DNA from: a virus | DNA: 41,388 nt | IMG/VR virus record: IMGVR_UViG_2648501563_000004 | Reading direction: 5' to 3' (one strand) | Shown here: positions 1 to 41,388 of the stretch, in pieces | Numbering within the stretch: the first letter of the stretch is position 1 | How the letters are laid out: each line of letters starts with the position of its first letter | The notes under the pieces: generated by a model | Seen by the model: only the letters and a program-made list of their open reading frames with translations | What the model was told of the DNA's origin: nothing | Databases searched by the model: none | Program-made: the position numbers and the translations under genes

Positions 1-101
1 ATAGTGGAGTATCGCAAGAAGGTTATGAGAATATAGTGGCTGGAAATCAACAAGGTTATGTGTTAGTGCTTGAACAAGGTATCCAAAACGATCCTTCTTT
101 A
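1..101. repeat. Terminal direct repeat copy A (exact duplicate of 41288..41388); circular-closure overlap or terminal redundancy
   Basis: Bases 1-101 are base-for-base identical to 41288-41388 when read by eye. The repeat sits inside a continuous reading frame, so the unique genome length is 41,287 bp. Confidence 0.95.
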
Positions 102-992
102 GCTATCACAGCAATTGCTGGAACTACTTTTACAAGTAATAACAATAATCTAGAAAATGGGACGTGGATTAAATTATCTGGAATTATGGGGACAACTCAA
201 AACGATGGTGTTTCACTTAACGGAAGAAATTTTAAAGTAGCTAATAACGCTTTAGATCCAAACACGTTTTCACTTACTGAATTCAGACCTATAAATGGCG
301 GGTTAGCTTCAGGAACTTCTTATACCTATACGATTTCATACTCCACTCTTATCAAAGGGACAATTCAAATCAATATAGGATCTCTTGTTTTTACTGATCC
401 TTCTATAAATGGAATATTGGTTGAAGGTTCTGGTCTAGGAACTGGAACCATTGATTATTCTACTGGGATAATAATTCTCTCATTTAGCCCAGCAATTGCA
501 TCAACTCAAGTTTGGATCAGAATAGTTAGTCTTGATTTAAACCAAGGATTTTTGTCATCTGTTACTACAACCGGAGCATATGGAGGAGGAGGAGAGATTT
601 CTGTAATTTCTGGAATAGATATCCAAACGAAATATTTCAATTTCTTTCAAATGAACCAGAAATCAAGACTCCATAAGATCGACTTTTATGTTGATTCGAC
701 CACCAGTGGAGAATTCACTTGCAACACATTCTCAGACTCCAGCAATGACCCTACAAATGAACCGTTTGCAGATAATCTTAGATCAAATGTAGTAGAAACT
801 AGCCCAAATCCGTACCAGGTAGGTCAAGGCGATGAAGCGATATTTCGTTTATATGCGAATTCTATCGGACAAACTATACAACTACAATTTACTCTGCAGG
901 ATTATCAATTGGCCACTGACTACATCAATTCTAGCAATATTGAAATTCTTGGTTTCATGATGTCGATATCTAAAGCGGGGCGCGTAGTATGA
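3..992 (+). CDS. Large virion protein, C-terminal part (continues from 39793..41388 across the circular junction); nozzle / tail-tubular-B-like by size and position
   Basis: The frame is open from base 3 to TGA at 990-992. It is the same frame as 39793..41388 once the duplicate is collapsed: 39793..41287 plus 1..992 is 2487 nt, or 828 aa. The GTG start at 36 in the ORF track is a linearisation artefact. Confidence 0.8.
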   Translation, partial: SGVSQEGYENIVAGNQQGYVLVLEQGIQNDPSLAITAIAGTTFTSNNNNLENGTWIKLSGIMGTTQNDGVSLNGRNFKVANNALDPNTFSLTEFRPINGGLASGTSYTYTISYSTLIKGTIQINIGSLVFTDPSINGILVEGSGLGTGTIDYSTGIIILSFSPAIASTQVWIRIVSLDLNQGFLSSVTTTGAYGGGGEISVISGIDIQTKYFNFFQMNQKSRLHKIDFYVDSTTSGEFTCNTFSDSSNDPTNEPFADNLRSNVVETSPNPYQVGQGDEAIFRLYANSIGQTIQLQFTLQDYQLATDYINSSNIEILGFMMSISKAGRVV

Positions 993-1522
993 CAACTCCT
1001 CCAAATCCATCTGAATTGTTCTCGCCCTTCCTACCGACTACTTACAATATTCCCGAAGAAGATGATCGTTTAAAGACGTTTCTCAATGAAAACTTTGCAA
1101 ATATGAGTGACGTTATTAATGATAAAAAGATAGGGGTTATAGCTGATCAGGTTGAGAATTTTTCAGGAGGCAAGTGGTTTTACAAAAGTACGAAGAAGAC
1201 TCGTAACGAGTATCAAACCATTCTTTATATTCCTACGCTACCAAACACAGGAATTTTAACATTCTCAATAACTAATACACCACCAGATTTCCCAATACAG
1301 AAAATAGATCCTGAATTTGTGATAACGCATATTTGGGGTTCTGCTTCCAAGCCTAATAGCTCAATTGGTTCATCAGATGGTGACTATTTTTCTTTTATGA
1401 ATCAAGGCGATAGTCGCATAAGTTGGACGATGAGCGACACAACTATCATAATTACTACCACTACGGATCTTTCAGCATATTCATGTTTCTTGGCTTTTGA
1501 ATACCTCAGGAATGGTACTTAA
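989..1522 (+). CDS. Small virion/tail-appendage protein (177 aa), possible distant member of the 37940/38554/39177 paralogue set
   Basis: ATGA overlap with the upstream gene. The N-terminus MTTPPNP..NIPEEDDRLKTFLNENFANM resembles the N-termini of the tandem paralogues. The last 42 nt overlap the convergent HNH gene. Confidence 0.7.
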   Translation: MTTPPNPSELFSPFLPTTYNIPEEDDRLKTFLNENFANMSDVINDKKIGVIADQVENFSGGKWFYKSTKKTRNEYQTILYIPTLPNTGILTFSITNTPPDFPIQKIDPEFVITHIWGSASKPNSSIGSSDGDYFSFMNQGDSRISWTMSDTTIIITTTTDLSAYSCFLAFEYLRNGT

Positions 1523-2128
1523 ATCAACTTTACCTCCATATTGTTCTATAAATTCTTTGTAATAAGTAAGCCTATCTTTTACTCTTTGTCCAGATGGTTG
1601 TGTTATGTTCCATAATTCTAAATTCTCAATTCGATTATCAGTTCTAATACCATTTTTATGATGAATCCTTTCCCCTTTTATTAATGGCCTTTTTAAATAT
1701 TCAGACATAATAAATGTATGTTCAAACATATCACCTTTTTTTCTAGAATTCGGATGTTTATGACATTTAATAATTTTATATCCGTTTTTATCAATGGTTC
1801 CACAACCTTTTTGTGCTCTCATTGGAGAATCTAAAGGAATTCCTTTTTTTATACGGGCTTTTATTGTAGCATTTTCAGTTTTTAAAATCATTTTTTCAGG
1901 ATATTTAATATAATATGCTTTAGTTCTACATTTATCAGAGCAATAACTATTTTTTACTACAGACATTTTCTTTATATATTTTTTATTGCAGATCATGCAA
2001 TTAACTTCTAAATTGTCATAGAGTTTTTTAGAATAGCATTCTGGAGAACAATAATTATTTTTATTTCTTAAAACAAGACTTTTCTTTTTTTCATGAATTT
2101 TATTACAAATGCAGCAACTTACTTCCAT
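1481..2128 (-). CDS. Free-standing HNH homing endonuclease with two N-terminal Cys4 zinc-finger repeats
   Basis: The C-terminal ERIHHKNGIRTDNRIENLELW is an HNH motif. CCICNK..CSPEC and CMICNK..CSDKC form two repeats. The gene is on the opposite strand to the flanking structural genes. Confidence 0.85.
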   Translation of the reverse strand: MEVSCCICNKIHEKKKSLVLRNKNNYCSPECYSKKLYDNLEVNCMICNKKYIKKMSVVKNSYCSDKCRTKAYYIKYPEKMILKTENATIKARIKKGIPLDSPMRAQKGCGTIDKNGYKIIKCHKHPNSRKKGDMFEHTFIMSEYLKRPLIKGERIHHKNGIRTDNRIENLELWNITQPSGQRVKDRLTYYKEFIEQYGGKVDLSTIPEVFKSQET

Positions 2129-2265
2129 AATCCCTCTTAGATTACCTCTGTTTGAAAAGATATGTCAGGCGTCAGAGTAACGCTCTTCGAGCTGCAGGCT
2201 CTAGACATATTGCTAATTATTTTATCATACTTTATGTTAAAGTGAAAGAAAAATTGAGGTGAATT

Positions 2266-2901
2266 ATGGATCCTGGAACTATGATGATGCTAGCTTCAAC
2301 TATAGGACCAATGATTGCTGGAGGTATTGGAGGTCATAAAGGAGAATTTAAATCCACTTATTCTAAAGGAGCCAGATCAGCTTTAGAAGATGTGTTAGAT
2401 CAAGTTAGAGGTATGCGCGGTCAGGGTGATATAAGTCAGAATCAAAATTTCCAGACTGGCCAAAATTGGTTGCAGTCAATGTTCAGCGATCCAAATTTCT
2501 TCAATCAGTTTCAAGCACCTATGCAAAGGCAATTCGAGGAATCGACGGTTCCAGATCTTGCTAATAGGTTTGCGTCAATGGGAAGTGGCGGAAGTCTTGG
2601 AAGTACCGGATTCCGCAATTCTCTTGCCCGTGAGGGATCAAATCTGCAAACTAATCTAGCAGCTCTTCGTGGAGGAATGCAAAGTCAGGCGATACCTCAG
2701 TTATTGGGTTATAGTCAACAACCCTTTCAAAATTATCTTTCACTACTTGGCCTTGGTACTACACCTACTCAGAATGTTTACCAACCCCCTTCTGGAGGCC
2801 CTTTAGGAAACATTGGAGCTGGTTTTGCAGGCGGAGCAGCACAAGGGTTTGGGCAACAATGGGGTCAAAATATGGCTGGTCAATCGCCTATGACAACATA
2901 A
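2266..2901 (+). CDS. Gly/Gln/Ser-rich virion protein (211 aa), possible internal/ejection protein
   Basis: RBS GAGGTG lies 5 nt before the ATG. The composition is low-complexity Gly/Gln-rich. The position between the nozzle-like gene and the fibres matches podovirus internal proteins. Confidence 0.6.
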   Translation: MDPGTMMMLASTIGPMIAGGIGGHKGEFKSTYSKGARSALEDVLDQVRGMRGQGDISQNQNFQTGQNWLQSMFSDPNFFNQFQAPMQRQFEESTVPDLANRFASMGSGGSLGSTGFRNSLAREGSNLQTNLAALRGGMQSQAIPQLLGYSQQPFQNYLSLLGLGTTPTQNVYQPPSGGPLGNIGAGFAGGAAQGFGQQWGQNMAGQSPMTT

Positions 2902-2910
2902 GGAGTAAAA

Positions 2911-4296
2911 ATGGTTTCTATAATACCAGCAGAAAGATCACCCTGGGATGTAATTTCAAAACAGATAGGCTCTAATATTAGTCAGAATCTACCTGGAGCC
3001 GTTCAGCAAGGATATAATCGGGGACAATTACAGAATAGTTTAGATCAAATCAAACAGATGTCACAAAATCCTGAAACCAAGCCTTTAGATATTATGTTAG
3101 CTGCAATGAAAGCAGGAGCAGGAATACCAGGAAGTGAAAGATATCTAGGCGCGATTATACCAGAATTAATGAAAGTGGCAGAGGCAAAGAAATCACAGGG
3201 CGTTTCATTGCCGGGTGAAGGAATGGAAGCACCAGGAATGCAACAGCAATTACCTGAATTCATGCAAAGACCTGGGCAACCTCAACAGAATCAACCTAAT
3301 CAGAATTTTCCCACAAATATAGGCCCACAAGAACAAATCGGAAATCTTCCTCAACCTGCTACGACAGGACAAATAAGACCGATTCTTGATAGGAATCAAA
3401 TGATTCCAGCAGCTAAACAATTAGCTAAAGAAAGAACGGATGCAGGAATACCGACAACAGTTCCAGCAGCATTGGAAGAAATTAAAGCACTACAAGAAGA
3501 AAATAAAGCTCATAATAAACTCGTTGAAGAAGAAAGAAAACAGCGTGTTGGTTCACAAAGAGAATATGGAAAAATCGCGGTTGATGAACTTCATAAAGTT
3601 TATAAGAATTCAACTCCCGAAATGGATGCAATCTTTAAAAAGAAAGGCGAAGAAGCCGCAGCAAGTGGACAAAGTGAATCTGAAATTGATAGATATCTTG
3701 CTACAGAGGCAAAGAACTTCGCAAATTCTATTTCCAATGTCGAAAAAGATCTTTCAGCGCCTAGACTTCAGAATAAGATTCAAAGGGCCTTTTTGGGAAC
3801 GAATAAAGATTTTGAGCAATCAGCAGCAGATTTAAGGACTAAACTTAAACCTATTCTTGACGAGGGATTATATGATACAGCTAGAAATTTACTTTCTGAT
3901 CTTGGATACTACCCAGAAGAAAGAGAAACAATTGTAAATCCGATGAGTGAAAGACAAAAAACAATGATGAATCAGGTTCCAAACGCGGTAAAAAAATTTA
4001 AAGACGTTCAACGTTTTGGTCATGAATTTGTCTATACTCCACAAGATAAACAGAATGTGAAAGAGGGTTTAACAAATCTTAAAAAAGCAGATCCGAATTT
4101 TAGTCTAGTTCTAGGAAGAAAAGCATTTGAAGATAAAAATTATGATTGGAGATTGTATAAAGACGCTTTGAATGAATTGGAATCCGAAGGATTTGAACTT
4201 ACAGACGATCAAAAAATTCAAAGATCTCATCTTGATACTCCTCCTTTGAATTTACTTGAAAAGGCTCTTCATGGCGTTGGAATTATAGGTAGATAA
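2911..4296 (+). CDS. Virion protein (461 aa), possible internal/ejection protein
   Basis: RBS AAGGAG precedes the ATG. The protein has a Gln/Pro-rich linker and a helical charged C-terminal half. It is co-linear with its neighbours. Confidence 0.6.
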   Translation: MVSIIPAERSPWDVISKQIGSNISQNLPGAVQQGYNRGQLQNSLDQIKQMSQNPETKPLDIMLAAMKAGAGIPGSERYLGAIIPELMKVAEAKKSQGVSLPGEGMEAPGMQQQLPEFMQRPGQPQQNQPNQNFPTNIGPQEQIGNLPQPATTGQIRPILDRNQMIPAAKQLAKERTDAGIPTTVPAALEEIKALQEENKAHNKLVEEERKQRVGSQREYGKIAVDELHKVYKNSTPEMDAIFKKKGEEAAASGQSESEIDRYLATEAKNFANSISNVEKDLSAPRLQNKIQRAFLGTNKDFEQSAADLRTKLKPILDEGLYDTARNLLSDLGYYPEERETIVNPMSERQKTMMNQVPNAVKKFKDVQRFGHEFVYTPQDKQNVKEGLTNLKKADPNFSLVLGRKAFEDKNYDWRLYKDALNELESEGFELTDDQKIQRSHLDTPPLNLLEKALHGVGIIGR

Positions 4297-5660
4297 TGTT
4301 ACAGCAGATTTCAGGTGCTTTATCTAAAGGTTTCTCTTCTAAACAGATAATCGACTTCCTATTGAGAAAATATCCTGAACATAAAGAAAAGATTCAAGGT
4401 GCTTTGGCTAGTGGTTTCACAATAGATCAAATCCTAAGATTCCTATCAGGTGGAAGAAAATCAGTCAATGAACCTGATAATAAAAGAGGAATTCAAACCG
4501 AACATAGAGAAACCCTCGAACAAGATATTGGAAGACGCGAAAATGTCAATCAATCTGCTTTAGCTGCCGGTACTTTGGCAGCTGGTGCGATGGCTTCCCC
4601 TATGGCTGCTTCCGCATTGCAAAGAGCTTTACCTTCCTCTCTTACAGGATTGGCTAATATGGTGGGCGGAAACCAAGCCACCAACCAATTGCCCGTCCCC
4701 AATGTGCCAGGACAAAATGCGCAGAATATCCAAACAGGAGCGCAAGCGCCCACCAACCTTCCTTCAAATCCTTTAACATCACAACCTCCCATTTTGGGCC
4801 AAAGTATACCACAAAATACGCAAACTGTTCAACCTAAAGGAATTCCTAACCCTGAAGAATATTTGAAAGAGAAAGGCGTTTTAGAGAAAGTACAGGCACA
4901 ATTGAAAGCAGGTAATACCCCGGAGGCAATAGCTGCAACATTAGGAATTAAAGACACATCAGGTAGAGTAAAAGGTCAGATTGACCCAGAACTTTTAGGC
5001 GCTATTGATGAGTATTCTAAACAAATACCTAAGGAAATACAAACGGAAAAAGTGACCACCACCGTGCCGACAGAGAAAATGCAAGATGTGATTGAACCCG
5101 AAGCCCCAAAGATCGAAAAGAAAAGCACTGTAATTACTCCTAATGGTGTTGGTGAGGTTAAAGCTATAAAAGAAAAAGAAGCTCTCATTGATATAGATGG
5201 GAAGACTGTTAAAGTACCTATTGAGGATCTAGAATCAGAACCTAAAGATATAGCAGATCTCTATGATGATCTTTTCAATGCTATCCCACCCGAACATCAA
5301 TCGAGAATGATGAACTTTGCAGGTTATGACGAAGACTCTAACGAACTTCTTTTTCGTCCGCATGGTGGGGCTGCTTATGTTTATAAAGACATTCCACCAG
5401 AGTTTGCAGAAGAATTGAAAAATCGTCTCCATCGCGCAAAGACTACAGGTACAAATATGTATGGTATGTGGCATGAAGGTGATCCATCTTATGGCGCAGG
5501 CATGTCAGCTCTTATCAAGGAATTACAAGCACAATATGGCGGTAAAGGAAAAGAATATGTCAGAAAATTTAATACGCTATTCGATATTTTAGGAGTTCCA
5601 CATGAAGCAAAAAAACGAAAAGAACAAGAAGAGCGACGAAAGCGTAAAAAACATGGCTAA
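4296..5660 (+). CDS. Virion protein (454 aa) with a C-terminal KTSC-like domain
   Basis: TAATG overlap with the upstream gene. The C-terminal NFAGYDEDSNELLFRPHGGAAYVYKDIPPEFAEELKNRLHRAKTTGTNMYG matches, from memory, the KTSC domain pattern (..gYd...l.v.F..g..Y.Y.dVP...y..l..a.S.G). An N-terminal tandem GFSSKQIIDFLLRK / GFTIDQILRFLSGG repeat is present. Confidence 0.6.
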   Translation: MLQQISGALSKGFSSKQIIDFLLRKYPEHKEKIQGALASGFTIDQILRFLSGGRKSVNEPDNKRGIQTEHRETLEQDIGRRENVNQSALAAGTLAAGAMASPMAASALQRALPSSLTGLANMVGGNQATNQLPVPNVPGQNAQNIQTGAQAPTNLPSNPLTSQPPILGQSIPQNTQTVQPKGIPNPEEYLKEKGVLEKVQAQLKAGNTPEAIAATLGIKDTSGRVKGQIDPELLGAIDEYSKQIPKEIQTEKVTTTVPTEKMQDVIEPEAPKIEKKSTVITPNGVGEVKAIKEKEALIDIDGKTVKVPIEDLESEPKDIADLYDDLFNAIPPEHQSRMMNFAGYDEDSNELLFRPHGGAAYVYKDIPPEFAEELKNRLHRAKTTGTNMYGMWHEGDPSYGAGMSALIKELQAQYGGKGKEYVRKFNTLFDILGVPHEAKKRKEQEERRKRKKHG

Positions 5661-5703
5661 AATCATCGCTTTTCTTGAAAAAAGACATAAGAAAAAATAA
5701 TTA

Positions 5704-6609
5704 TTATAACTTTATAATTAGATTTTTAAACTCATCAACATTGTTAGATAATTTCATTACTGTAATTGTTTGAACTATTTGTTTTTTAAGATTATCATCA
5801 CCTATATCTTCTGTTAAAAATTGATGATGTCTATATTTTCTACATCCATTTTCATTTGATGGATTTCTGTTTTTTAATTCCTCTAAAACTCCATCAGGCA
5901 ATCTATCATAAACATATTTATTTATAAATTTTCCTAAATATTGGGGATGATTGCCGATTTTCGGATACTCCCATCCATGAATTCGATAGACTTGTTTAAA
6001 GAATTCATTTGGAAATTTCTGCGTCCATTCTCTTAATTCTTGAGCTATATATTTATCTAATATTTTTTGTAGTTCATTTCTATTTCTTTGTTCAACATAT
6101 CCAGTACAATCATCAATAAGGGCAGTGATTCCAACTGTAGCTAAACCATAAAGCATTGTTTTACAAATTTTAGCAACTGGTAATTGTTGTTTTTGTAAAA
6201 CTCCATCATTTTCAGCTTGGACATAAATTTTACATGTTTCAGGTAGAAGTGTTGCATCATAACCAATTAACTTTCTGCCATCAACGCCTTTGTATAAAAT
6301 TTCAGCCCCCCTCTCCGATAAATCTTGCGCTAGATATGGTGAAAGATTGTTTGCTGTTACAAAAACAGGAATACCAAGCATTCTCCCCCTCTCCATATCT
6401 TCAGATTTAGGTTTTGTCTTTCCCATAGCTTTTGCAAAGGTTCTTTGTCTCAAGATTCTTTTTCCATCTTCAAGAACATCACAAGCAATTTCCTGACCTG
6501 CAATAATTAAAACACCTGTATGTGTAGATTTTGGGATTGATGGATGCCATCTTTCTTGTGAAGCTTTTTTAGCTCGTTCTGAATTAGTCATCGATTTAGC
6601 ATTTGACAT
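5704..6609 (-). CDS. P63C-domain protein (301 aa), function unknown
   Basis: The protein is close to the Pfam P63C family as I remember it: CDVLEDGKRILRQRTFAKAMG, GYDATLLPETCKIY, LIDDCTGY, EWTQKFPNEFFKQVYRIHGW, YVYDRLPDGVLEELKNRNP, RHHQFLTEDIG. I chose the start at MSNAKS because of the AGGAG RBS. The ORF track extends to 6645. Confidence 0.8.
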   Translation of the reverse strand: MSNAKSMTNSERAKKASQERWHPSIPKSTHTGVLIIAGQEIACDVLEDGKRILRQRTFAKAMGKTKPKSEDMERGRMLGIPVFVTANNLSPYLAQDLSERGAEILYKGVDGRKLIGYDATLLPETCKIYVQAENDGVLQKQQLPVAKICKTMLYGLATVGITALIDDCTGYVEQRNRNELQKILDKYIAQELREWTQKFPNEFFKQVYRIHGWEYPKIGNHPQYLGKFINKYVYDRLPDGVLEELKNRNPSNENGCRKYRHHQFLTEDIGDDNLKKQIVQTITVMKLSNNVDEFKNLIIKL

Positions 6610-6660
6610 ATTAACTCCTTTTATTAGGTAGGATAAATATATCATTCTAAAAAATTTAAA

Positions 6661-6870
6661 TCAAACTTTCTTAGACATATTCTCATGAATCATGATAATA
6701 GATTGATGAATATGTTCTAAAGATTTCCTAGAAATACGATAGGGGCTTTTCGGCTTATTACCTATCCTAATTGCAATAATAAACCCCGATTTTATAGCCC
6801 TTCTTATCGTTGTATGATGACAACTGAAAAGTTGAGCTACTTCTTTAATTGAAAGAAATTCCGACTTCAT
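6661..6870 (-). CDS. Excisionase/MerR-type helix-turn-helix DNA-binding protein (69 aa)
   Basis: LSIKEVAQLFSCHHTTIRRAIKSG is a typical HTH_17-like motif. RBS GAGGT is present. It lies immediately upstream of the P63C gene on the minus strand. Confidence 0.7.
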   Translation of the reverse strand: MKSEFLSIKEVAQLFSCHHTTIRRAIKSGFIIAIRIGNKPKSPYRISRKSLEHIHQSIIMIHENMSKKV

Positions 6871-6973
6871 AAAACCTCAGAAATAATGTGCAAACATACA
6901 TAAACCACAGTATACCAATTATATTTTTTTTAACTCATGATTTGATCAAATAAACCCCATAACGGAGTCAATC

Positions 6974-9715
6974 ATGACAAGCCCTTTCTTACCTTGTTCT
7001 TTTTCATACAATGACGCTCCGTCAGGGGGCGTATTAATGCCGATGATCATAGCCGGTAGAGCACCTTCAGATTCAATAGATAAGCAATATAGTTCGGGAT
7101 ATTTATGGCTCTCAGACTTATTTCAAGGTGGTTCAGGAACTTTATATGTACAGGCGGGAAATAGTGCAGGTGCGCCAAATTGGACCCCTTTATCTGTTGC
7201 GTCTGGTGTATTAAATACTCTTTCGGATGGTTCTACAATTGTCAGTGCGATAGCAGGTAATATAAGATTAGTAGGAACAGCAAATCAGGTTTCGGTTACA
7301 TCAAATGCCCCTGGTCATGAATTAAATTTTACACTTCCTGCAAATATTATAACTCCTGGCGCAATGACTGTAACAGGACTTTTGACCTTGTTATCAGGTA
7401 TCACCATTACGGAAGGAGTCACAATTACAGGGGGACTGACTACTGATACTCTTACATCTACAGGAAACACAACTCTAGCGACTACAGGATCAACTACAAA
7501 TACTTTCGGAGCGGTATCAGGAACAACGACAATCGATCTTAGAGTGGGTCACACTGGAGCTAATGACTTCCTCGTCGAAGGTACTACAAATTCAACCATT
7601 TTTATTGGTAAGGGCCTCACAACAGGAGCAACAACAATCGGGGCGACGGCACAGACTGGCGCAATTACAATCGGTTCAAGCTCAGGAGCTAGCAACAGCG
7701 TATTAATTGCAAATGGAACTGGATCTACTACTGTATCAATTGCAAATGTGACAACAGCCGGAGCAGCTGTCAATATAATGGAAGGCGTTAATACCGTTGC
7801 AAATACATTTAGTCTGTGTTCTGGTGCAGTAAATGGCGATAATACGGTAAATATATTAAGCGGAAATGCCGTTGGAGGAACTTTAGCCTTTAATCTGTTT
7901 GGTGCATTATCAGCAACCACAGGGGGAACTGTTAACATTGGAACAGGGGCAGCTGCTCACGTGGTCAATATTGGTAATGCGACCGCAGCGACCGCGTCTA
8001 AAGTTGCTATTTTAGTTGGAACAGGTTCGTCACCTGACTTCCTAGTTGATGGGATTACTACATCTACATATCAAATAGGACCTTCTACCACTACAGGAAC
8101 AATCGTTATTGGCGGAACAGCAATGACAGGTGCCGGGGTTATAACTCTAGGTAGCTCCTCAGCAAGTTCTACCGTTAAAATAGCTTCTGGTGCTGGAGCA
8201 TCAACCGTCACAATTGGTGAAGGAACAGCAGCAGCAAATACAGTAAGTATTATTAATGGGACAAACAATGCTGGTGCAGGAACTGTAAATATTCTTTCTG
8301 GAGCTACTCCATCAACTGCGCAAACTCTCAATATAATGAATGGTGTAACAAGTGCAGCAGTAGCCCAAACATTTAATTTAATGATTGGTAACGTTGCAAC
8401 TGGCACATCAGCGGTTAACATTGGAACAGGATCTCAGCCTATTACAATTAAGCTAGGTGGAACGGGATCAGGAGTTAAAACAATTTCTATTGGTGATGGC
8501 GTTTCTGGAAATCAAATTACAATTGGAAATGGTGCAAACTCAACGGCACAAGCAATATCAATTGCTTCTGGAACTTCTGCAACTCAAACCTCATCAGTTT
8601 CTATATTGGATGGGGCAACACCTGGAAATGATCAGACCTTGGCAGTGATGGCAGGTGTGGCAAGTGCAGGAACTCAGAGCGTTCAAATTCTAGGTGGCGC
8701 AAATACAACAGGTTCCCAAAACTTCCAATTGTTTAATGGTGCTATTAATGGTGCAACGGATACCGTCAGCATATTTAGTGGAGTTATTGCAGGGGCTAGC
8801 ACATGTAAATTTGATCTGTTTAATGGTAATGCGTCAGCAGCAACATCCTTAACAGTAAATATTTTTGGATCGGCAGCAGCGACAAAATTAGGAACAGTTA
8901 ACATTGGAACAGGGGCCGTAGCTCACGTTACAAACATAGGAAGTTCAAGTGGTGGAAACGTCACGATTATTGGTGGCGCAACAGCTACAATCGGTATAGG
9001 CTTGGGTGGTAATGTTGCTCAAGTAATCACAATTGGCGCAGCAGGTCAAACAGGTATTATTTCTCTAGGAACATCATCAGGAACAAACGTTGTTAATTTG
9101 GGAACTGGAAACGGCAATAAAACAATGAATATTGTTACTGGAACTGGAACAAATGCAATCCATATCGGAGATGGAGCTGGTACAAATACAATAACAATTG
9201 GTACAAGCAATAGTACATCAACATTAAATCTATTGGCTGGAAGTGGTAATATTAACATGACTGGAGCCGTTACAAAATCTACAAACCCAGCCTTCTTATT
9301 AAATCTTGGAGCCACACAAACAAATGTTACTGGTACAGGTACAGCCTATACAATTGGAACAGGTGCAACTTTGACTGTCGTATTTGATAAGGGTTCTAAT
9401 GCTACAACCTCTGGGGTGTTTACTGCTCCTGTAACAGGACTTTATAGTCTAGGTGCTCAAGTTACAGTCCAAGGAACAACAATAGCCACAACATTTGTGA
9501 TTTCACTTGTTACAACAGCAAGGACATACACAAATACATTTACAAGAGCAGCAGGAGCGACAAATCAGACTGTAGCAATAAATTCGATATGCGATATGAC
9601 TGCAACTGATACGGCCCATATTACAATTGCCGTCACAGGGGAAGGCGCTGACAGTGATGACATTACTGGTTCGGCTTCTCCTGCTACATTTTTCTTTGGT
9701 AATTTGGTTGGATAA
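6974..9715 (+). CDS. Tail fibre (913 aa): long Gly/Thr/Ala-rich beta-helix-like repeat shaft with a C-terminal C1q/TNF-like globular head
   Basis: RBS GGAG is present. There are tens of degenerate ..V.IG.G.. repeats, with VNIGTGAAAHVVNIGN and VNIGTGAVAHVTNIGS recurring. The last ~140 aa (nt ~9284-9712) contain FDKGSNATTSGVFTAPVTGLYSL ... FFFGNLVG, matching the C1q hallmark F-x5-G-x-Y-x-[FL]. Confidence 0.85.
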   Translation: MTSPFLPCSFSYNDAPSGGVLMPMIIAGRAPSDSIDKQYSSGYLWLSDLFQGGSGTLYVQAGNSAGAPNWTPLSVASGVLNTLSDGSTIVSAIAGNIRLVGTANQVSVTSNAPGHELNFTLPANIITPGAMTVTGLLTLLSGITITEGVTITGGLTTDTLTSTGNTTLATTGSTTNTFGAVSGTTTIDLRVGHTGANDFLVEGTTNSTIFIGKGLTTGATTIGATAQTGAITIGSSSGASNSVLIANGTGSTTVSIANVTTAGAAVNIMEGVNTVANTFSLCSGAVNGDNTVNILSGNAVGGTLAFNLFGALSATTGGTVNIGTGAAAHVVNIGNATAATASKVAILVGTGSSPDFLVDGITTSTYQIGPSTTTGTIVIGGTAMTGAGVITLGSSSASSTVKIASGAGASTVTIGEGTAAANTVSIINGTNNAGAGTVNILSGATPSTAQTLNIMNGVTSAAVAQTFNLMIGNVATGTSAVNIGTGSQPITIKLGGTGSGVKTISIGDGVSGNQITIGNGANSTAQAISIASGTSATQTSSVSILDGATPGNDQTLAVMAGVASAGTQSVQILGGANTTGSQNFQLFNGAINGATDTVSIFSGVIAGASTCKFDLFNGNASAATSLTVNIFGSAAATKLGTVNIGTGAVAHVTNIGSSSGGNVTIIGGATATIGIGLGGNVAQVITIGAAGQTGIISLGTSSGTNVVNLGTGNGNKTMNIVTGTGTNAIHIGDGAGTNTITIGTSNSTSTLNLLAGSGNINMTGAVTKSTNPAFLLNLGATQTNVTGTGTAYTIGTGATLTVVFDKGSNATTSGVFTAPVTGLYSLGAQVTVQGTTIATTFVISLVTTARTYTNTFTRAAGATNQTVAINSICDMTATDTAHITIAVTGEGADSDDITGSASPATFFFGNLVG

Positions 9716-9759
9716 TATGTATATTCTTGAATGTAACTTAAACCTTGAGGATATACTTT

Positions 9760-9981
9760 ATGATGAAAATACTAAGCCAACTAGAACACAAAATCGGAGA
9801 AAAGGCGTACCAATTTGTTTGTGCGCCTGACTCTCCTCTTGCAGAAGTGAAAGAAGCATTAATTAAGTTTATGTCTTATGTTTCACAAATCGAAGACAAC
9901 GCAAAAGCAGCTCAAGCGCAATCAGAAGCTGAAAAACCCGTTGATGCAGTTGTAGAACAAGAACAACCAAAACAAGAGTAA
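9760..9981 (+). CDS. Small acidic protein (73 aa), possible fibre-associated/chaperone
   Basis: GAGGA RBS before the ATG at 9760. The ORF track TTG start at 9745 is less likely. It sits between fibre genes. Confidence 0.55.
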   Translation: MMKILSQLEHKIGEKAYQFVCAPDSPLAEVKEALIKFMSYVSQIEDNAKAAQAQSEAEKPVDAVVEQEQPKQE

Positions 9982-9985
9982 TTTC

Positions 9986-10327
9986 ATGGCTAATGGCTTG
10001 AGAATAATTCCTGAGACAACAAGAGTGTTTGAAAGCCCTGGTTTTTCGGGGAGCTTCCAAAAAATTGGAACTCCCTTGACCTATGCTTCTCCACTTCTTA
10101 AATTCATAAATAACAGTAATGTTTTTGTGAGTGTATCTTGGGACGGAATAAATACCCATGACGTTTTACCACCGAACTCATTTGCTCTTTATGATTTCTG
10201 TAGTGATGCGGGAACATCAAGGGGGCTTTATGCAGCACAAGGGACACAATTTTGGGTTTCTGGTAGTGCTGGAGCAGGAAATACAGGTTCTGTTTATTTA
10301 GTTGTATTTCATACTTCGGAATTTTAG
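9986..10327 (+). CDS. Hypothetical tail-associated protein (113 aa)
   Basis: Non-overlapping ORF co-linear with the fibre genes. I recognised no motif. Confidence 0.55.
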   Translation: MANGLRIIPETTRVFESPGFSGSFQKIGTPLTYASPLLKFINNSNVFVSVSWDGINTHDVLPPNSFALYDFCSDAGTSRGLYAAQGTQFWVSGSAGAGNTGSVYLVVFHTSEF

Positions 10328-10335
10328 GGGGTCTC

Positions 10336-10893
10336 ATGTCACAAAGTGGAATTCTTAACATTTCTGGTGGTGGCGGAAGCGGATCTCCTATTGAGACTGT
10401 AACGGGCAATGATAATATCGCCGTTCCACCAACAGCAAATAATATTTTTTTAGTGGGTGGAACATCTACGGCATTTAATCCTAATGGTATAGCCACATCG
10501 GGAAACGCTGGAACAAGTACAGAGACAATATCCCTAACAAATAGAATTCAGGGATCTCAAACCACTTCAGATGGATCAGGACAAACACAGATTGTATATA
10601 CTTTTCCATTAGGAGCTACACCAGGAGTCTTTCAATTCAGTACTCAAATTGTTGCTTTTGATAAAACTTCAATTTTAGGAGCTGGTTACTGGATAACGAA
10701 CACAGTTCGAACAACTGGGGCAGCAGGAGTTTTAGTAGGAACGCCTGATATCATTCTTCAAGAAGAAGGCGAACTTTCTAACGTTAACGTTTTTCTTGCG
10801 ATTGTTGGAAATAGTTTAGAATTGGAAGTCACCGGGTTGGCAGGAAAAACAATTGATTGGTTTGCTATTACTACATATGTTTTTGTTTCATAA
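10336..10893 (+). CDS. Tail fibre/appendage protein (185 aa)
   Basis: The Gly-rich N-terminus GILNISGGGGSGSPIETVTG resembles fibre N-terminal adaptors. It is tightly packed with its neighbours. Confidence 0.6.
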   Translation: MSQSGILNISGGGGSGSPIETVTGNDNIAVPPTANNIFLVGGTSTAFNPNGIATSGNAGTSTETISLTNRIQGSQTTSDGSGQTQIVYTFPLGATPGVFQFSTQIVAFDKTSILGAGYWITNTVRTTGAAGVLVGTPDIILQEEGELSNVNVFLAIVGNSLELEVTGLAGKTIDWFAITTYVFVS

Positions 10894-10902
10894 GGGGTTA
10901 AA

Positions 10903-12312
10903 ATGGCTGGTTTTGATAATAGTGTAGAGTATTCGACAGGTATACGATTATCTGCTTCTAGTGCTGGCGATATAGCAACAATGCAACAGTCAGTTACCGA
11001 TATAAGCATGATTAACCATACAGGTAATCCAAATGGTGTTGTTAGTGCAAATCCTGGATCAGTTTCTTTTGACCCATCATCCGGTAATATCTGGCAAAAA
11101 ACATCTGGAACGGGTAATACAGTCTGGACTTTAATTTCAGACGCCTTAACTGATCTCCATGTCGCTAAATGGATAGTTAACCCGACTCCCGGAGCAGGTG
11201 GAAACCAAACGACTATTTCATCAGCTATAGCAGCAGCTTCGAGCGGTGATACAATATTTGTAACTCCCGGAACATACACAGAAAATCTGACTCTTAAAGC
11301 TGGCGTTAACATCGTTGCTTTTGATGCGGATGCATTTACTCCAAATGTTACGATCATTGGTAAAATGACTGCTACATTTACAGGAACATGCACTTTGTCA
11401 GGTTTACGATTTCAAACAAATTCCGACTTTATATTAGTGATATCAGGATCAAACGCTACAATTGTTAATATGTTTGATTGTTATATTAATGCCACAAATA
11501 ACTCAGCATTTTCACTTACTAGTAGCGGCGGAGCTGCTCTTACTTTAGATTATTGTAATGGTTCATTAGGAACTACAGGAATTAATTATTTTACAATAAC
11601 AAACAATACTAATATTACATTTGAAAATTGTATAATGCTTAACTCATCTCCATCAACGACAGCCTCGACTTCATCTGTTGGATTAATTGCATTTGATAAT
11701 ACATTATTTCTAAATCAAGTAACTACTACGAGCACAGCTGGAGTAAGTTCTGTATATTCAGATTTTAGAAATGGTGGTTCTTCAAATCAAATCTGTTTTA
11801 CTATAGGTGGAAGTAGTGCGAATTTCATTAGATTTTCAAATTTGGAATCAGGTACACAAAGTTGTATTTCTGTCAGCACATCAGTAACTTTGGAATCCTG
11901 CACTTTAAATTCTACTAATACAAATGTTATTACAGGTGCTGGCAGCATTAATTATTGTGGTTTAAATTTTACAGGTTCTTCTTCATTGATGAATACCACT
12001 ACTCAAGTTCCATTGGTTGCATCAAACAATGCTGTAACAGTAAAAACACCTGGAGCCTATCCTTACACGACTGTTCCACAAGATTATCTAATCCTAGTCG
12101 ATACGACATCAGCTCGAACTATAATACCACTTGCATCACCGACTACGGGACAGGTGCATGTTATTAAAGACAACGTAGGATCAGCAGCGGCGAATAATAT
12201 CACAATCACACCATCGGGTAAAAATATAGATGGAAATGCTTCATTTGTTATTAATACTAATTATGGAAGTAAAACGATCGTTTTCAATGGTGTTCAATGG
12301 AATTGTTACTAA
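10903..12312 (+). CDS. Tailspike with right-handed parallel beta-helix (pectate-lyase-like), putative depolymerase
   Basis: GNQTTISSAIAAASSGDTIFVTPGTYTENLTLKAGVNIVAF is the typical beta-helix cap/first-coil signature. It is followed by Asn/Ser/Thr-rich coils. Confidence 0.7.
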   Translation: MAGFDNSVEYSTGIRLSASSAGDIATMQQSVTDISMINHTGNPNGVVSANPGSVSFDPSSGNIWQKTSGTGNTVWTLISDALTDLHVAKWIVNPTPGAGGNQTTISSAIAAASSGDTIFVTPGTYTENLTLKAGVNIVAFDADAFTPNVTIIGKMTATFTGTCTLSGLRFQTNSDFILVISGSNATIVNMFDCYINATNNSAFSLTSSGGAALTLDYCNGSLGTTGINYFTITNNTNITFENCIMLNSSPSTTASTSSVGLIAFDNTLFLNQVTTTSTAGVSSVYSDFRNGGSSNQICFTIGGSSANFIRFSNLESGTQSCISVSTSVTLESCTLNSTNTNVITGAGSINYCGLNFTGSSSLMNTTTQVPLVASNNAVTVKTPGAYPYTTVPQDYLILVDTTSARTIIPLASPTTGQVHVIKDNVGSAAANNITITPSGKNIDGNASFVINTNYGSKTIVFNGVQWNCY

Positions 12313-12324
12313 AAAGGAATTAAT

Positions 12325-12984
12325 ATGTCAGATATAGGAACAGGAACAACAGGAACAATGTTACAAGGTGGCGGATCAGGCGCTTCACCTAAGTTTTCAA
12401 CCACAACATATCCAACTACAAACGCTGTAAATACTCTTTTATATGCATCATCAGCAAACGTAATGGGTGCTTTAGCAACAGCAAACTCTGGTGTTTTAGC
12501 AACTGATGGATCAGGTGTCCCGTCTATTACTGCAACACCAACAGTGACATCTATTACATTTGGGTCTGGAACAGCATTAAGTAGTTATGTTCAAGGAACT
12601 TGGACGCCAACAATTGTAGGTGGAAGTGTTGCAGGATCAACAACATATGTTGCACAAAATGGTTATTATACTCGAATTGGTAATATTGTTTATGTTCAAG
12701 GATTTATAAATATATCAGCTGCAACAGGAACTGGCGACGCAACTATAGGCGCATTACCATTTACAATTAAAAATCAAACTAATGGATACGCAGCAGGTGC
12801 ACTTTTACTTGGAGGAAGCACGAATTGGGTTTTTCCAACTGGTTATACTTGTCTAGTTGGTATAGGAATATTAAATACAACTACTATAGTGATTGGATGT
12901 ATGAAAACAGCATCGGGATCCTCAAATCTTCAAATGGCAAATGGACCCGCACAATTTTATTTTAGTATGACTTATCAAATATAA
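12325..12984 (+). CDS. Tail fibre protein (219 aa)
   Basis: GTWTPTIVGGSVAGSTTYVAQNGYYTRIGNIVYVQGFI is a motif recurrent in phage fibre tip domains. The N-terminus is Gly/Thr-rich. Confidence 0.65.
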   Translation: MSDIGTGTTGTMLQGGGSGASPKFSTTTYPTTNAVNTLLYASSANVMGALATANSGVLATDGSGVPSITATPTVTSITFGSGTALSSYVQGTWTPTIVGGSVAGSTTYVAQNGYYTRIGNIVYVQGFINISAATGTGDATIGALPFTIKNQTNGYAAGALLLGGSTNWVFPTGYTCLVGIGILNTTTIVIGCMKTASGSSNLQMANGPAQFYFSMTYQI

Positions 12985-13000
12985 GGGGCTTTCACCCCTT
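12983..13000. terminator. Hairpin between convergent genes (possible bidirectional terminator)
   Basis: AAGGGG-cttTca-CCCCTT stem-loop lies directly after the stop of 12325..12984 and faces the 3' end of 13031..13342. There is no clean U-tract. Confidence 0.4.
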
Positions 13001-13030
13001 GGAATTGTGTTGATTTAACACATATTTTTG

Positions 13031-13342
13031 TTAGAAATTGACACAACCTGCGTTATCTACGACGTAGGTACTTGAGCCTTTCGTGTGATGAACACAGCTA
13101 AACATATCGTCTAGACGAGTGTTAAACTCCTCGAATTCTAAATAACATTTCTCGCAGTCGGGGTGATGTAGAAATTCGAAACCGCCGTAGCAATTATGTT
13201 CTACGATCATCCACATATGTCCGTCATATTCTACGTTTTGAATGACAAAGCCTAGATTCTCGACATATTCGCCAGCCTCACTTTGGCCTGGTTCTGCATA
13301 ACAGAATGTCATTGTGAGTGCTAATAGCATTAGTTTATTCAT
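13031..13342 (-). CDS. Secreted Cys/His-rich small protein (103 aa), moron-like
   Basis: The N-terminal MNKLMLLALTMTFCYA looks like a signal peptide. The mature part has 7 Cys and several His (HHPDCEKC, CVHH). It is the last gene of the minus-strand block. Confidence 0.6.
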   Translation of the reverse strand: MNKLMLLALTMTFCYAEPGQSEAGEYVENLGFVIQNVEYDGHMWMIVEHNCYGGFEFLHHPDCEKCYLEFEEFNTRLDDMFSCVHHTKGSSTYVVDNAGCVNF

Positions 13343-13427
13343 TGTTTTTTTCCTTTAGTTTATTTTTGTTAATTCTACCAACTTATACCAACTTATAGTT
13401 GCTTATACCTGATTTTAAGTATAACTT

Positions 13428-13661
13428 TTATTCTATCTTACCGCCTTCGATTTTCAAAACTTCAATATCGCCATGTTTAAGTGCTTTAATTATCATTTCC
13501 TTAAATTCAGGAACTGGAATATCCTTATCAGTTCTAAATTCAAATTTTTCTTCAATTCCAATTTTATCAATATTAAGATCTACTTCTTTCATGAATTTCG
13601 AGACATCTTTTAATAATTTATTCTGGATAATCATTTCAAATCTATATCTGAATGGTTTCAT
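13428..13661 (-). CDS. Hypothetical early protein (77 aa)
   Basis: Start overlaps the stop of the upstream gene by 1 nt. No motif recognised. Confidence 0.55.
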   Translation of the reverse strand: MKPFRYRFEMIIQNKLLKDVSKFMKEVDLNIDKIGIEEKFEFRTDKDIPVPEFKEMIIKALKHGDIEVLKIEGGKIE

Positions 13662-13963
13662 TATTTCCTCTCATTCCAAATCATTTTAAGCATATCGGGT
13701 TTCCCATATACGACAGGCCCCTTTGCGTTACAATCAACGCAGACTATCCTAATTTGCTCACCATTGGGTTTTAAGTATCCGACCTTCTCTTCGACTAGTA
13801 ACTTTGATCCACACCAAGGGCAAGGCTTTATGTCAGTAAAAACCTGCATCACCTTTTCAACTTCTTTCTTCCGGCATTCAAGGCAGTAGATATTCCAACC
13901 ATCGCGAGACCATGATTTAAAGACATTTTCGCAATGTAATGTGTAGCACTGAATTTGTATCAT
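13661..13963 (-). CDS. Lar-family-like zinc-ribbon protein (restriction alleviation candidate)
   Basis: The C-terminal KPCPWCGS...VCVDCNAKGPVVYG...MIWNERK matches the remembered Lar pattern (KPCPFCG..C..C.a.gp...a...WN.R). The start at 13963 gives an ATGA overlap with the upstream stop. The ORF track extends to 13999. Confidence 0.55.
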   Translation of the reverse strand: MIQIQCYTLHCENVFKSWSRDGWNIYCLECRKKEVEKVMQVFTDIKPCPWCGSKLLVEEKVGYLKPNGEQIRIVCVDCNAKGPVVYGKPDMLKMIWNERK

Positions 13964-14181
13964 TTCTGTAATTCCTTTAGACATTTTTCCATGACCCATA
14001 GTTTATGTTCGAGATCCGATATCCGTTGCTCTTGATCTGTGAATTTTTTTCCTATAGCGTTGATGCTGGCGTAAGTTCCACGGCGAACTTTATTAGAACT
14101 CTCCTCTAATCTTTTAACCTCTTTTCTAATCTCAAAAATAGGATCTATTGGGAAAAAATCAAGTTGATACATGTTTACCAT
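13960..14181 (-). CDS. Hypothetical early protein (73 aa), coiled-coil-like
   Basis: ORF within the tightly coupled minus-strand operon. Confidence 0.5.
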   Translation of the reverse strand: MVNMYQLDFFPIDPIFEIRKEVKRLEESSNKVRRGTYASINAIGKKFTDQEQRISDLEHKLWVMEKCLKELQK

Positions 14182-14749
14182 TTGATTGAGAAATTATAAA
14201 ACTATTTCTTTCTATTTCTTTCTTTAAAATAGCATAAGAAATATTTAAAGATTTAGAGAGATTTCGAATATTTATTCCATATTTATAATTTACTCTTCCT
14301 CTTCGATTATCTCTTTGTTCTTTTGCAGTTGACCATTTACAATTTGAAGCTTCATAATTTCCATGATTATTAATTCTATCAATCGACATTTTTTCTGGTC
14401 TTTTTCCCATATCCTTTAAAAAATTTTCAAATGATTCTAACCATCTATCACAAACTTTTATTCCTCTTTCACCATAATATTTATAACTGCCACTTTTTTT
14501 ATTATAACATCTTTGTTTTATTGCGAGCCAAGCGCGATATTCCGGTATATTTAGTTTACTACATCCATGAGTTACTTTAGTTTTTTTCTTATGACATTCT
14601 ATACATTTTTTACTTCTTCCTAATCTTAACAAACTACCATCAACAGGTTTAATATTTTTACAAATACATTCGGATAACCAATAATATTTACCTTTTTGTT
14701 TATGAGAAAATTTTATAACAGTCCAATCGTTAAATTTTTTTCCAGTCAT
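14159..14749 (-). CDS. HNH/His-Me-finger family endonuclease-like protein
   Basis: EYRAWLAIKQRCYNKKSGSYKYYGERGIKVCDRWLESFENFLKDMGKRPEKMSIDRINNHGNYEASNCKWST is a widespread phage HNH-associated architecture. The N-terminal GKKFNDWTVI resembles that of 16425..17087. The start is uncertain and could be 14749, 14770 or 14854. Confidence 0.7.
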   Translation of the reverse strand: MTGKKFNDWTVIKFSHKQKGKYYWLSECICKNIKPVDGSLLRLGRSKKCIECHKKKTKVTHGCSKLNIPEYRAWLAIKQRCYNKKSGSYKYYGERGIKVCDRWLESFENFLKDMGKRPEKMSIDRINNHGNYEASNCKWSTAKEQRDNRRGRVNYKYGINIRNLSKSLNISYAILKKEIERNSFIISQSNGKHVST

Positions 14750-14795
14750 GTCGATACATTTTTTAATCATGAGGTTGCCAATAATTAAGTTTTTG

Positions 14796-15662
14796 TTAAG
14801 TTCTGATCTCCCAATACTGACTCGCGGTTTTTCTATATTTGGACACGACATCATCCGAAATATTCAGATCAGTAGTCAGTTGGCGATAATCCACGTTACC
14901 GATTCGAGTTCTTTGGCTGATTTTACATTGCATACACGTTGTGTTTTCCGTAGTCATTTCAATGAGCTTCTGTTTGCTCTTTTCTTCGAGTTCCTTCCAT
15001 CTTTTTGCGCATTCTTTGTTTTGCAAATAGATCATCAGTTGTTCCATATATGGCTGATCGTCTCTATATGTATAATCTCTATCAGACAGTTCAGGCTCAG
15101 TAAAAGTAACGACATTGTTCCAGAAAAGGCGTTCCTGTTCAAGCATGTTCCTAATGTAATCTTCGTTTCTCTTCACTTCAACGATTACCCCGCTTTCCCC
15201 ATCATATGACACATAAAACATTTGTTTTAGACCAGTAACTTCTAGTTGATGCTGAAATTGAGCGTAATATTTTTGTGGAGATTTTCCTAATTTAGCATCT
15301 TCATGTTCTGCTTTACTTCCACATTTAATTTCTACACAAACACCTTGTTCAATATTATAACCATCTAAATTTGCATGAATGAAACTAATGGATTTATGCT
15401 TCAAGAATATAGCAGGAAGATCAACACCTAATTCACGTTCGCACCAATCGCGCGCAAATGGCTCCAGAATAACCCCACGAGACATTGCGCTATTTGTAAA
15501 GTTAGATTCTTTAAGCCCAAGCTTCTCACACCACAGTGTATGCGGAGTTTTGTAGGGAGAATCTCCTAGAATTATTGGGGCGTCCGATGCTCCGATCGAA
15601 TTGGAGCGGTAAAATTTCCAAATTTCTGACCCAGGTTCTAAATGTGTTTCCATGCTTCCCAT
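14796..15662 (-). CDS. YqaJ-like (lambda Exo family) recombination exonuclease
   Basis: WKFYRSNSIGASDAPIILGDSPYKTPHTLWCEKLGL .. AMSRGVILEP .. NLDGY .. VEIKC follows the YqaJ/PD-(D/E)xK pattern. Confidence 0.85.
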   Translation of the reverse strand: MGSMETHLEPGSEIWKFYRSNSIGASDAPIILGDSPYKTPHTLWCEKLGLKESNFTNSAMSRGVILEPFARDWCERELGVDLPAIFLKHKSISFIHANLDGYNIEQGVCVEIKCGSKAEHEDAKLGKSPQKYYAQFQHQLEVTGLKQMFYVSYDGESGVIVEVKRNEDYIRNMLEQERLFWNNVVTFTEPELSDRDYTYRDDQPYMEQLMIYLQNKECAKRWKELEEKSKQKLIEMTTENTTCMQCKISQRTRIGNVDYRQLTTDLNISDDVVSKYRKTASQYWEIRT

Positions 15663-15663
15663 C

Positions 15664-15852
15664 TTATTTCCTTTCCAATTCCGTTATTCTAGAATGATGA
15701 CAATTTTTTAAGGTCAATAAAAAATCAACATCTGATCTTAATAACATAATTTTTATTTCGTTTTCAATATCTTTTTTATATAATTTATTTAAAGGGTAAA
15801 ATATAAATATATTATTTATAATTAAAATAACAATCAATAAAATATCTTCCAT
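15664..15852 (-). CDS. Small membrane protein (62 aa)
   Basis: Hydrophobic N-terminus ILLIVILIINNIFIFY. It sits within the operon. Confidence 0.45.
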   Translation of the reverse strand: MEDILLIVILIINNIFIFYPLNKLYKKDIENEIKIMLLRSDVDFLLTLKNCHHSRITELERK

Positions 15853-15853
15853 C

Positions 15854-16018
15854 TTAAAACTTCCCCACGGCGATCACGCCTAAATGATGTTTTTCCTCAT
15901 CTCTAATATTCACCGGGATATTGCGTACAATCCACATATCCCGGCGTTGCTGTCTAATCAAATCGTATCTGCCGATCTTGGTCATCTTGTCCTGTAAGAC
16001 TGCCGTCATTCGTTTCAT
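15854..16018 (-). CDS. Small basic protein (54 aa), below the ORF-track length cut-off
   Basis: Hand translation gives MKRMTAVLQDKMTKIGRYDLIRQQRRDMWIVRNIPVNIRDEEKHHLGVIAVGKF. It fills the gap and its start overlaps the upstream stop. Confidence 0.45.
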   Translation of the reverse strand: MKRMTAVLQDKMTKIGRYDLIRQQRRDMWIVRNIPVNIRDEEKHHLGVIAVGKF

Positions 16019-16305
16019 ATTTTCTCGTATTTAATAATTAAAGAATCTAATTCTTTCTTTATTTTTTTAGCTTCTTCAATAGTCGTTTTCAAAACATCAC
16101 TAACAGTTATACATTTCATTATAGATTCAATTTCATCACCATCGCTCATATCAGCTGAATCAACCCATTCAATGTCATGTAATGCTTTTGCAATTAAATG
16201 TAAGTGTATGCCAAATGCTTTTCTTGTTGGGTTTTTATCACTTGATAATATACAGGCTGCATCTTCAACTTTATAGCACAGATAATCGTAACTTCCACCG
16301 CTCAT
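16015..16305 (-). CDS. Conserved phage hypothetical protein (96 aa)
   Basis: MSGGSYDYLCYKVEDAA ... LIAKALHDIEWVDSADMSDGDE resembles a recurrent phage early-protein family of unknown function. Confidence 0.6.
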   Translation of the reverse strand: MSGGSYDYLCYKVEDAACILSSDKNPTRKAFGIHLHLIAKALHDIEWVDSADMSDGDEIESIMKCITVSDVLKTTIEEAKKIKKELDSLIIKYEKI

Positions 16306-16424
16306 AAAATCTCTTAATTTTCAGTTGTACGATTTTATCGTACGATTGATTTTTATAGGGTTGCCTATCACGCTAGACAACCCATTCGTTATTATTATTG
16401 AATGTCAATCTTTACTAATATCTA

Positions 16425-17087
16425 CTAAATTAGTAGATCTTTCCATGCTTCACCTCTAACGATCTTTCCAATTTGACCTACCGAAACTCCATATTCCTTT
16501 GCTAAATCTTTCTGAAAAGTTTTTCTTTTTTTATATTTGCTTCTGATTTCAATAATCTGATCTTTAGAAAGTTTTGTATTATGCCTAGCTTTTTCACCTT
16601 GTGTTTGTCTATTTTTATTCAACATATCATTTAAATTTTCATGATAAGTTCCTGTAAATAAATGATCAGGATTGCAACAGATTCTATTATCACATTTATG
16701 ACATACATAAAGACCTTCAGGTATTTTTCCTTTATATATAGTCCAAGAAACTCGATGGCATCTTAAAGTTGATTGTCGATAAGTCATCATTCCATAACCA
16801 GCTTGATCTTTATTTAATTGCCATTCCCAACAACCATTCTCATTAATCCTTATTCGATCAGTAATTCTTTTTTTCAATCGTTCATGATACTTTTCATCTG
16901 GTGGACTTTTTTTACATCCACATGAAACTTGATGATATTTCCCTTTTTCTTTAAAAAGCCTTGTAGAAATTTTATTTCCACATTCGCATTCACATTTCCA
17001 ATAACACCCTAATTTTGTTTCATCAAGGCCTATTACATTTAATAGGCCTATTTTTTTTCCAGTATGATCAATCTTTCTCATTTTCAA
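16425..17087 (-). CDS. HNH homing endonuclease (HNH_3-like) with a C-terminal HTH
   Basis: GCWEWQ..GYG..CHRVSWTIYKGKIPEGLYVCHKCDNRICCNPDHLFTGTYHENLNDM is the HNH_3 signature. The C-terminal KDLAKEYGVSVGQIGKIVRGEAW is an HTH. It is inserted between recT and the downstream genes. Confidence 0.85.
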   Translation of the reverse strand: MKMRKIDHTGKKIGLLNVIGLDETKLGCYWKCECECGNKISTRLFKEKGKYHQVSCGCKKSPPDEKYHERLKKRITDRIRINENGCWEWQLNKDQAGYGMMTYRQSTLRCHRVSWTIYKGKIPEGLYVCHKCDNRICCNPDHLFTGTYHENLNDMLNKNRQTQGEKARHNTKLSKDQIIEIRSKYKKRKTFQKDLAKEYGVSVGQIGKIVRGEAWKDLLI

Positions 17088-17868
17088 TAATATCTTTTTG
17101 TTCAGTTATGTCAATCTGCTTTACATTTGATTCAATTTGCTTCAATGCAGCTAATTTTATTCTTGTGTATGTTTCTTCAGCTATCTGTTCAAAACTATAG
17201 ATATTCATTTTTTCTAGAGTAGTCCATACTTGGTTTTTGTATGATTCAGGACATTGATTAATCAAATAAGCTAACTCATCTACTTTTTCTTTGCTTATAG
17301 TAGTTTTTATTTCTTCAAAATCAGCTTCTTTTGAAATTTGTCTAGGATTATCAATAATTCCGTCTCGAACTTCACCTTCAACATAGCACCCTTTTATTAC
17401 ATCAGGATATAATTGTCGAGCCAATCTTGTTAATGCTCTAGCAAAAAGCATGTCTTCAGCATATTTTTCCCAAACATTTTTATATATACCGGCTTTCTTA
17501 GCGTCTTCTATTGAAAAAGAGCATGTCCACGTATCTCCATTATCAGATCTCTTACCATGTAGAATACAAATCTTAGTGTCTGACTTAGGATCTTTTGTAA
17601 TACTATGACCAGCTCTACGTATTAGATAATTCATAGAATTGGCAGAGAGTTCCACTTTCCCGTTAACATAATACATTGCTCCGCCAACTGCTTCTAAAGG
17701 TGATATTCCTACAGTATGTGCTTTCTGAATTATTGCAAAGATTCCATCCATTCCTAGTTTTGCGTAATGAGGAACACTCATTAACATTTTACACATCTTT
17801 TGCGTACTCTCAATCTGCATCAACGATGCGCTAAAATCATCTTCTCTAACGACCATTTCATTGCTCAT
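17068..17868 (-). CDS. recT: RecT/Red-beta-type single-strand annealing protein
   Basis: GISPLEAVGGAMYYVNGKVELSANSMNYLIRRAGHSI ... WEKYAEDMLFARALTRLARQLYPDVI follows the RecT pattern. A YqaJ exonuclease is in the same operon. Confidence 0.7.
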   Translation of the reverse strand: MSNEMVVREDDFSASLMQIESTQKMCKMLMSVPHYAKLGMDGIFAIIQKAHTVGISPLEAVGGAMYYVNGKVELSANSMNYLIRRAGHSITKDPKSDTKICILHGKRSDNGDTWTCSFSIEDAKKAGIYKNVWEKYAEDMLFARALTRLARQLYPDVIKGCYVEGEVRDGIIDNPRQISKEADFEEIKTTISKEKVDELAYLINQCPESYKNQVWTTLEKMNIYSFEQIAEETYTRIKLAALKQIESNVKQIDITEQKDIIENEKD

Positions 17869-17884
17869 TTTTCTTCTCCTTTTC

Positions 17885-18166
17885 TTACTCTTCTTTTAAT
17901 TCTCTAAATGATAATAGGCCCATATTAATTTCATCTTGCATAAGTTTCGTCGCTAATTTCTCTCCAACACCATTACAAAGACAAAATGTTAAATATTGGA
18001 GAATAGTTTTAACGACAACGCCGTGAGATATACCGTATTCATTAGCAATTTCTTCCATAAATTTGCCCATTTTTTCAGACATTTCTATTTGTGACACTCT
18101 ATCGCTTAAAAAAGCAATGGAGTTTTTTATCTTAGCCTCCGGGCTTATTAGGTCATCTTCATTCAT
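17885..18166 (-). CDS. Hypothetical early protein (93 aa)
   Basis: ORF in the operon. No motif recognised. Confidence 0.5.
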   Translation of the reverse strand: MNEDDLISPEAKIKNSIAFLSDRVSQIEMSEKMGKFMEEIANEYGISHGVVVKTILQYLTFCLCNGVGEKLATKLMQDEINMGLLSFRELKEE

Positions 18167-18356
18167 TGGTTAAATCCTTTAAATCCTTTAAATCGGATCT
18201 TATATCTGAAATTGTATATAACAAAACATTTGCATTTAATTGATAGTTACTCGATAAATATGAAAGTTCAAGAATAAGATTCTTTTTAATCTCTTCTATT
18301 TTCAATTGTAATTCTACAAGTTTTTCGTCTAGTTTATCTATTTGTTCTTTATTCAT
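18159..18356 (-). CDS. Small coiled-coil protein (65 aa)
   Basis: The start at MNKEQIDKL gives an ATGA overlap with the stop of 18353..18712. The ORF-track start at 18422 is unlikely. Confidence 0.5.
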   Translation of the reverse strand: MNKEQIDKLDEKLVELQLKIEEIKKNLILELSYLSSNYQLNANVLLYTISDIRSDLKDLKDLTNE

Positions 18357-18712
18357 AGATAGCTCCTTAAATCGGAAAGATATTCTTCCCAGTATGTAGG
18401 TGTGTGATCTGTATGTTTCCAATTGTATTTTTCATCTGTTCTCATTTTAAACATGTGATAGAAATCATTAAAATACTGGTTAACATATTCAACCCAGACT
18501 CCATTGTCGTGCATAAGTTTTTTAAGATTTTCGACACTTACAGGAAAATCTAATTCGAGAGTGTCCTCGAATCTATCTGTGACATATTCATCGAAACAGA
18601 CTTGAAGATTATCATTAAAATATAGATATTCATCGTATTCATTTTCATCCACATTAATAAACCCTTTTGTCTTCAGCGTTTCCCTCGCCTCAACTTCATA
18701 TGTATTCATCAT
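18353..18712 (-). CDS. First gene of the leftward early operon (119 aa), acidic
   Basis: AAGGA RBS. It lies directly downstream of the divergent promoter region. Confidence 0.6.
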   Translation of the reverse strand: MMNTYEVEARETLKTKGFINVDENEYDEYLYFNDNLQVCFDEYVTDRFEDTLELDFPVSVENLKKLMHDNGVWVEYVNQYFNDFYHMFKMRTDEKYNWKHTDHTPTYWEEYLSDLRSYL

Positions 18713-18726
18713 GATTCCTTTTGTTA

Positions 18727-18755
18727 TTGACAGTTTTTCTGTCGATATCTATAAT
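18727..18755 (+). promoter_or_regulatory. Rightward early promoter, perfect sigma70 consensus
   Basis: TTGACA (18727-18732), a 17-nt spacer, then TATAAT (18750-18755). It sits upstream of the HTH gene. Confidence 0.7.
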
Positions 18756-18781
18756 ATACAACATATGCGGATTATCCGCAA
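18753..18781 (-). promoter_or_regulatory. Leftward early promoter candidate
   Basis: On the minus strand: TTGCGG (complement of 18776-18781), 17 nt, TATATT (complement of 18753-18758). Its -10 overlaps the -10 of the rightward promoter. Confidence 0.45.
18767..18779. promoter_or_regulatory. Palindromic operator candidate GCGGA-TTA-TCCGC
   Basis: A perfect 5+5 inverted repeat. It lies just downstream of the rightward -10 and overlaps the leftward -35. Confidence 0.4.
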
Positions 18782-18831
18782 GCGAAAAAAGAAAGAAAAT
18801 AAAAAAAAGTAAAAAAAACGGAGTCAAGCCA

Positions 18832-19155
18832 ATGAAAATTAAGGACTATCTACACTTTGCAAATATCAACAAAAAAGACTTTTCTCGTATGTCTGGAGTA
18901 TGTGAACCTACCCTCTACAATATGATTCGGGGCGGTAATTGCACATTGTATAACGCCGCTAAAGTCGTATTTGCGACACGAGGGGTTGTAACATATGAGG
19001 ATTTACTCCCAGAAGATTTATTAGAGTCATTCAATAAAGACAAAGTCCAGCAACATGATAGTCCAACGCAATTAAAATTGCCTTCAAACGAGGAATTGTT
19101 GGAAAATGCACGTAAGGCGCGATGGGACTCTAAATTTACTGGGATGTGTTGCTAA
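18832..19155 (+). CDS. Cro/CI-like helix-turn-helix regulator (107 aa)
   Basis: GGAG RBS before the ATG at 18832. NKKDFSRMSGVCEPTLYNMIRGG is an XRE-like HTH. It is the first gene after the consensus promoter. The ORF track TTG start at 18721 would span the promoter. Confidence 0.7.
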   Translation: MKIKDYLHFANINKKDFSRMSGVCEPTLYNMIRGGNCTLYNAAKVVFATRGVVTYEDLLPEDLLESFNKDKVQQHDSPTQLKLPSNEELLENARKARWDSKFTGMCC

Positions 19156-19281
19156 ATAAAAAACCCCTCTTTTTAGGGAGGGGCCAAAATGGAATGAAAA
19201 TGTTCGGTTTTCATTCAATACAAAAGTAACAAGGTCATATGCCAATGTACGCAGTAACACATCCTGCGCACAAAGTGGGAT
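19156..19281 (-). ncRNA. Candidate ~120-nt small RNA (OOP-like) ending in an intrinsic terminator
   Basis: Minus-strand promoter TTGTGT-17-TATACT (19288-19316). A 9-bp hairpin spans 19192-19216. The terminator stem CCCCTC/GAGGGG (19164-19183) is followed on the minus strand by TTTTTTATTT, which abuts the stop codon of the HTH gene. Confidence 0.35.
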
Positions 19282-19287
19282 GAACAT

Positions 19288-19316
19288 AGTATATGAAATT
19301 ATAGGATTTAACACAA
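19288..19316 (-). promoter_or_regulatory. Minus-strand promoter candidate for the small RNA
   Basis: TTGTGT (complement of 19311-19316), a 17-nt spacer, TATACT (complement of 19288-19293). Confidence 0.4.
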
Positions 19317-19324
19317 AGGTAATC

Positions 19325-19549
19325 ATGACAAGATGCCAACATTGTAACAAACTGACTCATTCAGAGCATTTAGACGTCTATTATGACATGAGCGATCAGG
19401 ATAAAATAATTGAATTGGAAACAATGGAGTTTTGGACCCCAAAATTCATGTATTCACCTTATGATGAACGAATGAATAATCCAAACGAATATGGAAAACT
19501 TAAAGTCGGGGATATCATCATACATTTTATAGAGAAAGGGGAATCATGA
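19325..19549 (+). CDS. Small Cys-containing protein (74 aa)
   Basis: AAGGTAA RBS before the ATG at 19325 (MTRCQHCNK..). ATGA overlap with the next gene. Confidence 0.55.
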   Translation: MTRCQHCNKLTHSEHLDVYYDMSDQDKIIELETMEFWTPKFMYSPYDERMNNPNEYGKLKVGDIIIHFIEKGES

Positions 19550-19797
19550 ATAACAGCGCATTTTTATATTTCGGTCTATTGCCTGAAATTTGCATACATT
19601 CGCTTATCGAGGATGAATATAGCAAAATGTACACACCTCGCGAGTTTTGCGATTGTGGGTCAAATGAGTGGGTAATTTCGACAATGAAACTGACTGCCGA
19701 TGATTCACCAATACAACTACCACTAAAAGATGTACACCGTTGTAAAAAGTGCGATTCAGTAAGAATGGCGGATCATATTGGAGCCGAAACAGATTGA
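19546..19797 (+). CDS. Small zinc-ribbon-like protein (83 aa)
   Basis: CDCGS...CKKCDS Cys pairs. Translationally coupled. Confidence 0.55.
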   Translation: MNNSAFLYFGLLPEICIHSLIEDEYSKMYTPREFCDCGSNEWVISTMKLTADDSPIQLPLKDVHRCKKCDSVRMADHIGAETD

Positions 19798-19815
19798 TAA
19801 CAAAGGAAAAACGGA

Positions 19816-19992
19816 ATGGATATTGATGAAATTACTGAGGGATATAGATATTCTTATACTAAAGAATGTCAGGTTTGTGGTTTAACACAAGAAATATTAA
19901 CTCAGAGAGATAATTTTCCTGAATATTACACAGAAATTTATTTAAAATGTCAGTGTGGATCATATTTAGAATTTGAGTTACCAGTCAATTAG
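19816..19992 (+). CDS. Small zinc-ribbon-like protein (58 aa), below the ORF-track cut-off
   Basis: Hand translation gives MDIDEITEGYRYSYTKECQVCGL...KCQCGSYLEFELPVN. The stop lies inside the GATTGAGCC junction motif. Confidence 0.45.
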   Translation: MDIDEITEGYRYSYTKECQVCGLTQEILTQRDNFPEYYTEIYLKCQCGSYLEFELPVN

Positions 19993-20008
19993 ATTGAGCC
20001 AAAAGGAG
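19992..20008 (+). repeat. Gene-junction motif GATTGAGCCAAAAGGAG, copy 1
   Basis: The same 15-17-mer recurs at 20208-20224 and 20544-20558, and in degenerate form at about 20383-20395. Confidence 0.8.
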
Positions 20009-20012
20009 GATT

Positions 20013-20213
20013 ATGAGAGATAAATTTTATAAAATATATATACACCATGAACATTTATTATTTTTGGATTGGTTATTAAATCATGTTCCAAAATTAACAA
20101 ATATGACAAAATCTGTCGAATTATCTAAAGAACTTAAAGAGGCCACAAGCCAAGCGTTGAAAAAAGTTCCGCGAATATTTGAAATTCAGATTGATGATTC
20201 CGATTACGATTGA
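20013..20213 (+). CDS. Hypothetical small protein (66 aa)
   Basis: AGGAGG RBS supplied by the junction motif. The stop TGA lies inside the next copy of the motif. Confidence 0.55.
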   Translation: MRDKFYKIYIHHEHLLFLDWLLNHVPKLTNMTKSVELSKELKEATSQALKKVPRIFEIQIDDSDYD

Positions 20214-20224
20214 GCCAAAAGGAG
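20208..20224 (+). repeat. Gene-junction motif GATTGAGCCAAAAGGAG, copy 2
   Basis: An exact 17-mer repeat spanning a stop codon and the next RBS. Confidence 0.8.
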
Positions 20225-20228
20225 AATT

Positions 20229-20387
20229 ATGAAAGACAATACATACAACGAAATTCTATTACGTTTGAACATGAAAATAGGACAAAGTAACGAGAGAGAT
20301 CTTTATGTTATTTTTGAGACGTTAACAGAGTTATTACAATATCTAGACGAGAAAGAAGACGCTAAGACACGTCCAACTTTCGACTGA
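20229..20387 (+). CDS. Hypothetical small protein (52 aa), below the ORF-track cut-off
   Basis: Hand translation gives MKDNTYNEILLRLNMKIGQSNERDLYVIFETLTELLQYLDEKEDAKTRPTFD. GGAG RBS from the junction motif. Confidence 0.45.
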   Translation: MKDNTYNEILLRLNMKIGQSNERDLYVIFETLTELLQYLDEKEDAKTRPTFD

Positions 20388-20399
20388 AAAGGAGCCTTT

Positions 20400-20570
20400 A
20401 TGAATGATGATAGAGAAATCATATTCAATAAACTCGTAAATGAAAAAGCAACATGTTTAGAATTTGCATTGAATGGCTTTATAAGAATCTATGAAAAAGA
20501 TGAACCCAAATGTGAATGTCAATCATGTGAAAATCTGAAACAGATTGAGCCAAAAGGCCGAAAGTGCTAG
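20400..20570 (+). CDS. Hypothetical small protein (56 aa), below the ORF-track cut-off
   Basis: Hand translation gives MNDDREIIFNKLVNEKATCLEFALNGFIRIYEKDEPKCECQSCENLKQIEPKGRKC. AAGGAG RBS. Confidence 0.45.
   Translation: MNDDREIIFNKLVNEKATCLEFALNGFIRIYEKDEPKCECQSCENLKQIEPKGRKC
20544..20558 (+). repeat. Gene-junction motif GATTGAGCCAAAAGG, copy 3 (read through as coding)
   Basis: A 15-nt match. Here it lies in-frame inside the end of 20400..20570. Confidence 0.7.
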
Positions 20571-20580
20571 GCTTATGAAA
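20557..20580. repeat. 24-nt direct repeat GCCGAAAGTGCTAGGCTTATGAAA (partner at 20763..20786)
   Basis: 22 of 24 positions are identical to 20763-20786. A third degenerate copy, CCGAAAGGTGCTCAGG, lies at about 20587-20602. Confidence 0.75.
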
Positions 20581-20762
20581 TTAAATCCGAAAGGTGCTCA
20601 GGGGCTGCGATAGTGCAACCCCCTAAGATAGACAATAAACGAATCGCAGAAATCTTCACCCTCTGCAAAACGCAATAAGCGATTAAACTTAAGATCATGA
20701 TAGAAAACTCTGGATTAAATCACAATAGAAAAGATTTCCTAGTAGCTTTATTGAGACTTAAT

Positions 20763-20786
20763 GCCGAATTTGCTAGGCTTATGAAA
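20763..20786. repeat. 24-nt direct repeat GCCGAATTTGCTAGGCTTATGAAA (partner at 20557..20580)
   Basis: See the partner copy. It sits in a 320-bp stretch with no ORF upstream of the initiator gene. Confidence 0.75.
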
Positions 20787-20830
20787 CGAAAAGGCCCGAT
20801 TTTGTGGATCGAGCCTTATGTTGCTAAATA

Positions 20831-20861
20831 GCTATAGTGTCGCAGAGAACTTCACTATAGC
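20831..20861. promoter_or_regulatory. 9-bp perfect inverted repeat GCTATAGTG..CACTATAGC just upstream of the initiator gene RBS
   Basis: Arms at 20831-20839 and 20853-20861 with a 13-nt loop, about 20 nt before AAGGAG-GTG at 20894. Confidence 0.4.
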
Positions 20862-20893
20862 AATTTCCTATATTTAAAAACAAGGAGATTGTT

Positions 20894-21769
20894 GTGTCAG
20901 ATCAAAATAAAACAAATTCTAATAATAATGAAGATTTAATTTACATTAATGATGAATCTTCTTTACATCATTTTAGAACTGAAATTCCAAATATCATCTA
21001 TGAGTTAGGTTTATCAGGTGATGAATTTTTTGTATATTCCATTATGAAAAAATCAGCTGGTGATAAAGGAAAATGTACAAAATCAAATAAGACAATTTGT
21101 CAATTAGCAAAAATATCTAAACCATATCTTATTCGAATAAAAAAGAAACTTTCTTCAGTTTTTGAATTAATAAAAAAACCTTTAATTAAAATTACAAAAT
21201 CAACTTCTCATTATGGTGATAGCGATCCTGATATAATCACTATTATTGACATATGGCCTGATAATTTTAATTTTAAAGGGGGTGGTAATCCAGAATTACC
21301 ACCTAGTAATCCAGAATTACCAGGGGGGGTGGTAAACGGCGTTTACCAGGTGGTAAACGCCAGAGGGGGGGGTGGTAAACGGCGTTTACCCAAACAAGAA
21401 CCCACTAAGAAGAACCCATCTTGTTTAACTACCCCTACCCCTTCAAAAGGGGAGTCGTTAGTCGTCGTTATTTCTGAAGAAGATAAAGCAATAGCGAAGA
21501 AGATAAGAGATTTTGTAGATAGCAAAGGTAATGGACTTTCTGAAGATTGGAAGATCTCAATTTCAAAATTAGAAAAGTTATCGGCAATTTATGGGAATAT
21601 TTATCTTGATGAGCAATTCAAATACACTTACAAGCGACAAAAATCTTATATCTCAAATTTAGGAAAAATGCACCCAGATCCTAAATGTAAACCGATTGAT
21701 AAACCGTATGTTTATCTTAAGAGAGCATGTGAAAATAATTGGGCTGAATCTGAAAATAAAAAAGGCTAA
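20894..21769 (+). CDS. Replication initiator-like protein (lambda O-type architecture: N-terminal wHTH, Gly/Pro linker encoded by iterons, C-terminal domain)
   Basis: GTG start with an AAGGAG RBS. The N-terminus EIPNIIYELGLSGDEFFVYSIMKKS...ICQLAKISKPYLIRIKKKL is wHTH-like. The iteron array lies inside the gene. Confidence 0.6.
   Translation: MSDQNKTNSNNNEDLIYINDESSLHHFRTEIPNIIYELGLSGDEFFVYSIMKKSAGDKGKCTKSNKTICQLAKISKPYLIRIKKKLSSVFELIKKPLIKITKSTSHYGDSDPDIITIIDIWPDNFNFKGGGNPELPPSNPELPGGVVNGVYQVVNARGGGGKRRLPKQEPTKKNPSCLTTPTPSKGESLVVVISEEDKAIAKKIRDFVDSKGNGLSEDWKISISKLEKLSAIYGNIYLDEQFKYTYKRQKSYISNLGKMHPDPKCKPIDKPYVYLKRACENNWAESENKKG
21284..21390. repeat. Iteron array (putative origin of replication): four palindromic GGTAA-N7-TTACC sites plus one half-site
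   Basis: The sites are GGTAATCCAGAATTACC (21284), AGTAATCCAGAATTACC (21305), GGTAAACGGCGTTTACC (21331 and 21374) and the half-site GGTAAAC (21352). Spacings are 21/26/21/22 bp. G-runs of 5-8 precede the sites. An AT-rich stretch lies at 21261-21277. Confidence 0.6.
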
Positions 21770-21966
21770 CAGTCGGGAAAGACCATTAGCCCTAAAGGAT
21801 TCGATAATGAAAAACGAAAATTTTTGATTTGTTCGCTATTCATCCTCAGCTTAAACGCTTGACGATTAAACGTCAATGGGCGATATTATTTTTTGCAGAT
21901 AGAATCAGTTCGAACTGCTGCCTTGTAGAAAGAGCGTGAGAATTTTTTCTACAAGGAACTATTTAC

Positions 21967-22037
21967 GACCCTTTCATCTAATTTCCAAGACCCCGAAGCT
22001 ATTTTCGGGTAACCTGCGAGAATAACGCAGAAGGGTC
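21967..22037 (+). other. Cloverleaf-like structured element in a ~450-bp stretch without a convincing ORF (strand uncertain)
   Basis: The closing helix is GACCCTT (21967-73) with AAGGGTC (22031-37). It encloses hairpins CCCGAA/TTCGGG (21992-22009) and CTGCG/CGCAG (22014-22030). An 11-bp hairpin lies upstream at 21921-21956. Confidence 0.3.
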
Positions 22038-22271
22038 ACTTTTTACGGAGATCGTCATAATTCGCTAATTCAGAGGCGGTCTCCACTTTTTAGACCTCTT
22101 CCACTGTGGGCGTGGTGATGAAACGCGCAAAGGTTGGGCCCTTTGGAGGTCTTTTCGGAGATTATCTTTTCATCTCAGTTTTTCGATAATTGCGTGATAA
22201 TCTCCAACTTTGATCGGCATACAATATCGGAAATGGCCTTAAAACGCATAGAATTGACACAGGAAGCGATA

Positions 22272-22712
22272 ATGAATCTCAAAGTTGAAATGAGTCAGCC
22301 AAATGATAAACCTTCCCAAAATCAAAAAGAACCGGGAAATTTGGTATTCGACCTAACAATCGACAATTTCCGACTAACATCCCCAAATCTCCAAGGTAAT
22401 CATTGGACCAAATCCAACAGAGTCAAAAAAGAGAAACGACGTTTCGGTCACGCGCTCATCGAGCATGGATTAACTAACGTACTATTCCATTTGCCTTGCA
22501 CCGTCGTTATCACTCGCATTGCACCTCGACGCATGGATGATGATAATAATATAGGAGCATGTAAGTGCGTCCGAGATATGATTGGGAGCCTTATTATCCC
22601 CGGGAAAAAGCCTGGTCACGCTGATGGCTCTGAGTTCATTAATTGGAAATATGTTCAGGAAAAAGGAGGTAAGGGAAACTATGCAGTACGCATCCAAGTT
22701 TATCAAGTCTAA
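22272..22712 (+). CDS. rusA: RusA-family Holliday junction resolvase
   Basis: SPNLQGNHWTKSNRVKKEKRRF and RMDDDNNIGACKCVRDMIGS match the RusA patterns (HW..R...K.wr and D.DN...K...D). The ATG at 22272 with an AGGAAG RBS is preferred over the ORF-track TTG at 22134. Confidence 0.7.
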   Translation: MNLKVEMSQPNDKPSQNQKEPGNLVFDLTIDNFRLTSPNLQGNHWTKSNRVKKEKRRFGHALIEHGLTNVLFHLPCTVVITRIAPRRMDDDNNIGACKCVRDMIGSLIIPGKKPGHADGSEFINWKYVQEKGGKGNYAVRIQVYQV

Positions 22713-22890
22713 GTTGACAGTAATTTTCGTCAGTTTTAAATTGGCTCAAATTTATGTCATCATTTTGGGTTTAATGATATTTTGCACAAGTTGCAATCCA
22801 GCTACTTGGTTTATTGCTGAAGAAGTAGCCGAAAGAGGCATCGAAGACATCGAAAAGGGCGAAGAGGATAGATTAAAGGAACCGAAATGA
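22681..22890 (+). CDS. Small membrane-anchored protein (69 aa)
   Basis: AGGAGG RBS before the ATG at 22681. A hydrophobic segment (VIFVSFKLAQIYVIILGLMIFCTSC) is followed by an acidic tail. It overlaps the rusA 3' end. Confidence 0.5.
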   Translation: MQYASKFIKSKLTVIFVSFKLAQIYVIILGLMIFCTSCNPATWFIAEEVAERGIEDIEKGEEDRLKEPK

Positions 22891-22985
22891 ACAACTTCTT
22901 CAATGACAATTTCGAGTATGCCCTCATCATAGTCTTCCTGGCTATTGCCTCCGCCCTATTTTTTGTTATGATTAATATCTGGTGA
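22887..22985 (+). CDS. Tiny membrane peptide (32 aa), below the ORF-track cut-off
   Basis: Hand translation gives MNNFFNDNFEYALIIVFLAIASALFFVMINIW. ATGA overlap with the upstream gene. Confidence 0.35.
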   Translation: MNNFFNDNFEYALIIVFLAIASALFFVMINIW

Positions 22986-22987
22986 TT

Positions 22988-23299
22988 ATGGACAATGAAA
23001 ATTACTCCGCTGAATTTGTTTACAGACCTTCAATCATCGGAACTGAATGTCAAGACGCAACTATTAAACCAGTTCGATTCCTCGAAAATCAAATACTTAA
23101 TGAAAATTGGATTGTAAATCTTAAATCTACAACTGAAGAAACTTGCCCCTGTTGTGATGCTAATGATTTTATTAGAAGAATCAATGATATCAATGAAGAA
23201 ACCAGTCTTTGCGAAGATTTAGAACTATTAAAAAAAGCTGTCGTATTTATCCTTGAAAATACCGAATGGAAAACATCACATGAAACGAAATCTCGATAA
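22988..23299 (+). CDS. Hypothetical protein (103 aa)
   Basis: The C-terminal LELLKKAVVFILENTEWK is paralogous to the N-terminal part of the next gene. Confidence 0.55.
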   Translation: MDNENYSAEFVYRPSIIGTECQDATIKPVRFLENQILNENWIVNLKSTTEETCPCCDANDFIRRINDINEETSLCEDLELLKKAVVFILENTEWKTSHETKSR

Positions 23300-23300
23300 A

Positions 23301-23579
23301 ATGGCCTTTGATCATCTTTATAATCTCGTAAATTTTAAACTCACCACACAAGACGATTTACAAATAATCATCCGCGCCGTTACATTTATTTTATCAAACA
23401 TGGACTGGATCAAAATCCAAAAGGACCAAAATATGCCGCTAAAACCAGGTAAAGAGAATATCGGTAAGAACATCAAAGAAATGGAAAAAGCAGGTCATAA
23501 ACCTTCGCAGGCAATAGCTGCAAGCCTTAACGAGGCTCGAAAATCAGGGGCAAAAATACCCTCCAAAAAAAAGAAATAA
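23301..23579 (+). CDS. Hypothetical protein (92 aa) with a C-terminal DUF6496-like basic motif
   Basis: DDLQIIIRAVTFILSNMDWIK is paralogous to the upstream gene. KPGKENIGKNIKEMEKAGHKPSQAIAASLNEARKSGAKIP resembles the small-protein family ..H.f..G......QAIAIALSEARKsGak. The start is uncertain and could be 23253, 23280 or 23301. Confidence 0.5.
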   Translation: MAFDHLYNLVNFKLTTQDDLQIIIRAVTFILSNMDWIKIQKDQNMPLKPGKENIGKNIKEMEKAGHKPSQAIAASLNEARKSGAKIPSKKKK

Positions 23580-23627
23580 AACAACACATGCGTGATCTTT
23601 TATATCATATCCAAAAAGTGAAATATC

Positions 23628-23837
23628 ATGCTCATGTCATTGCTAAAATGGCTAAAAAGCCGCAAACAACACAAAGATAAGGTTATCGAAATCATGGATA
23701 AAGAGATTCGTAAAATCGAAAAAGAAAATAAAAAAGAAGGCAAAGACTTGAAAAAGTTGGAGCATATGGACAAAAAAAGAGATAAAGTCTGCGCTATGGG
23801 TGAAAAGGCCATGAAAATGAAGCATAAGAAAAAGTAA
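23628..23837 (+). CDS. Lys-rich small protein (69 aa)
   Basis: The ORF has a highly basic, helical composition and a weak RBS. A competing 30-codon ORF lies at 23589-23681. Confidence 0.4.
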   Translation: MLMSLLKWLKSRKQHKDKVIEIMDKEIRKIEKENKKEGKDLKKLEHMDKKRDKVCAMGEKAMKMKHKKK

Positions 23838-23916
23838 TGACATTCATTGATCTGCTAATAGGCTTCATTCTAGGCATGTCTGTAACGGCTTTTATGCTTT
23901 ATTTTAGGGAACAAAA

Positions 23917-24129
23917 ATGAATCTAGATCAACTCATAAAACGTATTCAATATCTCGAAGATGGCAAATACTCATTACCCGAAGATGAAATCTTAGACATA
24001 AATGAAGCATTATTTTTAGTCTGTCATGAAATTAAACAGATCAAAGAAACCCAGTCCGAAATCATGATCGATCTCGCTTATCTCCTCGATAATAAACTAG
24101 AGCCTAATTGGGAGTCTAATAGCCAATGA
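23917..24129 (+). CDS. Hypothetical acidic protein (70 aa)
   Basis: The ORF is coupled to its neighbours by ATGA overlaps. Confidence 0.55.
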   Translation: MNLDQLIKRIQYLEDGKYSLPEDEILDINEALFLVCHEIKQIKETQSEIMIDLAYLLDNKLEPNWESNSQ

Positions 24130-24308
24130 AATCGCATCCCCATAAAAGCGCTGATCGCATTCTCTATTCCGAGCGCTACGACGCTTACTACTGCTCTTTT
24201 TGTAACGAATGGATAGACTCAAAATGTATAGACCCAGACTGTTTTTTCTGCCCCAATCGTCCAGATAAGCCGCTCCAAAATGACAAAAGCCTAGAGTCTA
24301 AACCCTAG
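24126..24308 (+). CDS. Small zinc-ribbon protein (60 aa); carries the left copy of the 120-bp repeat
   Basis: DRILYSERYDAYYCSFCNEWIDSKCIDPDCFFCPNRPD is almost identical to the C-terminus of 25293..25736. Confidence 0.6.
   Translation: MKSHPHKSADRILYSERYDAYYCSFCNEWIDSKCIDPDCFFCPNRPDKPLQNDKSLESKP
24152..24271 (+). repeat. 120-bp direct repeat, left copy (~92% identical to 25589..25708)
   Basis: Hand alignment shows 10 mismatches in 120 nt and no gaps. Confidence 0.9.
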
Positions 24309-24318
24309 GCCTTTTTTT
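24289..24318. terminator. Bidirectional intrinsic terminator
   Basis: GCCTAG (24289-94) and CTAGGC (24305-10) form the stem. AAAA lies upstream and TTTTTTT (24312-18) downstream. It sits between convergent genes 24126..24308 (+) and 24405..24713 (-). Confidence 0.65.
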
Positions 24319-24404
24319 ATTCCTTCGGATACTTTATTTGCATTATCTCTATCACAAGAGAATTAATTGATATTCGCCTGTCAAACGCCTCTTGTCTGAT
24401 CTTA

Positions 24405-24713
24405 TCATGCAGCTCCTTCGGTATCCGTATGTCTAGCTTCTGATTGTCTTTTAACATCTTTTTCCATCCTTTGCTTTATTGATTTTATCGTATGGTAAAA
24501 ACTACCTACATATGAATCTCTCCAATAGTCTTCTTCATCTTTTATTCTCTTAATATACACACTAATTACATGATCACCGCAATGCTCTTGTTGCGTCCAA
24601 TCCAAAACGTATTTTTCATTTTTGCATATATACATAACTCCATGGTTTTCTTTTTTTATTTTTACATTTAACCCTAATTTTGTTAGGCAATTTACGATAT
24701 TTTTAACTTTCAT
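24405..24713 (-). CDS. Hypothetical protein (102 aa), third gene of the inverted cassette
   Basis: GGAG RBS 7 nt upstream. No confident motif. The N-terminal MKVKNIVNCLTKLGLNV only vaguely resembles a HicA-like fold. Confidence 0.55.
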   Translation of the reverse strand: MKVKNIVNCLTKLGLNVKIKKENHGVMYICKNEKYVLDWTQQEHCGDHVISVYIKRIKDEEDYWRDSYVGSFYHTIKSIKQRMEKDVKRQSEARHTDTEGAA

Positions 24714-24731
24714 CTTACTTCTCCATTTTGT

Positions 24732-24890
24732 TTATTCTATATAAAATTTCTTTATCGGCTTTTCCTTTAGCCTTTTCTCATCAATTTTATCCTGGTTTTC
24801 TTCCAGCCATTTTTCAAGTTCTATCACATATTCGTCATATTCTTTCTGACTAATGATGACGATATACCCGTCATCATCTTCCTTGAGCAT
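24732..24890 (-). CDS. Small acidic protein (52 aa), second gene of the inverted cassette, below the ORF-track cut-off
   Basis: Hand translation gives MLKEDDDGYIVIISQKEYDEYVIELEKWLEENQDKIDEKRLKEKPIKKFYIE. The start is 1 nt after the upstream stop. GYIVIISQKEYDEYV weakly resembles Phd/YefM-type antitoxins. Confidence 0.45.
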   Translation of the reverse strand: MLKEDDDGYIVIISQKEYDEYVIELEKWLEENQDKIDEKRLKEKPIKKFYIE

Positions 24891-24891
24891 C

Positions 24892-25095
24892 TTAGCTGAC
24901 ATCTAACGCAAGCTCCACTATCTCCTCTAGCTCATAACCTAAATTCTGGAGTTCATTCAGTTTTTCAACTTCATTCTTCTCACTATTTAAAATAATGTAA
25001 GCCTTTTCCTTTTTTGTTAATTCTCTTGTAAATAACATTCCTGTCTTCATATTTATCATTAGCTCTTGTCCTGATTTATTTAAGATCTTTCCCAT
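24892..25095 (-). CDS. Hypothetical protein (67 aa), first gene of the inverted cassette
   Basis: ORF downstream of the divergent intergenic region 25096-25292. Confidence 0.5.
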   Translation of the reverse strand: MGKILNKSGQELMINMKTGMLFTRELTKKEKAYIILNSEKNEVEKLNELQNLGYELEEIVELALDVS

Positions 25096-25206
25096 TTTCT
25101 TACCCCATTTTGTTTTTGTTTCTTATCTCAGCTCCACTGCTACGAGTTAGCTCCGATTTTACGGAGACGCCTAACGAGTCGGTTTCGCTTTGATGACATC
25201 ATACTA

Positions 25207-25236
25207 CCATAATGGCATTAAATAATGCAAGCTTTT
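25207..25236 (-). promoter_or_regulatory. Promoter candidate for the inverted cassette
   Basis: On the minus strand: TTGCAT (complement of 25231-36), 18 nt, TAGTAT (complement of 25207-12), preceded by TGg (extended -10-like). Confidence 0.35.
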
Positions 25237-25292
25237 TTGTTGCTAAATTATTTATTTAACAATATTCTATGAGTTAATCACGAGGTGATTTT

Positions 25293-25736
25293 ATGGGTAC
25301 TCCAGGCGTTCCTTTAGCCATTTCACGCGAAACCTTAGTTACCGCTTTAAAAAAACATTCAGGTAATAAAACTAAAGCTGCAAAAGATTTAGATATTACG
25401 CGTCATTGTCTACATCAAAAAGTTATTGAAGATCCCGAATTAGTTAAACTTGTTTCAGATTTAAGACATTCACGAGATATTTGGCTTTGTGATAAGGCGG
25501 AAGATGCTCTAGAAAAGGCTTTGGATAGTGATATTGACATAAACGCAAGTCTAAAATCTGCTTTTTATGTTTTAAATAATAAGGGAAATGATCGCATTCT
25601 CTATTCCGAACGCTACGATGCCTACTACTGCTCTTTTTGTAACGAATGGCTAGACCCCAAATGTATAGATCCAGAATGTTTTTTCTGTCCCAATCGTCCA
25701 GATAGGCCTTTAACTAGCAAAAAATCTACCAAATAA
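25293..25736 (+). CDS. Chimeric protein: N-terminal Fis-type HTH domain fused to the duplicated zinc-ribbon module
   Basis: GNKTKAAKDLDITRHCLHQKV is a Fis/HTH_8-like motif. The C-terminal NDRILYSERYDAYYCSFCNEWLDPKCIDPECFFCPNRPD duplicates 24126..24308. GAGGTG RBS. Confidence 0.65.
   Translation: MGTPGVPLAISRETLVTALKKHSGNKTKAAKDLDITRHCLHQKVIEDPELVKLVSDLRHSRDIWLCDKAEDALEKALDSDIDINASLKSAFYVLNNKGNDRILYSERYDAYYCSFCNEWLDPKCIDPECFFCPNRPDRPLTSKKSTK
25589..25708 (+). repeat. 120-bp direct repeat, right copy (~92% identical to 24152..24271)
   Basis: See the left copy. Confidence 0.9.
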
Positions 25737-25763
25737 TCTATATTAAAAATAAAAGAGGTTACA

Positions 25764-26231
25764 ATGACAGCTGGTAGACCAAAAGAATATGATAGATCTA
25801 AAATCGGTGATGACCTCATTCAATGGGCTAAAAATAACCCTGATTGTCTCACTGTCCCCCACTTCGCAACATCAATCGGTTTAAATTCACAAATTTTAAT
25901 TAATTGGACGAAAGAAGATGAAGAATTTCGTGTGAAGTACATACAAGCAAAAGAACTAATTGGTTTAAATAGATTAAAAGCGACGCGAATAGAAGACGAA
26001 TCAGTTCAAAAACGTTTAGATAAAAGTATCTATATGCAAACGCTTCATCATTTCGACTATGACACTAAGCATGACGTTAGAGATGACAAGAAATATGAAT
26101 CCTCTCTACGCAAAGAAGAAGAAAGCTCAAAACAAATATCTCATACCATAGTGGTTTCCAATGACCTCTCCGCTGGCTCTAACATTCCAACCTCGCTCAT
26201 ATCAATGCCCGGCGATAAAAGCTCTAAATAG
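25764..26231 (+). CDS. terS: Terminase small subunit
   Basis: The N-terminal MTAGRPKEYD....L..W is typical of phage TerS/gp3-like HTH proteins. It lies immediately upstream of, and overlaps, terL. Confidence 0.7.
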   Translation: MTAGRPKEYDRSKIGDDLIQWAKNNPDCLTVPHFATSIGLNSQILINWTKEDEEFRVKYIQAKELIGLNRLKATRIEDESVQKRLDKSIYMQTLHHFDYDTKHDVRDDKKYESSLRKEEESSKQISHTIVVSNDLSAGSNIPTSLISMPGDKSSK

Positions 26232-27522
26232 CGGTATAAAGCGCGCTGTATTAGTTTGGCATCGCCGGAGTGGAAAAGACATATGCGCATTCAATTGGGC
26301 TATATATCAGCTCTTGCTTAATCCAGGATGGACTTGTTTTCATATTCTCCCTACGTATAGCCAAGCTAAGAAAGTCATTTGGGACGCTAACACAAACGAA
26401 TCTAAACGCCTTCTTGACTATATTCCAGATGAGTTAATTGACATCAAGAATGGTCAGGAAATGAAAATAAGGTTAACAAATGGCTCTCTTTATCAGCTTA
26501 TTGGAAGTGATAACATCGATTCTCTGGTGGGTACTAATCCCAAGATCATCATATTTAGCGAATATGCCATACAAAGCCCTGCTGCATGGGATTATTTACG
26601 TCCTATTCTCGACGTTAATAAAGGTTACGCTCTTTTTATCTCTACTCCTCGGGGGAAAAATCATTTTTATGACTTGTTAGTAAATGTTAGGAATAATCCT
26701 AAATGGTTCTGCGAAGTATTAAGCATCAAAGAAACAGATGTCTTAAATGAAGAGGATATGAATGTCATACGTAATGAAGGTGTCTCCGAAGAACTTATCC
26801 AACAAGAATATTACTGCTCGTTTAATCGAGGCGTAGAGGGATCTTATTATGGAAAACTCATCGAGAAAGCAAGAGAGGAAAAACGTATCTGTAATGTACC
26901 TTATGAAACAAGATCTCCTGTACATACAGCCTGGGACATTGGGTACGGAGATAGCACCTCAATTGTATTTTGGCAAGATCTCGGGGGGGAATGTAGAATT
27001 ATTGACTTTTATGAAAACCACGGAGAAGGGATAGCACATTATGCTAAAATCTTGCAGTCTAAACCTTATGTCTACGGCGTTCATTATATGCCGCATGATG
27101 CCGGATCAGGATCAATTCAAACTGGCCGCACGCTTCAAGATATTACTTATGAGCAGGGCATTAAAACAGTCGTATTGGAACGGGAAACTGATATCTCGAC
27201 TGGGATCGAAGCCGTTAGGGCTTTATTATCCATCGCATTTATCGATGAAATCAAGTGTCGCCATCTAATTAAATGCCTTGAAAACTATCACAAAAAATTC
27301 AACGAGAAAACACAAGCATATTCCGAAACACCAATGCACGATTGGTGTTCTCACGCTGCCGATAGCATTAGATACATGGCAAACGCCAGAACACAATTCG
27401 GTCGCGGTCCCGGAAGCTTAACACCTGACAAGCTCAATCAGCTAAAAGCGCAAGCTGGATTCGGCCCAAAACCCCGAGGTAATCCGATGATTGGCCCCCA
27501 AACTCCTTTTATTGGTAGATAA
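26161..27522 (+). CDS. terL: Terminase large subunit
   Basis: FQPRSYQCPAIKAL..RAVLVWHRRSGKD is a Walker A-like motif. IIIFSEYA is Walker B-like. FISTPRGKNHFY is present. The C-terminal nuclease part has AWDIGYGDSTSIVFWQ and HYMPHD. Confidence 0.9.
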   Translation: MTSPLALTFQPRSYQCPAIKALNSGIKRAVLVWHRRSGKDICAFNWAIYQLLLNPGWTCFHILPTYSQAKKVIWDANTNESKRLLDYIPDELIDIKNGQEMKIRLTNGSLYQLIGSDNIDSLVGTNPKIIIFSEYAIQSPAAWDYLRPILDVNKGYALFISTPRGKNHFYDLLVNVRNNPKWFCEVLSIKETDVLNEEDMNVIRNEGVSEELIQQEYYCSFNRGVEGSYYGKLIEKAREEKRICNVPYETRSPVHTAWDIGYGDSTSIVFWQDLGGECRIIDFYENHGEGIAHYAKILQSKPYVYGVHYMPHDAGSGSIQTGRTLQDITYEQGIKTVVLERETDISTGIEAVRALLSIAFIDEIKCRHLIKCLENYHKKFNEKTQAYSETPMHDWCSHAADSIRYMANARTQFGRGPGSLTPDKLNQLKAQAGFGPKPRGNPMIGPQTPFIGR

Positions 27523-27777
27523 ATGCAGCACCCATTTACAAAAAGATTTCAAGTTATTGATTTATTTTGTGGAGATGATCATATTGATGACATTATTGAA
27601 TGGATAGACGCAAAAAATCAACAGCCTAATAATAATGGTATATTTAAAGTTAAACTTGATAATAGAGATGAAATTATAGCTTATTATTGCATTACATTTC
27701 CATGTGGTTGGGTCAGAAAAGAAAATAAAGAAATGTTAAAAAATGTCACCCATTGGGGAAGATTTAGGAAAGAATAG
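27523..27777 (+). CDS. Hypothetical protein (84 aa)
   Basis: The ORF starts 1 nt after the terL stop. Confidence 0.55.
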   Translation: MQHPFTKRFQVIDLFCGDDHIDDIIEWIDAKNQQPNNNGIFKVKLDNRDEIIAYYCITFPCGWVRKENKEMLKNVTHWGRFRKE

Positions 27778-27783
27778 ATAATT

Positions 27784-27812
27784 TTGTGCATAATCATAAA
27801 AAATAGTATAAG
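27784..27812 (+). promoter_or_regulatory. Promoter candidate upstream of the portal gene
   Basis: TTGTGC (27784-89), 17 nt, TATAAG (27807-12). Confidence 0.3.
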
Positions 27813-27834
27813 TAAGGTTAAACTGGAGTTTTAA

Positions 27835-29865
27835 ATGACATCAGGTATGCTCGAAAGGACCCAGACTCTTCCAAATATGTATCGCAACTATGAGGACGGA
27901 AATAACGATATCGTAGCCGAAGCCGATTCACGTTACATGCAAAATCTATCAGCATGGCAATTGTTTTTCTGGGAACAACTCATTGATCGTAAAGTCTATC
28001 TAGGTGACCAACGCTATCTCAATATGTATACAGGTCTTAATTACGAGCATCAGAAATGGGTTTTTAATGAGGCTATGCCTGTGACAAATATGGTAGTCGG
28101 TCGACAAAGACAGCATAGAAAAGCTACTCAAATCCTTCCTGTACATGGCGCTTCAGATCAGACAGCCTCTCAGGCTACTAAAGCAATACAATCAGCCTAT
28201 TATTTTGATGATACATACAACACAATCAGCAATTGCTTTAAAGAGTCCTGTATTACCGGATTATCTCTAATGCACTCATGGATAGACTATAGACGCGATC
28301 CCATATGCGGAGACCTGAAAAGTGAATGTTTCTCCGCTGATATGTTAATGATGGATGCGTTCTGGCGAGAACAAGATCTGTCTGACTGTCAGTTTATTCG
28401 AACACGTAAATATCTACATAAGAATCAAGTTAAGCAGTTGCTTCCTGGACGTGAAAAAGATATTGATATGTTAAATGATCAAGCCTATTTCGACACTAAA
28501 TTCACATTTATGCCCCAGCAATATAACATAAGACGCAAAGGCTTTCTTGCATATGATGAATATTGGTACCGAACCGAACGTATGGGAACATTTATAGTAG
28601 ACCCTGAGACATATGAAAGCACCGAAGTAGAGTTTGACAAAGAAGATTTAGCAAATTTAAAGAGACAATTCCCAAATATTGTAGTAGTAAAAGAGAAAGT
28701 GCCTACGGTTCACCTTGCGATCATTGTTAACAATCAGTGTTTCTATAATGGGCCTAATCCGCTAGGTGTGGACTTTTACCCATTTACACCATTTGTCGGT
28801 TATCATGATCTTGCTAATAATAACTACTCATACAGATATCAGGGTCTTATTAGAAATATTCGGGACAGCCAATACCTCCTAAATTACCGCGAGCAATTAG
28901 AGATGGATTTGTTAGCTGCGCAATTTAGCGGTGTGGATGTCGAAGAAGATGCGCTGATTGATGATAGCGATGCTTTTAAGGTTGGACCGGGTAAGGTCAG
29001 GTTTTTCAAGAAAGGGCGATTACAGGCATTGAATGATAAGCCAGGTGCTAATATCAACCCTGCTCAATTTAACGTAACAGATAGGCAGAAACAGAATGTA
29101 CAGTCACTTGCAGGAGTTACACCCGAACTATTGGGACAAGCGGAAGATAGCGACGTTGGGATTACAGAGCAACTTAGGCAAGGAGCTGCTCTCACGACAC
29201 TTCAAGAACTGTTTGATAATCTTGATTTATCACAACGGAATGCAGGTCGTTTGCACTGGTCTCTCATTCAAAAAAACTACACTTTGGGAAAAATCAGAAG
29301 AATGATAGGCGAAGAACCTACGAATGAATTTCGTGATAAATCATTCCAGAAATACGATGCAAGCGTTACCAACGCGCCTCTTACAGCTACTACTAAACAA
29401 CTCAGCTTCTTACAGAAATACACTCTTTGGAAGGATGGTCTCCCAATTCCTCCGGCTCAATTGCTTCAAGATCTCGTTATCCAAGACAAAGACAAGCTTA
29501 TCGCAGCTATCGAACAAGAACAACAACAGGCGCAACAGCAACAGCAGCAAATGGCTCAGTTGCAGATGGAAAATCAGCGCATAGTCAATGAAAGTCTGCA
29601 AAGTAAGGCAATGAGTGATCAAGCTTTAGCCAACGAACGTATGCAAAAAGGTCACCTTGAGCAATTCCAAATAGCTACAGCACACAATAAGTCTGAACAT
29701 GAAAAAGCAGCTGCAACGCTTAACATGGTAAAAGCAGCACACGAAGTTCAATCCATGAAAGTCGACGATTTTGTTAAAGTATTTACATTGATAGAAAATA
29801 TTCAAAAACGGCATAGTGAGAATGCCATTAAACAACAAGAGGCCCAAAATGTCACACAGCCATAA
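27835..29865 (+). CDS. Portal protein (676 aa) with a Gln-rich C-terminal helical extension
   Basis: Called from its size and its position directly after terL. The C-terminal QEQQQAQQQQQQMAQLQMENQ coiled segment is reminiscent of a P22-type portal barrel. Confidence 0.75.
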   Translation: MTSGMLERTQTLPNMYRNYEDGNNDIVAEADSRYMQNLSAWQLFFWEQLIDRKVYLGDQRYLNMYTGLNYEHQKWVFNEAMPVTNMVVGRQRQHRKATQILPVHGASDQTASQATKAIQSAYYFDDTYNTISNCFKESCITGLSLMHSWIDYRRDPICGDLKSECFSADMLMMDAFWREQDLSDCQFIRTRKYLHKNQVKQLLPGREKDIDMLNDQAYFDTKFTFMPQQYNIRRKGFLAYDEYWYRTERMGTFIVDPETYESTEVEFDKEDLANLKRQFPNIVVVKEKVPTVHLAIIVNNQCFYNGPNPLGVDFYPFTPFVGYHDLANNNYSYRYQGLIRNIRDSQYLLNYREQLEMDLLAAQFSGVDVEEDALIDDSDAFKVGPGKVRFFKKGRLQALNDKPGANINPAQFNVTDRQKQNVQSLAGVTPELLGQAEDSDVGITEQLRQGAALTTLQELFDNLDLSQRNAGRLHWSLIQKNYTLGKIRRMIGEEPTNEFRDKSFQKYDASVTNAPLTATTKQLSFLQKYTLWKDGLPIPPAQLLQDLVIQDKDKLIAAIEQEQQQAQQQQQQMAQLQMENQRIVNESLQSKAMSDQALANERMQKGHLEQFQIATAHNKSEHEKAAATLNMVKAAHEVQSMKVDDFVKVFTLIENIQKRHSENAIKQQEAQNVTQP

Positions 29866-30058
29866 AAACACATCTAGCGGTGGATCTGGAAAGGGTGATG
29901 CAGGTGCACACTATTCAAAGATCGGCGAGAACAAAGCTCACGTGCCACCAGCTGGCGCAAGTAATAGCTATGAAGGCGTACGTAAGAAAATTGATTCTCA
30001 TGATGACCATTCTATTGGTCACAAACACTATACACGCGAAAAGATGGCCAATAAATAA
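29849..30058 (+). CDS. Small Gly/His-rich basic protein (69 aa)
   Basis: AAGAGG RBS before the ATG at 29849. It overlaps the portal stop. Confidence 0.5.
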   Translation: MSHSHKNTSSGGSGKGDAGAHYSKIGENKAHVPPAGASNSYEGVRKKIDSHDDHSIGHKHYTREKMANK

Positions 30059-30136
30059 ATTTTTGTGGGGAGTAAGGCGTTGGTGCATCCTTGACGGTGA
30101 CACTAAATAGAAACCCACACTTTTTAAAGGACAACC

Positions 30137-30298
30137 ATGCCAAGAATACCAATTATAGGGTCACAGAAGAAGCCTTCTGTACCTGGTAACGCTGAATTAA
30201 GCACGTTACAGCCTCGCTTCAAAGCCCCTGGCGGTAAGCCTCCATTGCCTCTGCAAAAATCATTTAGCCCAACGGCTAAGAAACAAAGGGAAAATTGA
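30137..30298 (+). CDS. Small Pro/Lys-rich protein (53 aa), below the ORF-track cut-off
   Basis: Hand translation gives MPRIPIIGSQKKPSVPGNAELSTLQPRFKAPGGKPPLPLQKSFSPTAKKQREN. The N-terminus is paralogous to 30513..30650. Confidence 0.4.
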   Translation: MPRIPIIGSQKKPSVPGNAELSTLQPRFKAPGGKPPLPLQKSFSPTAKKQREN

Positions 30299-30300
30299 TC

Positions 30301-30510
30301 ATGAAAAAGCATGATATGATTGATTCTGTTAAAAAAGCTAAACATGATGTTAAAGGACTTTCAGAAATGAAAAAACAAAGAAAGTTAGGTAAAATGCATC
30401 ATGGTTATGACGTAAAACCTTCAGAACATGAAAAAAAACTTCAATCAAAAAGTTTTAGTAAAAAACAATTGCAAGAAGCCCACGTCCACATGAAGAAACA
30501 CGGTGGCTAG
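30301..30510 (+). CDS. Small Lys/His-rich protein (69 aa)
   Basis: ATG at 30301, directly after the upstream stop. Basic helical composition. Confidence 0.5.
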   Translation: MKKHDMIDSVKKAKHDVKGLSEMKKQRKLGKMHHGYDVKPSEHEKKLQSKSFSKKQLQEAHVHMKKHGG

Positions 30511-30512
30511 TC

Positions 30513-30650
30513 ATGACAATGATACCACCTCGCATTAAGAAGCTTCCCGGACTTCGTAAACCTGCATCAGGTTACATTAAAGAGCCAGCGCAAGGTTCAA
30601 CTCATTCAAATAGATCGCTTCCATTTGGTGGCGCTAAAATGGTTCGGTAG
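30513..30650 (+). CDS. Small Pro/Lys-rich protein (45 aa), below the ORF-track cut-off
   Basis: Hand translation gives MTMIPPRIKKLPGLRKPASGYIKEPAQGSTHSNRSLPFGGAKMVR. It resembles 30137..30298 at the N-terminus. Confidence 0.4.
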   Translation: MTMIPPRIKKLPGLRKPASGYIKEPAQGSTHSNRSLPFGGAKMVR

Positions 30651-30818
30651 ATGGTTACTTCTTTTTCCAATTTTCCAGAAGAAATAAGAAAATATTGGGA
30701 TTGTAAATTATTACATAAAAAAACAGCTATTTGGAATGGTGAATATGTAAAATTTGGAGATAAAGAATACAAAAAAATAGATTGGGTATGTAAGGAATGC
30801 AATGGTAAAAGGAAGTAA
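30651..30818 (+). CDS. Small Cys-containing protein (55 aa), below the ORF-track cut-off
   Basis: Hand translation gives MVTSFSNFPEEIRKYWDCKLLHKKTAIWNGEYVKFGDKEYKKIDWVCKECNGKRK. It starts immediately after the upstream stop. Confidence 0.4.
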   Translation: MVTSFSNFPEEIRKYWDCKLLHKKTAIWNGEYVKFGDKEYKKIDWVCKECNGKRK

Positions 30819-31362
30819 CAAGACCTATGGTGAATTGATGCTTGAGGCTCGCGCTCAAACAGGTATCCAAGAAGTTGGCGAAACTTCAGAAGCTCTTATG
30901 GGTAAATTCAAGCTCATCATCGAGGAAGCTGTCCAAGGTAACTATGATAAGGGCATTAAAGGTCGTTATTATATTCATATTTGGGTAACAAAAGAGCCTT
31001 ATGCTAATAATGCACTTCGTATTTATCCCCAATGCAGACGCACAAGACCATCGCCATATCAGGGTAACGATCACTATTTATGGAGTGTAGACGACGGTGG
31101 AAAAGTGACTTTTGAATGGTGCATACCAAAGAAAGAAGTGCTGAATTACATCCTCCAAAACCCCAACGAATTTGATGTAAATTACGTTAGAATGCTTCGT
31201 AAATATGTCAAAGACACACTAGAAAAACCTCAAGATTATCTTGTTGATAAGAAATACGCCCTAGATAAGCCTAAAGATAAGATCATTCAATTTGATCAAC
31301 AAGATGAAAAGAAAATACAGGTTCTCAACAGCGTATTAGGCAATTTCAAAGAGACTACTTAG
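30802..31362 (+). CDS. Hypothetical head-module protein (186 aa)
   Basis: Long ORF between the portal and scaffold genes. No motif recognised. Confidence 0.6.
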   Translation: MVKGSNKTYGELMLEARAQTGIQEVGETSEALMGKFKLIIEEAVQGNYDKGIKGRYYIHIWVTKEPYANNALRIYPQCRRTRPSPYQGNDHYLWSVDDGGKVTFEWCIPKKEVLNYILQNPNEFDVNYVRMLRKYVKDTLEKPQDYLVDKKYALDKPKDKIIQFDQQDEKKIQVLNSVLGNFKETT

Positions 31363-31537
31363 ATTCAACCCAATTCAACAATTTAGTTAACACAGGTATC
31401 AGAGCCTTCTTAACAGATTCGTCAGCTTTAATTTCAAACTCAGTCATAAATTCCATAGTGCCTTCTATAGTATAAATGACATTCTGCACTTTTTCGCTAG
31501 CCGTATAATACTTTATCAAATCCAATTCCTGCCCCAT
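31355..31537 (-). CDS. Small opposite-strand protein (60 aa)
   Basis: AAGGT RBS. It is convergent with 30802..31362, with an 8-nt overlap. Confidence 0.45.
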   Translation of the reverse strand: MGQELDLIKYYTASEKVQNVIYTIEGTMEFMTEFEIKADESVKKALIPVLTKLLNWVESK

Positions 31538-31596
31538 TTAATACCTTAAACTTTATTGTTGCTTTAAACCGTATCATACATTATATATCAATTTAT

Positions 31597-31616
31597 ACCG
31601 AACAAATCTGTTCGGT
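31597..31616. other. 8-bp perfect hairpin ACCGAACA-aatc-TGTTCGGT upstream of the scaffold gene
   Basis: Read directly from the sequence. It is followed by TCTT. Its function (terminator or leader structure) is unknown. Confidence 0.3.
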
Positions 31617-31659
31617 TCTTAGGCGCAAACCGAGATCTCGCCAGTCTCAAAGGAAATAG

Positions 31660-32364
31660 ATGGAACTTACAGAAGAGACCCAAACACCTGACGTGGTCGC
31701 CCAGGATGCAAGTAACCATGAGAAGAAGTCACCGCAAGAGAGTTTTGCGGAGCTTCGGAAGGCCAAGGAAGACGCTGACCGAGAAATCTGGCAGTTAAAA
31801 AAAGAGCGTGAATTGTTGGAAAAGCAAAGGCTAGCGCAAGCCACGCCCCAACAACCACAAGAAGAAGATTTTGACTATAGACAGTTAGAGCAAGAAGAAT
31901 TCCCCGATGGGAAGAAACTTGCTAAAGCTTTTAATTCGATGAATAAGAAAATGTCGAGTTATGAGCAGAAACTAGCTGAAAAAGAGAACAAAATCAAAAT
32001 GCTCGAAACAACTGCTGAGTTTCCCGATTGGAAAGACGTCGTTACTGAGGCCAATATACAGAAATATATCATGAGTGACGAAGACAATCGCGAATCTGTA
32101 GAGAAAGCCGCTAATCCTTTGAGAAAAGTCTATAATCTTATAAAGAAAGATGCTCGGTATCAGGCCGACAAAGCCCCTACCAAGCCTAAACCTATTTCAC
32201 AGGAACAGCAACGAGTCGATGATAAGGAAGGCAAGCCGAAGACAGGAAGTCTAGGAGTTCGCTCCGACGCTGTTAGTACTGCCGCAGCCGTTTCCAATTC
32301 AAAGATGTCTAAAGAGCAGCGTAATGCGCTCTGGGCTGAAACCCTACAAGCTTCACGACGTTAG
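31660..32364 (+). CDS. Scaffolding protein (234 aa)
   Basis: A charged, helical, Glu/Lys/Gln-rich protein encoded immediately upstream of the capsid gene. Confidence 0.6.
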   Translation: MELTEETQTPDVVAQDASNHEKKSPQESFAELRKAKEDADREIWQLKKERELLEKQRLAQATPQQPQEEDFDYRQLEQEEFPDGKKLAKAFNSMNKKMSSYEQKLAEKENKIKMLETTAEFPDWKDVVTEANIQKYIMSDEDNRESVEKAANPLRKVYNLIKKDARYQADKAPTKPKPISQEQQRVDDKEGKPKTGSLGVRSDAVSTAAAVSNSKMSKEQRNALWAETLQASRR

Positions 32365-32392
32365 TCTCCGTCTCCTATATTGGAGATAAACT

Positions 32393-32500
32393 ATGAGCGG
32401 TCCTACGACCACAAGCATACTTCCGCCAGCTGTACAACAACAGCTATCGATGAAGATGCTTGCTCGTCCTATGCCTGATTTGATTCATACAACCATGGGT
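32393..32500 (+). CDS. Major capsid protein, exon 1 (36 codons)
   Basis: GGAG RBS. MSGPTTTSILPPAVQQQLSMKMLARPMPDLIHTTMG resembles N4-gp56/HK97-fold capsid N-termini. The frame hits TAA at 32501, which is the first intron base. Confidence 0.8.
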
Positions 32501-33196
32501 TAAATATAGGGGTAGCCCATTTAAAATTTGGCTATTTGCTGGAAACTCCTAAAGCTTTCTGGTACACTGTTATTGACCGACAATAACATTGTAAAAATCC
32601 AGGAGATATATGGACAATCAGCAGCGAAGACTAGAAAAGGATAAAGCATGGTTCGCGGGAATCATGGAAGGAGAAGGTTCTTTTACTCTTGTTAAAGGTA
32701 AAAGGATTGATAAAGGTGAAGTAATTTACCGTTATATTCCTTCTTGTTGTGTAAGCAACACTGATCCAATGCTTATGAAAGAACTTGAAAGGATACTTAT
32801 AGAAAATGAGATCGACTTTAAGACTTATTATAGAGGTAAAAGACAGCCTACACATAAAGAAAGCTGGCAATTACATATAATTGGTATGAAGAGAAGTATC
32901 AAATTCATATCTTGGATAATTGATGAGTTAAGATGTGAAAAAAAAGTGAAAGCCCAAAAGATTTTGGAATTCTGCAAGATTAGAGATGAACAAATGACAG
33001 GATTTCACGGAATAAGATACAACGATAAAGAGTTAATCCTTTGTGAAGAAATAAGAGGCATTCAAAATTCTAGAACGCTCAACGACTATACGCCAAACGC
33101 CGAAAGGTGATGATATAGTCTGAACATACGCGAGAGCGTATGAGAGGGGAATAACAAGACCCTCCGCCTCGTAAGAGGTCATAAAAGTAACAGATG
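32501..33196 (+). mobile_element. Group I intron 1 (696 nt) with a sense-strand LAGLIDADG homing endonuclease gene
   Basis: P1 pairs AUGGGU (32495-500) with GCCCAU (32515-20), with a U.G wobble at the splice site. P10 pairs GGGGUA (32509-14) with UACCCC (33197-202). Omega-G is at 33196. The core has AACGACTA (33081) and ATAGTCTGAAC (33115), plus GNRA-capped helices. The 3' core resembles the T4 td intron as I remember it. Confidence 0.8.
32610..33110 (+). CDS. LAGLIDADG homing endonuclease (166 aa, single-motif type), intron 1-encoded
   Basis: WFAGIMEGEGSF is a LAGLIDADG motif. AGGAG RBS at 32601. The 3' end overlaps conserved intron core sequence. Confidence 0.85.
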   Translation: MDNQQRRLEKDKAWFAGIMEGEGSFTLVKGKRIDKGEVIYRYIPSCCVSNTDPMLMKELERILIENEIDFKTYYRGKRQPTHKESWQLHIIGMKRSIKFISWIIDELRCEKKVKAQKILEFCKIRDEQMTGFHGIRYNDKELILCEEIRGIQNSRTLNDYTPNAER

Positions 33197-33487
33197 TACC
33201 CCATAACGATGGATCAACAGGCCGGAGATATCCTACGTAGACGTAGATATCAAAACCTTGCTACAGCACCAGTGCCACTTGGCAATGGTATTGTAGACCC
33301 GCCAGCGCAACAATTAGTTGCTTTGGACATAGATGCTAGAATTGATTGGTATGGTACGTATTTAATACTTCAAGAGCAAGTGATGCTCATAAATGAGGAT
33401 CCGGTCCTCAATAGCGCTGTAAGCGTATTAGGACAGTCTCTTCGAGAAACTGAAGATCAGCTAGCGCGTTCGATGATGGAAGGGGGT
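33197..33487 (+). CDS. Major capsid protein, exon 2 (97 codons)
   Basis: YPITMDQQAGDILRRRRYQNLATAPVPLGNG...IDWYGTYLILQEQVMLINEDPVLNSAVSVLGQSLRETEDQLARSMMEGG follows the capsid pattern (..f.R...l......l.eG; yG.y..l.d.....a.dpvl......lg.q..et.D.l.r). It is in frame with exons 1 and 3. Confidence 0.8.
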
Positions 33488-33540
33488 AAAATGTGTGCTC
33501 CCGTTAAATCTTGGGTGATTGACTTGGAAATCCTAGCTGC

Positions 33541-33993
33541 TTAATCAGTAGGAAGACAAGGCGGAACTGTTAGACCACGTTGATTAAGAGGTTTTATGCG
33601 TTCATATAGTGATTTACGATATTCAGCAGTTTCTTTTGAGATAGGACATTCTCTTTTCAAAAAAGATTCTTTGAATTTAATTGCTATTTCGCATTGTTCC
33701 TTTTTAGAAACTAAAAATGGAAGGAGATTACGCAAAACTTCGAGGCATTCATTATTTTGAAGTCTCCAAACATAAGTTGTTTTCCAGTTAATCTTAGTTG
33801 ATCGACTGGCAGAAGTTATAGGACGGCTATAGCCGCCAATATTGGTTTCTAACCAATCTATCAACTTCTTACAATTATTGTAGACTTCAAATGTGAGATA
33901 ATGACGATTCAATCTCTTATAATGAAAGATTGAGATTGTTCCTTCTCCATCAATAATGCCGGCTAAATAAGCGTATTTTTCAATATGATTCAT
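33541..33993 (-). CDS. LAGLIDADG homing endonuclease (150 aa, single-motif type), encoded antisense within intron 2
   Basis: YLAGIIDGEGTISIF is a LAGLIDADG motif. GAGGT RBS. It has its own promoter at 34016-34044. Confidence 0.85.
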   Translation of the reverse strand: MNHIEKYAYLAGIIDGEGTISIFHYKRLNRHYLTFEVYNNCKKLIDWLETNIGGYSRPITSASRSTKINWKTTYVWRLQNNECLEVLRNLLPFLVSKKEQCEIAIKFKESFLKRECPISKETAEYRKSLYERIKPLNQRGLTVPPCLPTD

Positions 33994-34015
33994 GTTTACC
34001 TCATGGTTGGTGAGA

Positions 34016-34044
34016 ATAATAACATTTTAGTGAAATAGAGTCAA
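34016..34044 (-). promoter_or_regulatory. Near-consensus sigma70 promoter for the antisense homing endonuclease gene
   Basis: On the minus strand: TTGACT (complement of 34039-44), a 17-nt spacer, TATTAT (complement of 34016-21). It lies about 22 nt upstream of the ATG at 33993. Confidence 0.55.
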
Positions 34045-34183
34045 CAAACTAATAGACCGTGAACGACTAAGTCCCGAGACACCCGAAAGGGTGAAGCGAT
34101 AGTCTGAACTCTATGGTAACATAGAGAGGGAGATCCGAAGAGGTTTCCCCGCCTAGAAATAGGTCACAAAAGTAACAGAACTG

Positions 34184-34747
34184 GCACCTCCAATTAATTG
34201 TACCTCTGGTACTAATGGAGACAATCCTACGAATATCAGTGCATTAGACTGTAGCAAAGCCGTTCGCTTATTGCGTACAGCAAACGCTCAGTTCATTATG
34301 GACTTGATCGAAGGGGAAAATAAGTTCGGAACAGCCCCTGTGCGTACATGCTTCTTTGGCCTGACTCATACAAATTTGAGTGCAGACTTAGATCAGTTGG
34401 CTGGTTTTCAGAACGTTAGCCAGTATTCGAATACAGCTAACTTGCTTATGGCCGAGTGGGGAACAATTAGAAACATTCGTTTCTTGTTGTCTTCAGTAGG
34501 TAGTATTAGTGTTGCAGCTTCTGCAAATGGTCAGGATGTGTATAACATATTCCTACCAGGACAAGAAAGCTATGATATGGTTGATTTGGACGGCTATAGC
34601 GCCCAATTCATCTATGCACCGCCAGAGATTGCTTCACCTCGCTTGAGATTGTATCAAACAGCAGGTTGGAAGATGGCGCAAGTGTTCAACATCACGAACA
34701 CATCTTGGATCGTAAACCTACGCTGCACTCTTGCAGTGGCAATTTAA
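34184..34747 (+). CDS. Major capsid protein, exon 3 (187 codons plus stop)
   Basis: The frame is open from 34181. APPINCTSG...AVRLLRTANAQF...TCFFGLTH...YQTAGWKMAQVF is the C-terminal part of a capsid-like protein. The ORF track shows only the part from the internal TTG at 34271. Confidence 0.8.
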   Translation, partial: APPINCTSGTNGDNPTNISALDCSKAVRLLRTANAQFIMDLIEGENKFGTAPVRTCFFGLTHTNLSADLDQLAGFQNVSQYSNTANLLMAEWGTIRNIRFLLSSVGSISVAASANGQDVYNIFLPGQESYDMVDLDGYSAQFIYAPPEIASPRLRLYQTAGWKMAQVFNITNTSWIVNLRCTLAVAI

Positions 34748-34758
34748 GGAGGTAACAA

Positions 34759-35838
34759 ATGACTTCAATTCTTACCTCAGGTTCGTTTACGAATGTAGCC
34801 TCTACACCATTTTTCATACCTTTGGAGCAACATGTTAGTTATTTTAAATTAACAAATGCTTCAAAATTAGCTTCCTATACATCGGCTAGAATTACTAATG
34901 CTGAATGGTGGGACTATATGGCAAATGGGATTGCTTTTGTTGATGCTCCTACAACTATCACAGGACCATTAAATGCAAGTGCGGTTATTAGAACGCAATT
35001 GGCTCAAAATGGTATTACAGTTGTTAAAGGTGGTGTTTATAGTCAAGGCGCAAGCGTTGCAATATCCAGTTTTTCAACAGGTACAACAACGGTATTCACA
35101 ACAGGTACAAATCACGGCTACCAAGTTGGTGATAATGTGCGAATTGTGAATTTAGCTTCTGCACCGCAAATGGGTGGATTAGTTATGACTGTAACGGCGA
35201 CAAATGGAAGTAATCAGTTTACAACTCTATTTGACTCAACTAATGCTGTAACAAGCACAGGAACAGTTTATAAAGTTGGTAACGTAGCATTCCAAAATTC
35301 TTCTTTGTATTACCCACAAAATAGAGCTATTGCAGGTATTACACTTGCAAATCCAATGGTTGTTAAAACATTGGTTCAGCAAAACTATCAAGTGGGCGAT
35401 GTTGTACGATTCCAAATCCCAACAGTGTTTGGAATGCAACAACTCGTTAGTGGTACAAATGGATTGCCATTGCAGTTTACAGTTTCAGCGGTAAATAATG
35501 CCGTTGGTACTCAAACTGTCACATTTGCTAACGTTGATAGCACAGCTTTCACCGCTTTTGCATGGGCTGCTGCTGCATCATATCCTTATGGATTGCCTAT
35601 CATGGTGCCACAAGGAGAGGGGAATACTAATTCTCTTTCAAATATAGTGCCTAGTCCATTACCTTATGCCAACCAAGATATTTTGGGTTTTGCAACTCAA
35701 AATCAAGCCTATAGTGGTATTTTGGTAGGTGCAGGGGACGGAACGGCAGCATCTTCGACTGGCGGCCTTATAGGAAGTACAACAGATACTTGGTATTGGG
35801 AAGCCCATACAAGTTTGCAACAATTTCCAGCTGTCTAG
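34759..35838 (+). CDS. Abundant head-associated protein (359 aa) with two beta-barrel (E1-FCCH-like) repeats; possible decoration/head fibre protein
   Basis: AAGGAGG RBS. It is co-transcribed with the MCP and followed by a strong terminator. The repeats are YQVGDNVRIVNLASAPQMGGLVMTV and YQVGDVVRFQIPTVFGMQQLVSG. Confidence 0.6.
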   Translation: MTSILTSGSFTNVASTPFFIPLEQHVSYFKLTNASKLASYTSARITNAEWWDYMANGIAFVDAPTTITGPLNASAVIRTQLAQNGITVVKGGVYSQGASVAISSFSTGTTTVFTTGTNHGYQVGDNVRIVNLASAPQMGGLVMTVTATNGSNQFTTLFDSTNAVTSTGTVYKVGNVAFQNSSLYYPQNRAIAGITLANPMVVKTLVQQNYQVGDVVRFQIPTVFGMQQLVSGTNGLPLQFTVSAVNNAVGTQTVTFANVDSTAFTAFAWAAAASYPYGLPIMVPQGEGNTNSLSNIVPSPLPYANQDILGFATQNQAYSGILVGAGDGTAASSTGGLIGSTTDTWYWEAHTSLQQFPAV

Positions 35839-35856
35839 CTTTAATAGGTGATAATT

Positions 35857-35884
35857 GAGGGGCTTCGGCCCCTCTTTAGTTTTA
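35857..35884 (+). terminator. Rho-independent terminator after the capsid operon
   Basis: GAGGGGC-TTCG-GCCCCTC (35857-35874) followed by TTTAGTTTT. Confidence 0.8.
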
Positions 35885-35898
35885 AAAAAAGGTATAAT

Positions 35899-36456
35899 AT
35901 GGCAAGATCAAAGAAACATAAAAAAGAGGTTAACATGAGCGAAGAGATCATCGAAAAAACAAATGAATTAGAGACTTTAGAAAGTGAATTGGATCGAGTA
36001 AGGCAAGAGAAAACACAATTACAGAATGAAATTAAAGAACTAGAAGAAAAGAAAAAGCTTGTGCCTCGCCGTGAAATTGATGAAGACGAAAAGGCTATCA
36101 TGGCTCGCATGGAAAAGAGGTCTCAGAATACATTAGGTTTAAAGGCAAAGATTGAAGCTCAAAAGGAAATAGACAATCAAAAAATCACAGGTCGTTTTAT
36201 GAATCGTAGAGCTCCGGGACAACCTGCAAAACTAACATACATGAAATATGAAGATGATCCTGTAAAATGGTATACATTCGAAGACAATAAAGTTTATACA
36301 ATTCCGAGGGGATTTGCAGATCAAATAAATGAGCACTATCACACTCCACATTTTGTTCAGAGAGCCGGAGAAATGGACCCGAATAAACCTCAAAGTGCTA
36401 TTCAAGAAGTTGATACGAGTAATAAGAAATATGCGTTTGTGGCAACTAACTATTAG
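35899..36456 (+). CDS. Coiled-coil basic/acidic protein (185 aa)
   Basis: The ATG at 35899 (MARSKKHKK..) is preferred, because the ORF-track start at 35848 lies inside the terminator. A long heptad-like region follows: ELETLESELDRVRQEKTQLQNEIKELEEKKK. Confidence 0.6.
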   Translation: MARSKKHKKEVNMSEEIIEKTNELETLESELDRVRQEKTQLQNEIKELEEKKKLVPRREIDEDEKAIMARMEKRSQNTLGLKAKIEAQKEIDNQKITGRFMNRRAPGQPAKLTYMKYEDDPVKWYTFEDNKVYTIPRGFADQINEHYHTPHFVQRAGEMDPNKPQSAIQEVDTSNKKYAFVATNY

Positions 36457-36461
36457 GTTTT

Positions 36462-36881
36462 ATGTCAGTAGTTTACTATCCGGGCTATAGTCAGGTTCAA
36501 GTGCAACAAAATCTCATTACTCAAACTATTTCATCTATTACTCAAGCATTTCCGGCAGTAGTCACTACAGTAAACAATCACCTTTATCCGGCTGGTGTCA
36601 ATGTCACATTTTTAATTCCTATTCAATTTGGCATGACCCAGCTGAATAATTTGAATGTGCAGGTAATTGGCGTGACAGATAACACGCTAACAATTAATAT
36701 AGATACAACAGGATTTACGCCCTTTTCATATCCTAGTCCACTTCCAAGCGCGTATACACCGCCTAGTGTTGTGCCAAACTCTAGCGGTTCTTATCTTCCC
36801 CCTTTACCTCTTCCATATGGCAATGAAACGAGCTTTGAAGGGGTAATATTTAACGCAGGGGAGCCGAGTAATCTAATATGA
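36462..36881 (+). CDS. Small structural protein (139 aa) with one E1-FCCH-like beta-barrel motif
   Basis: HLYPAGVNVTFLIPIQFGMTQLNNLNVQVIGVTDNTLTINIDTTGFTPF. ATGA overlap with the next gene. Confidence 0.6.
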   Translation: MSVVYYPGYSQVQVQQNLITQTISSITQAFPAVVTTVNNHLYPAGVNVTFLIPIQFGMTQLNNLNVQVIGVTDNTLTINIDTTGFTPFSYPSPLPSAYTPPSVVPNSSGSYLPPLPLPYGNETSFEGVIFNAGEPSNLI

Positions 36882-37930
36882 CAGCTTTAGTTGACTTAGA
36901 TATGATGAGAAATACGACACGAAGACTTACTGCCAGGTATACTCCAGCACAGATGACGGACACGCAAATTGATAAATATCTCAATCTCTTCATGACATTA
37001 ATGCTTCCAGAGCATTTTAAGAACATTAAACTAACGAAACCCTATGTATTTTACACGATTCCTAACGTAGATACATACGACTTTGTCTATCAAGGAGGAC
37101 TTGAGACGAATCCCGATGGTTCGCCAACACCGGGAAATATATTAATAAATCCTCCTGTCTATTGTCAGGGCTATATTTTGAGATACTATCAGGATAAGAG
37201 CATGTTTTATAATCGATGGCCTAAGCTGACTGTAAATCAGCAAATAGGCGTCGGAGATGGAACGGCAGGCCCTTATTCAGGAACTATACCGACATCAACA
37301 CCATTTTTAAGAGCACAAGTAGATATTTTTGGAAATGTAACAGAGGCCGGAGTCGTAATATCTGCTTTTGATAATTCAGGTTTTAATTATGTCATTACCG
37401 ATGTTCCGCTTGCGAATTCTAACGTAGGAAATCTAGTTGATAGTATTGGAAACGTGATTGGAACTGTAGATTATCTATCTGGAGCTTTTAGTTTCACAGT
37501 GAGCACAACGAGTATTCCAACATCAGCCACAATTTACGCCTCTGTAGTACCTTATCAGTCATCAAGACCCACAGATGTGATTTTCTATAACCAGCAGATT
37601 ACGTTTAGACCTGTTCCACAACAGATATATCAAGTCGAATTCCAGATCAGCCAACAACCCTTGCAGATGATTGCAGACAATAGTGCTCCTGAACTCGCGG
37701 AATGGTATCTTTTTATCTGTGCCGGAGCTGCAAAACTGATCTATGCTGAATTTCCAGATCCCGAAGGGATGGAATATCTCATGCCAATATGGCAAGAACA
37801 ATTACAATTAGCACAAAGACGTACATTGAAACAGCTAGGCACTCAACGCGCACAGACGATATTTAGCCAAACAGGTAGACCTTTGGCGGGTTATTTTCTC
37901 GGCACCCAATATTCCGGCTCAACTGGATAG
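36878..37930 (+). CDS. Virion protein (350 aa), possible head-tail adaptor
   Basis: Called from its position between the head and tail genes. No motif recognised. It ends at a TAG that is in frame with the next gene. Confidence 0.55.
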   Translation: MTALVDLDMMRNTTRRLTARYTPAQMTDTQIDKYLNLFMTLMLPEHFKNIKLTKPYVFYTIPNVDTYDFVYQGGLETNPDGSPTPGNILINPPVYCQGYILRYYQDKSMFYNRWPKLTVNQQIGVGDGTAGPYSGTIPTSTPFLRAQVDIFGNVTEAGVVISAFDNSGFNYVITDVPLANSNVGNLVDSIGNVIGTVDYLSGAFSFTVSTTSIPTSATIYASVVPYQSSRPTDVIFYNQQITFRPVPQQIYQVEFQISQQPLQMIADNSAPELAEWYLFICAGAAKLIYAEFPDPEGMEYLMPIWQEQLQLAQRRTLKQLGTQRAQTIFSQTGRPLAGYFLGTQYSGSTG

Positions 37931-37939
37931 GAGGTTACA

Positions 37940-38554
37940 ATTAGCTATAATCCTAATATCCCGATTGGGACAGATCCTATCCTACAGTCAGCCAAACAAA
38001 TGCGTGCTAATTTTAATGTGATTAATAACACATTTTCGAATGATCATGCCGGACTAACACAAGATCCGTCAATTGCCGGGCAACATTTTCAGATGACATT
38101 AAGACCTCAGGCATTAGATCCGACAACTGGAGCAAATCAAATCGCGATATACAACAAACTCGTATCCAGTATCCCAGAGTTGTTTTTCCGGCCACAAAGT
38201 AATGGAACTCCTATTCAAATGACATATCCGTCTATTTCTACAGGTTTACAATCGACAAATCCGGATGTTTATTTACCACGACAATATAGTTTTATGGCTG
38301 GTCCTTTTGTTATTTATGGAGGATTCATAGATAAATCAAATGTCACACAAGGGAATACAATAACTTTAAGCCCAAATACAACACTCTTAGTTGTTGAAAT
38401 AAATACTGCAAATTCGGAAATACCTTTATTTTCAAACTTAGGTGTTGTTTTTAATATAAATGCAATAAATATATCTGGTAATACTTTTCAATTAGATCTT
38501 GGTGGTGTCGGAGATAAATTTTTTGATATTTATTACACTGCGATAGGTATATAA
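37940..38554 (+). CDS. Tail-appendage paralogue A (204 aa), probably initiated at ATT
   Basis: AGGAGG (37929-34) lies 5 nt before ATT at 37940. The frame is open from 37931. The upstream-encoded SYNPNIPIGTDPILQSAKQ aligns with the N-terminus of paralogue B (PFDPNIPERFGDPLATSQ). The first ATG (38000) would delete this conserved segment. Confidence 0.6.
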   Translation: MSYNPNIPIGTDPILQSAKQMRANFNVINNTFSNDHAGLTQDPSIAGQHFQMTLRPQALDPTTGANQIAIYNKLVSSIPELFFRPQSNGTPIQMTYPSISTGLQSTNPDVYLPRQYSFMAGPFVIYGGFIDKSNVTQGNTITLSPNTTLLVVEINTANSEIPLFSNLGVVFNINAINISGNTFQLDLGGVGDKFFDIYYTAIGI

Positions 38555-39180
38555 TGACTACACAGCCGGGACCATTCGATCCAAACATTCCTGAGAGATT
38601 TGGAGATCCATTAGCTACTTCTCAACCGGAATTGCAGAATAATTTCTTTCAAATGTATAATATATTTAAACGAAATCACATTGAAATTAATGATTCTATA
38701 GCACCGGGAATTCATAAGTTTATTGAAATATTACAGCAAGATAATGCACCTCAAACTGATATCGGAGAGATTTCAGTTTATACAAAAGATGTAGAGGGAC
38801 AAACAGATCAATTGTTCTTGAAGTTTCAAGGTGGTCAAGAAATCCAATTAACGAATTATCAAATTTATTCAATTAAAAGCACGCAAAATCAAACATATAA
38901 TTTTACTACATTACCCGGAAAAGTGATAGTTTATTTTGGACATAAAATAGCTAATGATAATCCGGGAAATATAACCCTTCTTCCTCCAGTAGCTAAAAAT
39001 GTCATTTCAGCTTGTGTAATCCCTGAATTTAATAACCCTGGAAAAGTAGGAAAATATCCCTCAAAACCTGATCTTTCAATTATTAAGAATACTGATGGAA
39101 TTATTACGAAAATTGGGGTTTTATATCCTACAATTTTAGGGACGCCAAATTCATATTATTTTATTATGGCAAACATATGA
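38554..39180 (+). CDS. Tail-appendage paralogue B (208 aa)
   Basis: It shares ..DP...SQ..L..NF......F..NH......G.H.. and ..Y.K......LF.KFQ.G..IQLT with paralogue A. TAATG overlap. Confidence 0.65.
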   Translation: MTTQPGPFDPNIPERFGDPLATSQPELQNNFFQMYNIFKRNHIEINDSIAPGIHKFIEILQQDNAPQTDIGEISVYTKDVEGQTDQLFLKFQGGQEIQLTNYQIYSIKSTQNQTYNFTTLPGKVIVYFGHKIANDNPGNITLLPPVAKNVISACVIPEFNNPGKVGKYPSKPDLSIIKNTDGIITKIGVLYPTILGTPNSYYFIMANI

Positions 39181-39791
39181 CATTTTCACCCTCAAAACCA
39201 AATTCCGGGCCAAGTCCAAAGCTTGATGCTCCACAAGTTAAATCCGATTTTTCGTTATGGGCATCAATATTTGCTATCAACCACACTGCAATTACAGGAA
39301 CTACATTAAATAGCGGAGATCATGAGGCTGTTGTAATACCTGTACAAGCCAGTGATTTAGGAGTTACAGAGGATTTAGTGGCGTTATTTTGCAAAAATGC
39401 CACATCTAATAACGGAACACAACCACAATTATTCAGTCAGATTCCAAAGTTTCTTCCTACAAAAGAGGATACGACAAATGCACAAAATAAGGGAGTGCAA
39501 TTAACATATCAAACCGTTAATACATCAGGTCCGCAATATCAATCTTTTTTGCCAGGTGGATATTTTATCGTTTTTGGAAAAACTACTTTTTCAGCACAAT
39601 TTAGTAAACAAATTACTCTTTCGCCTGCTCCTTCTTCACTTTTAAGTGTTGTAGCGAATTCTCAAGTTGTAGATTATAATTGTTCAGTAACGATAGATTC
39701 TACGAATAAATTTACAATATATTCGGCTAAATCGGGTTCCCCTCCTGCTCCCTCTGGTGATTATTCTTGGGTTGCAATAGGTAAGGTATAA
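39177..39791 (+). CDS. Tail-appendage paralogue C (204 aa)
   Basis: The N-terminal ..LDAPQVKSDFSLWASIFAINHTAITGTTLNSGDHEAV aligns with paralogues A and B. ATGA overlap. Confidence 0.65.
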   Translation: MTFSPSKPNSGPSPKLDAPQVKSDFSLWASIFAINHTAITGTTLNSGDHEAVVIPVQASDLGVTEDLVALFCKNATSNNGTQPQLFSQIPKFLPTKEDTTNAQNKGVQLTYQTVNTSGPQYQSFLPGGYFIVFGKTTFSAQFSKQITLSPAPSSLLSVVANSQVVDYNCSVTIDSTNKFTIYSAKSGSPPAPSGDYSWVAIGKV

Positions 39792-39792
39792 A

Positions 39793-41388
39793 ATGACAGC
39801 ACAAACATTCCTAGTAGGTCCAATTAAAGACGGTATCCGGAGAGATATTAAACCATTCGCAACGCCGGAAGACTCATTTGAAACAATGATAAATGCCTTT
39901 CAATATCGTGGAAGAATAAAACGCAGATTAGGATATACCAAATTAGGAAGACTTGCCAATGGAACTCCTGTCATGGGTCTTAGAACATGGGAAAACTTCG
40001 GTATTGGTGTCCAAACTCTAGTCGCTTTCGATTTAACAGATGCTTATCAATGGAATGGAACTACATTTATATCTCTCCCAACTATTATGCCTGTTGTATG
40101 GTCAGGAACTGATTACAACTTCTTTTATACCATAAACTATGCCAATGCTCTATGGGTCACTAATTCTAAATCTGGTCTTAATGGATTTGCAGTCACTAAT
40201 TTTACTGGTCAAGCGGGCGCTGGACCTTGGACAGTTCAGGTAACATCAGCAGGCAACACATTTCAAATAGGCGATCAGGTCTATTTTCTGAATGTCACAG
40301 GTGGAGCAGCAGCGAATAATTTAAGACAGGCTATCGTTACAGTTGCCGGAAACCCTTTTACTGTATCTGCGTCAACAGGTGGACCTTTTACAAATGGGGT
40401 GGCCAATAGCGGAATGGCACTATCGACAACAAGAACAGTATCGGGTCAGGACGGAATTCGCTATTATGGACAACTGGATAATGGTACAGGATGGGCAAAC
40501 TACAATCCTCCGATAGACCCTAATAATGCACTCGCTGGATGTTTATTGATGTTTTCTTATCGTGGTTATTTGGTCTTCTTAAATACCACAGAAGGGAACG
40601 ACGCAGGAGTACAGAATTTCCCTAATAGGGCTAGATGGACTGAAATAGGAACGCCTTATTATTCTGAGCCTGTTCCATCACTTCCTAATTTACAATCTAT
40701 TGACCCTAAAGCTGCTAGAGATGACTTATTTGGAAGAGGCGGAGCAAATGACGCACCTACAGATGAAATCATCGTGGGAGCCGCTTTTATCCGAGATATC
40801 CTCATTGTTTATTTCGAACGTTCCACGTGGAGACTCCGCTTTGTTAATAATAGCCAGAATCCTTTTGTTTGGGAACGTGTTAACGTAGAACTTGGATCAG
40901 ATTGCACCTTTAGTACAATTGTATTTGATAAAGGCCTTATGGCTATTGGAAATCGAGGTATTGTCATTAGTGATGGTAATGATACCATACGATTTGATGA
41001 GAAAATTCCAGATGAAATATTCGATATTGCACAGTCTAATAATGGTCTACAGCGTGTTTATGGAATTCGAACCTTTAGAACACGGTTGAATTTTTGGACT
41101 TTTCGAAGTGCTGATGCAACGAGCGAAACATATCCAAATCAGGTTTTAGTATTTAACTACAACGAAAAAACATGGTCAATATTTGATGACAGTTTTACTT
41201 GTTTTGGATATTACTACAATAGCGGAACAGGTTTAACTTGGAACGATCTCCCAAATCGATGGGATTCATATACGACAATTAGTTGGGATAGTGGAGTATC
41301 GCAAGAAGGTTATGAGAATATAGTGGCTGGAAATCAACAAGGTTATGTGTTAGTGCTTGAACAAGGTATCCAAAACGATCCTTCTTTA
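39793..41388 (+). CDS. Large virion protein, N-terminal part (532 codons, runs off the window end and continues at 3..992); nozzle/tail-tubular-B-like
   Basis: Hand translation from the ATG at 39793 shows no stop through 41388. It is absent from the ORF track only because there is no stop in the window. It contains FQIGDQVYFLNVTGGAAANNLRQAIVTVAGNPFTVSAS, a beta-barrel motif. Confidence 0.8.
   Translation, partial: MTAQTFLVGPIKDGIRRDIKPFATPEDSFETMINAFQYRGRIKRRLGYTKLGRLANGTPVMGLRTWENFGIGVQTLVAFDLTDAYQWNGTTFISLPTIMPVVWSGTDYNFFYTINYANALWVTNSKSGLNGFAVTNFTGQAGAGPWTVQVTSAGNTFQIGDQVYFLNVTGGAAANNLRQAIVTVAGNPFTVSASTGGPFTNGVANSGMALSTTRTVSGQDGIRYYGQLDNGTGWANYNPPIDPNNALAGCLLMFSYRGYLVFLNTTEGNDAGVQNFPNRARWTEIGTPYYSEPVPSLPNLQSIDPKAARDDLFGRGGANDAPTDEIIVGAAFIRDILIVYFERSTWRLRFVNNSQNPFVWERVNVELGSDCTFSTIVFDKGLMAIGNRGIVISDGNDTIRFDEKIPDEIFDIAQSNNGLQRVYGIRTFRTRLNFWTFRSADATSETYPNQVLVFNYNEKTWSIFDDSFTCFGYYYNSGTGLTWNDLPNRWDSYTTISWDSGVSQEGYENIVAGNQQGYVLVLEQGIQNDPSL
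41288..41388. repeat. Terminal direct repeat copy B (exact duplicate of 1..101)
   Basis: Identical 101-bp string at both window ends. Confidence 0.95.

Follow-up and report, generated by a model that had tools for sequence, protein, structure and literature searches.

A duplicated zinc-ribbon module probably marks a recombination joint beside the terminase genes of an uncultured phage

Introduction

Tailed-phage genomes are mosaics whose parts meet at 'novel joints', where illegitimate recombination has linked sequences at the edges of genes or inside them, as in the lambdoid phages and the mycobacteriophages. Small accessory operons in such genomes can be under the control of compact repressors, and in the immI region of phage P22 the ribbon-helix-helix (RHH) repressors Arc and Mnt control ant. 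An RHH protein is also found in counter-defence, where the autoregulator Aca14 (WP_005725436.1) is the product of the 3′-terminal gene in an anti-defence operon (PMC13551039).

Here, we analyse a locus in a 41,388-nt stretch of viral DNA (IMG/VR record IMGVR_UViG_2648501563_000004), referred to in its entirety as the window, and which is the place where early/middle genes meet packaging genes in an uncultured phage, ~41.8 kb long and equipped with a P22-type portal. As at novel joints, similarity is lost abruptly inside a coding sequence, the two sides have different relatives, the resulting open reading frame (ORF) is an in-frame chimera, and the joint lies beside packaging genes, a common site of module exchange. 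In contrast to other novel joints, what appear to be both parental versions of a zinc-ribbon (ZnR) sequence are retained in the window as 120-nt direct repeats 1.4 kb apart, so that the joint is visible without comparison to other genomes and a substrate for deletion remains. The locus also resembles cases of terS replacement in headful-packaging phages, in that a ~140-aa helix-turn-helix (HTH) protein is encoded upstream of terL and unrelated terS types accompany related TerL proteins; it differs from them in that its HTH_8-type gene, of a putative terS type, is truncated and runs on into zinc-ribbon sequence, beside a complete terS155.

Results

The pair of ungapped 120-bp direct repeats was first described in an earlier note made from the sequence alone, which placed them at 24152–24271 and 25589–25708 and assigned a zinc-ribbon core to both. 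We confirmed these coordinates and an identity of 92%, together with the reading frame and the KCIDP/CFFCPNRPD peptide in each copy. The copies, 120 nt each and 1437 nt apart, are both in frame and encode DRILYSERYDAYYCSFCNEW(I/L)D(S/P)KCIDP(D/E)CFFCPNRPD(K/R). Copy 1 corresponds to codons 10–49 of a free-standing 60-aa protein (ZnR60), which are the conserved core of the ZnR family, and copy 2 to codons 100–139 of a 147-aa protein (HTH-ZnR147), where its left edge forms the putative recombination joint. Similarity is lost abruptly at the left edge of the repeat; on the right side two extra codons (Pro-Leu) are kept despite three synonymous changes, and similarity then stops. Since the right edge is thus also a similarity break, at least two non-homologous events must have occurred somewhere in the history of the locus.

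Between the two copies, 28% of the synonymous and 4% of the non-synonymous sites differ (pS 0.28–0.36; pN ~0.04, or 0.042 within the repeat), and their longest identical tract is 27 nt. When either is compared with the ZnR genes of two relatives, L034 and L050, pS is saturated (≥0.8), and the copies are far nearer each other than any other member of the ZnR family. An omega of ~0.15 indicates purifying selection on both copies. The locus is present in six independent assemblies: whole or in part, it is 100% identical in contigs from JGI 3300002098, JGI 3300002307, SRR6214541, SRR5247223 and ERZ19034208, and in SRR6220867 the gene order is unchanged and the 147-aa protein differs by one amino acid.

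ZnR60 (24126–24308, plus strand; ORF and ribosome-binding site, RBS) is the final gene of the rightward early/middle block, starting within the ATGA at which the preceding 70-aa gene stops. ZnR60 is missing from the public gene calls. Its family comprises 83 clusters of proteins of 48–119 aa, which are widespread and carry no annotation. Besides the central CxxC, 42 of the 55 members with the core pattern have an N-terminal CxxC; this position reads HPH in ZnR60 and is absent from the 147-aa protein, and members without the N-terminal CxxC knuckle exist elsewhere in the family (for example P0080). ZnR60 is an ordinary free-standing family member. An AF2 model of the protein shows beta-hairpins with a core pLDDT of ~87. 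The ZnR module bears weak resemblances to uS14 (E=0.01) and to the TFIIB ribbon (TM 0.44); a Pfam search assigned it to no family, no function was found for the ZnR family, and none of the 83 clusters contains an HTH fusion.

The 147-aa protein (25293–25736, plus strand) combines an HTH_8-type, small-terminase-like part (residues 1 to ~99) with the ZnR core and a tail (residues 100–147). An HTH_8/Fis-type domain was detected at residues 11–43 with 27.0 bits (cut-off 22), and the family of HTH_8-type proteins, searched as a profile, matches the HTH of ZraR at E=2e-4. Four homologues were found, in L024, L036, L050 and L031 (the last, P0002, being the sole database homologue), and all four, encoded in small-terminase position, match residues 1 to ~101 only, continuing into differing tails of ~40 aa that are unrelated to that of the window protein. 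The break in homology thus coincides with the left edge of copy 2, which bears out the earlier proposal of a chimeric protein with a Fis-type HTH N-terminus; the 147-aa protein is a recombinant chimera. Its gene carries a strong RBS and opens the late operon.

Relatives for these comparisons were found using terL, the gene for the large terminase subunit, as the anchor (26161–27522, plus strand; PHROG 2 at E=4.5e-32, Pfam Terminase_6C). This gene has 30 relatives in IMG/VR, with up to 82% identity, and the nearest deposited phage has 41%. The HTH-type protein of L024 abuts terL and matches the terS family phrog_309 (E=2e-6) and, more weakly, two further terS PHROGs; no terS profile match was obtained in PHROG for the corresponding proteins of the window, L031 and L036. 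In L024, L031 and L050 the HTH-type protein is the sole terS candidate upstream of terL, and this position, together with the PHROG match of the L024 member, suggests a small-terminase identity for the HTH_8-type protein. In the window, terS155 (25764–26231, plus strand) intervenes between the chimera and terL. It matches phrog_3064 (E=1e-5) and, weakly, phrog_1482, and represents the kind of small terminase subunit usual in this TerL clade: its homologues, with 24–55% identity, overlap terL at the same position in at least 15 relatives. In the chimera, the family tail past residue ~101, where a small terminase would have its C-terminal oligomerisation and TerL-binding region, is replaced by the ZnR core.

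Between the repeats lies a leftward operon with the order o67–o56–o102–RHH46. The earlier note had described a bidirectional terminator here, and a 13-pair stem with T-runs on both strands was indeed found at 24285–24314, common to the convergent ZnR60 and RHH46 genes, with folding energies of −18.3 and −12.3 kcal/mol for the minus and plus strands, respectively. The three minus-strand genes of the same note also stand, as ORFs of 67, 56 and 102 aa with Shine-Dalgarno sites, the middle one having 52 aa when read from its second Met; a fourth gene, RHH46, had been missed. RHH46 (24317–24457, minus strand) encodes a 46-aa RHH DNA-binding protein, is the last gene of the operon, has its own RBS (AAGGATGG) and ends 3 nt short of the terminator. 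It exceeds the Pfam cut-offs for HicB (27.9 bits; cut-off 21) and Arc (21.4 bits; cut-off 20.4), and its PHROG matches are to Arc-like repressor and partition-protein families.

The gene preceding it, o102 (24405–24713, minus strand), belongs to a rare phage protein family of ~85 aa, with 16 matches among 1.84 billion representatives, all covering residues 1 to ~85; its last 17 residues form a C-terminal extension beyond the family length that overlaps RHH46. The AF2 model of o102 (pLDDT 86.8) has an alpha-beta4-alpha arrangement that gave no significant match in the PDB or BFVD, and the family lacks a conserved His and any other catalytic signature. The equivalent operons of L034, L035 and L036 begin with an o102 homologue. 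The remaining two genes are orphans, namely o56 (24732–24902, minus strand; ORF and RBS) and the first operon gene o67 (24892–25095, minus strand; ORF and RBS), for which no family match or homologue was found in Pfam, NCBIfam, PADLOC, PHROGs or the sequence databases. The statement that the cassette genes lack a recognisable function thus holds for o67, o56 and o102.

Directly upstream of o102, a 23-nt segment (24711–24733) pairs with 25093–25115 at the end of the operon leader as a direct repeat of 78% identity, the two copies reading AAACAAAATGGAGAAGTAAGATG and AAACAAAATGGGGTAAGAAAATG on the minus strand. This duplication of the RBS region brackets o67 and o56 and suggests that the two genes were added later, downstream of the leader; the o102 homologue of L034 has the same RBS context directly 5′ of it. 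The GC content of the cassette unit is slightly lower than that of the genome (0.32 vs 0.37).

A putative promoter of the leftward operon was located at 25201–25237 on the minus strand, with a −35 box TTGCAT (25225–25230), an 18-nt spacer and a −10 box TAGTAT (25201–25206). It scores below the threshold of a consensus scan and is delineated by a phylogenetic footprint common to L034 (AAAAAGCTTGAGT) and L035/L036 (TTGCGA), with a shared upstream AAAAAGC. The operon continues into a conserved 5′ leader of ~100 nt (25096–25195, minus strand) that can be aligned with the leaders 5′ of the o102 homologues in L034, L035, L036 and L037, and that contains a GTAGC...AGC motif and a bulged hairpin (25146–25175). 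All 15 of the 15 proposed pairs of this hairpin are kept between the window and L034, five of them by compensatory changes, and 24–38% of positions are paired in slid controls; the folding energies of the leader are no better than those of shuffled sequences. On the opposite strand, a putative rightward promoter of the chimeric gene can be read from the sequence at 25240–25289 (−35 TTGCTA at 25240–25245, −10 TATTCT at 25263–25268), with the Shine-Dalgarno sequence GAGGTGAT at 25282–25289. AT-rich 8-nt inverted repeats lie around both putative −35 boxes (25218–25226 and 25247–25259), and a bipartite pair of 10-mers occurs twice within 25140–25296; as candidate operators, neither motif is conserved in L034.

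Comparison with the relatives places the repeats within a variable slot. In L034, an o102 homologue (56% identical) is followed by a 77-aa gene, an RHH gene, a hairpin and a convergent ZnR gene, and the palindrome between the RHH and ZnR genes is analogous to the terminator of the window. This same convergent arrangement makes the ZnR60–terminator–cassette junction a case of conserved synteny, and the saturated pS against L034, set against the much lower pS between the two copies, makes the ZnR60–cassette junction older than the split of the copies. The promoter, the leader and o102 are common to the window, L034, L035 and L036; RHH genes next to the o102 family are lacking in L035 and L036, and in L034 the 77-aa gene intervenes. 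Differing mini-operons on the opposite strand fill this slot in L004, L007, L010, L013, L021, L024, L031 and L035, and L050 carries a ZnR gene within the block of small genes that follows RusA. Excised, single-repeat variants without the cassette, as envisaged in the earlier note, were sought in the relatives and in six samples and none was found; likewise, a single ZnR gene directly upstream of terS155 was found neither in the relatives nor among the population variants of these samples.

Discussion

We favour, with some reserve, an origin of the locus in one non-homologous, in-frame join of a terS-like gene (at codon ~100) to a ZnR gene (at codon ~10) upstream of terS155–terL. In this phage group, the junction between early/middle and packaging genes has a hypervariable slot that holds a short leftward operon with a conserved promoter and a structured leader, stopping at a bidirectional terminator opposite the last rightward early gene, which is ZnR60 in the window. 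The promoter, the leader, o102, the RHH gene and the convergent ZnR gene form an old conserved block, and the HTH_8-type small-terminase-like gene that normally lies downstream of the slot would have been cut at codon ~100. The 120-nt repeat would then exist because of the one join to a second ZnR gene, proposed to have lain directly upstream of terS155–terL, an arrangement that was not observed; as no phage was found in which a terS155-type gene directly follows a ZnR gene, this right-hand parent is hypothetical. The same join would have swapped out the old terS-like C-terminal tail and brought in, or retained, the terS155-type packaging module.

The two repeat copies are most probably xenologues from two related phage lineages. 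The chimera itself is probably a tolerated remnant that may still bind DNA; a functional chimera maintained in one genome would likewise be consistent with the purifying selection seen in the two copies. The small genes lying between the copies are what a variable accessory slot typically carries, and the locus is ordinary phage mosaicism in unusual detail. It would illustrate the rebuilding of phage genomes, in that one non-homologous join, made in frame, retired a small-terminase-like gene, with a breakpoint that can be placed to within one codon because both parental zinc-ribbon genes remain in one genome. As a recombination scar it is a useful example, conceptually not a new one.

The earlier note had instead read the repeats as the trace of a foreign module dropped into an ancestral ZnR gene next to terS, in which a terminator, the cassette, its promoters and the first 100 HTH codons would have entered a lone ZnR gene upstream of terS155 and duplicated its 120-nt core. 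Both copies do share a frame and a 27-nt identical tract, the gene content of the slot does vary among relatives, and the clean excision foreseen in that note would indeed be possible, since a crossover between the two copies would keep the frame and restore a single intact ZnR gene 5′ of terS. However, such an insertion is made less likely by the ZnR60–terminator–cassette junction kept in the diverged L034, which predates the split of the copies, by the promoter, leader, o102 and downstream HTH-type gene, which are conserved features of the group, by the general presence of mini-operons in the slot and by the position of the ZnR gene in L050. In addition, the ancestral or excised state is absent from relatives and from population variants across six samples, and 28% synonymous divergence is too high for a fresh target duplication; we consider the insertion unlikely. 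In a conceivable variant of it, the donor already had a ZnR gene next to the cassette, as in L034, and two crossovers, homologous on the left side and non-homologous on the right side, would give the observed product, the same as that of the join. The observation of the earlier note is thus confirmed and its interpretation partly supported. A duplication within the genome, in which sister genomes of a concatemer recombined illegitimately, setting a copy of the phage's own ZnR core after the HTH gene, and the chimera was kept by selection as a new functional protein, such as a regulator or a packaging accessory, would account for copies that are much nearer each other than other family members, that both retain all Cys residues and the conserved core with an omega of ~0.15, and for the strong RBS and leading late-operon position of the chimera; a partial copy could also fold, given knuckle-less members such as P0080. 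Yet this duplication requires a non-homologous junction at each edge, left and right, although a single one suffices, and direct repeats with a 27-nt identical tract, in a phage that encodes a YqaJ-type recombination system, should have been deleted or homogenised before pS reached 0.28. Moreover, the fusion has no counterpart in the 83 ZnR clusters or the four HTH-type relatives, and the presence of a complete terS155 beside a truncated terS-like gene is left unexplained, so that an intragenomic origin also seems improbable.

Two further explanations concern the cassette and the assembly. A type II toxin-antitoxin system, either HicAB-like (o102 and RHH46) or Phd/YefM-like (o56 and a neighbour), is suggested by o102 directly preceding and overlapping RHH46, as in the hicAB gene order, and by RHH46 exceeding the Pfam HicB cut-off, a score that belongs to a generic RHH model also matched in transcription factors. 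This suggestion, which the earlier note had raised, found no support: o102, o56 and o67 have no toxin family match in Pfam, NCBIfam, PADLOC or PHROGs, the o102 family has neither a catalytic signature nor a HicA-like fold match, and the o102–RHH pair is not conserved, as L035 and L036 have no RHH gene there and the two are separated in L034. The weak likeness of the middle protein to Phd/YefM antitoxins was not recovered either, with no match for o56 in Pfam at E≤1, in NCBIfam or in PADLOC, and we regard a toxin-antitoxin function as very unlikely. That the repeat is an assembly or chimeric-contig artefact would be a natural concern for a window taken from a metagenome assembly, but contigs from independent samples and assemblers (L033, L038/L048, L045/L047, L049, L055) span both junctions at 100% identity, and copies differing by 8% would neither collapse nor misjoin, which leaves this explanation a negligible chance. 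Insertion by a transposon, insertion sequence or integrase was also considered and rejected, there being no such gene between the repeats and no terminal inverted repeats, and the duplication consisting of 120 nt of coding sequence with 8% divergence.

The small proteins of the leftward operon would serve accessory early functions, possibly counter-defence or host takeover. The operon shares with acr-aca operons of the Aca14 type (PMC13551039) a strong promoter with a structured 5′ UTR, several small proteins without homologues, a 3′ gene for a DNA-binding protein that is of the RHH rather than the usual HTH type, and a hypervariable phage locus, and in L034, too, an RHH gene ends an operon of small genes; the operon differs in lacking a known Acr or anti-defence protein, with PADLOC covering defence systems, not anti-defence. 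By analogy with Arc, Mnt and Aca14, RHH46 probably represses the leftward promoter. It is a tentative and rather doubtful suggestion that the whole is an acr-aca-type counter-defence operon, in which o67, o56 and the o102 family would be new anti-defence or host-takeover proteins, RHH46 an Aca14-like autorepressor and the leader a new cis-regulatory RNA of the early leftward operons of the group; the HTH-ZnR chimera might, in addition, be a functional new DNA-binding protein.

Several by-products of the analysis, which may prove of more use than the joint itself, are concrete candidates for functional screens, if the host can be identified: the zinc-ribbon family of 83 clusters, with its clear signature and no annotation; the rare, well-folded family of ~85 aa that marks the first gene of leftward early operons; the conserved promoter and structured leader; and the hypervariable opposite-strand slot just 5′ of terS, a typical setting for anti-defence genes. 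The P22 immI region resembles this operon in placing a small RHH repressor in a short, independently transcribed accessory operon among late genes, in a phage with the same type of portal. The operon of the window differs in its genome position, in having a single RHH gene and no antirepressor homologue, and in a likeness to Arc that is that of a generic Arc/RHH profile (21.4 bits). Similarly, the unit has the autonomy of a phage moron, with its own promoter and terminator between two operons and variable content to which o67–o56 were apparently added; unlike a one-off acquisition, however, its promoter, leader and o102 are conserved across phages.

The repeat pair and its two reading frames

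The earlier note described a 120-nt direct repeat at 24152–24271 and 25589–25708, and our comparison confirmed these coordinates, the two copies being 92% identical without gaps and spaced 1437 nt apart. Both are in frame, one within ZnR60, a 60-aa predicted zinc-ribbon protein (24126–24308, plus strand), the other at the C-terminus of a 147-aa chimera, HTH-ZnR147 (25293–25736, plus strand), and the shared product reads DRILYSERYDAYYCSFCNEW(I/L)D(S/P)KCIDP(D/E)CFFCPNRPD(K/R). The left edge of the repeat is abrupt; on the right, Pro-Leu codons are retained past the repeat despite three synonymous changes, after which similarity stops. The copies are separated by six synonymous changes and four that are non-synonymous but conservative (pS 0.28, pN 0.042), with every cysteine retained. 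The idea that the repeat acts at the DNA level, for example as a pac site, was dropped, since the substitutions show protein-level constraint.

Contigs from JGI 3300002098, JGI 3300002307, SRR6214541, SRR5247223 and ERZ19034208 show 100% identity over one or both junctions, and SRR6220867 has the gene order of the window with one amino-acid change; the locus is genuine and no assembly artefact. The longest tract identical between the copies is 27 nt, and a deletion between them would stay in frame. Single-copy variants lacking the intervening genes, a comparison proposed in the earlier note, were not seen among contigs encoding an identical terS155 (the terS gene at 25764–26231) or o70 (a 70-aa gene upstream of ZnR60), nor was any deleted variant present among these in any sample.

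A predicted zinc-ribbon family without annotation

ZnR60 is absent from public gene calls. A word-indexed protein search with ZnR60 alone as query returned nothing, an alignment query being needed, and the alignment-based search recovered a family of 83 protein clusters (48–119 aa), named 'hypothetical' where named at all and without a Pfam family. Its signature is [CxxC]-x6-9-(S/N)ERYDAYYCxxCxxWLExKCxDPxCxFCxxRP(D/E)KP, and the conserved core is exactly the span of the 120-nt repeat. The N-terminal CxxC knuckle occurs in 42 of 55 core-pattern matches; ZnR60 has 'HPH' at this position and the chimera nothing. An AlphaFold model of the core (pLDDT ~87) shows beta-hairpins, and the resemblance of the core to known proteins is that of a generic zinc ribbon (uS14, E=0.01; TFIIB ribbon, TM 0.44), with no significant match of the ZnR60 fold in the PDB and no tblastn match of ZnR60 in deposited phages. 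Fusion to an HTH domain was found in none of the 83 clusters, and ZnR60 is an ordinary free-standing member. The ZnR gene of a ~40-kb relative (L050) occupies the same position, among the small rightward genes that follow RusA.

A 100-aa family member on a 409-kb bacterial contig (L052, ERZ21271129, 6001–6303) adjoins a tyrosine integrase and IS genes, and the family is therefore also present in integrated elements.

A chimera that probably joins a terS-like gene to a zinc ribbon

The HTH domain reported for the 147-aa protein is present (HTH_8, residues 11–43), and the recombinational origin proposed for this protein is upheld by a homology break that falls on the first codon of the second repeat copy. 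Its sole database homologue, P0002 (143 aa), is 51% identical over residues 1–101 and then continues into an unrelated acidic tail, a pattern repeated in relatives from L036 (136 aa), L024 (126 aa) and L050 (141 aa). HTH residues 1–99 gave no tblastn match in deposited phages, and IMG/VR scans with the chimera and terS155 returned nothing.

These HTH_8-type proteins occupy the small-terminase position: the L024 protein is encoded directly beside terL and matches terS PHROG 309 (E=2e-6), and in L031 and L050 it is the sole terS candidate upstream of terL. In the window, terS155 overlaps terL (26161–27522), and terS genes of this type occupy the equivalent place in 15 or more close TerL relatives. 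With both types represented, the window thus pairs a complete terS of one type with a truncated gene of the other, terS-like type, to which a zinc ribbon is fused. Between the intact HTH_8-type terS-like gene and terL, L031 (2972–3322, minus strand) and L050 (8250–8627, minus strand) carry a conserved opposite-strand gene of 116–125 aa, whose product has an N-terminal CxxC...CxC motif and, in L050, a DUF7695 match.

The leftward operon contains a fourth gene

Between the repeats, the minus-strand ORFs of 67, 56 and 102 aa previously noted do exist (o67, o56 and o102; o56 is 52 aa from its second Met), and a fourth gene had been missed at 24317–24457, completing an o67-o56-o102-RHH46 cassette at 24317–25095. 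A Shine-Dalgarno site precedes each of the three ORFs and the 147-aa plus-strand ORF, and such sites are used by all genes of the region. RHH46 encodes a 46-aa ribbon-helix-helix protein that clears the curated Pfam cut-offs for HicB, at 27.9 bits, and for Arc, at 21.4 bits, and also matches PHROG Arc-like repressor families. A good RBS precedes the gene, and 3 nt separate its stop codon from the terminator. This terminator, given as bidirectional at 24289–24318, is indeed usable on both strands, with its 13-pair stem placed at 24285–24314.

RHH46 shares 53 nt with the 3' end of o102. An exhaustive HMMER search of 1.84 billion representatives yielded 16 relatives of o102, and the clear family members (~79–109 aa) align with its residues 1 to ~85, so that the overlap is a 17-aa C-terminal extension of o102 and the two genes are separate; a single frameshifted HicB-like gene was dropped because family members stop at that point. 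Further searches with o102 were negative, by fold against the PDB and BFVD (no significant match), by tblastn in deposited phages, in IMG/VR scans with the protein and its alignment, and in a reference-genome scan with the alignment. No relatives at all were found for o67 and o56, no cassette protein matched PADLOC or NCBIfam, and Rfam gave nothing over 23000–27000.

A conserved promoter and leader

A putative promoter, a start region and a leader are common to five loci on the cassette strand: the window (25096–25237, minus strand), L034 (275–391), L035 (7868–8000), L036 (2785–2897) and L037 (385–497). The window promoter reads AAAAAGC-TTGCAT, 18 nt, TAGTAT, with the counterparts TTGAGT in L034 and TTGCGA in L035 and L036; the start region is CATCAAAGC, and the leader of ~100 nt ends with a AAACAAAATGGAG-type RBS. 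As a sigma-70 consensus scan did no better than on shuffles, the promoter call rests on this conservation. Within the leader lies a bulged hairpin (window 25146–25175) whose 10 pairs are all maintained in the comparison with L034, five through changes on both sides, where slid controls pair at 24–38%. Because folding energies are no better than those of shuffles and just two sequences align well across the hairpin, the evidence for a real leader RNA element is suggestive, and the hairpin may represent a new cis-regulatory RNA. No additional leader copies turned up when the retrieved loci were scanned with a loose pattern.

In the relatives the o102 homologue directly follows the leader, and in the window the leader leads into o67. 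The o67-o56 pair is flanked by two copies of the leader end with its RBS region, a 23-nt direct repeat (78% identity; 24711–24733 and 25093–25115). With a copy of the leader end also preceding o102, o67 and o56 look like an insertion between leader and o102 of an older leader-o102-RHH operon.

Two 10-mers, CTAYGAGTTA and GATTTTAYGG, each occur twice in the same order, in 25140–25164 and 25267–25296, making up 2 of 3 and 2 of 2 of their exact copies in the window, respectively. The first pair lies inside the leader hairpin, and the second overlaps the RBS and the start codon from which HTH-ZnR147 is read; neither 10-mer was seen in L034. They could be candidate operators or could mediate antisense pairing.

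Possible function of the cassette

A toxin-antitoxin role had been suggested for the cassette, and our searches do not bear this out: four libraries gave no toxin match, and the o102 family lacks a catalytic signature and is present without an RHH gene in L035 and L036. A HicA-like toxin was likewise dropped for o102, with no conserved His and no fold match, and the faint likeness of o56 to Phd/YefM found no counterpart in any Phd/YefM match. The layout has a close parallel in anti-defence operons ending in the RHH autoregulator Aca14 (PMC13551039), the cassette having a promoter, structured leader, small uncharacterised genes, terminal RHH gene and terminator in a hypervariable slot. RHH46 is a probable autorepressor, and we infer accessory early functions for the small proteins.

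The cassette in related phages

The window derives from an uncultured phage of ~41.8 kb with a P22-type portal. Its TerL has 30 IMG/VR relatives, up to 82% identical, and the nearest deposited phage is at 41%; DNA of 23800–26300 had no match in deposited phages, and a TerL scan of reference genomes revealed no host-indicating prophage relative (relatives at most 35% identical). L034, a fragment of a diverged phage, encodes an o102 homologue of 56% identity in the order o102 homologue, 77-aa gene, RHH, followed by a palindromic hairpin and a convergent ZnR gene. Synonymous sites of the ZnR core are saturated between the window and L034 (pS at least 0.8), compared with pS 0.28–0.36 between the window copies. 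With the order common to both, the arrangement of ZnR and RHH...o102 converging on a terminator is older than the split between the window and L034. On its other side L034 has a divergent 62-aa gene; L031 and L036 carry that gene shortly before the HTH_8-type gene, separated from it by a single small gene in L031.

Elsewhere, the o102 homologue opens a five-gene operon that diverges from terS-terL (L035) or heads the early operon containing YqaJ (L036). Opposite-strand clusters of differing content lie between the early-region end and terS/terL in L004, L007, L010, L013, L021, L024, L031 and L035, marking the region upstream of terS/terL as a hypervariable slot. In the equivalent slot of L004, L010 and L021, we noted by eye a small minus-strand protein with a motif like Q.DLF...DE.S.LK...VRK, which the window lacks.

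Origin of the repeat

The simplest history of the repeat is a single in-frame join. A resident HTH_8-type gene would have been joined non-homologously, at codon ~100, to codon ~10 of a ZnR gene that lay ahead of terS155-terL, probably between two related phages that each had a ZnR gene of their own. One such join accounts for the presence of two terS-like genes, for the chimera and for the abrupt left edge of the repeat. It also explains the substitution pattern, which is consistent with divergence of two functional genes in different lineages. Its weakness is that the right repeat edge is also a similarity break, and no phage was found in which a ZnR gene immediately precedes a terS155-type gene. 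The sister variant P0105 is unusable for dating the event because only one residue differs.

The earlier note had instead proposed insertion of the cassette and HTH domain, as a foreign module, into an ancestral zinc-ribbon gene next to terS. The recombinational nature of the chimera agrees with this, but the cassette appears resident rather than inserted, its ZnR-terminator-cassette junction being shared with L034. The proposal survives in a modified form, in which the donor already had ZnR beside the cassette; either side may have been the donor. Intragenomic duplication yielding a functional chimera is a less likely alternative to the single join. The event adds an example of a familiar process, in which mosaic joining of phages goes with replacement of a module at the packaging genes, and the join itself is of modest interest; more useful leads are the unannotated ZnR family, the o102 family and the conserved leader.

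Other features of related loci

L049 (ERZ19034208) is 100% identical to window 22769–24325 and has 21 mismatches within the preceding 105 nt (compared with window 22659–22768), placing another sharp mosaic boundary ~1.4 kb upstream of ZnR60. In L021 (IMGVR_UViG_3300046788_000343, 6001–8211), terL contains an intein (Pfam Intein_splicing, 44.7 bits) with the boundaries HDWC/FTGDT...VHN/CSHAAD; a second TerL fragment was rejected as a duplication, as it is the C-extein. The intein-coding stretch also encloses, in another reading frame, a 220-aa ORF for an HNH_3 homing endonuclease (53.5 bits), an unusual out-of-frame nesting.

Follow-up and report, generated by a model that had tools for sequence, protein, structure and literature searches.

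The major capsid protein gene of the phage studied here is best explained as a gene into which two mobile group I introns, members of one family, have inserted, each with its own endonuclease gene; the probability of this reading is put at about 0.92. The window, that is, the whole stretch of DNA that was analysed (41,388 nucleotides, 37% GC), is a complete or near-complete phage genome of ~41 kb. The parts of the split gene are as follows.

32382-32385: GGAG, ribosome binding site (RBS) of the capsid gene, upstream of exon 1
32393..32500, + strand: capsid exon 1, 36 codons, 108 nt
32501..33196, + strand: intron 1, group I, 696 nt
33197..33487, + strand: capsid exon 2, 97 codons, 291 nt
33488..34183, + strand: intron 2, group I, 696 nt
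34184..34747, + strand: capsid exon 3, 187 codons and stop, 564 nt

Exons, reading frame and capsid identity

The open reading frame at 32393-32503 ends at a stop after 36 codons, and the capsid frame resumes at 33197 and 34184, exactly where the original prediction had placed it. The exon lengths (108, 291 and 564 nt) are all multiples of 3, and excision of 32501-33196 and 33488-34183 joins the exons into a coding sequence for a 320-aa protein, the introns lying at codons 36|37 and 133|134. That both splices preserve the frame is confirmed by uninterrupted homologues (P0001-P0009; 319-320 aa, 84-92% identity), with which the junctions HTTMG|YPITMDQQ and SMMEGG|APPINC align without gaps. The spliced product is also colinear with the intron-less DNA of one related locus (L001), and the exons are open throughout (100%), with 84-94% identity to intron-less alleles. 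The intron 1 boundary may be slid by up to 2 nt with the protein unchanged (TA|TA); the boundary listed above is the only one that gives both an exon-final U and an intron-final G. The exon flanks of intron-containing alleles are invariant (GGGGGT|GCACC, 11/11); where the gene is uninterrupted, the synonymous sites there vary freely.

The spliced protein matches phrog_1357 'major head protein' (E 2.8e-29, residues 5-313), its homologues carry the source name 'N4-gp56 family major capsid protein', and the tblastn matches are annotated capsid proteins. A sequence search of the PDB with the capsid protein yielded one spurious weak match and nothing else, and a fold search was therefore done instead. 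The model of the 92%-identical homologue P0001 (pLDDT 74, pTM 0.72) has the HK97 fold, resembling the capsid proteins of N4, B2, DEV and HK97 (TM ~0.7, E down to 7e-20). Pfam Phage_capsid_4 scores 19 bits on the window protein, under its 27-bit cut-off. The assignment as major capsid protein in the original prediction is thus supported by the phrog match and the modelled homologue, and the product is assigned to the HK97-fold proteins of the N4-gp56 family. Upstream of the gene lie a terminase, a P22-like portal and a scaffold-like ORF; the same phage encodes RecE/RecT-like proteins. A megablast search of the region against GenBank phages gave no match.

Ribozyme cores and the intron family

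The group I helices were located in both introns as listed here.

P1: intron 1, ATGGGT 32495-32500 with GCCCAT 32515-32520 (IGS); intron 2, GGGGGT 33482-33487 with GCTCCC 33497-33502 (IGS); each 6/6 paired, with U.G at the 5' splice site
P10: intron 1, GGGGTA 32509-32514 with TACCCC 33197-33202, 6/6 paired; intron 2, GTGT 33493-33496 with GCAC 34184-34187, 4/4 paired
P3: intron 1, 32527-32532 / 33092-33097; intron 2, 33510-33515 / 34073-34078
P4: intron 1, 32537-32542 / 32618-32623; intron 2, 33523-33526 / 33557-33560
P5: intron 1, 32546-32549 / 32602-32605; intron 2, 33531-33535 / 33549-33553
P6: intron 1, 32624-32626 / 33076-33078; intron 2, 33562-33564 / 34057-34059
P7: intron 1, 33084-33088 / 33116-33120; intron 2, 34065-34069 / 34100-34104
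P8: intron 1, 33098-33109; intron 2, 34080-34093
P9: intron 1, 33125-33142; intron 2, 34109-34126
P9a: intron 1, 33144-33164; intron 2, 34128-34149
P9b: intron 1, 33167-33178; intron 2, 34152-34163
Terminal G: intron 1, 33196; intron 2, 34183

Pairing is complete in every helix of both introns, the P3/P7 pseudoknot included, and P1 of intron 1 takes its 5' strand from the last six nucleotides of exon 1 (ATGGGT). The boundaries, P1, P10 and terminal G of both introns had been predicted exactly, in their letters as well as their positions. The same helices come out of MFE folding of the introns with their ORFs deleted (z = -5.2 for intron 1 and -3.7 for intron 2). The two introns belong to one family, with 67% identity over the 3' core. 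Both contain AACGACTA and ATAGTCTGAAC, as had been claimed, and both have the GNRA-capped compensatory hairpins quoted at that time (CATACGC-GAGA-GCGTATG in intron 1 and CTCTATG-GTAA-CATAGAG in intron 2; CCTC-GTAA-GAGG and CCTA-GAAA-TAGG, respectively).

The Rfam search proposed with the original prediction fell short: RF00028 (Intron_gpI; gathering threshold 50 bits) gave no match at gathering on the whole window, the best score being 31.9 bits. Sub-threshold matches (E 8e-6 to 6e-5), correctly stranded and split by the ORFs, fall in the 5' or the 3' half, at 32476-32761 (31.9 bits) and 32896-33142 (30.4 bits) in intron 1 and at 33981-34126 (28.9 bits) in intron 2. Rfam at gathering returned two tRNAs and no intron in 18 related loci, and RF00028 did not match the compact 196-204-nt relatives (L022 and L071) even at E <= 1. 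The model seems insensitive to this capsid-intron lineage.

The family, analysed by nhmmer and pair counting, is present in 79 related loci at no fewer than 10 different capsid-gene sites, with up to four copies in one gene. HMMs made from the relatives' introns alone match exactly two places in the 41-kb window, namely the two introns (3' cores, E 3e-18 and 3.5e-16; 5' cores, E 4e-9 and 4e-7), and no further member was found elsewhere in it. In the MAFFT alignment the P3 3' strand and the P1 exon strand were out of register between subfamilies; P3 was therefore tested alignment-free, and P1 from protein-defined exon ends. Across 38 family members, 90.0% of the core cells are paired, compared with 68.0% in shuffles (0/500 as high), and 241 cells show double changes, compared with 83. 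The covariation score is 0.550 against 0.158 in shuffles (0/500 as high), and slid-register controls pair 32-46%. RNAalifold reports compensatory changes in 25 of 28 pairs, and P7 has six compensated variants across the family. The mean longest pairing run of P3 is 6.6 with its own partners and 4.9 with cross partners; P10 is weak family-wide (3.66 own, 2.91 cross-site). Of 73 introns, 72 have a guide that is 6/6 complementary to their own exon, and all 73 have the U.G pair; none of the cross-site guide/exon combinations reaches 6/6. Nearly all related introns follow the rule of a U at the end of the 5' exon and a G at the end of the intron.

The anatomy, the covariation and the family HMM matches uphold the earlier claim of two homologous group I introns. 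Together with the colinearity with intron-less alleles and the correctly placed and stranded sub-threshold RF00028 matches, they support, at the sequence level, the reading of the capsid gene as three exons. The equal length of the inserts, noted earlier as a curiosity, is real (696 nt each) but a coincidence, because orthologous introns vary widely in length: those at site 1 measure 196-718 nt and those at site 2 360-779 nt. Two other kinds of element were considered and rejected: inteins, for the in-frame stops in the inserts and the occurrence of all three codon phases across sites, and group II introns, for the lack of a reverse transcriptase and an anatomy that is that of group I.

It may be argued that the gene is truly fragmented by endonuclease insertions, its pieces being translated apart and assembling without RNA splicing. 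In T4-like phages, split genes do occur next to free-standing endonuclease genes, and elements of this kind have been reviewed (PMC2988022). Here, an in-frame ATG (33194-33196) stands immediately before exon 2. That ATG, however, has no Shine-Dalgarno sequence (SD) and is not kept in relatives, whose introns end in ..ACTG, ..ATAG or ..TACG, and exon 3 begins with neither a start codon nor an RBS. A covarying ribozyme core and exon-matched guides would be superfluous for simple gene insertion, and inserts free of any ORF exist. Fragmentation without splicing is therefore very improbable.

Endonuclease genes inside the introns

Each intron contains a predicted endonuclease gene. The genes and their signals are as follows.

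32601-32605: AGGAG, SD of the intron-1 endonuclease gene; SD and start codon lie within P5
32610..33110, + strand (sense): intron-1 endonuclease gene, 166 aa, single-motif LAGLIDADG, in loop L6
33541..33993, - strand (antisense to the capsid gene): intron-2 endonuclease gene, 150 aa, single-motif LAGLIDADG of the I-CreI/I-MsoI type, in loop L6
34016..34044, - strand: sigma-70-like promoter candidate for the intron-2 endonuclease gene (TTGACT, 17 nt, TG-n-TATTAT; 10/12 match)

The presence of a LAGLIDADG gene in each intron, one of them antisense, had been missed in the first reading of the sequence.

The intron-1 protein scores 20.2 bits with Pfam LAGLIDADG_3, under the cut-off of 22.5; all members of its family (8/8) match LAGLIDADG_3, and the family profile (A6) matches I-PanMI and I-OnuI (E ~1e-7). 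Its orthologues occupy the same site in 7 loci (43-91% identity). The last ~35 nt of this gene traverse P6', P7, P3' and P8. The intron-2 protein alone has no match at Pfam curated cut-offs; five of the seven members of its family match LAGLIDADG_1, the protein itself matches phrog_5046 (E 1.5e-18), and the profile (A5) matches I-CreI and I-MsoI over residues 5-113 (E 1e-7 to 4e-15). The LAGLIDADG motifs of the two proteins are AGIIDGEG and AGIMEGEG. By these profile matches both intron ORFs are identified as single-motif LAGLIDADG homing endonucleases, and no LAGLIDADG gene was found elsewhere in the 41-kb window.

The antisense gene has an SD (GAGG) 5 nt upstream of its start codon, and its C-terminal end (..PPCLPTD*) is encoded by the reverse complement of P6, P4' and P5'. 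Antisense orthologues occur in L055 and L062 (74% aa identity) and in L061 (53%). The pN/pS of 0.07-0.47 indicates that the gene is under purifying selection. The position and hexamers of the promoter candidate are kept in L055 and L062 (TTGACT..TATGAT) and in L061 (TTGCAT-17-TATAAT); the number of sigma-70-like matches in the region is no higher than chance. The candidate may drive the antisense gene.

Some LAGLIDADG proteins, such as I-AniI, act as maturases, and I-AniI is among the PDB matches of both endonuclease profiles. The introns might accordingly need a protein cofactor in vivo, either their own LAGLIDADG maturase or a host factor, and the small core without P2, the short P5 and P6 and the poor fit to RF00028 are consistent with such a need. 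However, ORF-less introns of 196-402 nt occur at the same two sites, between intact exons, in L022, L029, L056, L057 and L058, so that a cis-encoded maturase is unnecessary. In bacteria and phages, compact group I introns of ~200 nt generally splice themselves. Dependence on a cofactor is considered unlikely.

The sequence is metagenomic, and the Rfam score is under threshold; the introns could thus be decayed and splicing-dead, and the genome that of a defective phage or an assembly artefact. Against this, all helices are intact, with no mutation disrupting P7 or P3 found in the window, the exons are fully open and close to intron-less alleles, and both endonuclease ORFs are intact, the antisense one under selection. 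Moreover, the arrangement with two introns is seen again in independent metagenomes (L055, L057, L058, L061 and L062). There is accordingly very little to be said for decay.

Splicing, mobility and comparison with known systems

Under the preferred reading, each intron would fold after late transcription into a P3-P9 ribozyme core, and P1 would form between its guide sequence and the six nucleotides that end the upstream exon, with the U.G pair marking the splice site. The 5' splice site would be attacked by exogenous guanosine, and the freed exon, held via P1 and P10, would attack after the terminal G, so that in-frame ligation would give the mRNA for the 320-aa capsid protein. The single-motif, presumably homodimeric LAGLIDADG enzymes would cut intron-less capsid alleles of co-infecting relatives, into which the intron would then be copied by recombinational repair. 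The intron 1 enzyme would be made from a sense gene whose RBS and start codon are buried in P5, and that of intron 2 from an antisense gene with, apparently, its own promoter. Capsid synthesis, and hence virion yield, would hinge on two ribozyme reactions, and the two endonucleases would favour transmission of the intron-bearing capsid allele in mixed infections.

Gene callers fragment this capsid gene, and many 'capsid' fragments of 188-285 aa from relatives stand in the databases; recognition of the introns restores a single 320-aa protein. The family may also serve as a source of compact (~200 nt) ribozymes with naturally retargeted guide sequences and of small LAGLIDADG enzymes with different targets in one gene.

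With a little less than even odds, a single intron family has a hot spot in the capsid gene (963 nt) of the ~40-kb phages of this clade. The family would then have colonised at least 10 sites, the 6-nt guide sequence changing to fit each, and ribozyme-core and endonuclease modules would apparently have been swapped; the family's endonuclease genes are sense or antisense, have one or two motifs, or are absent. Some introns would be chimeric, with a resident 5' guide segment ahead of an invading core. Reverse splicing and endonuclease-driven ectopic insertion are candidate routes to new sites. Should such events prove both frequent and recent, these phages would offer a natural setting in which to watch group I introns reach new sites in phage populations.

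The intron pair adds a well-supported case to a known phenomenon and is no new kind of element; phage capsid introns and antisense LAGLIDADG intron ORFs have already been described, and current understanding is unchanged. In mycobacteriophage LittleE (Cluster J; Pope et al. 2013, PMC3706429), a group I-type intron in the major capsid gene was proven to splice by RT-PCR and N-terminal sequencing. LittleE shares with the present case the exon-final U and intron-final G, a LAGLIDADG-like ORF on the bottom (antisense) strand within the capsid intron (here intron 2), and close relatives with intron-less alleles. It differs in having one intron of 819 bp instead of two, and splicing here is deduced from sequence. 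The two are likened by description, LittleE being a siphovirus of a high-GC host and the window having 37% GC, a P22-like portal and an N4-gp56-type capsid.

The sequence resemblance to the T4 td intron claimed in the original prediction is limited to P7, whose strands and flanks are identical (AACGACTAT ... GATATAGTCTG). The two systems also share a GNRA-type P9 hairpin directly after P7, an endonuclease ORF in the P6 loop and, for intron 1, an endonuclease translation start sequestered in RNA structure, as is that of td. In contrast, td (IA2) has P2, while the capsid introns have no helix between P1 and P3; the P3'-P7' spacing is ~63 nt in td (P7.1, P7.2 and P8) and 26-29 nt here (P8 alone); and the td endonuclease, I-TevI, is of the GIY-YIG rather than the LAGLIDADG type. 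The features of subgroup IA2 (P2, P7.1/P7.2) were found in neither intron, the family HMM matches td with E 0.13, and T4 is absent from the blastn matches.

Endonuclease genes antisense to both the ribozyme and the host gene are known from nuclear rDNA group I introns (e.g. L2066; PMC9548176). A gene on the strand opposite the ribozyme needs its own expression signals. The rDNA genes are eukaryotic, of the His-Cys box type, with spliceosomal introns and polyadenylation, whereas the LAGLIDADG gene of intron 2 is of bacterial type, having an SD and a candidate sigma-70-like promoter.

The terminase gene of AR9/PBS1 and Twort orf142 (3 introns) are likewise essential late genes that each contain several related group I introns, and the Jug jumbo phages have ~18 introns per genome. 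Compact ORF-less forms of ~200 nt occur in such multi-intron phages as they do in the relatives here. Those phages are large myoviruses or jumbo phages, while the present genome is 41 kb with introns in the capsid gene only, and, unlike in multi-intron phage genes, both capsid introns retain an endonuclease gene. The 3' core of intron 2 is 89% identical over 37 nt to an intron of the AR9 terminase, the CDS of which is annotated as joined from 5 pieces.

Split capsid gene and its product

The capsid gene is arranged as follows.

32393-32500, + strand: exon 1 of the capsid gene
32501-33196, + strand: insert 1 (intron 1, site 108 of the coding sequence)
33197-33487, + strand: exon 2
33488-34183, + strand: insert 2 (intron 2, site 399)
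34184-34747, + strand: exon 3

The ORF starts at 32393 behind the RBS GGAG and stops after 36 codons, and the same protein continues from 33197 and then from 34184. Exon lengths are 108, 291, and 564 nt, all in frame, and both inserts are exactly 696 nt long. The original prediction had described here a major capsid protein gene split by two homologous group I introns, and all of its sequence strings and coordinates were confirmed (sequence 32300-34900 and a scripted check).

Over a single stretch, residues 5-313, the joined 320-aa product is matched by PHROG 1357 'major head protein' (E 2.8e-29). A protein search gave 1180 relatives, including uninterrupted 319-320-aa proteins with 84-92% identity, and some uninterrupted homologues are named 'N4-gp56 family major capsid protein' in their sources. 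They align with the joined protein without gaps across both junctions (HTTMG/YPITMDQQ and SMMEGG/APPINC), for which the predicted spanning peptides are ..HTTMGYPITMD.. and ..SMMEGGAPPINC.., and the coding DNA of an intron-less relative (L001) has the same length, 963 nt, in an ungapped alignment of 75% identity. The structure model of P0001, an uninterrupted homologue of 92% identity (pLDDT 74, pTM 0.72), resembles the solved capsid proteins of phage N4, Shigella phages B2 and Moo19, Pseudomonas phage DEV, and HK97 (TM ~0.7, E-values down to 7e-20). A terminase, a P22-like portal, and a scaffold-like ORF lie upstream. The profile match, the gap-free homologues, the fold, and the gene position thus agree with the capsid assignment, and a real capsid gene is recovered once both inserts are excised.

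Intron 1 ends in ATG (33194-33196), in frame with exon 2, and ORF finders therefore give a spurious 116-aa gene (33194-33544); this ATG is without an SD and is not kept in orthologous introns. The window as a whole has a GC content of 37.1%; the capsid exons reach 44-48%, and the introns have 36%.

Anatomy and endonuclease genes of the two introns

Both inserts are preceded by U and end in G, and the P1 and P10 pairings proposed originally form at every pair, 6/6 and 6/6 in insert 1, and 6/6 and 4/4 in insert 2. The suggested search with Rfam Intron_gpI gave no match in the window at the gathering score. At relaxed thresholds it gave three matches on the + strand within the inserts (E 8e-6 to 6e-5), which are divided by the long ORFs in L6, the loop of P6.

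Matches to Intron_gpI at relaxed thresholds
5' half of insert 1, + strand: 31.9 bits
3' half of insert 1, + strand: 30.4 bits
3' half of insert 2, + strand: 28.9 bits

HMMs made from relatives only match the window exactly at both inserts and nowhere else. The MFE folds of the ORF-deleted window introns recover P1 and P4-P9b (z-scores -5.2 and -3.7), each helix was verified at its window coordinates by a scripted check, and the introns share 67% identity with each other in the 3' core. Together with the covariation and the guide-exon pairing within the family, these results bear out two homologous introns. The assignment of both inserts to group I is well supported, and both are predicted to splice.

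The original account missed that each intron contains an endonuclease gene.

32610-33110, sense (+) strand: intron 1 ORF, 166 aa, single-motif LAGLIDADG
33541-33993, antisense (-) strand: intron 2 ORF, 150 aa, single-motif LAGLIDADG
34016-34044, - strand: candidate sigma-70-like promoter, TTGACT-17-TATTAT with extended -10, just upstream of the antisense endonuclease gene

The LAGLIDADG motifs of the two ORFs are AGIMEGEG and AGIIDGEG. The family profile of the antisense ORF matches I-CreI and I-MsoI (E 1e-7 to 4e-15), and that of the sense ORF matches I-PanMI and I-OnuI (E about 1e-7). The family members match Pfam LAGLIDADG models, while the window proteins alone fall under the Pfam cut-offs. 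By motif and profile, both ORFs are predicted single-motif LAGLIDADG endonucleases, and each window intron would be mobile. Orthologues of the antisense ORF occupy the same site in the same antisense orientation, with 53-74% identity, pN/pS is 0.07-0.47, and an SD (GAGG) lies 5 nt upstream of the start codon; judged from sequence, the antisense ORF is a real gene. The position and hexamers of the candidate promoter are conserved in the orthologous introns of three related loci (L055, L061, and L062), with hexamers nearer the consensus in L061 (TTGCAT-17-TATAAT). It stays a candidate, because the region shows no excess of sigma-70-like matches.

Both ORFs occupy L6, and their 3' ends overlap the ribozyme core (window 33076-33110 and 33541-33568). 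The 3' end of the sense ORF (..LNDYTPNAER, stop) passes P6', P7, and P3' and stops inside P8, and the conserved ..PPCLP.. tail of the antisense ORF is the reverse complement of P6, P4', and P5'. P5 contains both the SD and the start codon of the sense ORF, an arrangement that should limit translation of this ORF from the folded precursor RNA, as in the T4 td intron.

The first ~101 nt (1-101) are repeated exactly at the window end (41288-41388). The window probably represents a complete ~41.3-kb genome, with ends that either are terminally repeated or overlap from circular assembly. It also encodes a RecE-like exonuclease (14796-15662, - strand) and a RecT-like annealing protein (17068-17868, - strand), a recombination system that could be used in double-strand-break repair during intron homing.

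Intron family across related capsid genes

A scan of IMG/VR turned up close relatives of the capsid protein at 79 loci. The gene is uninterrupted in ~15 of these and interrupted in the remainder, at no fewer than ten positions of its 963 nt (108, 235, 262, 293, 315, 353, 399, 435, 546, and 645), with at most four interruptions per gene (e.g. loci L059 and L053) and inserts between 196 nt (without an ORF) and about 1220 nt long. The same core is common to all the inserts, which therefore form one intron family. No meaning is attached to the equal 696-nt lengths, remarked on originally as a curiosity; orthologous introns range from 196 to 779 nt, and the equality is a coincidence.

The 6-nt internal guide sequence differs by site, in keeping with the local exon (exon/guide pairs include ATGGGT/GCCCAT, GCAGGT/GCCTGC, GACCCT/GGGGTC, AACGGT/GCCGTT, and TTCGGT/GCCGAA). 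Guide and own exon are paired 6/6 in 72 of 73 introns, with the U.G wobble in 73/73, and no cross-site combination among the 73 reaches 6/6. Given 38 aligned introns with their ORFs deleted, RNAalifold arrives independently at P4, P6, P7, P9, and P9a, with compensatory changes in 25 of 28 pairs. By pair counting, 90.0% of cells are paired versus 68.0% when shuffled (0/500 shuffles as high), and double-change cells number 241 versus 83; control registers shifted by 1-3 columns are 32-46% paired. The P7 variants are GACTA/TAGTC, GACTG/CAGTC, GAGCA/TGCTC, GAGTA/TACTC, GACTT/AAGTC, and GAACA/TGTTC. P3, the partner of P7 in the group I pseudoknot, occurs with 32 different 5' strands; in 55 of 73 introns the longest run pairing with the intron's own 3' strand is 7, and the mean longest run is 6.6 with own versus 4.9 with cross partners. 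To judge from cores and guides, a single family of introns has spread over ten or more sites of one capsid gene by guide-sequence change, carrying many different combinations of endonuclease cargo. This spread is the more interesting result, and lies outside the window.

In intron-bearing alleles, the synonymous codons at the exon flanks of the splice sites are fixed.

32489-32500 and 33197-33208: exon flanks of site 108 in the window
33476-33487 and 34184-34195: exon flanks of site 399 in the window

The flanks read ATGGGT/TA at site 108 in all intron-bearing alleles, and GGGGGT/GCACC at site 399 in 11/11. Uninterrupted alleles show free synonymous variation at the same positions, where C or A often replaces the U needed for the P1 wobble. 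The fixed flanks fit a pairing need of P1 and P10, co-conversion during homing, or both.

Five loci (L036, L048, L049, L068, and L069) have large introns at site 315 (1190-1223 nt), whose LAGLIDADG ORFs, 314-339 aa long, are of the double-motif kind. These introns have the family-type 3' core, and their 5' ends show no obvious exon-complementary guide near the splice site; they were left out of the family statistics. Two other introns look chimeric (locus L075, 3215-4000, site 546; locus L060, 1576-2354, site 399). Each opens with a resident-type 5' segment (guide, 5' strands of P3 and P4), after which come another set of P3, P4, and P5, an endonuclease gene, and a 3' core like that of window intron 1. 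This layout suggests that the module of core and endonuclease was replaced, or that one intron is nested in another.

A tRNA gene lies ~2 kb downstream of the capsid gene in two loci (L052 6867-6938; L080 6963-7034, - strand); ARAGORN found no tRNA gene anywhere in the window.

Relation to known introns

The resemblance to td noted originally holds in part, in that AACGACTAT...GATATAGTCTG and the following P9 hairpin are common to td and the window introns. In contrast, td has P2 and ~63 nt (P7.1, P7.2, P8) where the window introns have 26-29 nt, and the family HMM matches td at E 0.13 (the nrdB intron at E 0.022). Because of these differences and the weak HMM match, subgroup IA2 was rejected for the window introns. 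Apart from the td claim, the original finding is correct, and well supported.

The window introns are a further case of already known phage capsid-gene introns. One is known in lactococcal phage Tuc2009. In mycobacteriophage LittleE, splicing of the capsid-gene intron was demonstrated, and the intron holds a bottom-strand LAGLIDADG-like ORF (PMC3706429); the window shares the capsid-gene location and the antisense LAGLIDADG-like ORF, with splicing predicted from sequence. Antisense endonuclease genes have also been described in nuclear rDNA introns (PMC9548176), and in jumbo gut phages small group I introns number about 18 per genome (PMC12880540).

Distant blastn matches to the core are found in AR9 and PBS1, as short matches inside a terminase gene annotated as joined from five pieces, and in Clostridium phages, between the two halves of a split tail gene. 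In Clostridium phage phiCP13O (L084, JF767208.1), positions 2468-2565 match the family 3' core (nhmmer E 1.6e-6; blastn 85% over 47 nt). The CDS on either side of this unannotated stretch each bear the name 'phage-related minor tail protein', and the stretch is likely a group I intron in a split tail gene.

Follow-up and report, generated by a model that had tools for sequence, protein, structure and literature searches.

The second intron in the major capsid gene of the virus record IMGVR_UViG_2648501563_000004 is most probably a mobile group I intron, in which the loop of helix P6 holds an endonuclease cassette on the minus strand with a promoter of its own, and which homes into intron-less alleles of the capsid gene. 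The window, i.e. the whole stretch of 41,388 nucleotides that was analysed, has the appearance of a phage genome of some 41 kb, with genes for a terminase (26161-27522) and a portal protein (27835-29865) and, on the minus strand, a RecT-like gene. Of ten further large ORFs, most received no PHROG annotation, and none was recognised as a phage RNA polymerase. A protein identical to the endonuclease of intron 2 is recorded on a JGI metagenome contig of 41,793 nt.

A capsid gene in three exons

The capsid gene is located on the plus strand and was resolved into the following parts.

32393-32500, plus strand: major capsid gene exon 1, 36 codons (reading frame and match of the joined product to phrog_1357)
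32501-33193, plus strand: predicted group I intron 1, 693 nt (sub-threshold Rfam match, E ~1e-5; core homologous to that of intron 2)
32610-33110, plus strand: sense LAGLIDADG ORF of intron 1, 166 aa, a member of the site-36 sense subfamily
33194-33487, plus strand: major capsid gene exon 2, 98 codons (match of the joined product, intronless relatives)
33488-34183, plus strand: predicted group I intron 2, 696 nt (covariation, P1 and P10, terminal G)
34184-34747, plus strand: major capsid gene exon 3, 187 codons and the stop codon (intronless relatives)

Joining of the exons yields a protein of 321 aa with a single match to the major-head-protein family phrog_1357 (residues 5-314, E 1.6e-27), and this spliced product also matches annotated capsid proteins from cultured phages. 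A scan of viral contigs with exon 3 retrieved 80 related loci with 83-94% identity, of which more than 12 possess an uninterrupted capsid gene spanning residues 1-321. These uninterrupted homologues, which are 90-94% identical, fix the junctions at residues 36|37 and 134|135. Intronless homologues are unbroken across 36|37, and excision of 33488-34183 would restore the capsid frame, with which the intronless homologues concur. The sequence AAAGTAACAG ends at 34178, and the reading frame is kept by the junction at 34183 only. The limits proposed for intron 2 in the initial annotation were upheld by the phrog_1357 match in one stretch, by the intronless relatives and by the fit of P1 and P10. 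Its proposal that the two introns are homologous was borne out by their cores, and the ORF that it had described as a sense LAGLIDADG gene in intron 1 was recognised by Pfam LAGLIDADG_3 (E 7e-4) and phrog_5046 (E 7e-10). No third intron of this kind was found in the window using two conserved core motifs.

In this phage family the 963-nt capsid gene is a hotspot for introns, with about ten insertion sites across the 80 related loci (after residues 36, ~80, 88, ~100, 106, 119, 134, 146, 183 and ~217). Up to four introns are present in one capsid gene (L043, L012), while other relatives are intron-free. Automatic gene callers break such genes into unannotated fragments and miss up to four introns per 963-nt gene.

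Structure of the intron 2 ribozyme

For intron 2, the helices P3, P4, P5, P6, P7, P8, P9 and P9.1 could be drawn in the standard order. P2 is absent and the peripheral helices are variable. The elements, all on the strand of the intron, are the following.

33482-87 with 33497-502: P1
33493-96 with 34184-87: P10
33509-15 with 34073-79: P3
33523-26 with 33557-60: P4
33531-53: P5
33562-64 with 34057-59: P6
34065-69 with 34100-04: P7
34080-93: P8
34109-26: P9
34128-49: P9.1
34151-64: P9.2
34183: terminal G

In P1, the exon sequence GGGGGU pairs with the guide GCUCCC and places a U·G pair at the 5' splice site, which is kept in all eight introns of the covariation alignment. For P10, GUGU (33493-96) can pair with GCAC (34184-87), the start of exon 3. 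All introns inserted after residue 134 (site 134) end in G, followed by GCACC.

Covariation was assessed on eight introns from this same site, in which the P6 loop was replaced by GAAA, covering 50 pairs in 10 helices. Paired combinations filled 95% of the cells and double-sided changes occurred in 19 of the 50 pairs; as the structure was drawn by eye from the same sequences there is some bias in favour of pairing, of which the compensatory changes are independent. When the partners were slid by one to three columns, 0-6 double changes were left, and none of 500 shuffles attained the observed values. P3 appears in four pair types, e.g. UCUUGGG/CCCGAGA, UUUAACC/GGUUAAA and UCUUCUC/GAGAAGA.

Rfam gave no match in the window at gathering thresholds (50 bits for RF00028). 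Below the threshold, Intron_gpI scored 28.9-31.9 bits in the window (E ~1e-5), with 28.9 bits for intron 2, and 23.1 bits for the short intron of L028. The published intron of mycobacteriophage LittleE scores 30.7 bits and is likewise under 50.

This empty Rfam result and the listing of the exons as separate small genes by automatic gene callers are what a capsid gene without splicing would give, fragmented by free-standing endonuclease genes into pieces that are separately translated or non-functional. Such a reading is scarcely credible next to conserved helices with many compensatory changes, P1 and P10 elements that match the junctions, exons that join in frame to a complete capsid protein and the presence of the same arrangement in many complete genomes of ~40 kb. 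Judged by the covarying P3-P9, P1, P10, the terminal G and the frame-restoring junctions, intron 2 is to be classed as a group I intron.

When the DNA of the whole locus was compared with known phages, the only result was a match of 96 nt, in which the P7-P9.1 part (34058-34153) is 77% identical to Desulfovibrio (Nitratidesulfovibrio) phage 7757 (PV062637.1 / OR395405.1, 81312-81407). This hints at a related intron in that unannotated 142.6-kb phage.

The minus-strand endonuclease gene

The remaining features of intron 2 belong to a gene on the opposite strand and its surroundings.

33541-33993, minus strand: predicted I-CreI-type LAGLIDADG homing endonuclease gene, 150 aa (phrog_5046, profile, structure model, dN/dS)
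33998-34002, minus strand: putative ribosome-binding site GAGGT, 4 nt upstream of the ATG (33991-33993)
34016-34044, minus strand: sigma-70-type promoter-like element TTGACT-17-TATTAT, 10/12 match, with TG before the -10 box
33565-34056, no strand assigned: P6-loop insert with the endonuclease cassette (gene, ribosome-binding site, promoter-like element), delimited by comparison with short introns
33544-33567, minus strand: last eight codons of the gene (VPPCLPTD), antisense to P5-3', P4-3' and P6-5'

The coordinates that the initial annotation had given for the ORF, GAGGT and TTGACT-17-TATTAT were all verified. The ORF lies wholly within the intron, opposite to the capsid gene, and its orthologues are likewise always opposite to the capsid exons.

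Comparison with phrog_5046 gave an E value of 1.5e-18, and in a Pfam search with the single sequence LAGLIDADG_1 was reached at E 0.018 (16.4 bits, under the cut-off of 23.1). By tblastn, annotated LAGLIDADG endonucleases in phages of Gordonia, Streptomyces and Caulobacter match the ORF. A large protein database contained 38 homologues, about 16 of which are orthologues (46-85% identity). The endonuclease protein as seed retrieved nothing from the viral contigs, where capsid exon 3 had succeeded. In the motif YLAGIIDGEG, residues A11, G12, I13, D15, G16 and G18 do not vary; position 17 is occupied by E in at least 90% of the sequences and by D in the rest. The motif aligns with DGDG of I-CreI, including the conserved acidic residue (D20 in I-CreI), and lysine 97 is conserved in the homologue alignment.

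A profile of the homologues recovered full-length I-CreI at E ~1e-10 and single-chain I-MsoI at 1e-15. An AF2 model of the 150-aa protein (pLDDT 89.4, pTM 0.81) had I-CreI chains as top matches in Foldseek (E 5e-8, TM 0.72, 148 aligned columns), followed by I-CvuI and I-MsoI. Because of the profile match and the superposition of the model, the protein is assigned to the single-motif I-CreI class with a predicted alpha-beta-beta-alpha-beta-beta-alpha fold; enzymes of this class function as homodimers. In the minus-strand frame, pairwise dN/dS was 0.05-0.25 wherever dS was unsaturated, and the sole plus-strand ORF in this stretch measures 54 aa. The ORF, as judged from these comparisons, is a real gene under selection, and its description as a LAGLIDADG gene is sustained by the fold.

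The endonuclease gene of intron 1 is also situated in P6, but runs in the other direction and ends inside P7/P3'. The two LAGLIDADG genes are no recent paralogues: their proteins have only the motif in common (29% identity over 34 aa) and fall into different subfamilies of fixed orientation, which fits an independent acquisition of the endonuclease cassette, one of the possibilities raised earlier. Sense LAGLIDADG genes (33075-33110; L044 1576-2354) end in the ribozyme core, where the J6/7-P7-P3' sequence AACGACTATACGCC codes for their conserved C-terminal NDYTP. The ribosome-binding site CCAGGAG in intron 1 overlaps the presumed P4' strand, which suggests that it is hidden in the folded RNA.

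A homologue of the endonuclease is also present in Stenotrophomonas phage StenR_269 (OR838459.1, 50942-52355), where it carries the annotation 'intron homing endonuclease' and is followed immediately, on the same strand, by a related major capsid gene.

Position of the cassette in the P6 loop

Introns at site 134 without the antisense gene have just 93-172 nt in the P6 loop, and the P6-loop (L6) ends of L028 and L004 showed no element comparable to the promoter-like one. At its 3' end, the gene of intron 2 runs into the ribozyme core. The tail VPPCLPS(A/V) is found again in most close orthologues, in agreement with a double constraint on protein and RNA as far as the alignments indicate. The stop codon of the gene falls in the P5 loop, where TTAA (33541-33544) is a stop on both strands, ending the antisense gene as well as the exon-2 frame that runs into the unspliced intron.

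The -35 hexamer was also considered as the 3' strand of P4. This was dropped, as folding of the short introns puts P4' at CAAG (33557-60) and the promoter in the P6 loop.

The P6 loop of several short site-134 introns (L004 5599-6000, L036 3750-4123, L028 5640-6000, L041 5641-6000) contains a sense ORF of ~60-70 aa that reads on through P7/P3'/P8, e.g. ...QPERLSEK.... In L004 and L036 it is Cys-rich (CxxC...CxxC) and zinc-ribbon-like. This ORF may represent the remains of an endonuclease gene or encode a small protein of the intron itself.

Orientation and insertion sites in the phage family

A total of 37 LAGLIDADG genes in capsid introns fell into six subfamilies, three sense (24 genes) and three antisense (13 genes), with the orientation fixed in each. 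At site 134 all arrangements occur. The antisense gene is present in the window and in L027, L046, L049 and L081; L044 combines an intron-1-like core with a sense gene akin to the one in intron 1; and L004, L012, L028, L036, L041 and L052 have short introns of 360-415 nt.

The flanks GGGGGT|GCACC(T/A)CC were found in 11 of 11 intron-bearing site-134 alleles. Among the 45 intron-less alleles the synonymous positions vary freely, and the exact flank sequence occurs in only three. The target GGGGGTG^CACCTCC is palindromic in six of seven half-site pairs, with its centre 1 nt from the insertion point. Such a near-palindromic candidate target suits a homodimeric enzyme.

Double-motif LAGLIDADG genes of ~310-370 aa are antisense as well, at sites 119 and 146 (L081 3722-4645 in locus orientation, L012, L043, L060, L075), and L081 contains two antisense endonuclease genes in adjacent introns of one capsid gene. 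Introns near residue 99 (L001, L015, L018, L026, L064) show plus-strand ORFs of 147-179 aa, a conserved cluster opposite antisense LAGLIDADG genes. As shadow ORFs of the real minus-strand genes, which they most likely are, they may be mis-annotated by gene callers. In L087 (1488-2300) the antisense-gene type of intron, with TTGACT-17-TAAAAT, occupies a different exon site, where the exon sequence TTCGGT pairs with the guide GCCGAA. This suggests that the whole intron-gene unit was transposed to a new site or gene.

Promoter-like element and ribosome-binding site

The boxes of the promoter-like element are located on the minus strand at 34044-34039 (TTGACT) and 34021-34016 (TATTAT), separated by a spacer of 17 nt. 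It is the best match to the sigma-70 consensus within 30.5-36 kb. Sigma-70-like sites in this region number 12, compared to 13.9 expected by shuffling, and a match in a single sequence consequently proves little.

The weight of the case lies in the comparison, because the element is conserved in orthologues and enriched upstream of antisense genes only. All orthologues examined as DNA have TTGnnn-17-TAnnnT next to P6' and a ribosome-binding site before the ATG. The sequence is TTGACT-17-TAT(T/G/A)AT in four close orthologues and TTGCAT-17-TATA(A/G)T in a more distant group, whose -35 box has only three of six matches. The ribosome-binding sites at the same place are mostly GGAG or AGGAGG, with a weaker AGGA in two. 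The near-consensus element and ribosome-binding site of the initial annotation are in this way found again across the orthologues.

For each of the 37 capsid-intron genes, the best sigma-70 match was taken from the 150 nt upstream of the LAGLIDADG motif. A match of 10/12 was present for 11 of 13 antisense genes versus one of 24 sense genes, although the loci are related and the effective comparison is one of three antisense against three sense subfamilies. Random 150-nt windows of the same loci reach this score in 3% of cases, and the spacer is 17 nt in nearly all matches of antisense genes. Even at three against three subfamilies, such an enrichment appears unlikely to arise by chance.

Could the element be unused, the gene being silent, decaying or expressed by read-through only, and its orientation a neutral accident of insertion? 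The chance frequency of single-sequence matches in the region would allow this, and in T4 the antisense-oriented segD, without a promoter of its own, is thought to be barely transcribed (PMC2988022). The low dN/dS and the intact orthologues in many metagenomes argue for an expressed protein, however, and together with the enrichment and the near-constant spacing they make a disused element very improbable. A dedicated promoter for the endonuclease gene is the preferred reading.

The window also contains a perfect consensus, TTGACA-17-TATAAT (18727-18755, plus strand), between the divergent gene clusters on the minus (13-18.7 kb) and plus (18.7-26 kb) strands, where it is probably the main early promoter. 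With a perfect consensus in a divergent early control region, sigma-70-class promoters are plausibly read in the host.

Possible antisense transcription across the ribozyme core

A terminator was looked for 3' of the antisense gene on the minus strand, and none was found. An antisense transcript could therefore reach across the core's 5' half. If it did, it might continue across P6-5', P4, P5, P3, the internal guide sequence and exon 2, and the minus-strand transcript might act mainly as an antisense RNA on the capsid pre-mRNA, through folding, splicing or RNase III decay, with the protein secondary. Such a role, which would set the timing or the amount of capsid protein, would also go with the stable inheritance of the orientation in three subfamilies. 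Strong purifying selection on the protein and the retention of catalytic residues would however be needless for a pure RNA role, and same-site introns work without an antisense cassette. We consider a predominantly regulatory RNA unlikely, and it is compatible with a homing cassette rather than exclusive of it.

Comparison with known systems

The closest arrangement found in the literature is that of LittleE. Passages of Pope et al. (2013, PLoS One 8:e69273; PMC3706429) report splicing of its capsid intron by RT-PCR, judge it most likely to be group I and describe gp14 as an I-CreI-like LAGLIDADG gene on the bottom strand, against the capsid gene; in the GenBank annotation (JF937101) gp14 is also on the bottom strand. 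As far as those passages go, LittleE and the locus described here have in common an antisense I-CreI-like gene within a probable group I intron that interrupts the major capsid gene of a phage. The proteins, in contrast, are 27% identical over 92 aa only. The LittleE ribozyme core lies 5' of the gene (Rfam match L088 1859-2062), which puts the gene in a 3'-terminal loop instead of P6, and the host is an actinobacterium with GC-rich DNA. A promoter, a comparison of orientations and family-wide recurrence are not mentioned in the passages of the LittleE paper drawn on here.

For I-DirII, in a nuclear rDNA group I intron of Didymium iridis, a summary (PMC3073962) of the work of Johansen et al. 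(2006, RNA Biol) describes an endonuclease gene that is, as here, antisense to the intron, and that has a promoter of its own and is expressed independently of host-gene transcription. The system differs from the phage locus in its nucleolar, eukaryotic setting, in which the gene uses a Pol II promoter and has a spliceosomal intron and a poly(A) tail. Its host transcript is made by Pol I and is untranslatable, whereas the issue here would be the coupling to late transcription and translation of the capsid gene. By family, I-DirII belongs to the His-Cys box enzymes and not to the LAGLIDADG proteins.

The introns of T4 are similar in being group I, in looping the endonuclease gene out of a peripheral helix, in giving it its own expression signals and in protecting splicing. 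Their genes are, unlike the present one, on the sense strand, encode GIY-YIG or HNH enzymes, and depend on middle or late promoters and sequestration of the ribosome-binding site. I-CreI, I-MsoI and I-CvuI share fold, size, the acidic residue of DG(D/E)G and the lysine with the protein predicted here, and the pseudo-palindromic candidate target around the insertion site is likewise an I-CreI-like trait. They are encoded on the sense strand of introns in algal chloroplast 23S rRNA and are ~25% identical to the predicted endonuclease of intron 2.

Searches of the literature for endonuclease genes that lie antisense in group I introns of bacteria or phages yielded LittleE and Didymium only. Orientation is not mentioned in a 2014 review of bacterial group I introns, and in other reviews, which cover how T4 manages on the sense strand, I-DirII is the only antisense gene with a promoter of its own to be mentioned (PMC3073962, PMC2988022). 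The antisense layout is rare but not unprecedented, as LittleE and I-DirII precede it. The initial annotation had held such genes to be known mainly from eukaryotic nuclear introns and unusual in phages; their rarity stands, but LittleE, from the passages cited (PMC3706429), shows that they are not confined to eukaryotes. What is new is the comparative evidence for a putative dedicated promoter, the predicted run of the gene antisense to part of the P4-P6 core, and the repeated occurrence of the layout within one phage family.

Proposed mechanism and significance

In the mobile-intron model, the promoter of the cassette would let host RNA polymerase transcribe the endonuclease gene without regard to the capsid message, probably at an earlier time. 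During co-infection the endonuclease would cut intron-less capsid alleles at the near-palindromic GGGGGT|GCACCTCC, the predicted substrate of the 150-aa protein being GGAAGGGGGTGCACCTCCAATT, and repair would copy the intron together with the cassette. Upon later plus-strand transcription of the capsid gene, the ribozyme would fold and splice with no ribosomes translating inside it. This convergent late transcription would collide with the endonuclease promoter, probably silencing the gene.

It is possible, as a more tentative step beyond this model, that the backwards gene with its own promoter is a selected and recurrent strategy, combining early expression, late shut-off and a ribosome-free ribozyme, and perhaps modulating splicing. 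The pattern across the family is more interesting as a result than the single locus.

How an intron-borne endonuclease gene is expressed without harm to its host gene is a long-standing question. To our knowledge the solutions known from bacteria and phages are all on the sense strand: late promoters, hidden ribosome-binding sites and autorepression. The capsid genes of this family offer a natural comparison, in which one insertion site holds the same kind of ribozyme without a gene, with a sense gene or with an antisense gene and its own promoter. If the strategy is real, expression of the endonuclease would be uncoupled from late capsid transcription, and these phages would provide the first such bacterial or phage system in which the idea could be tested.
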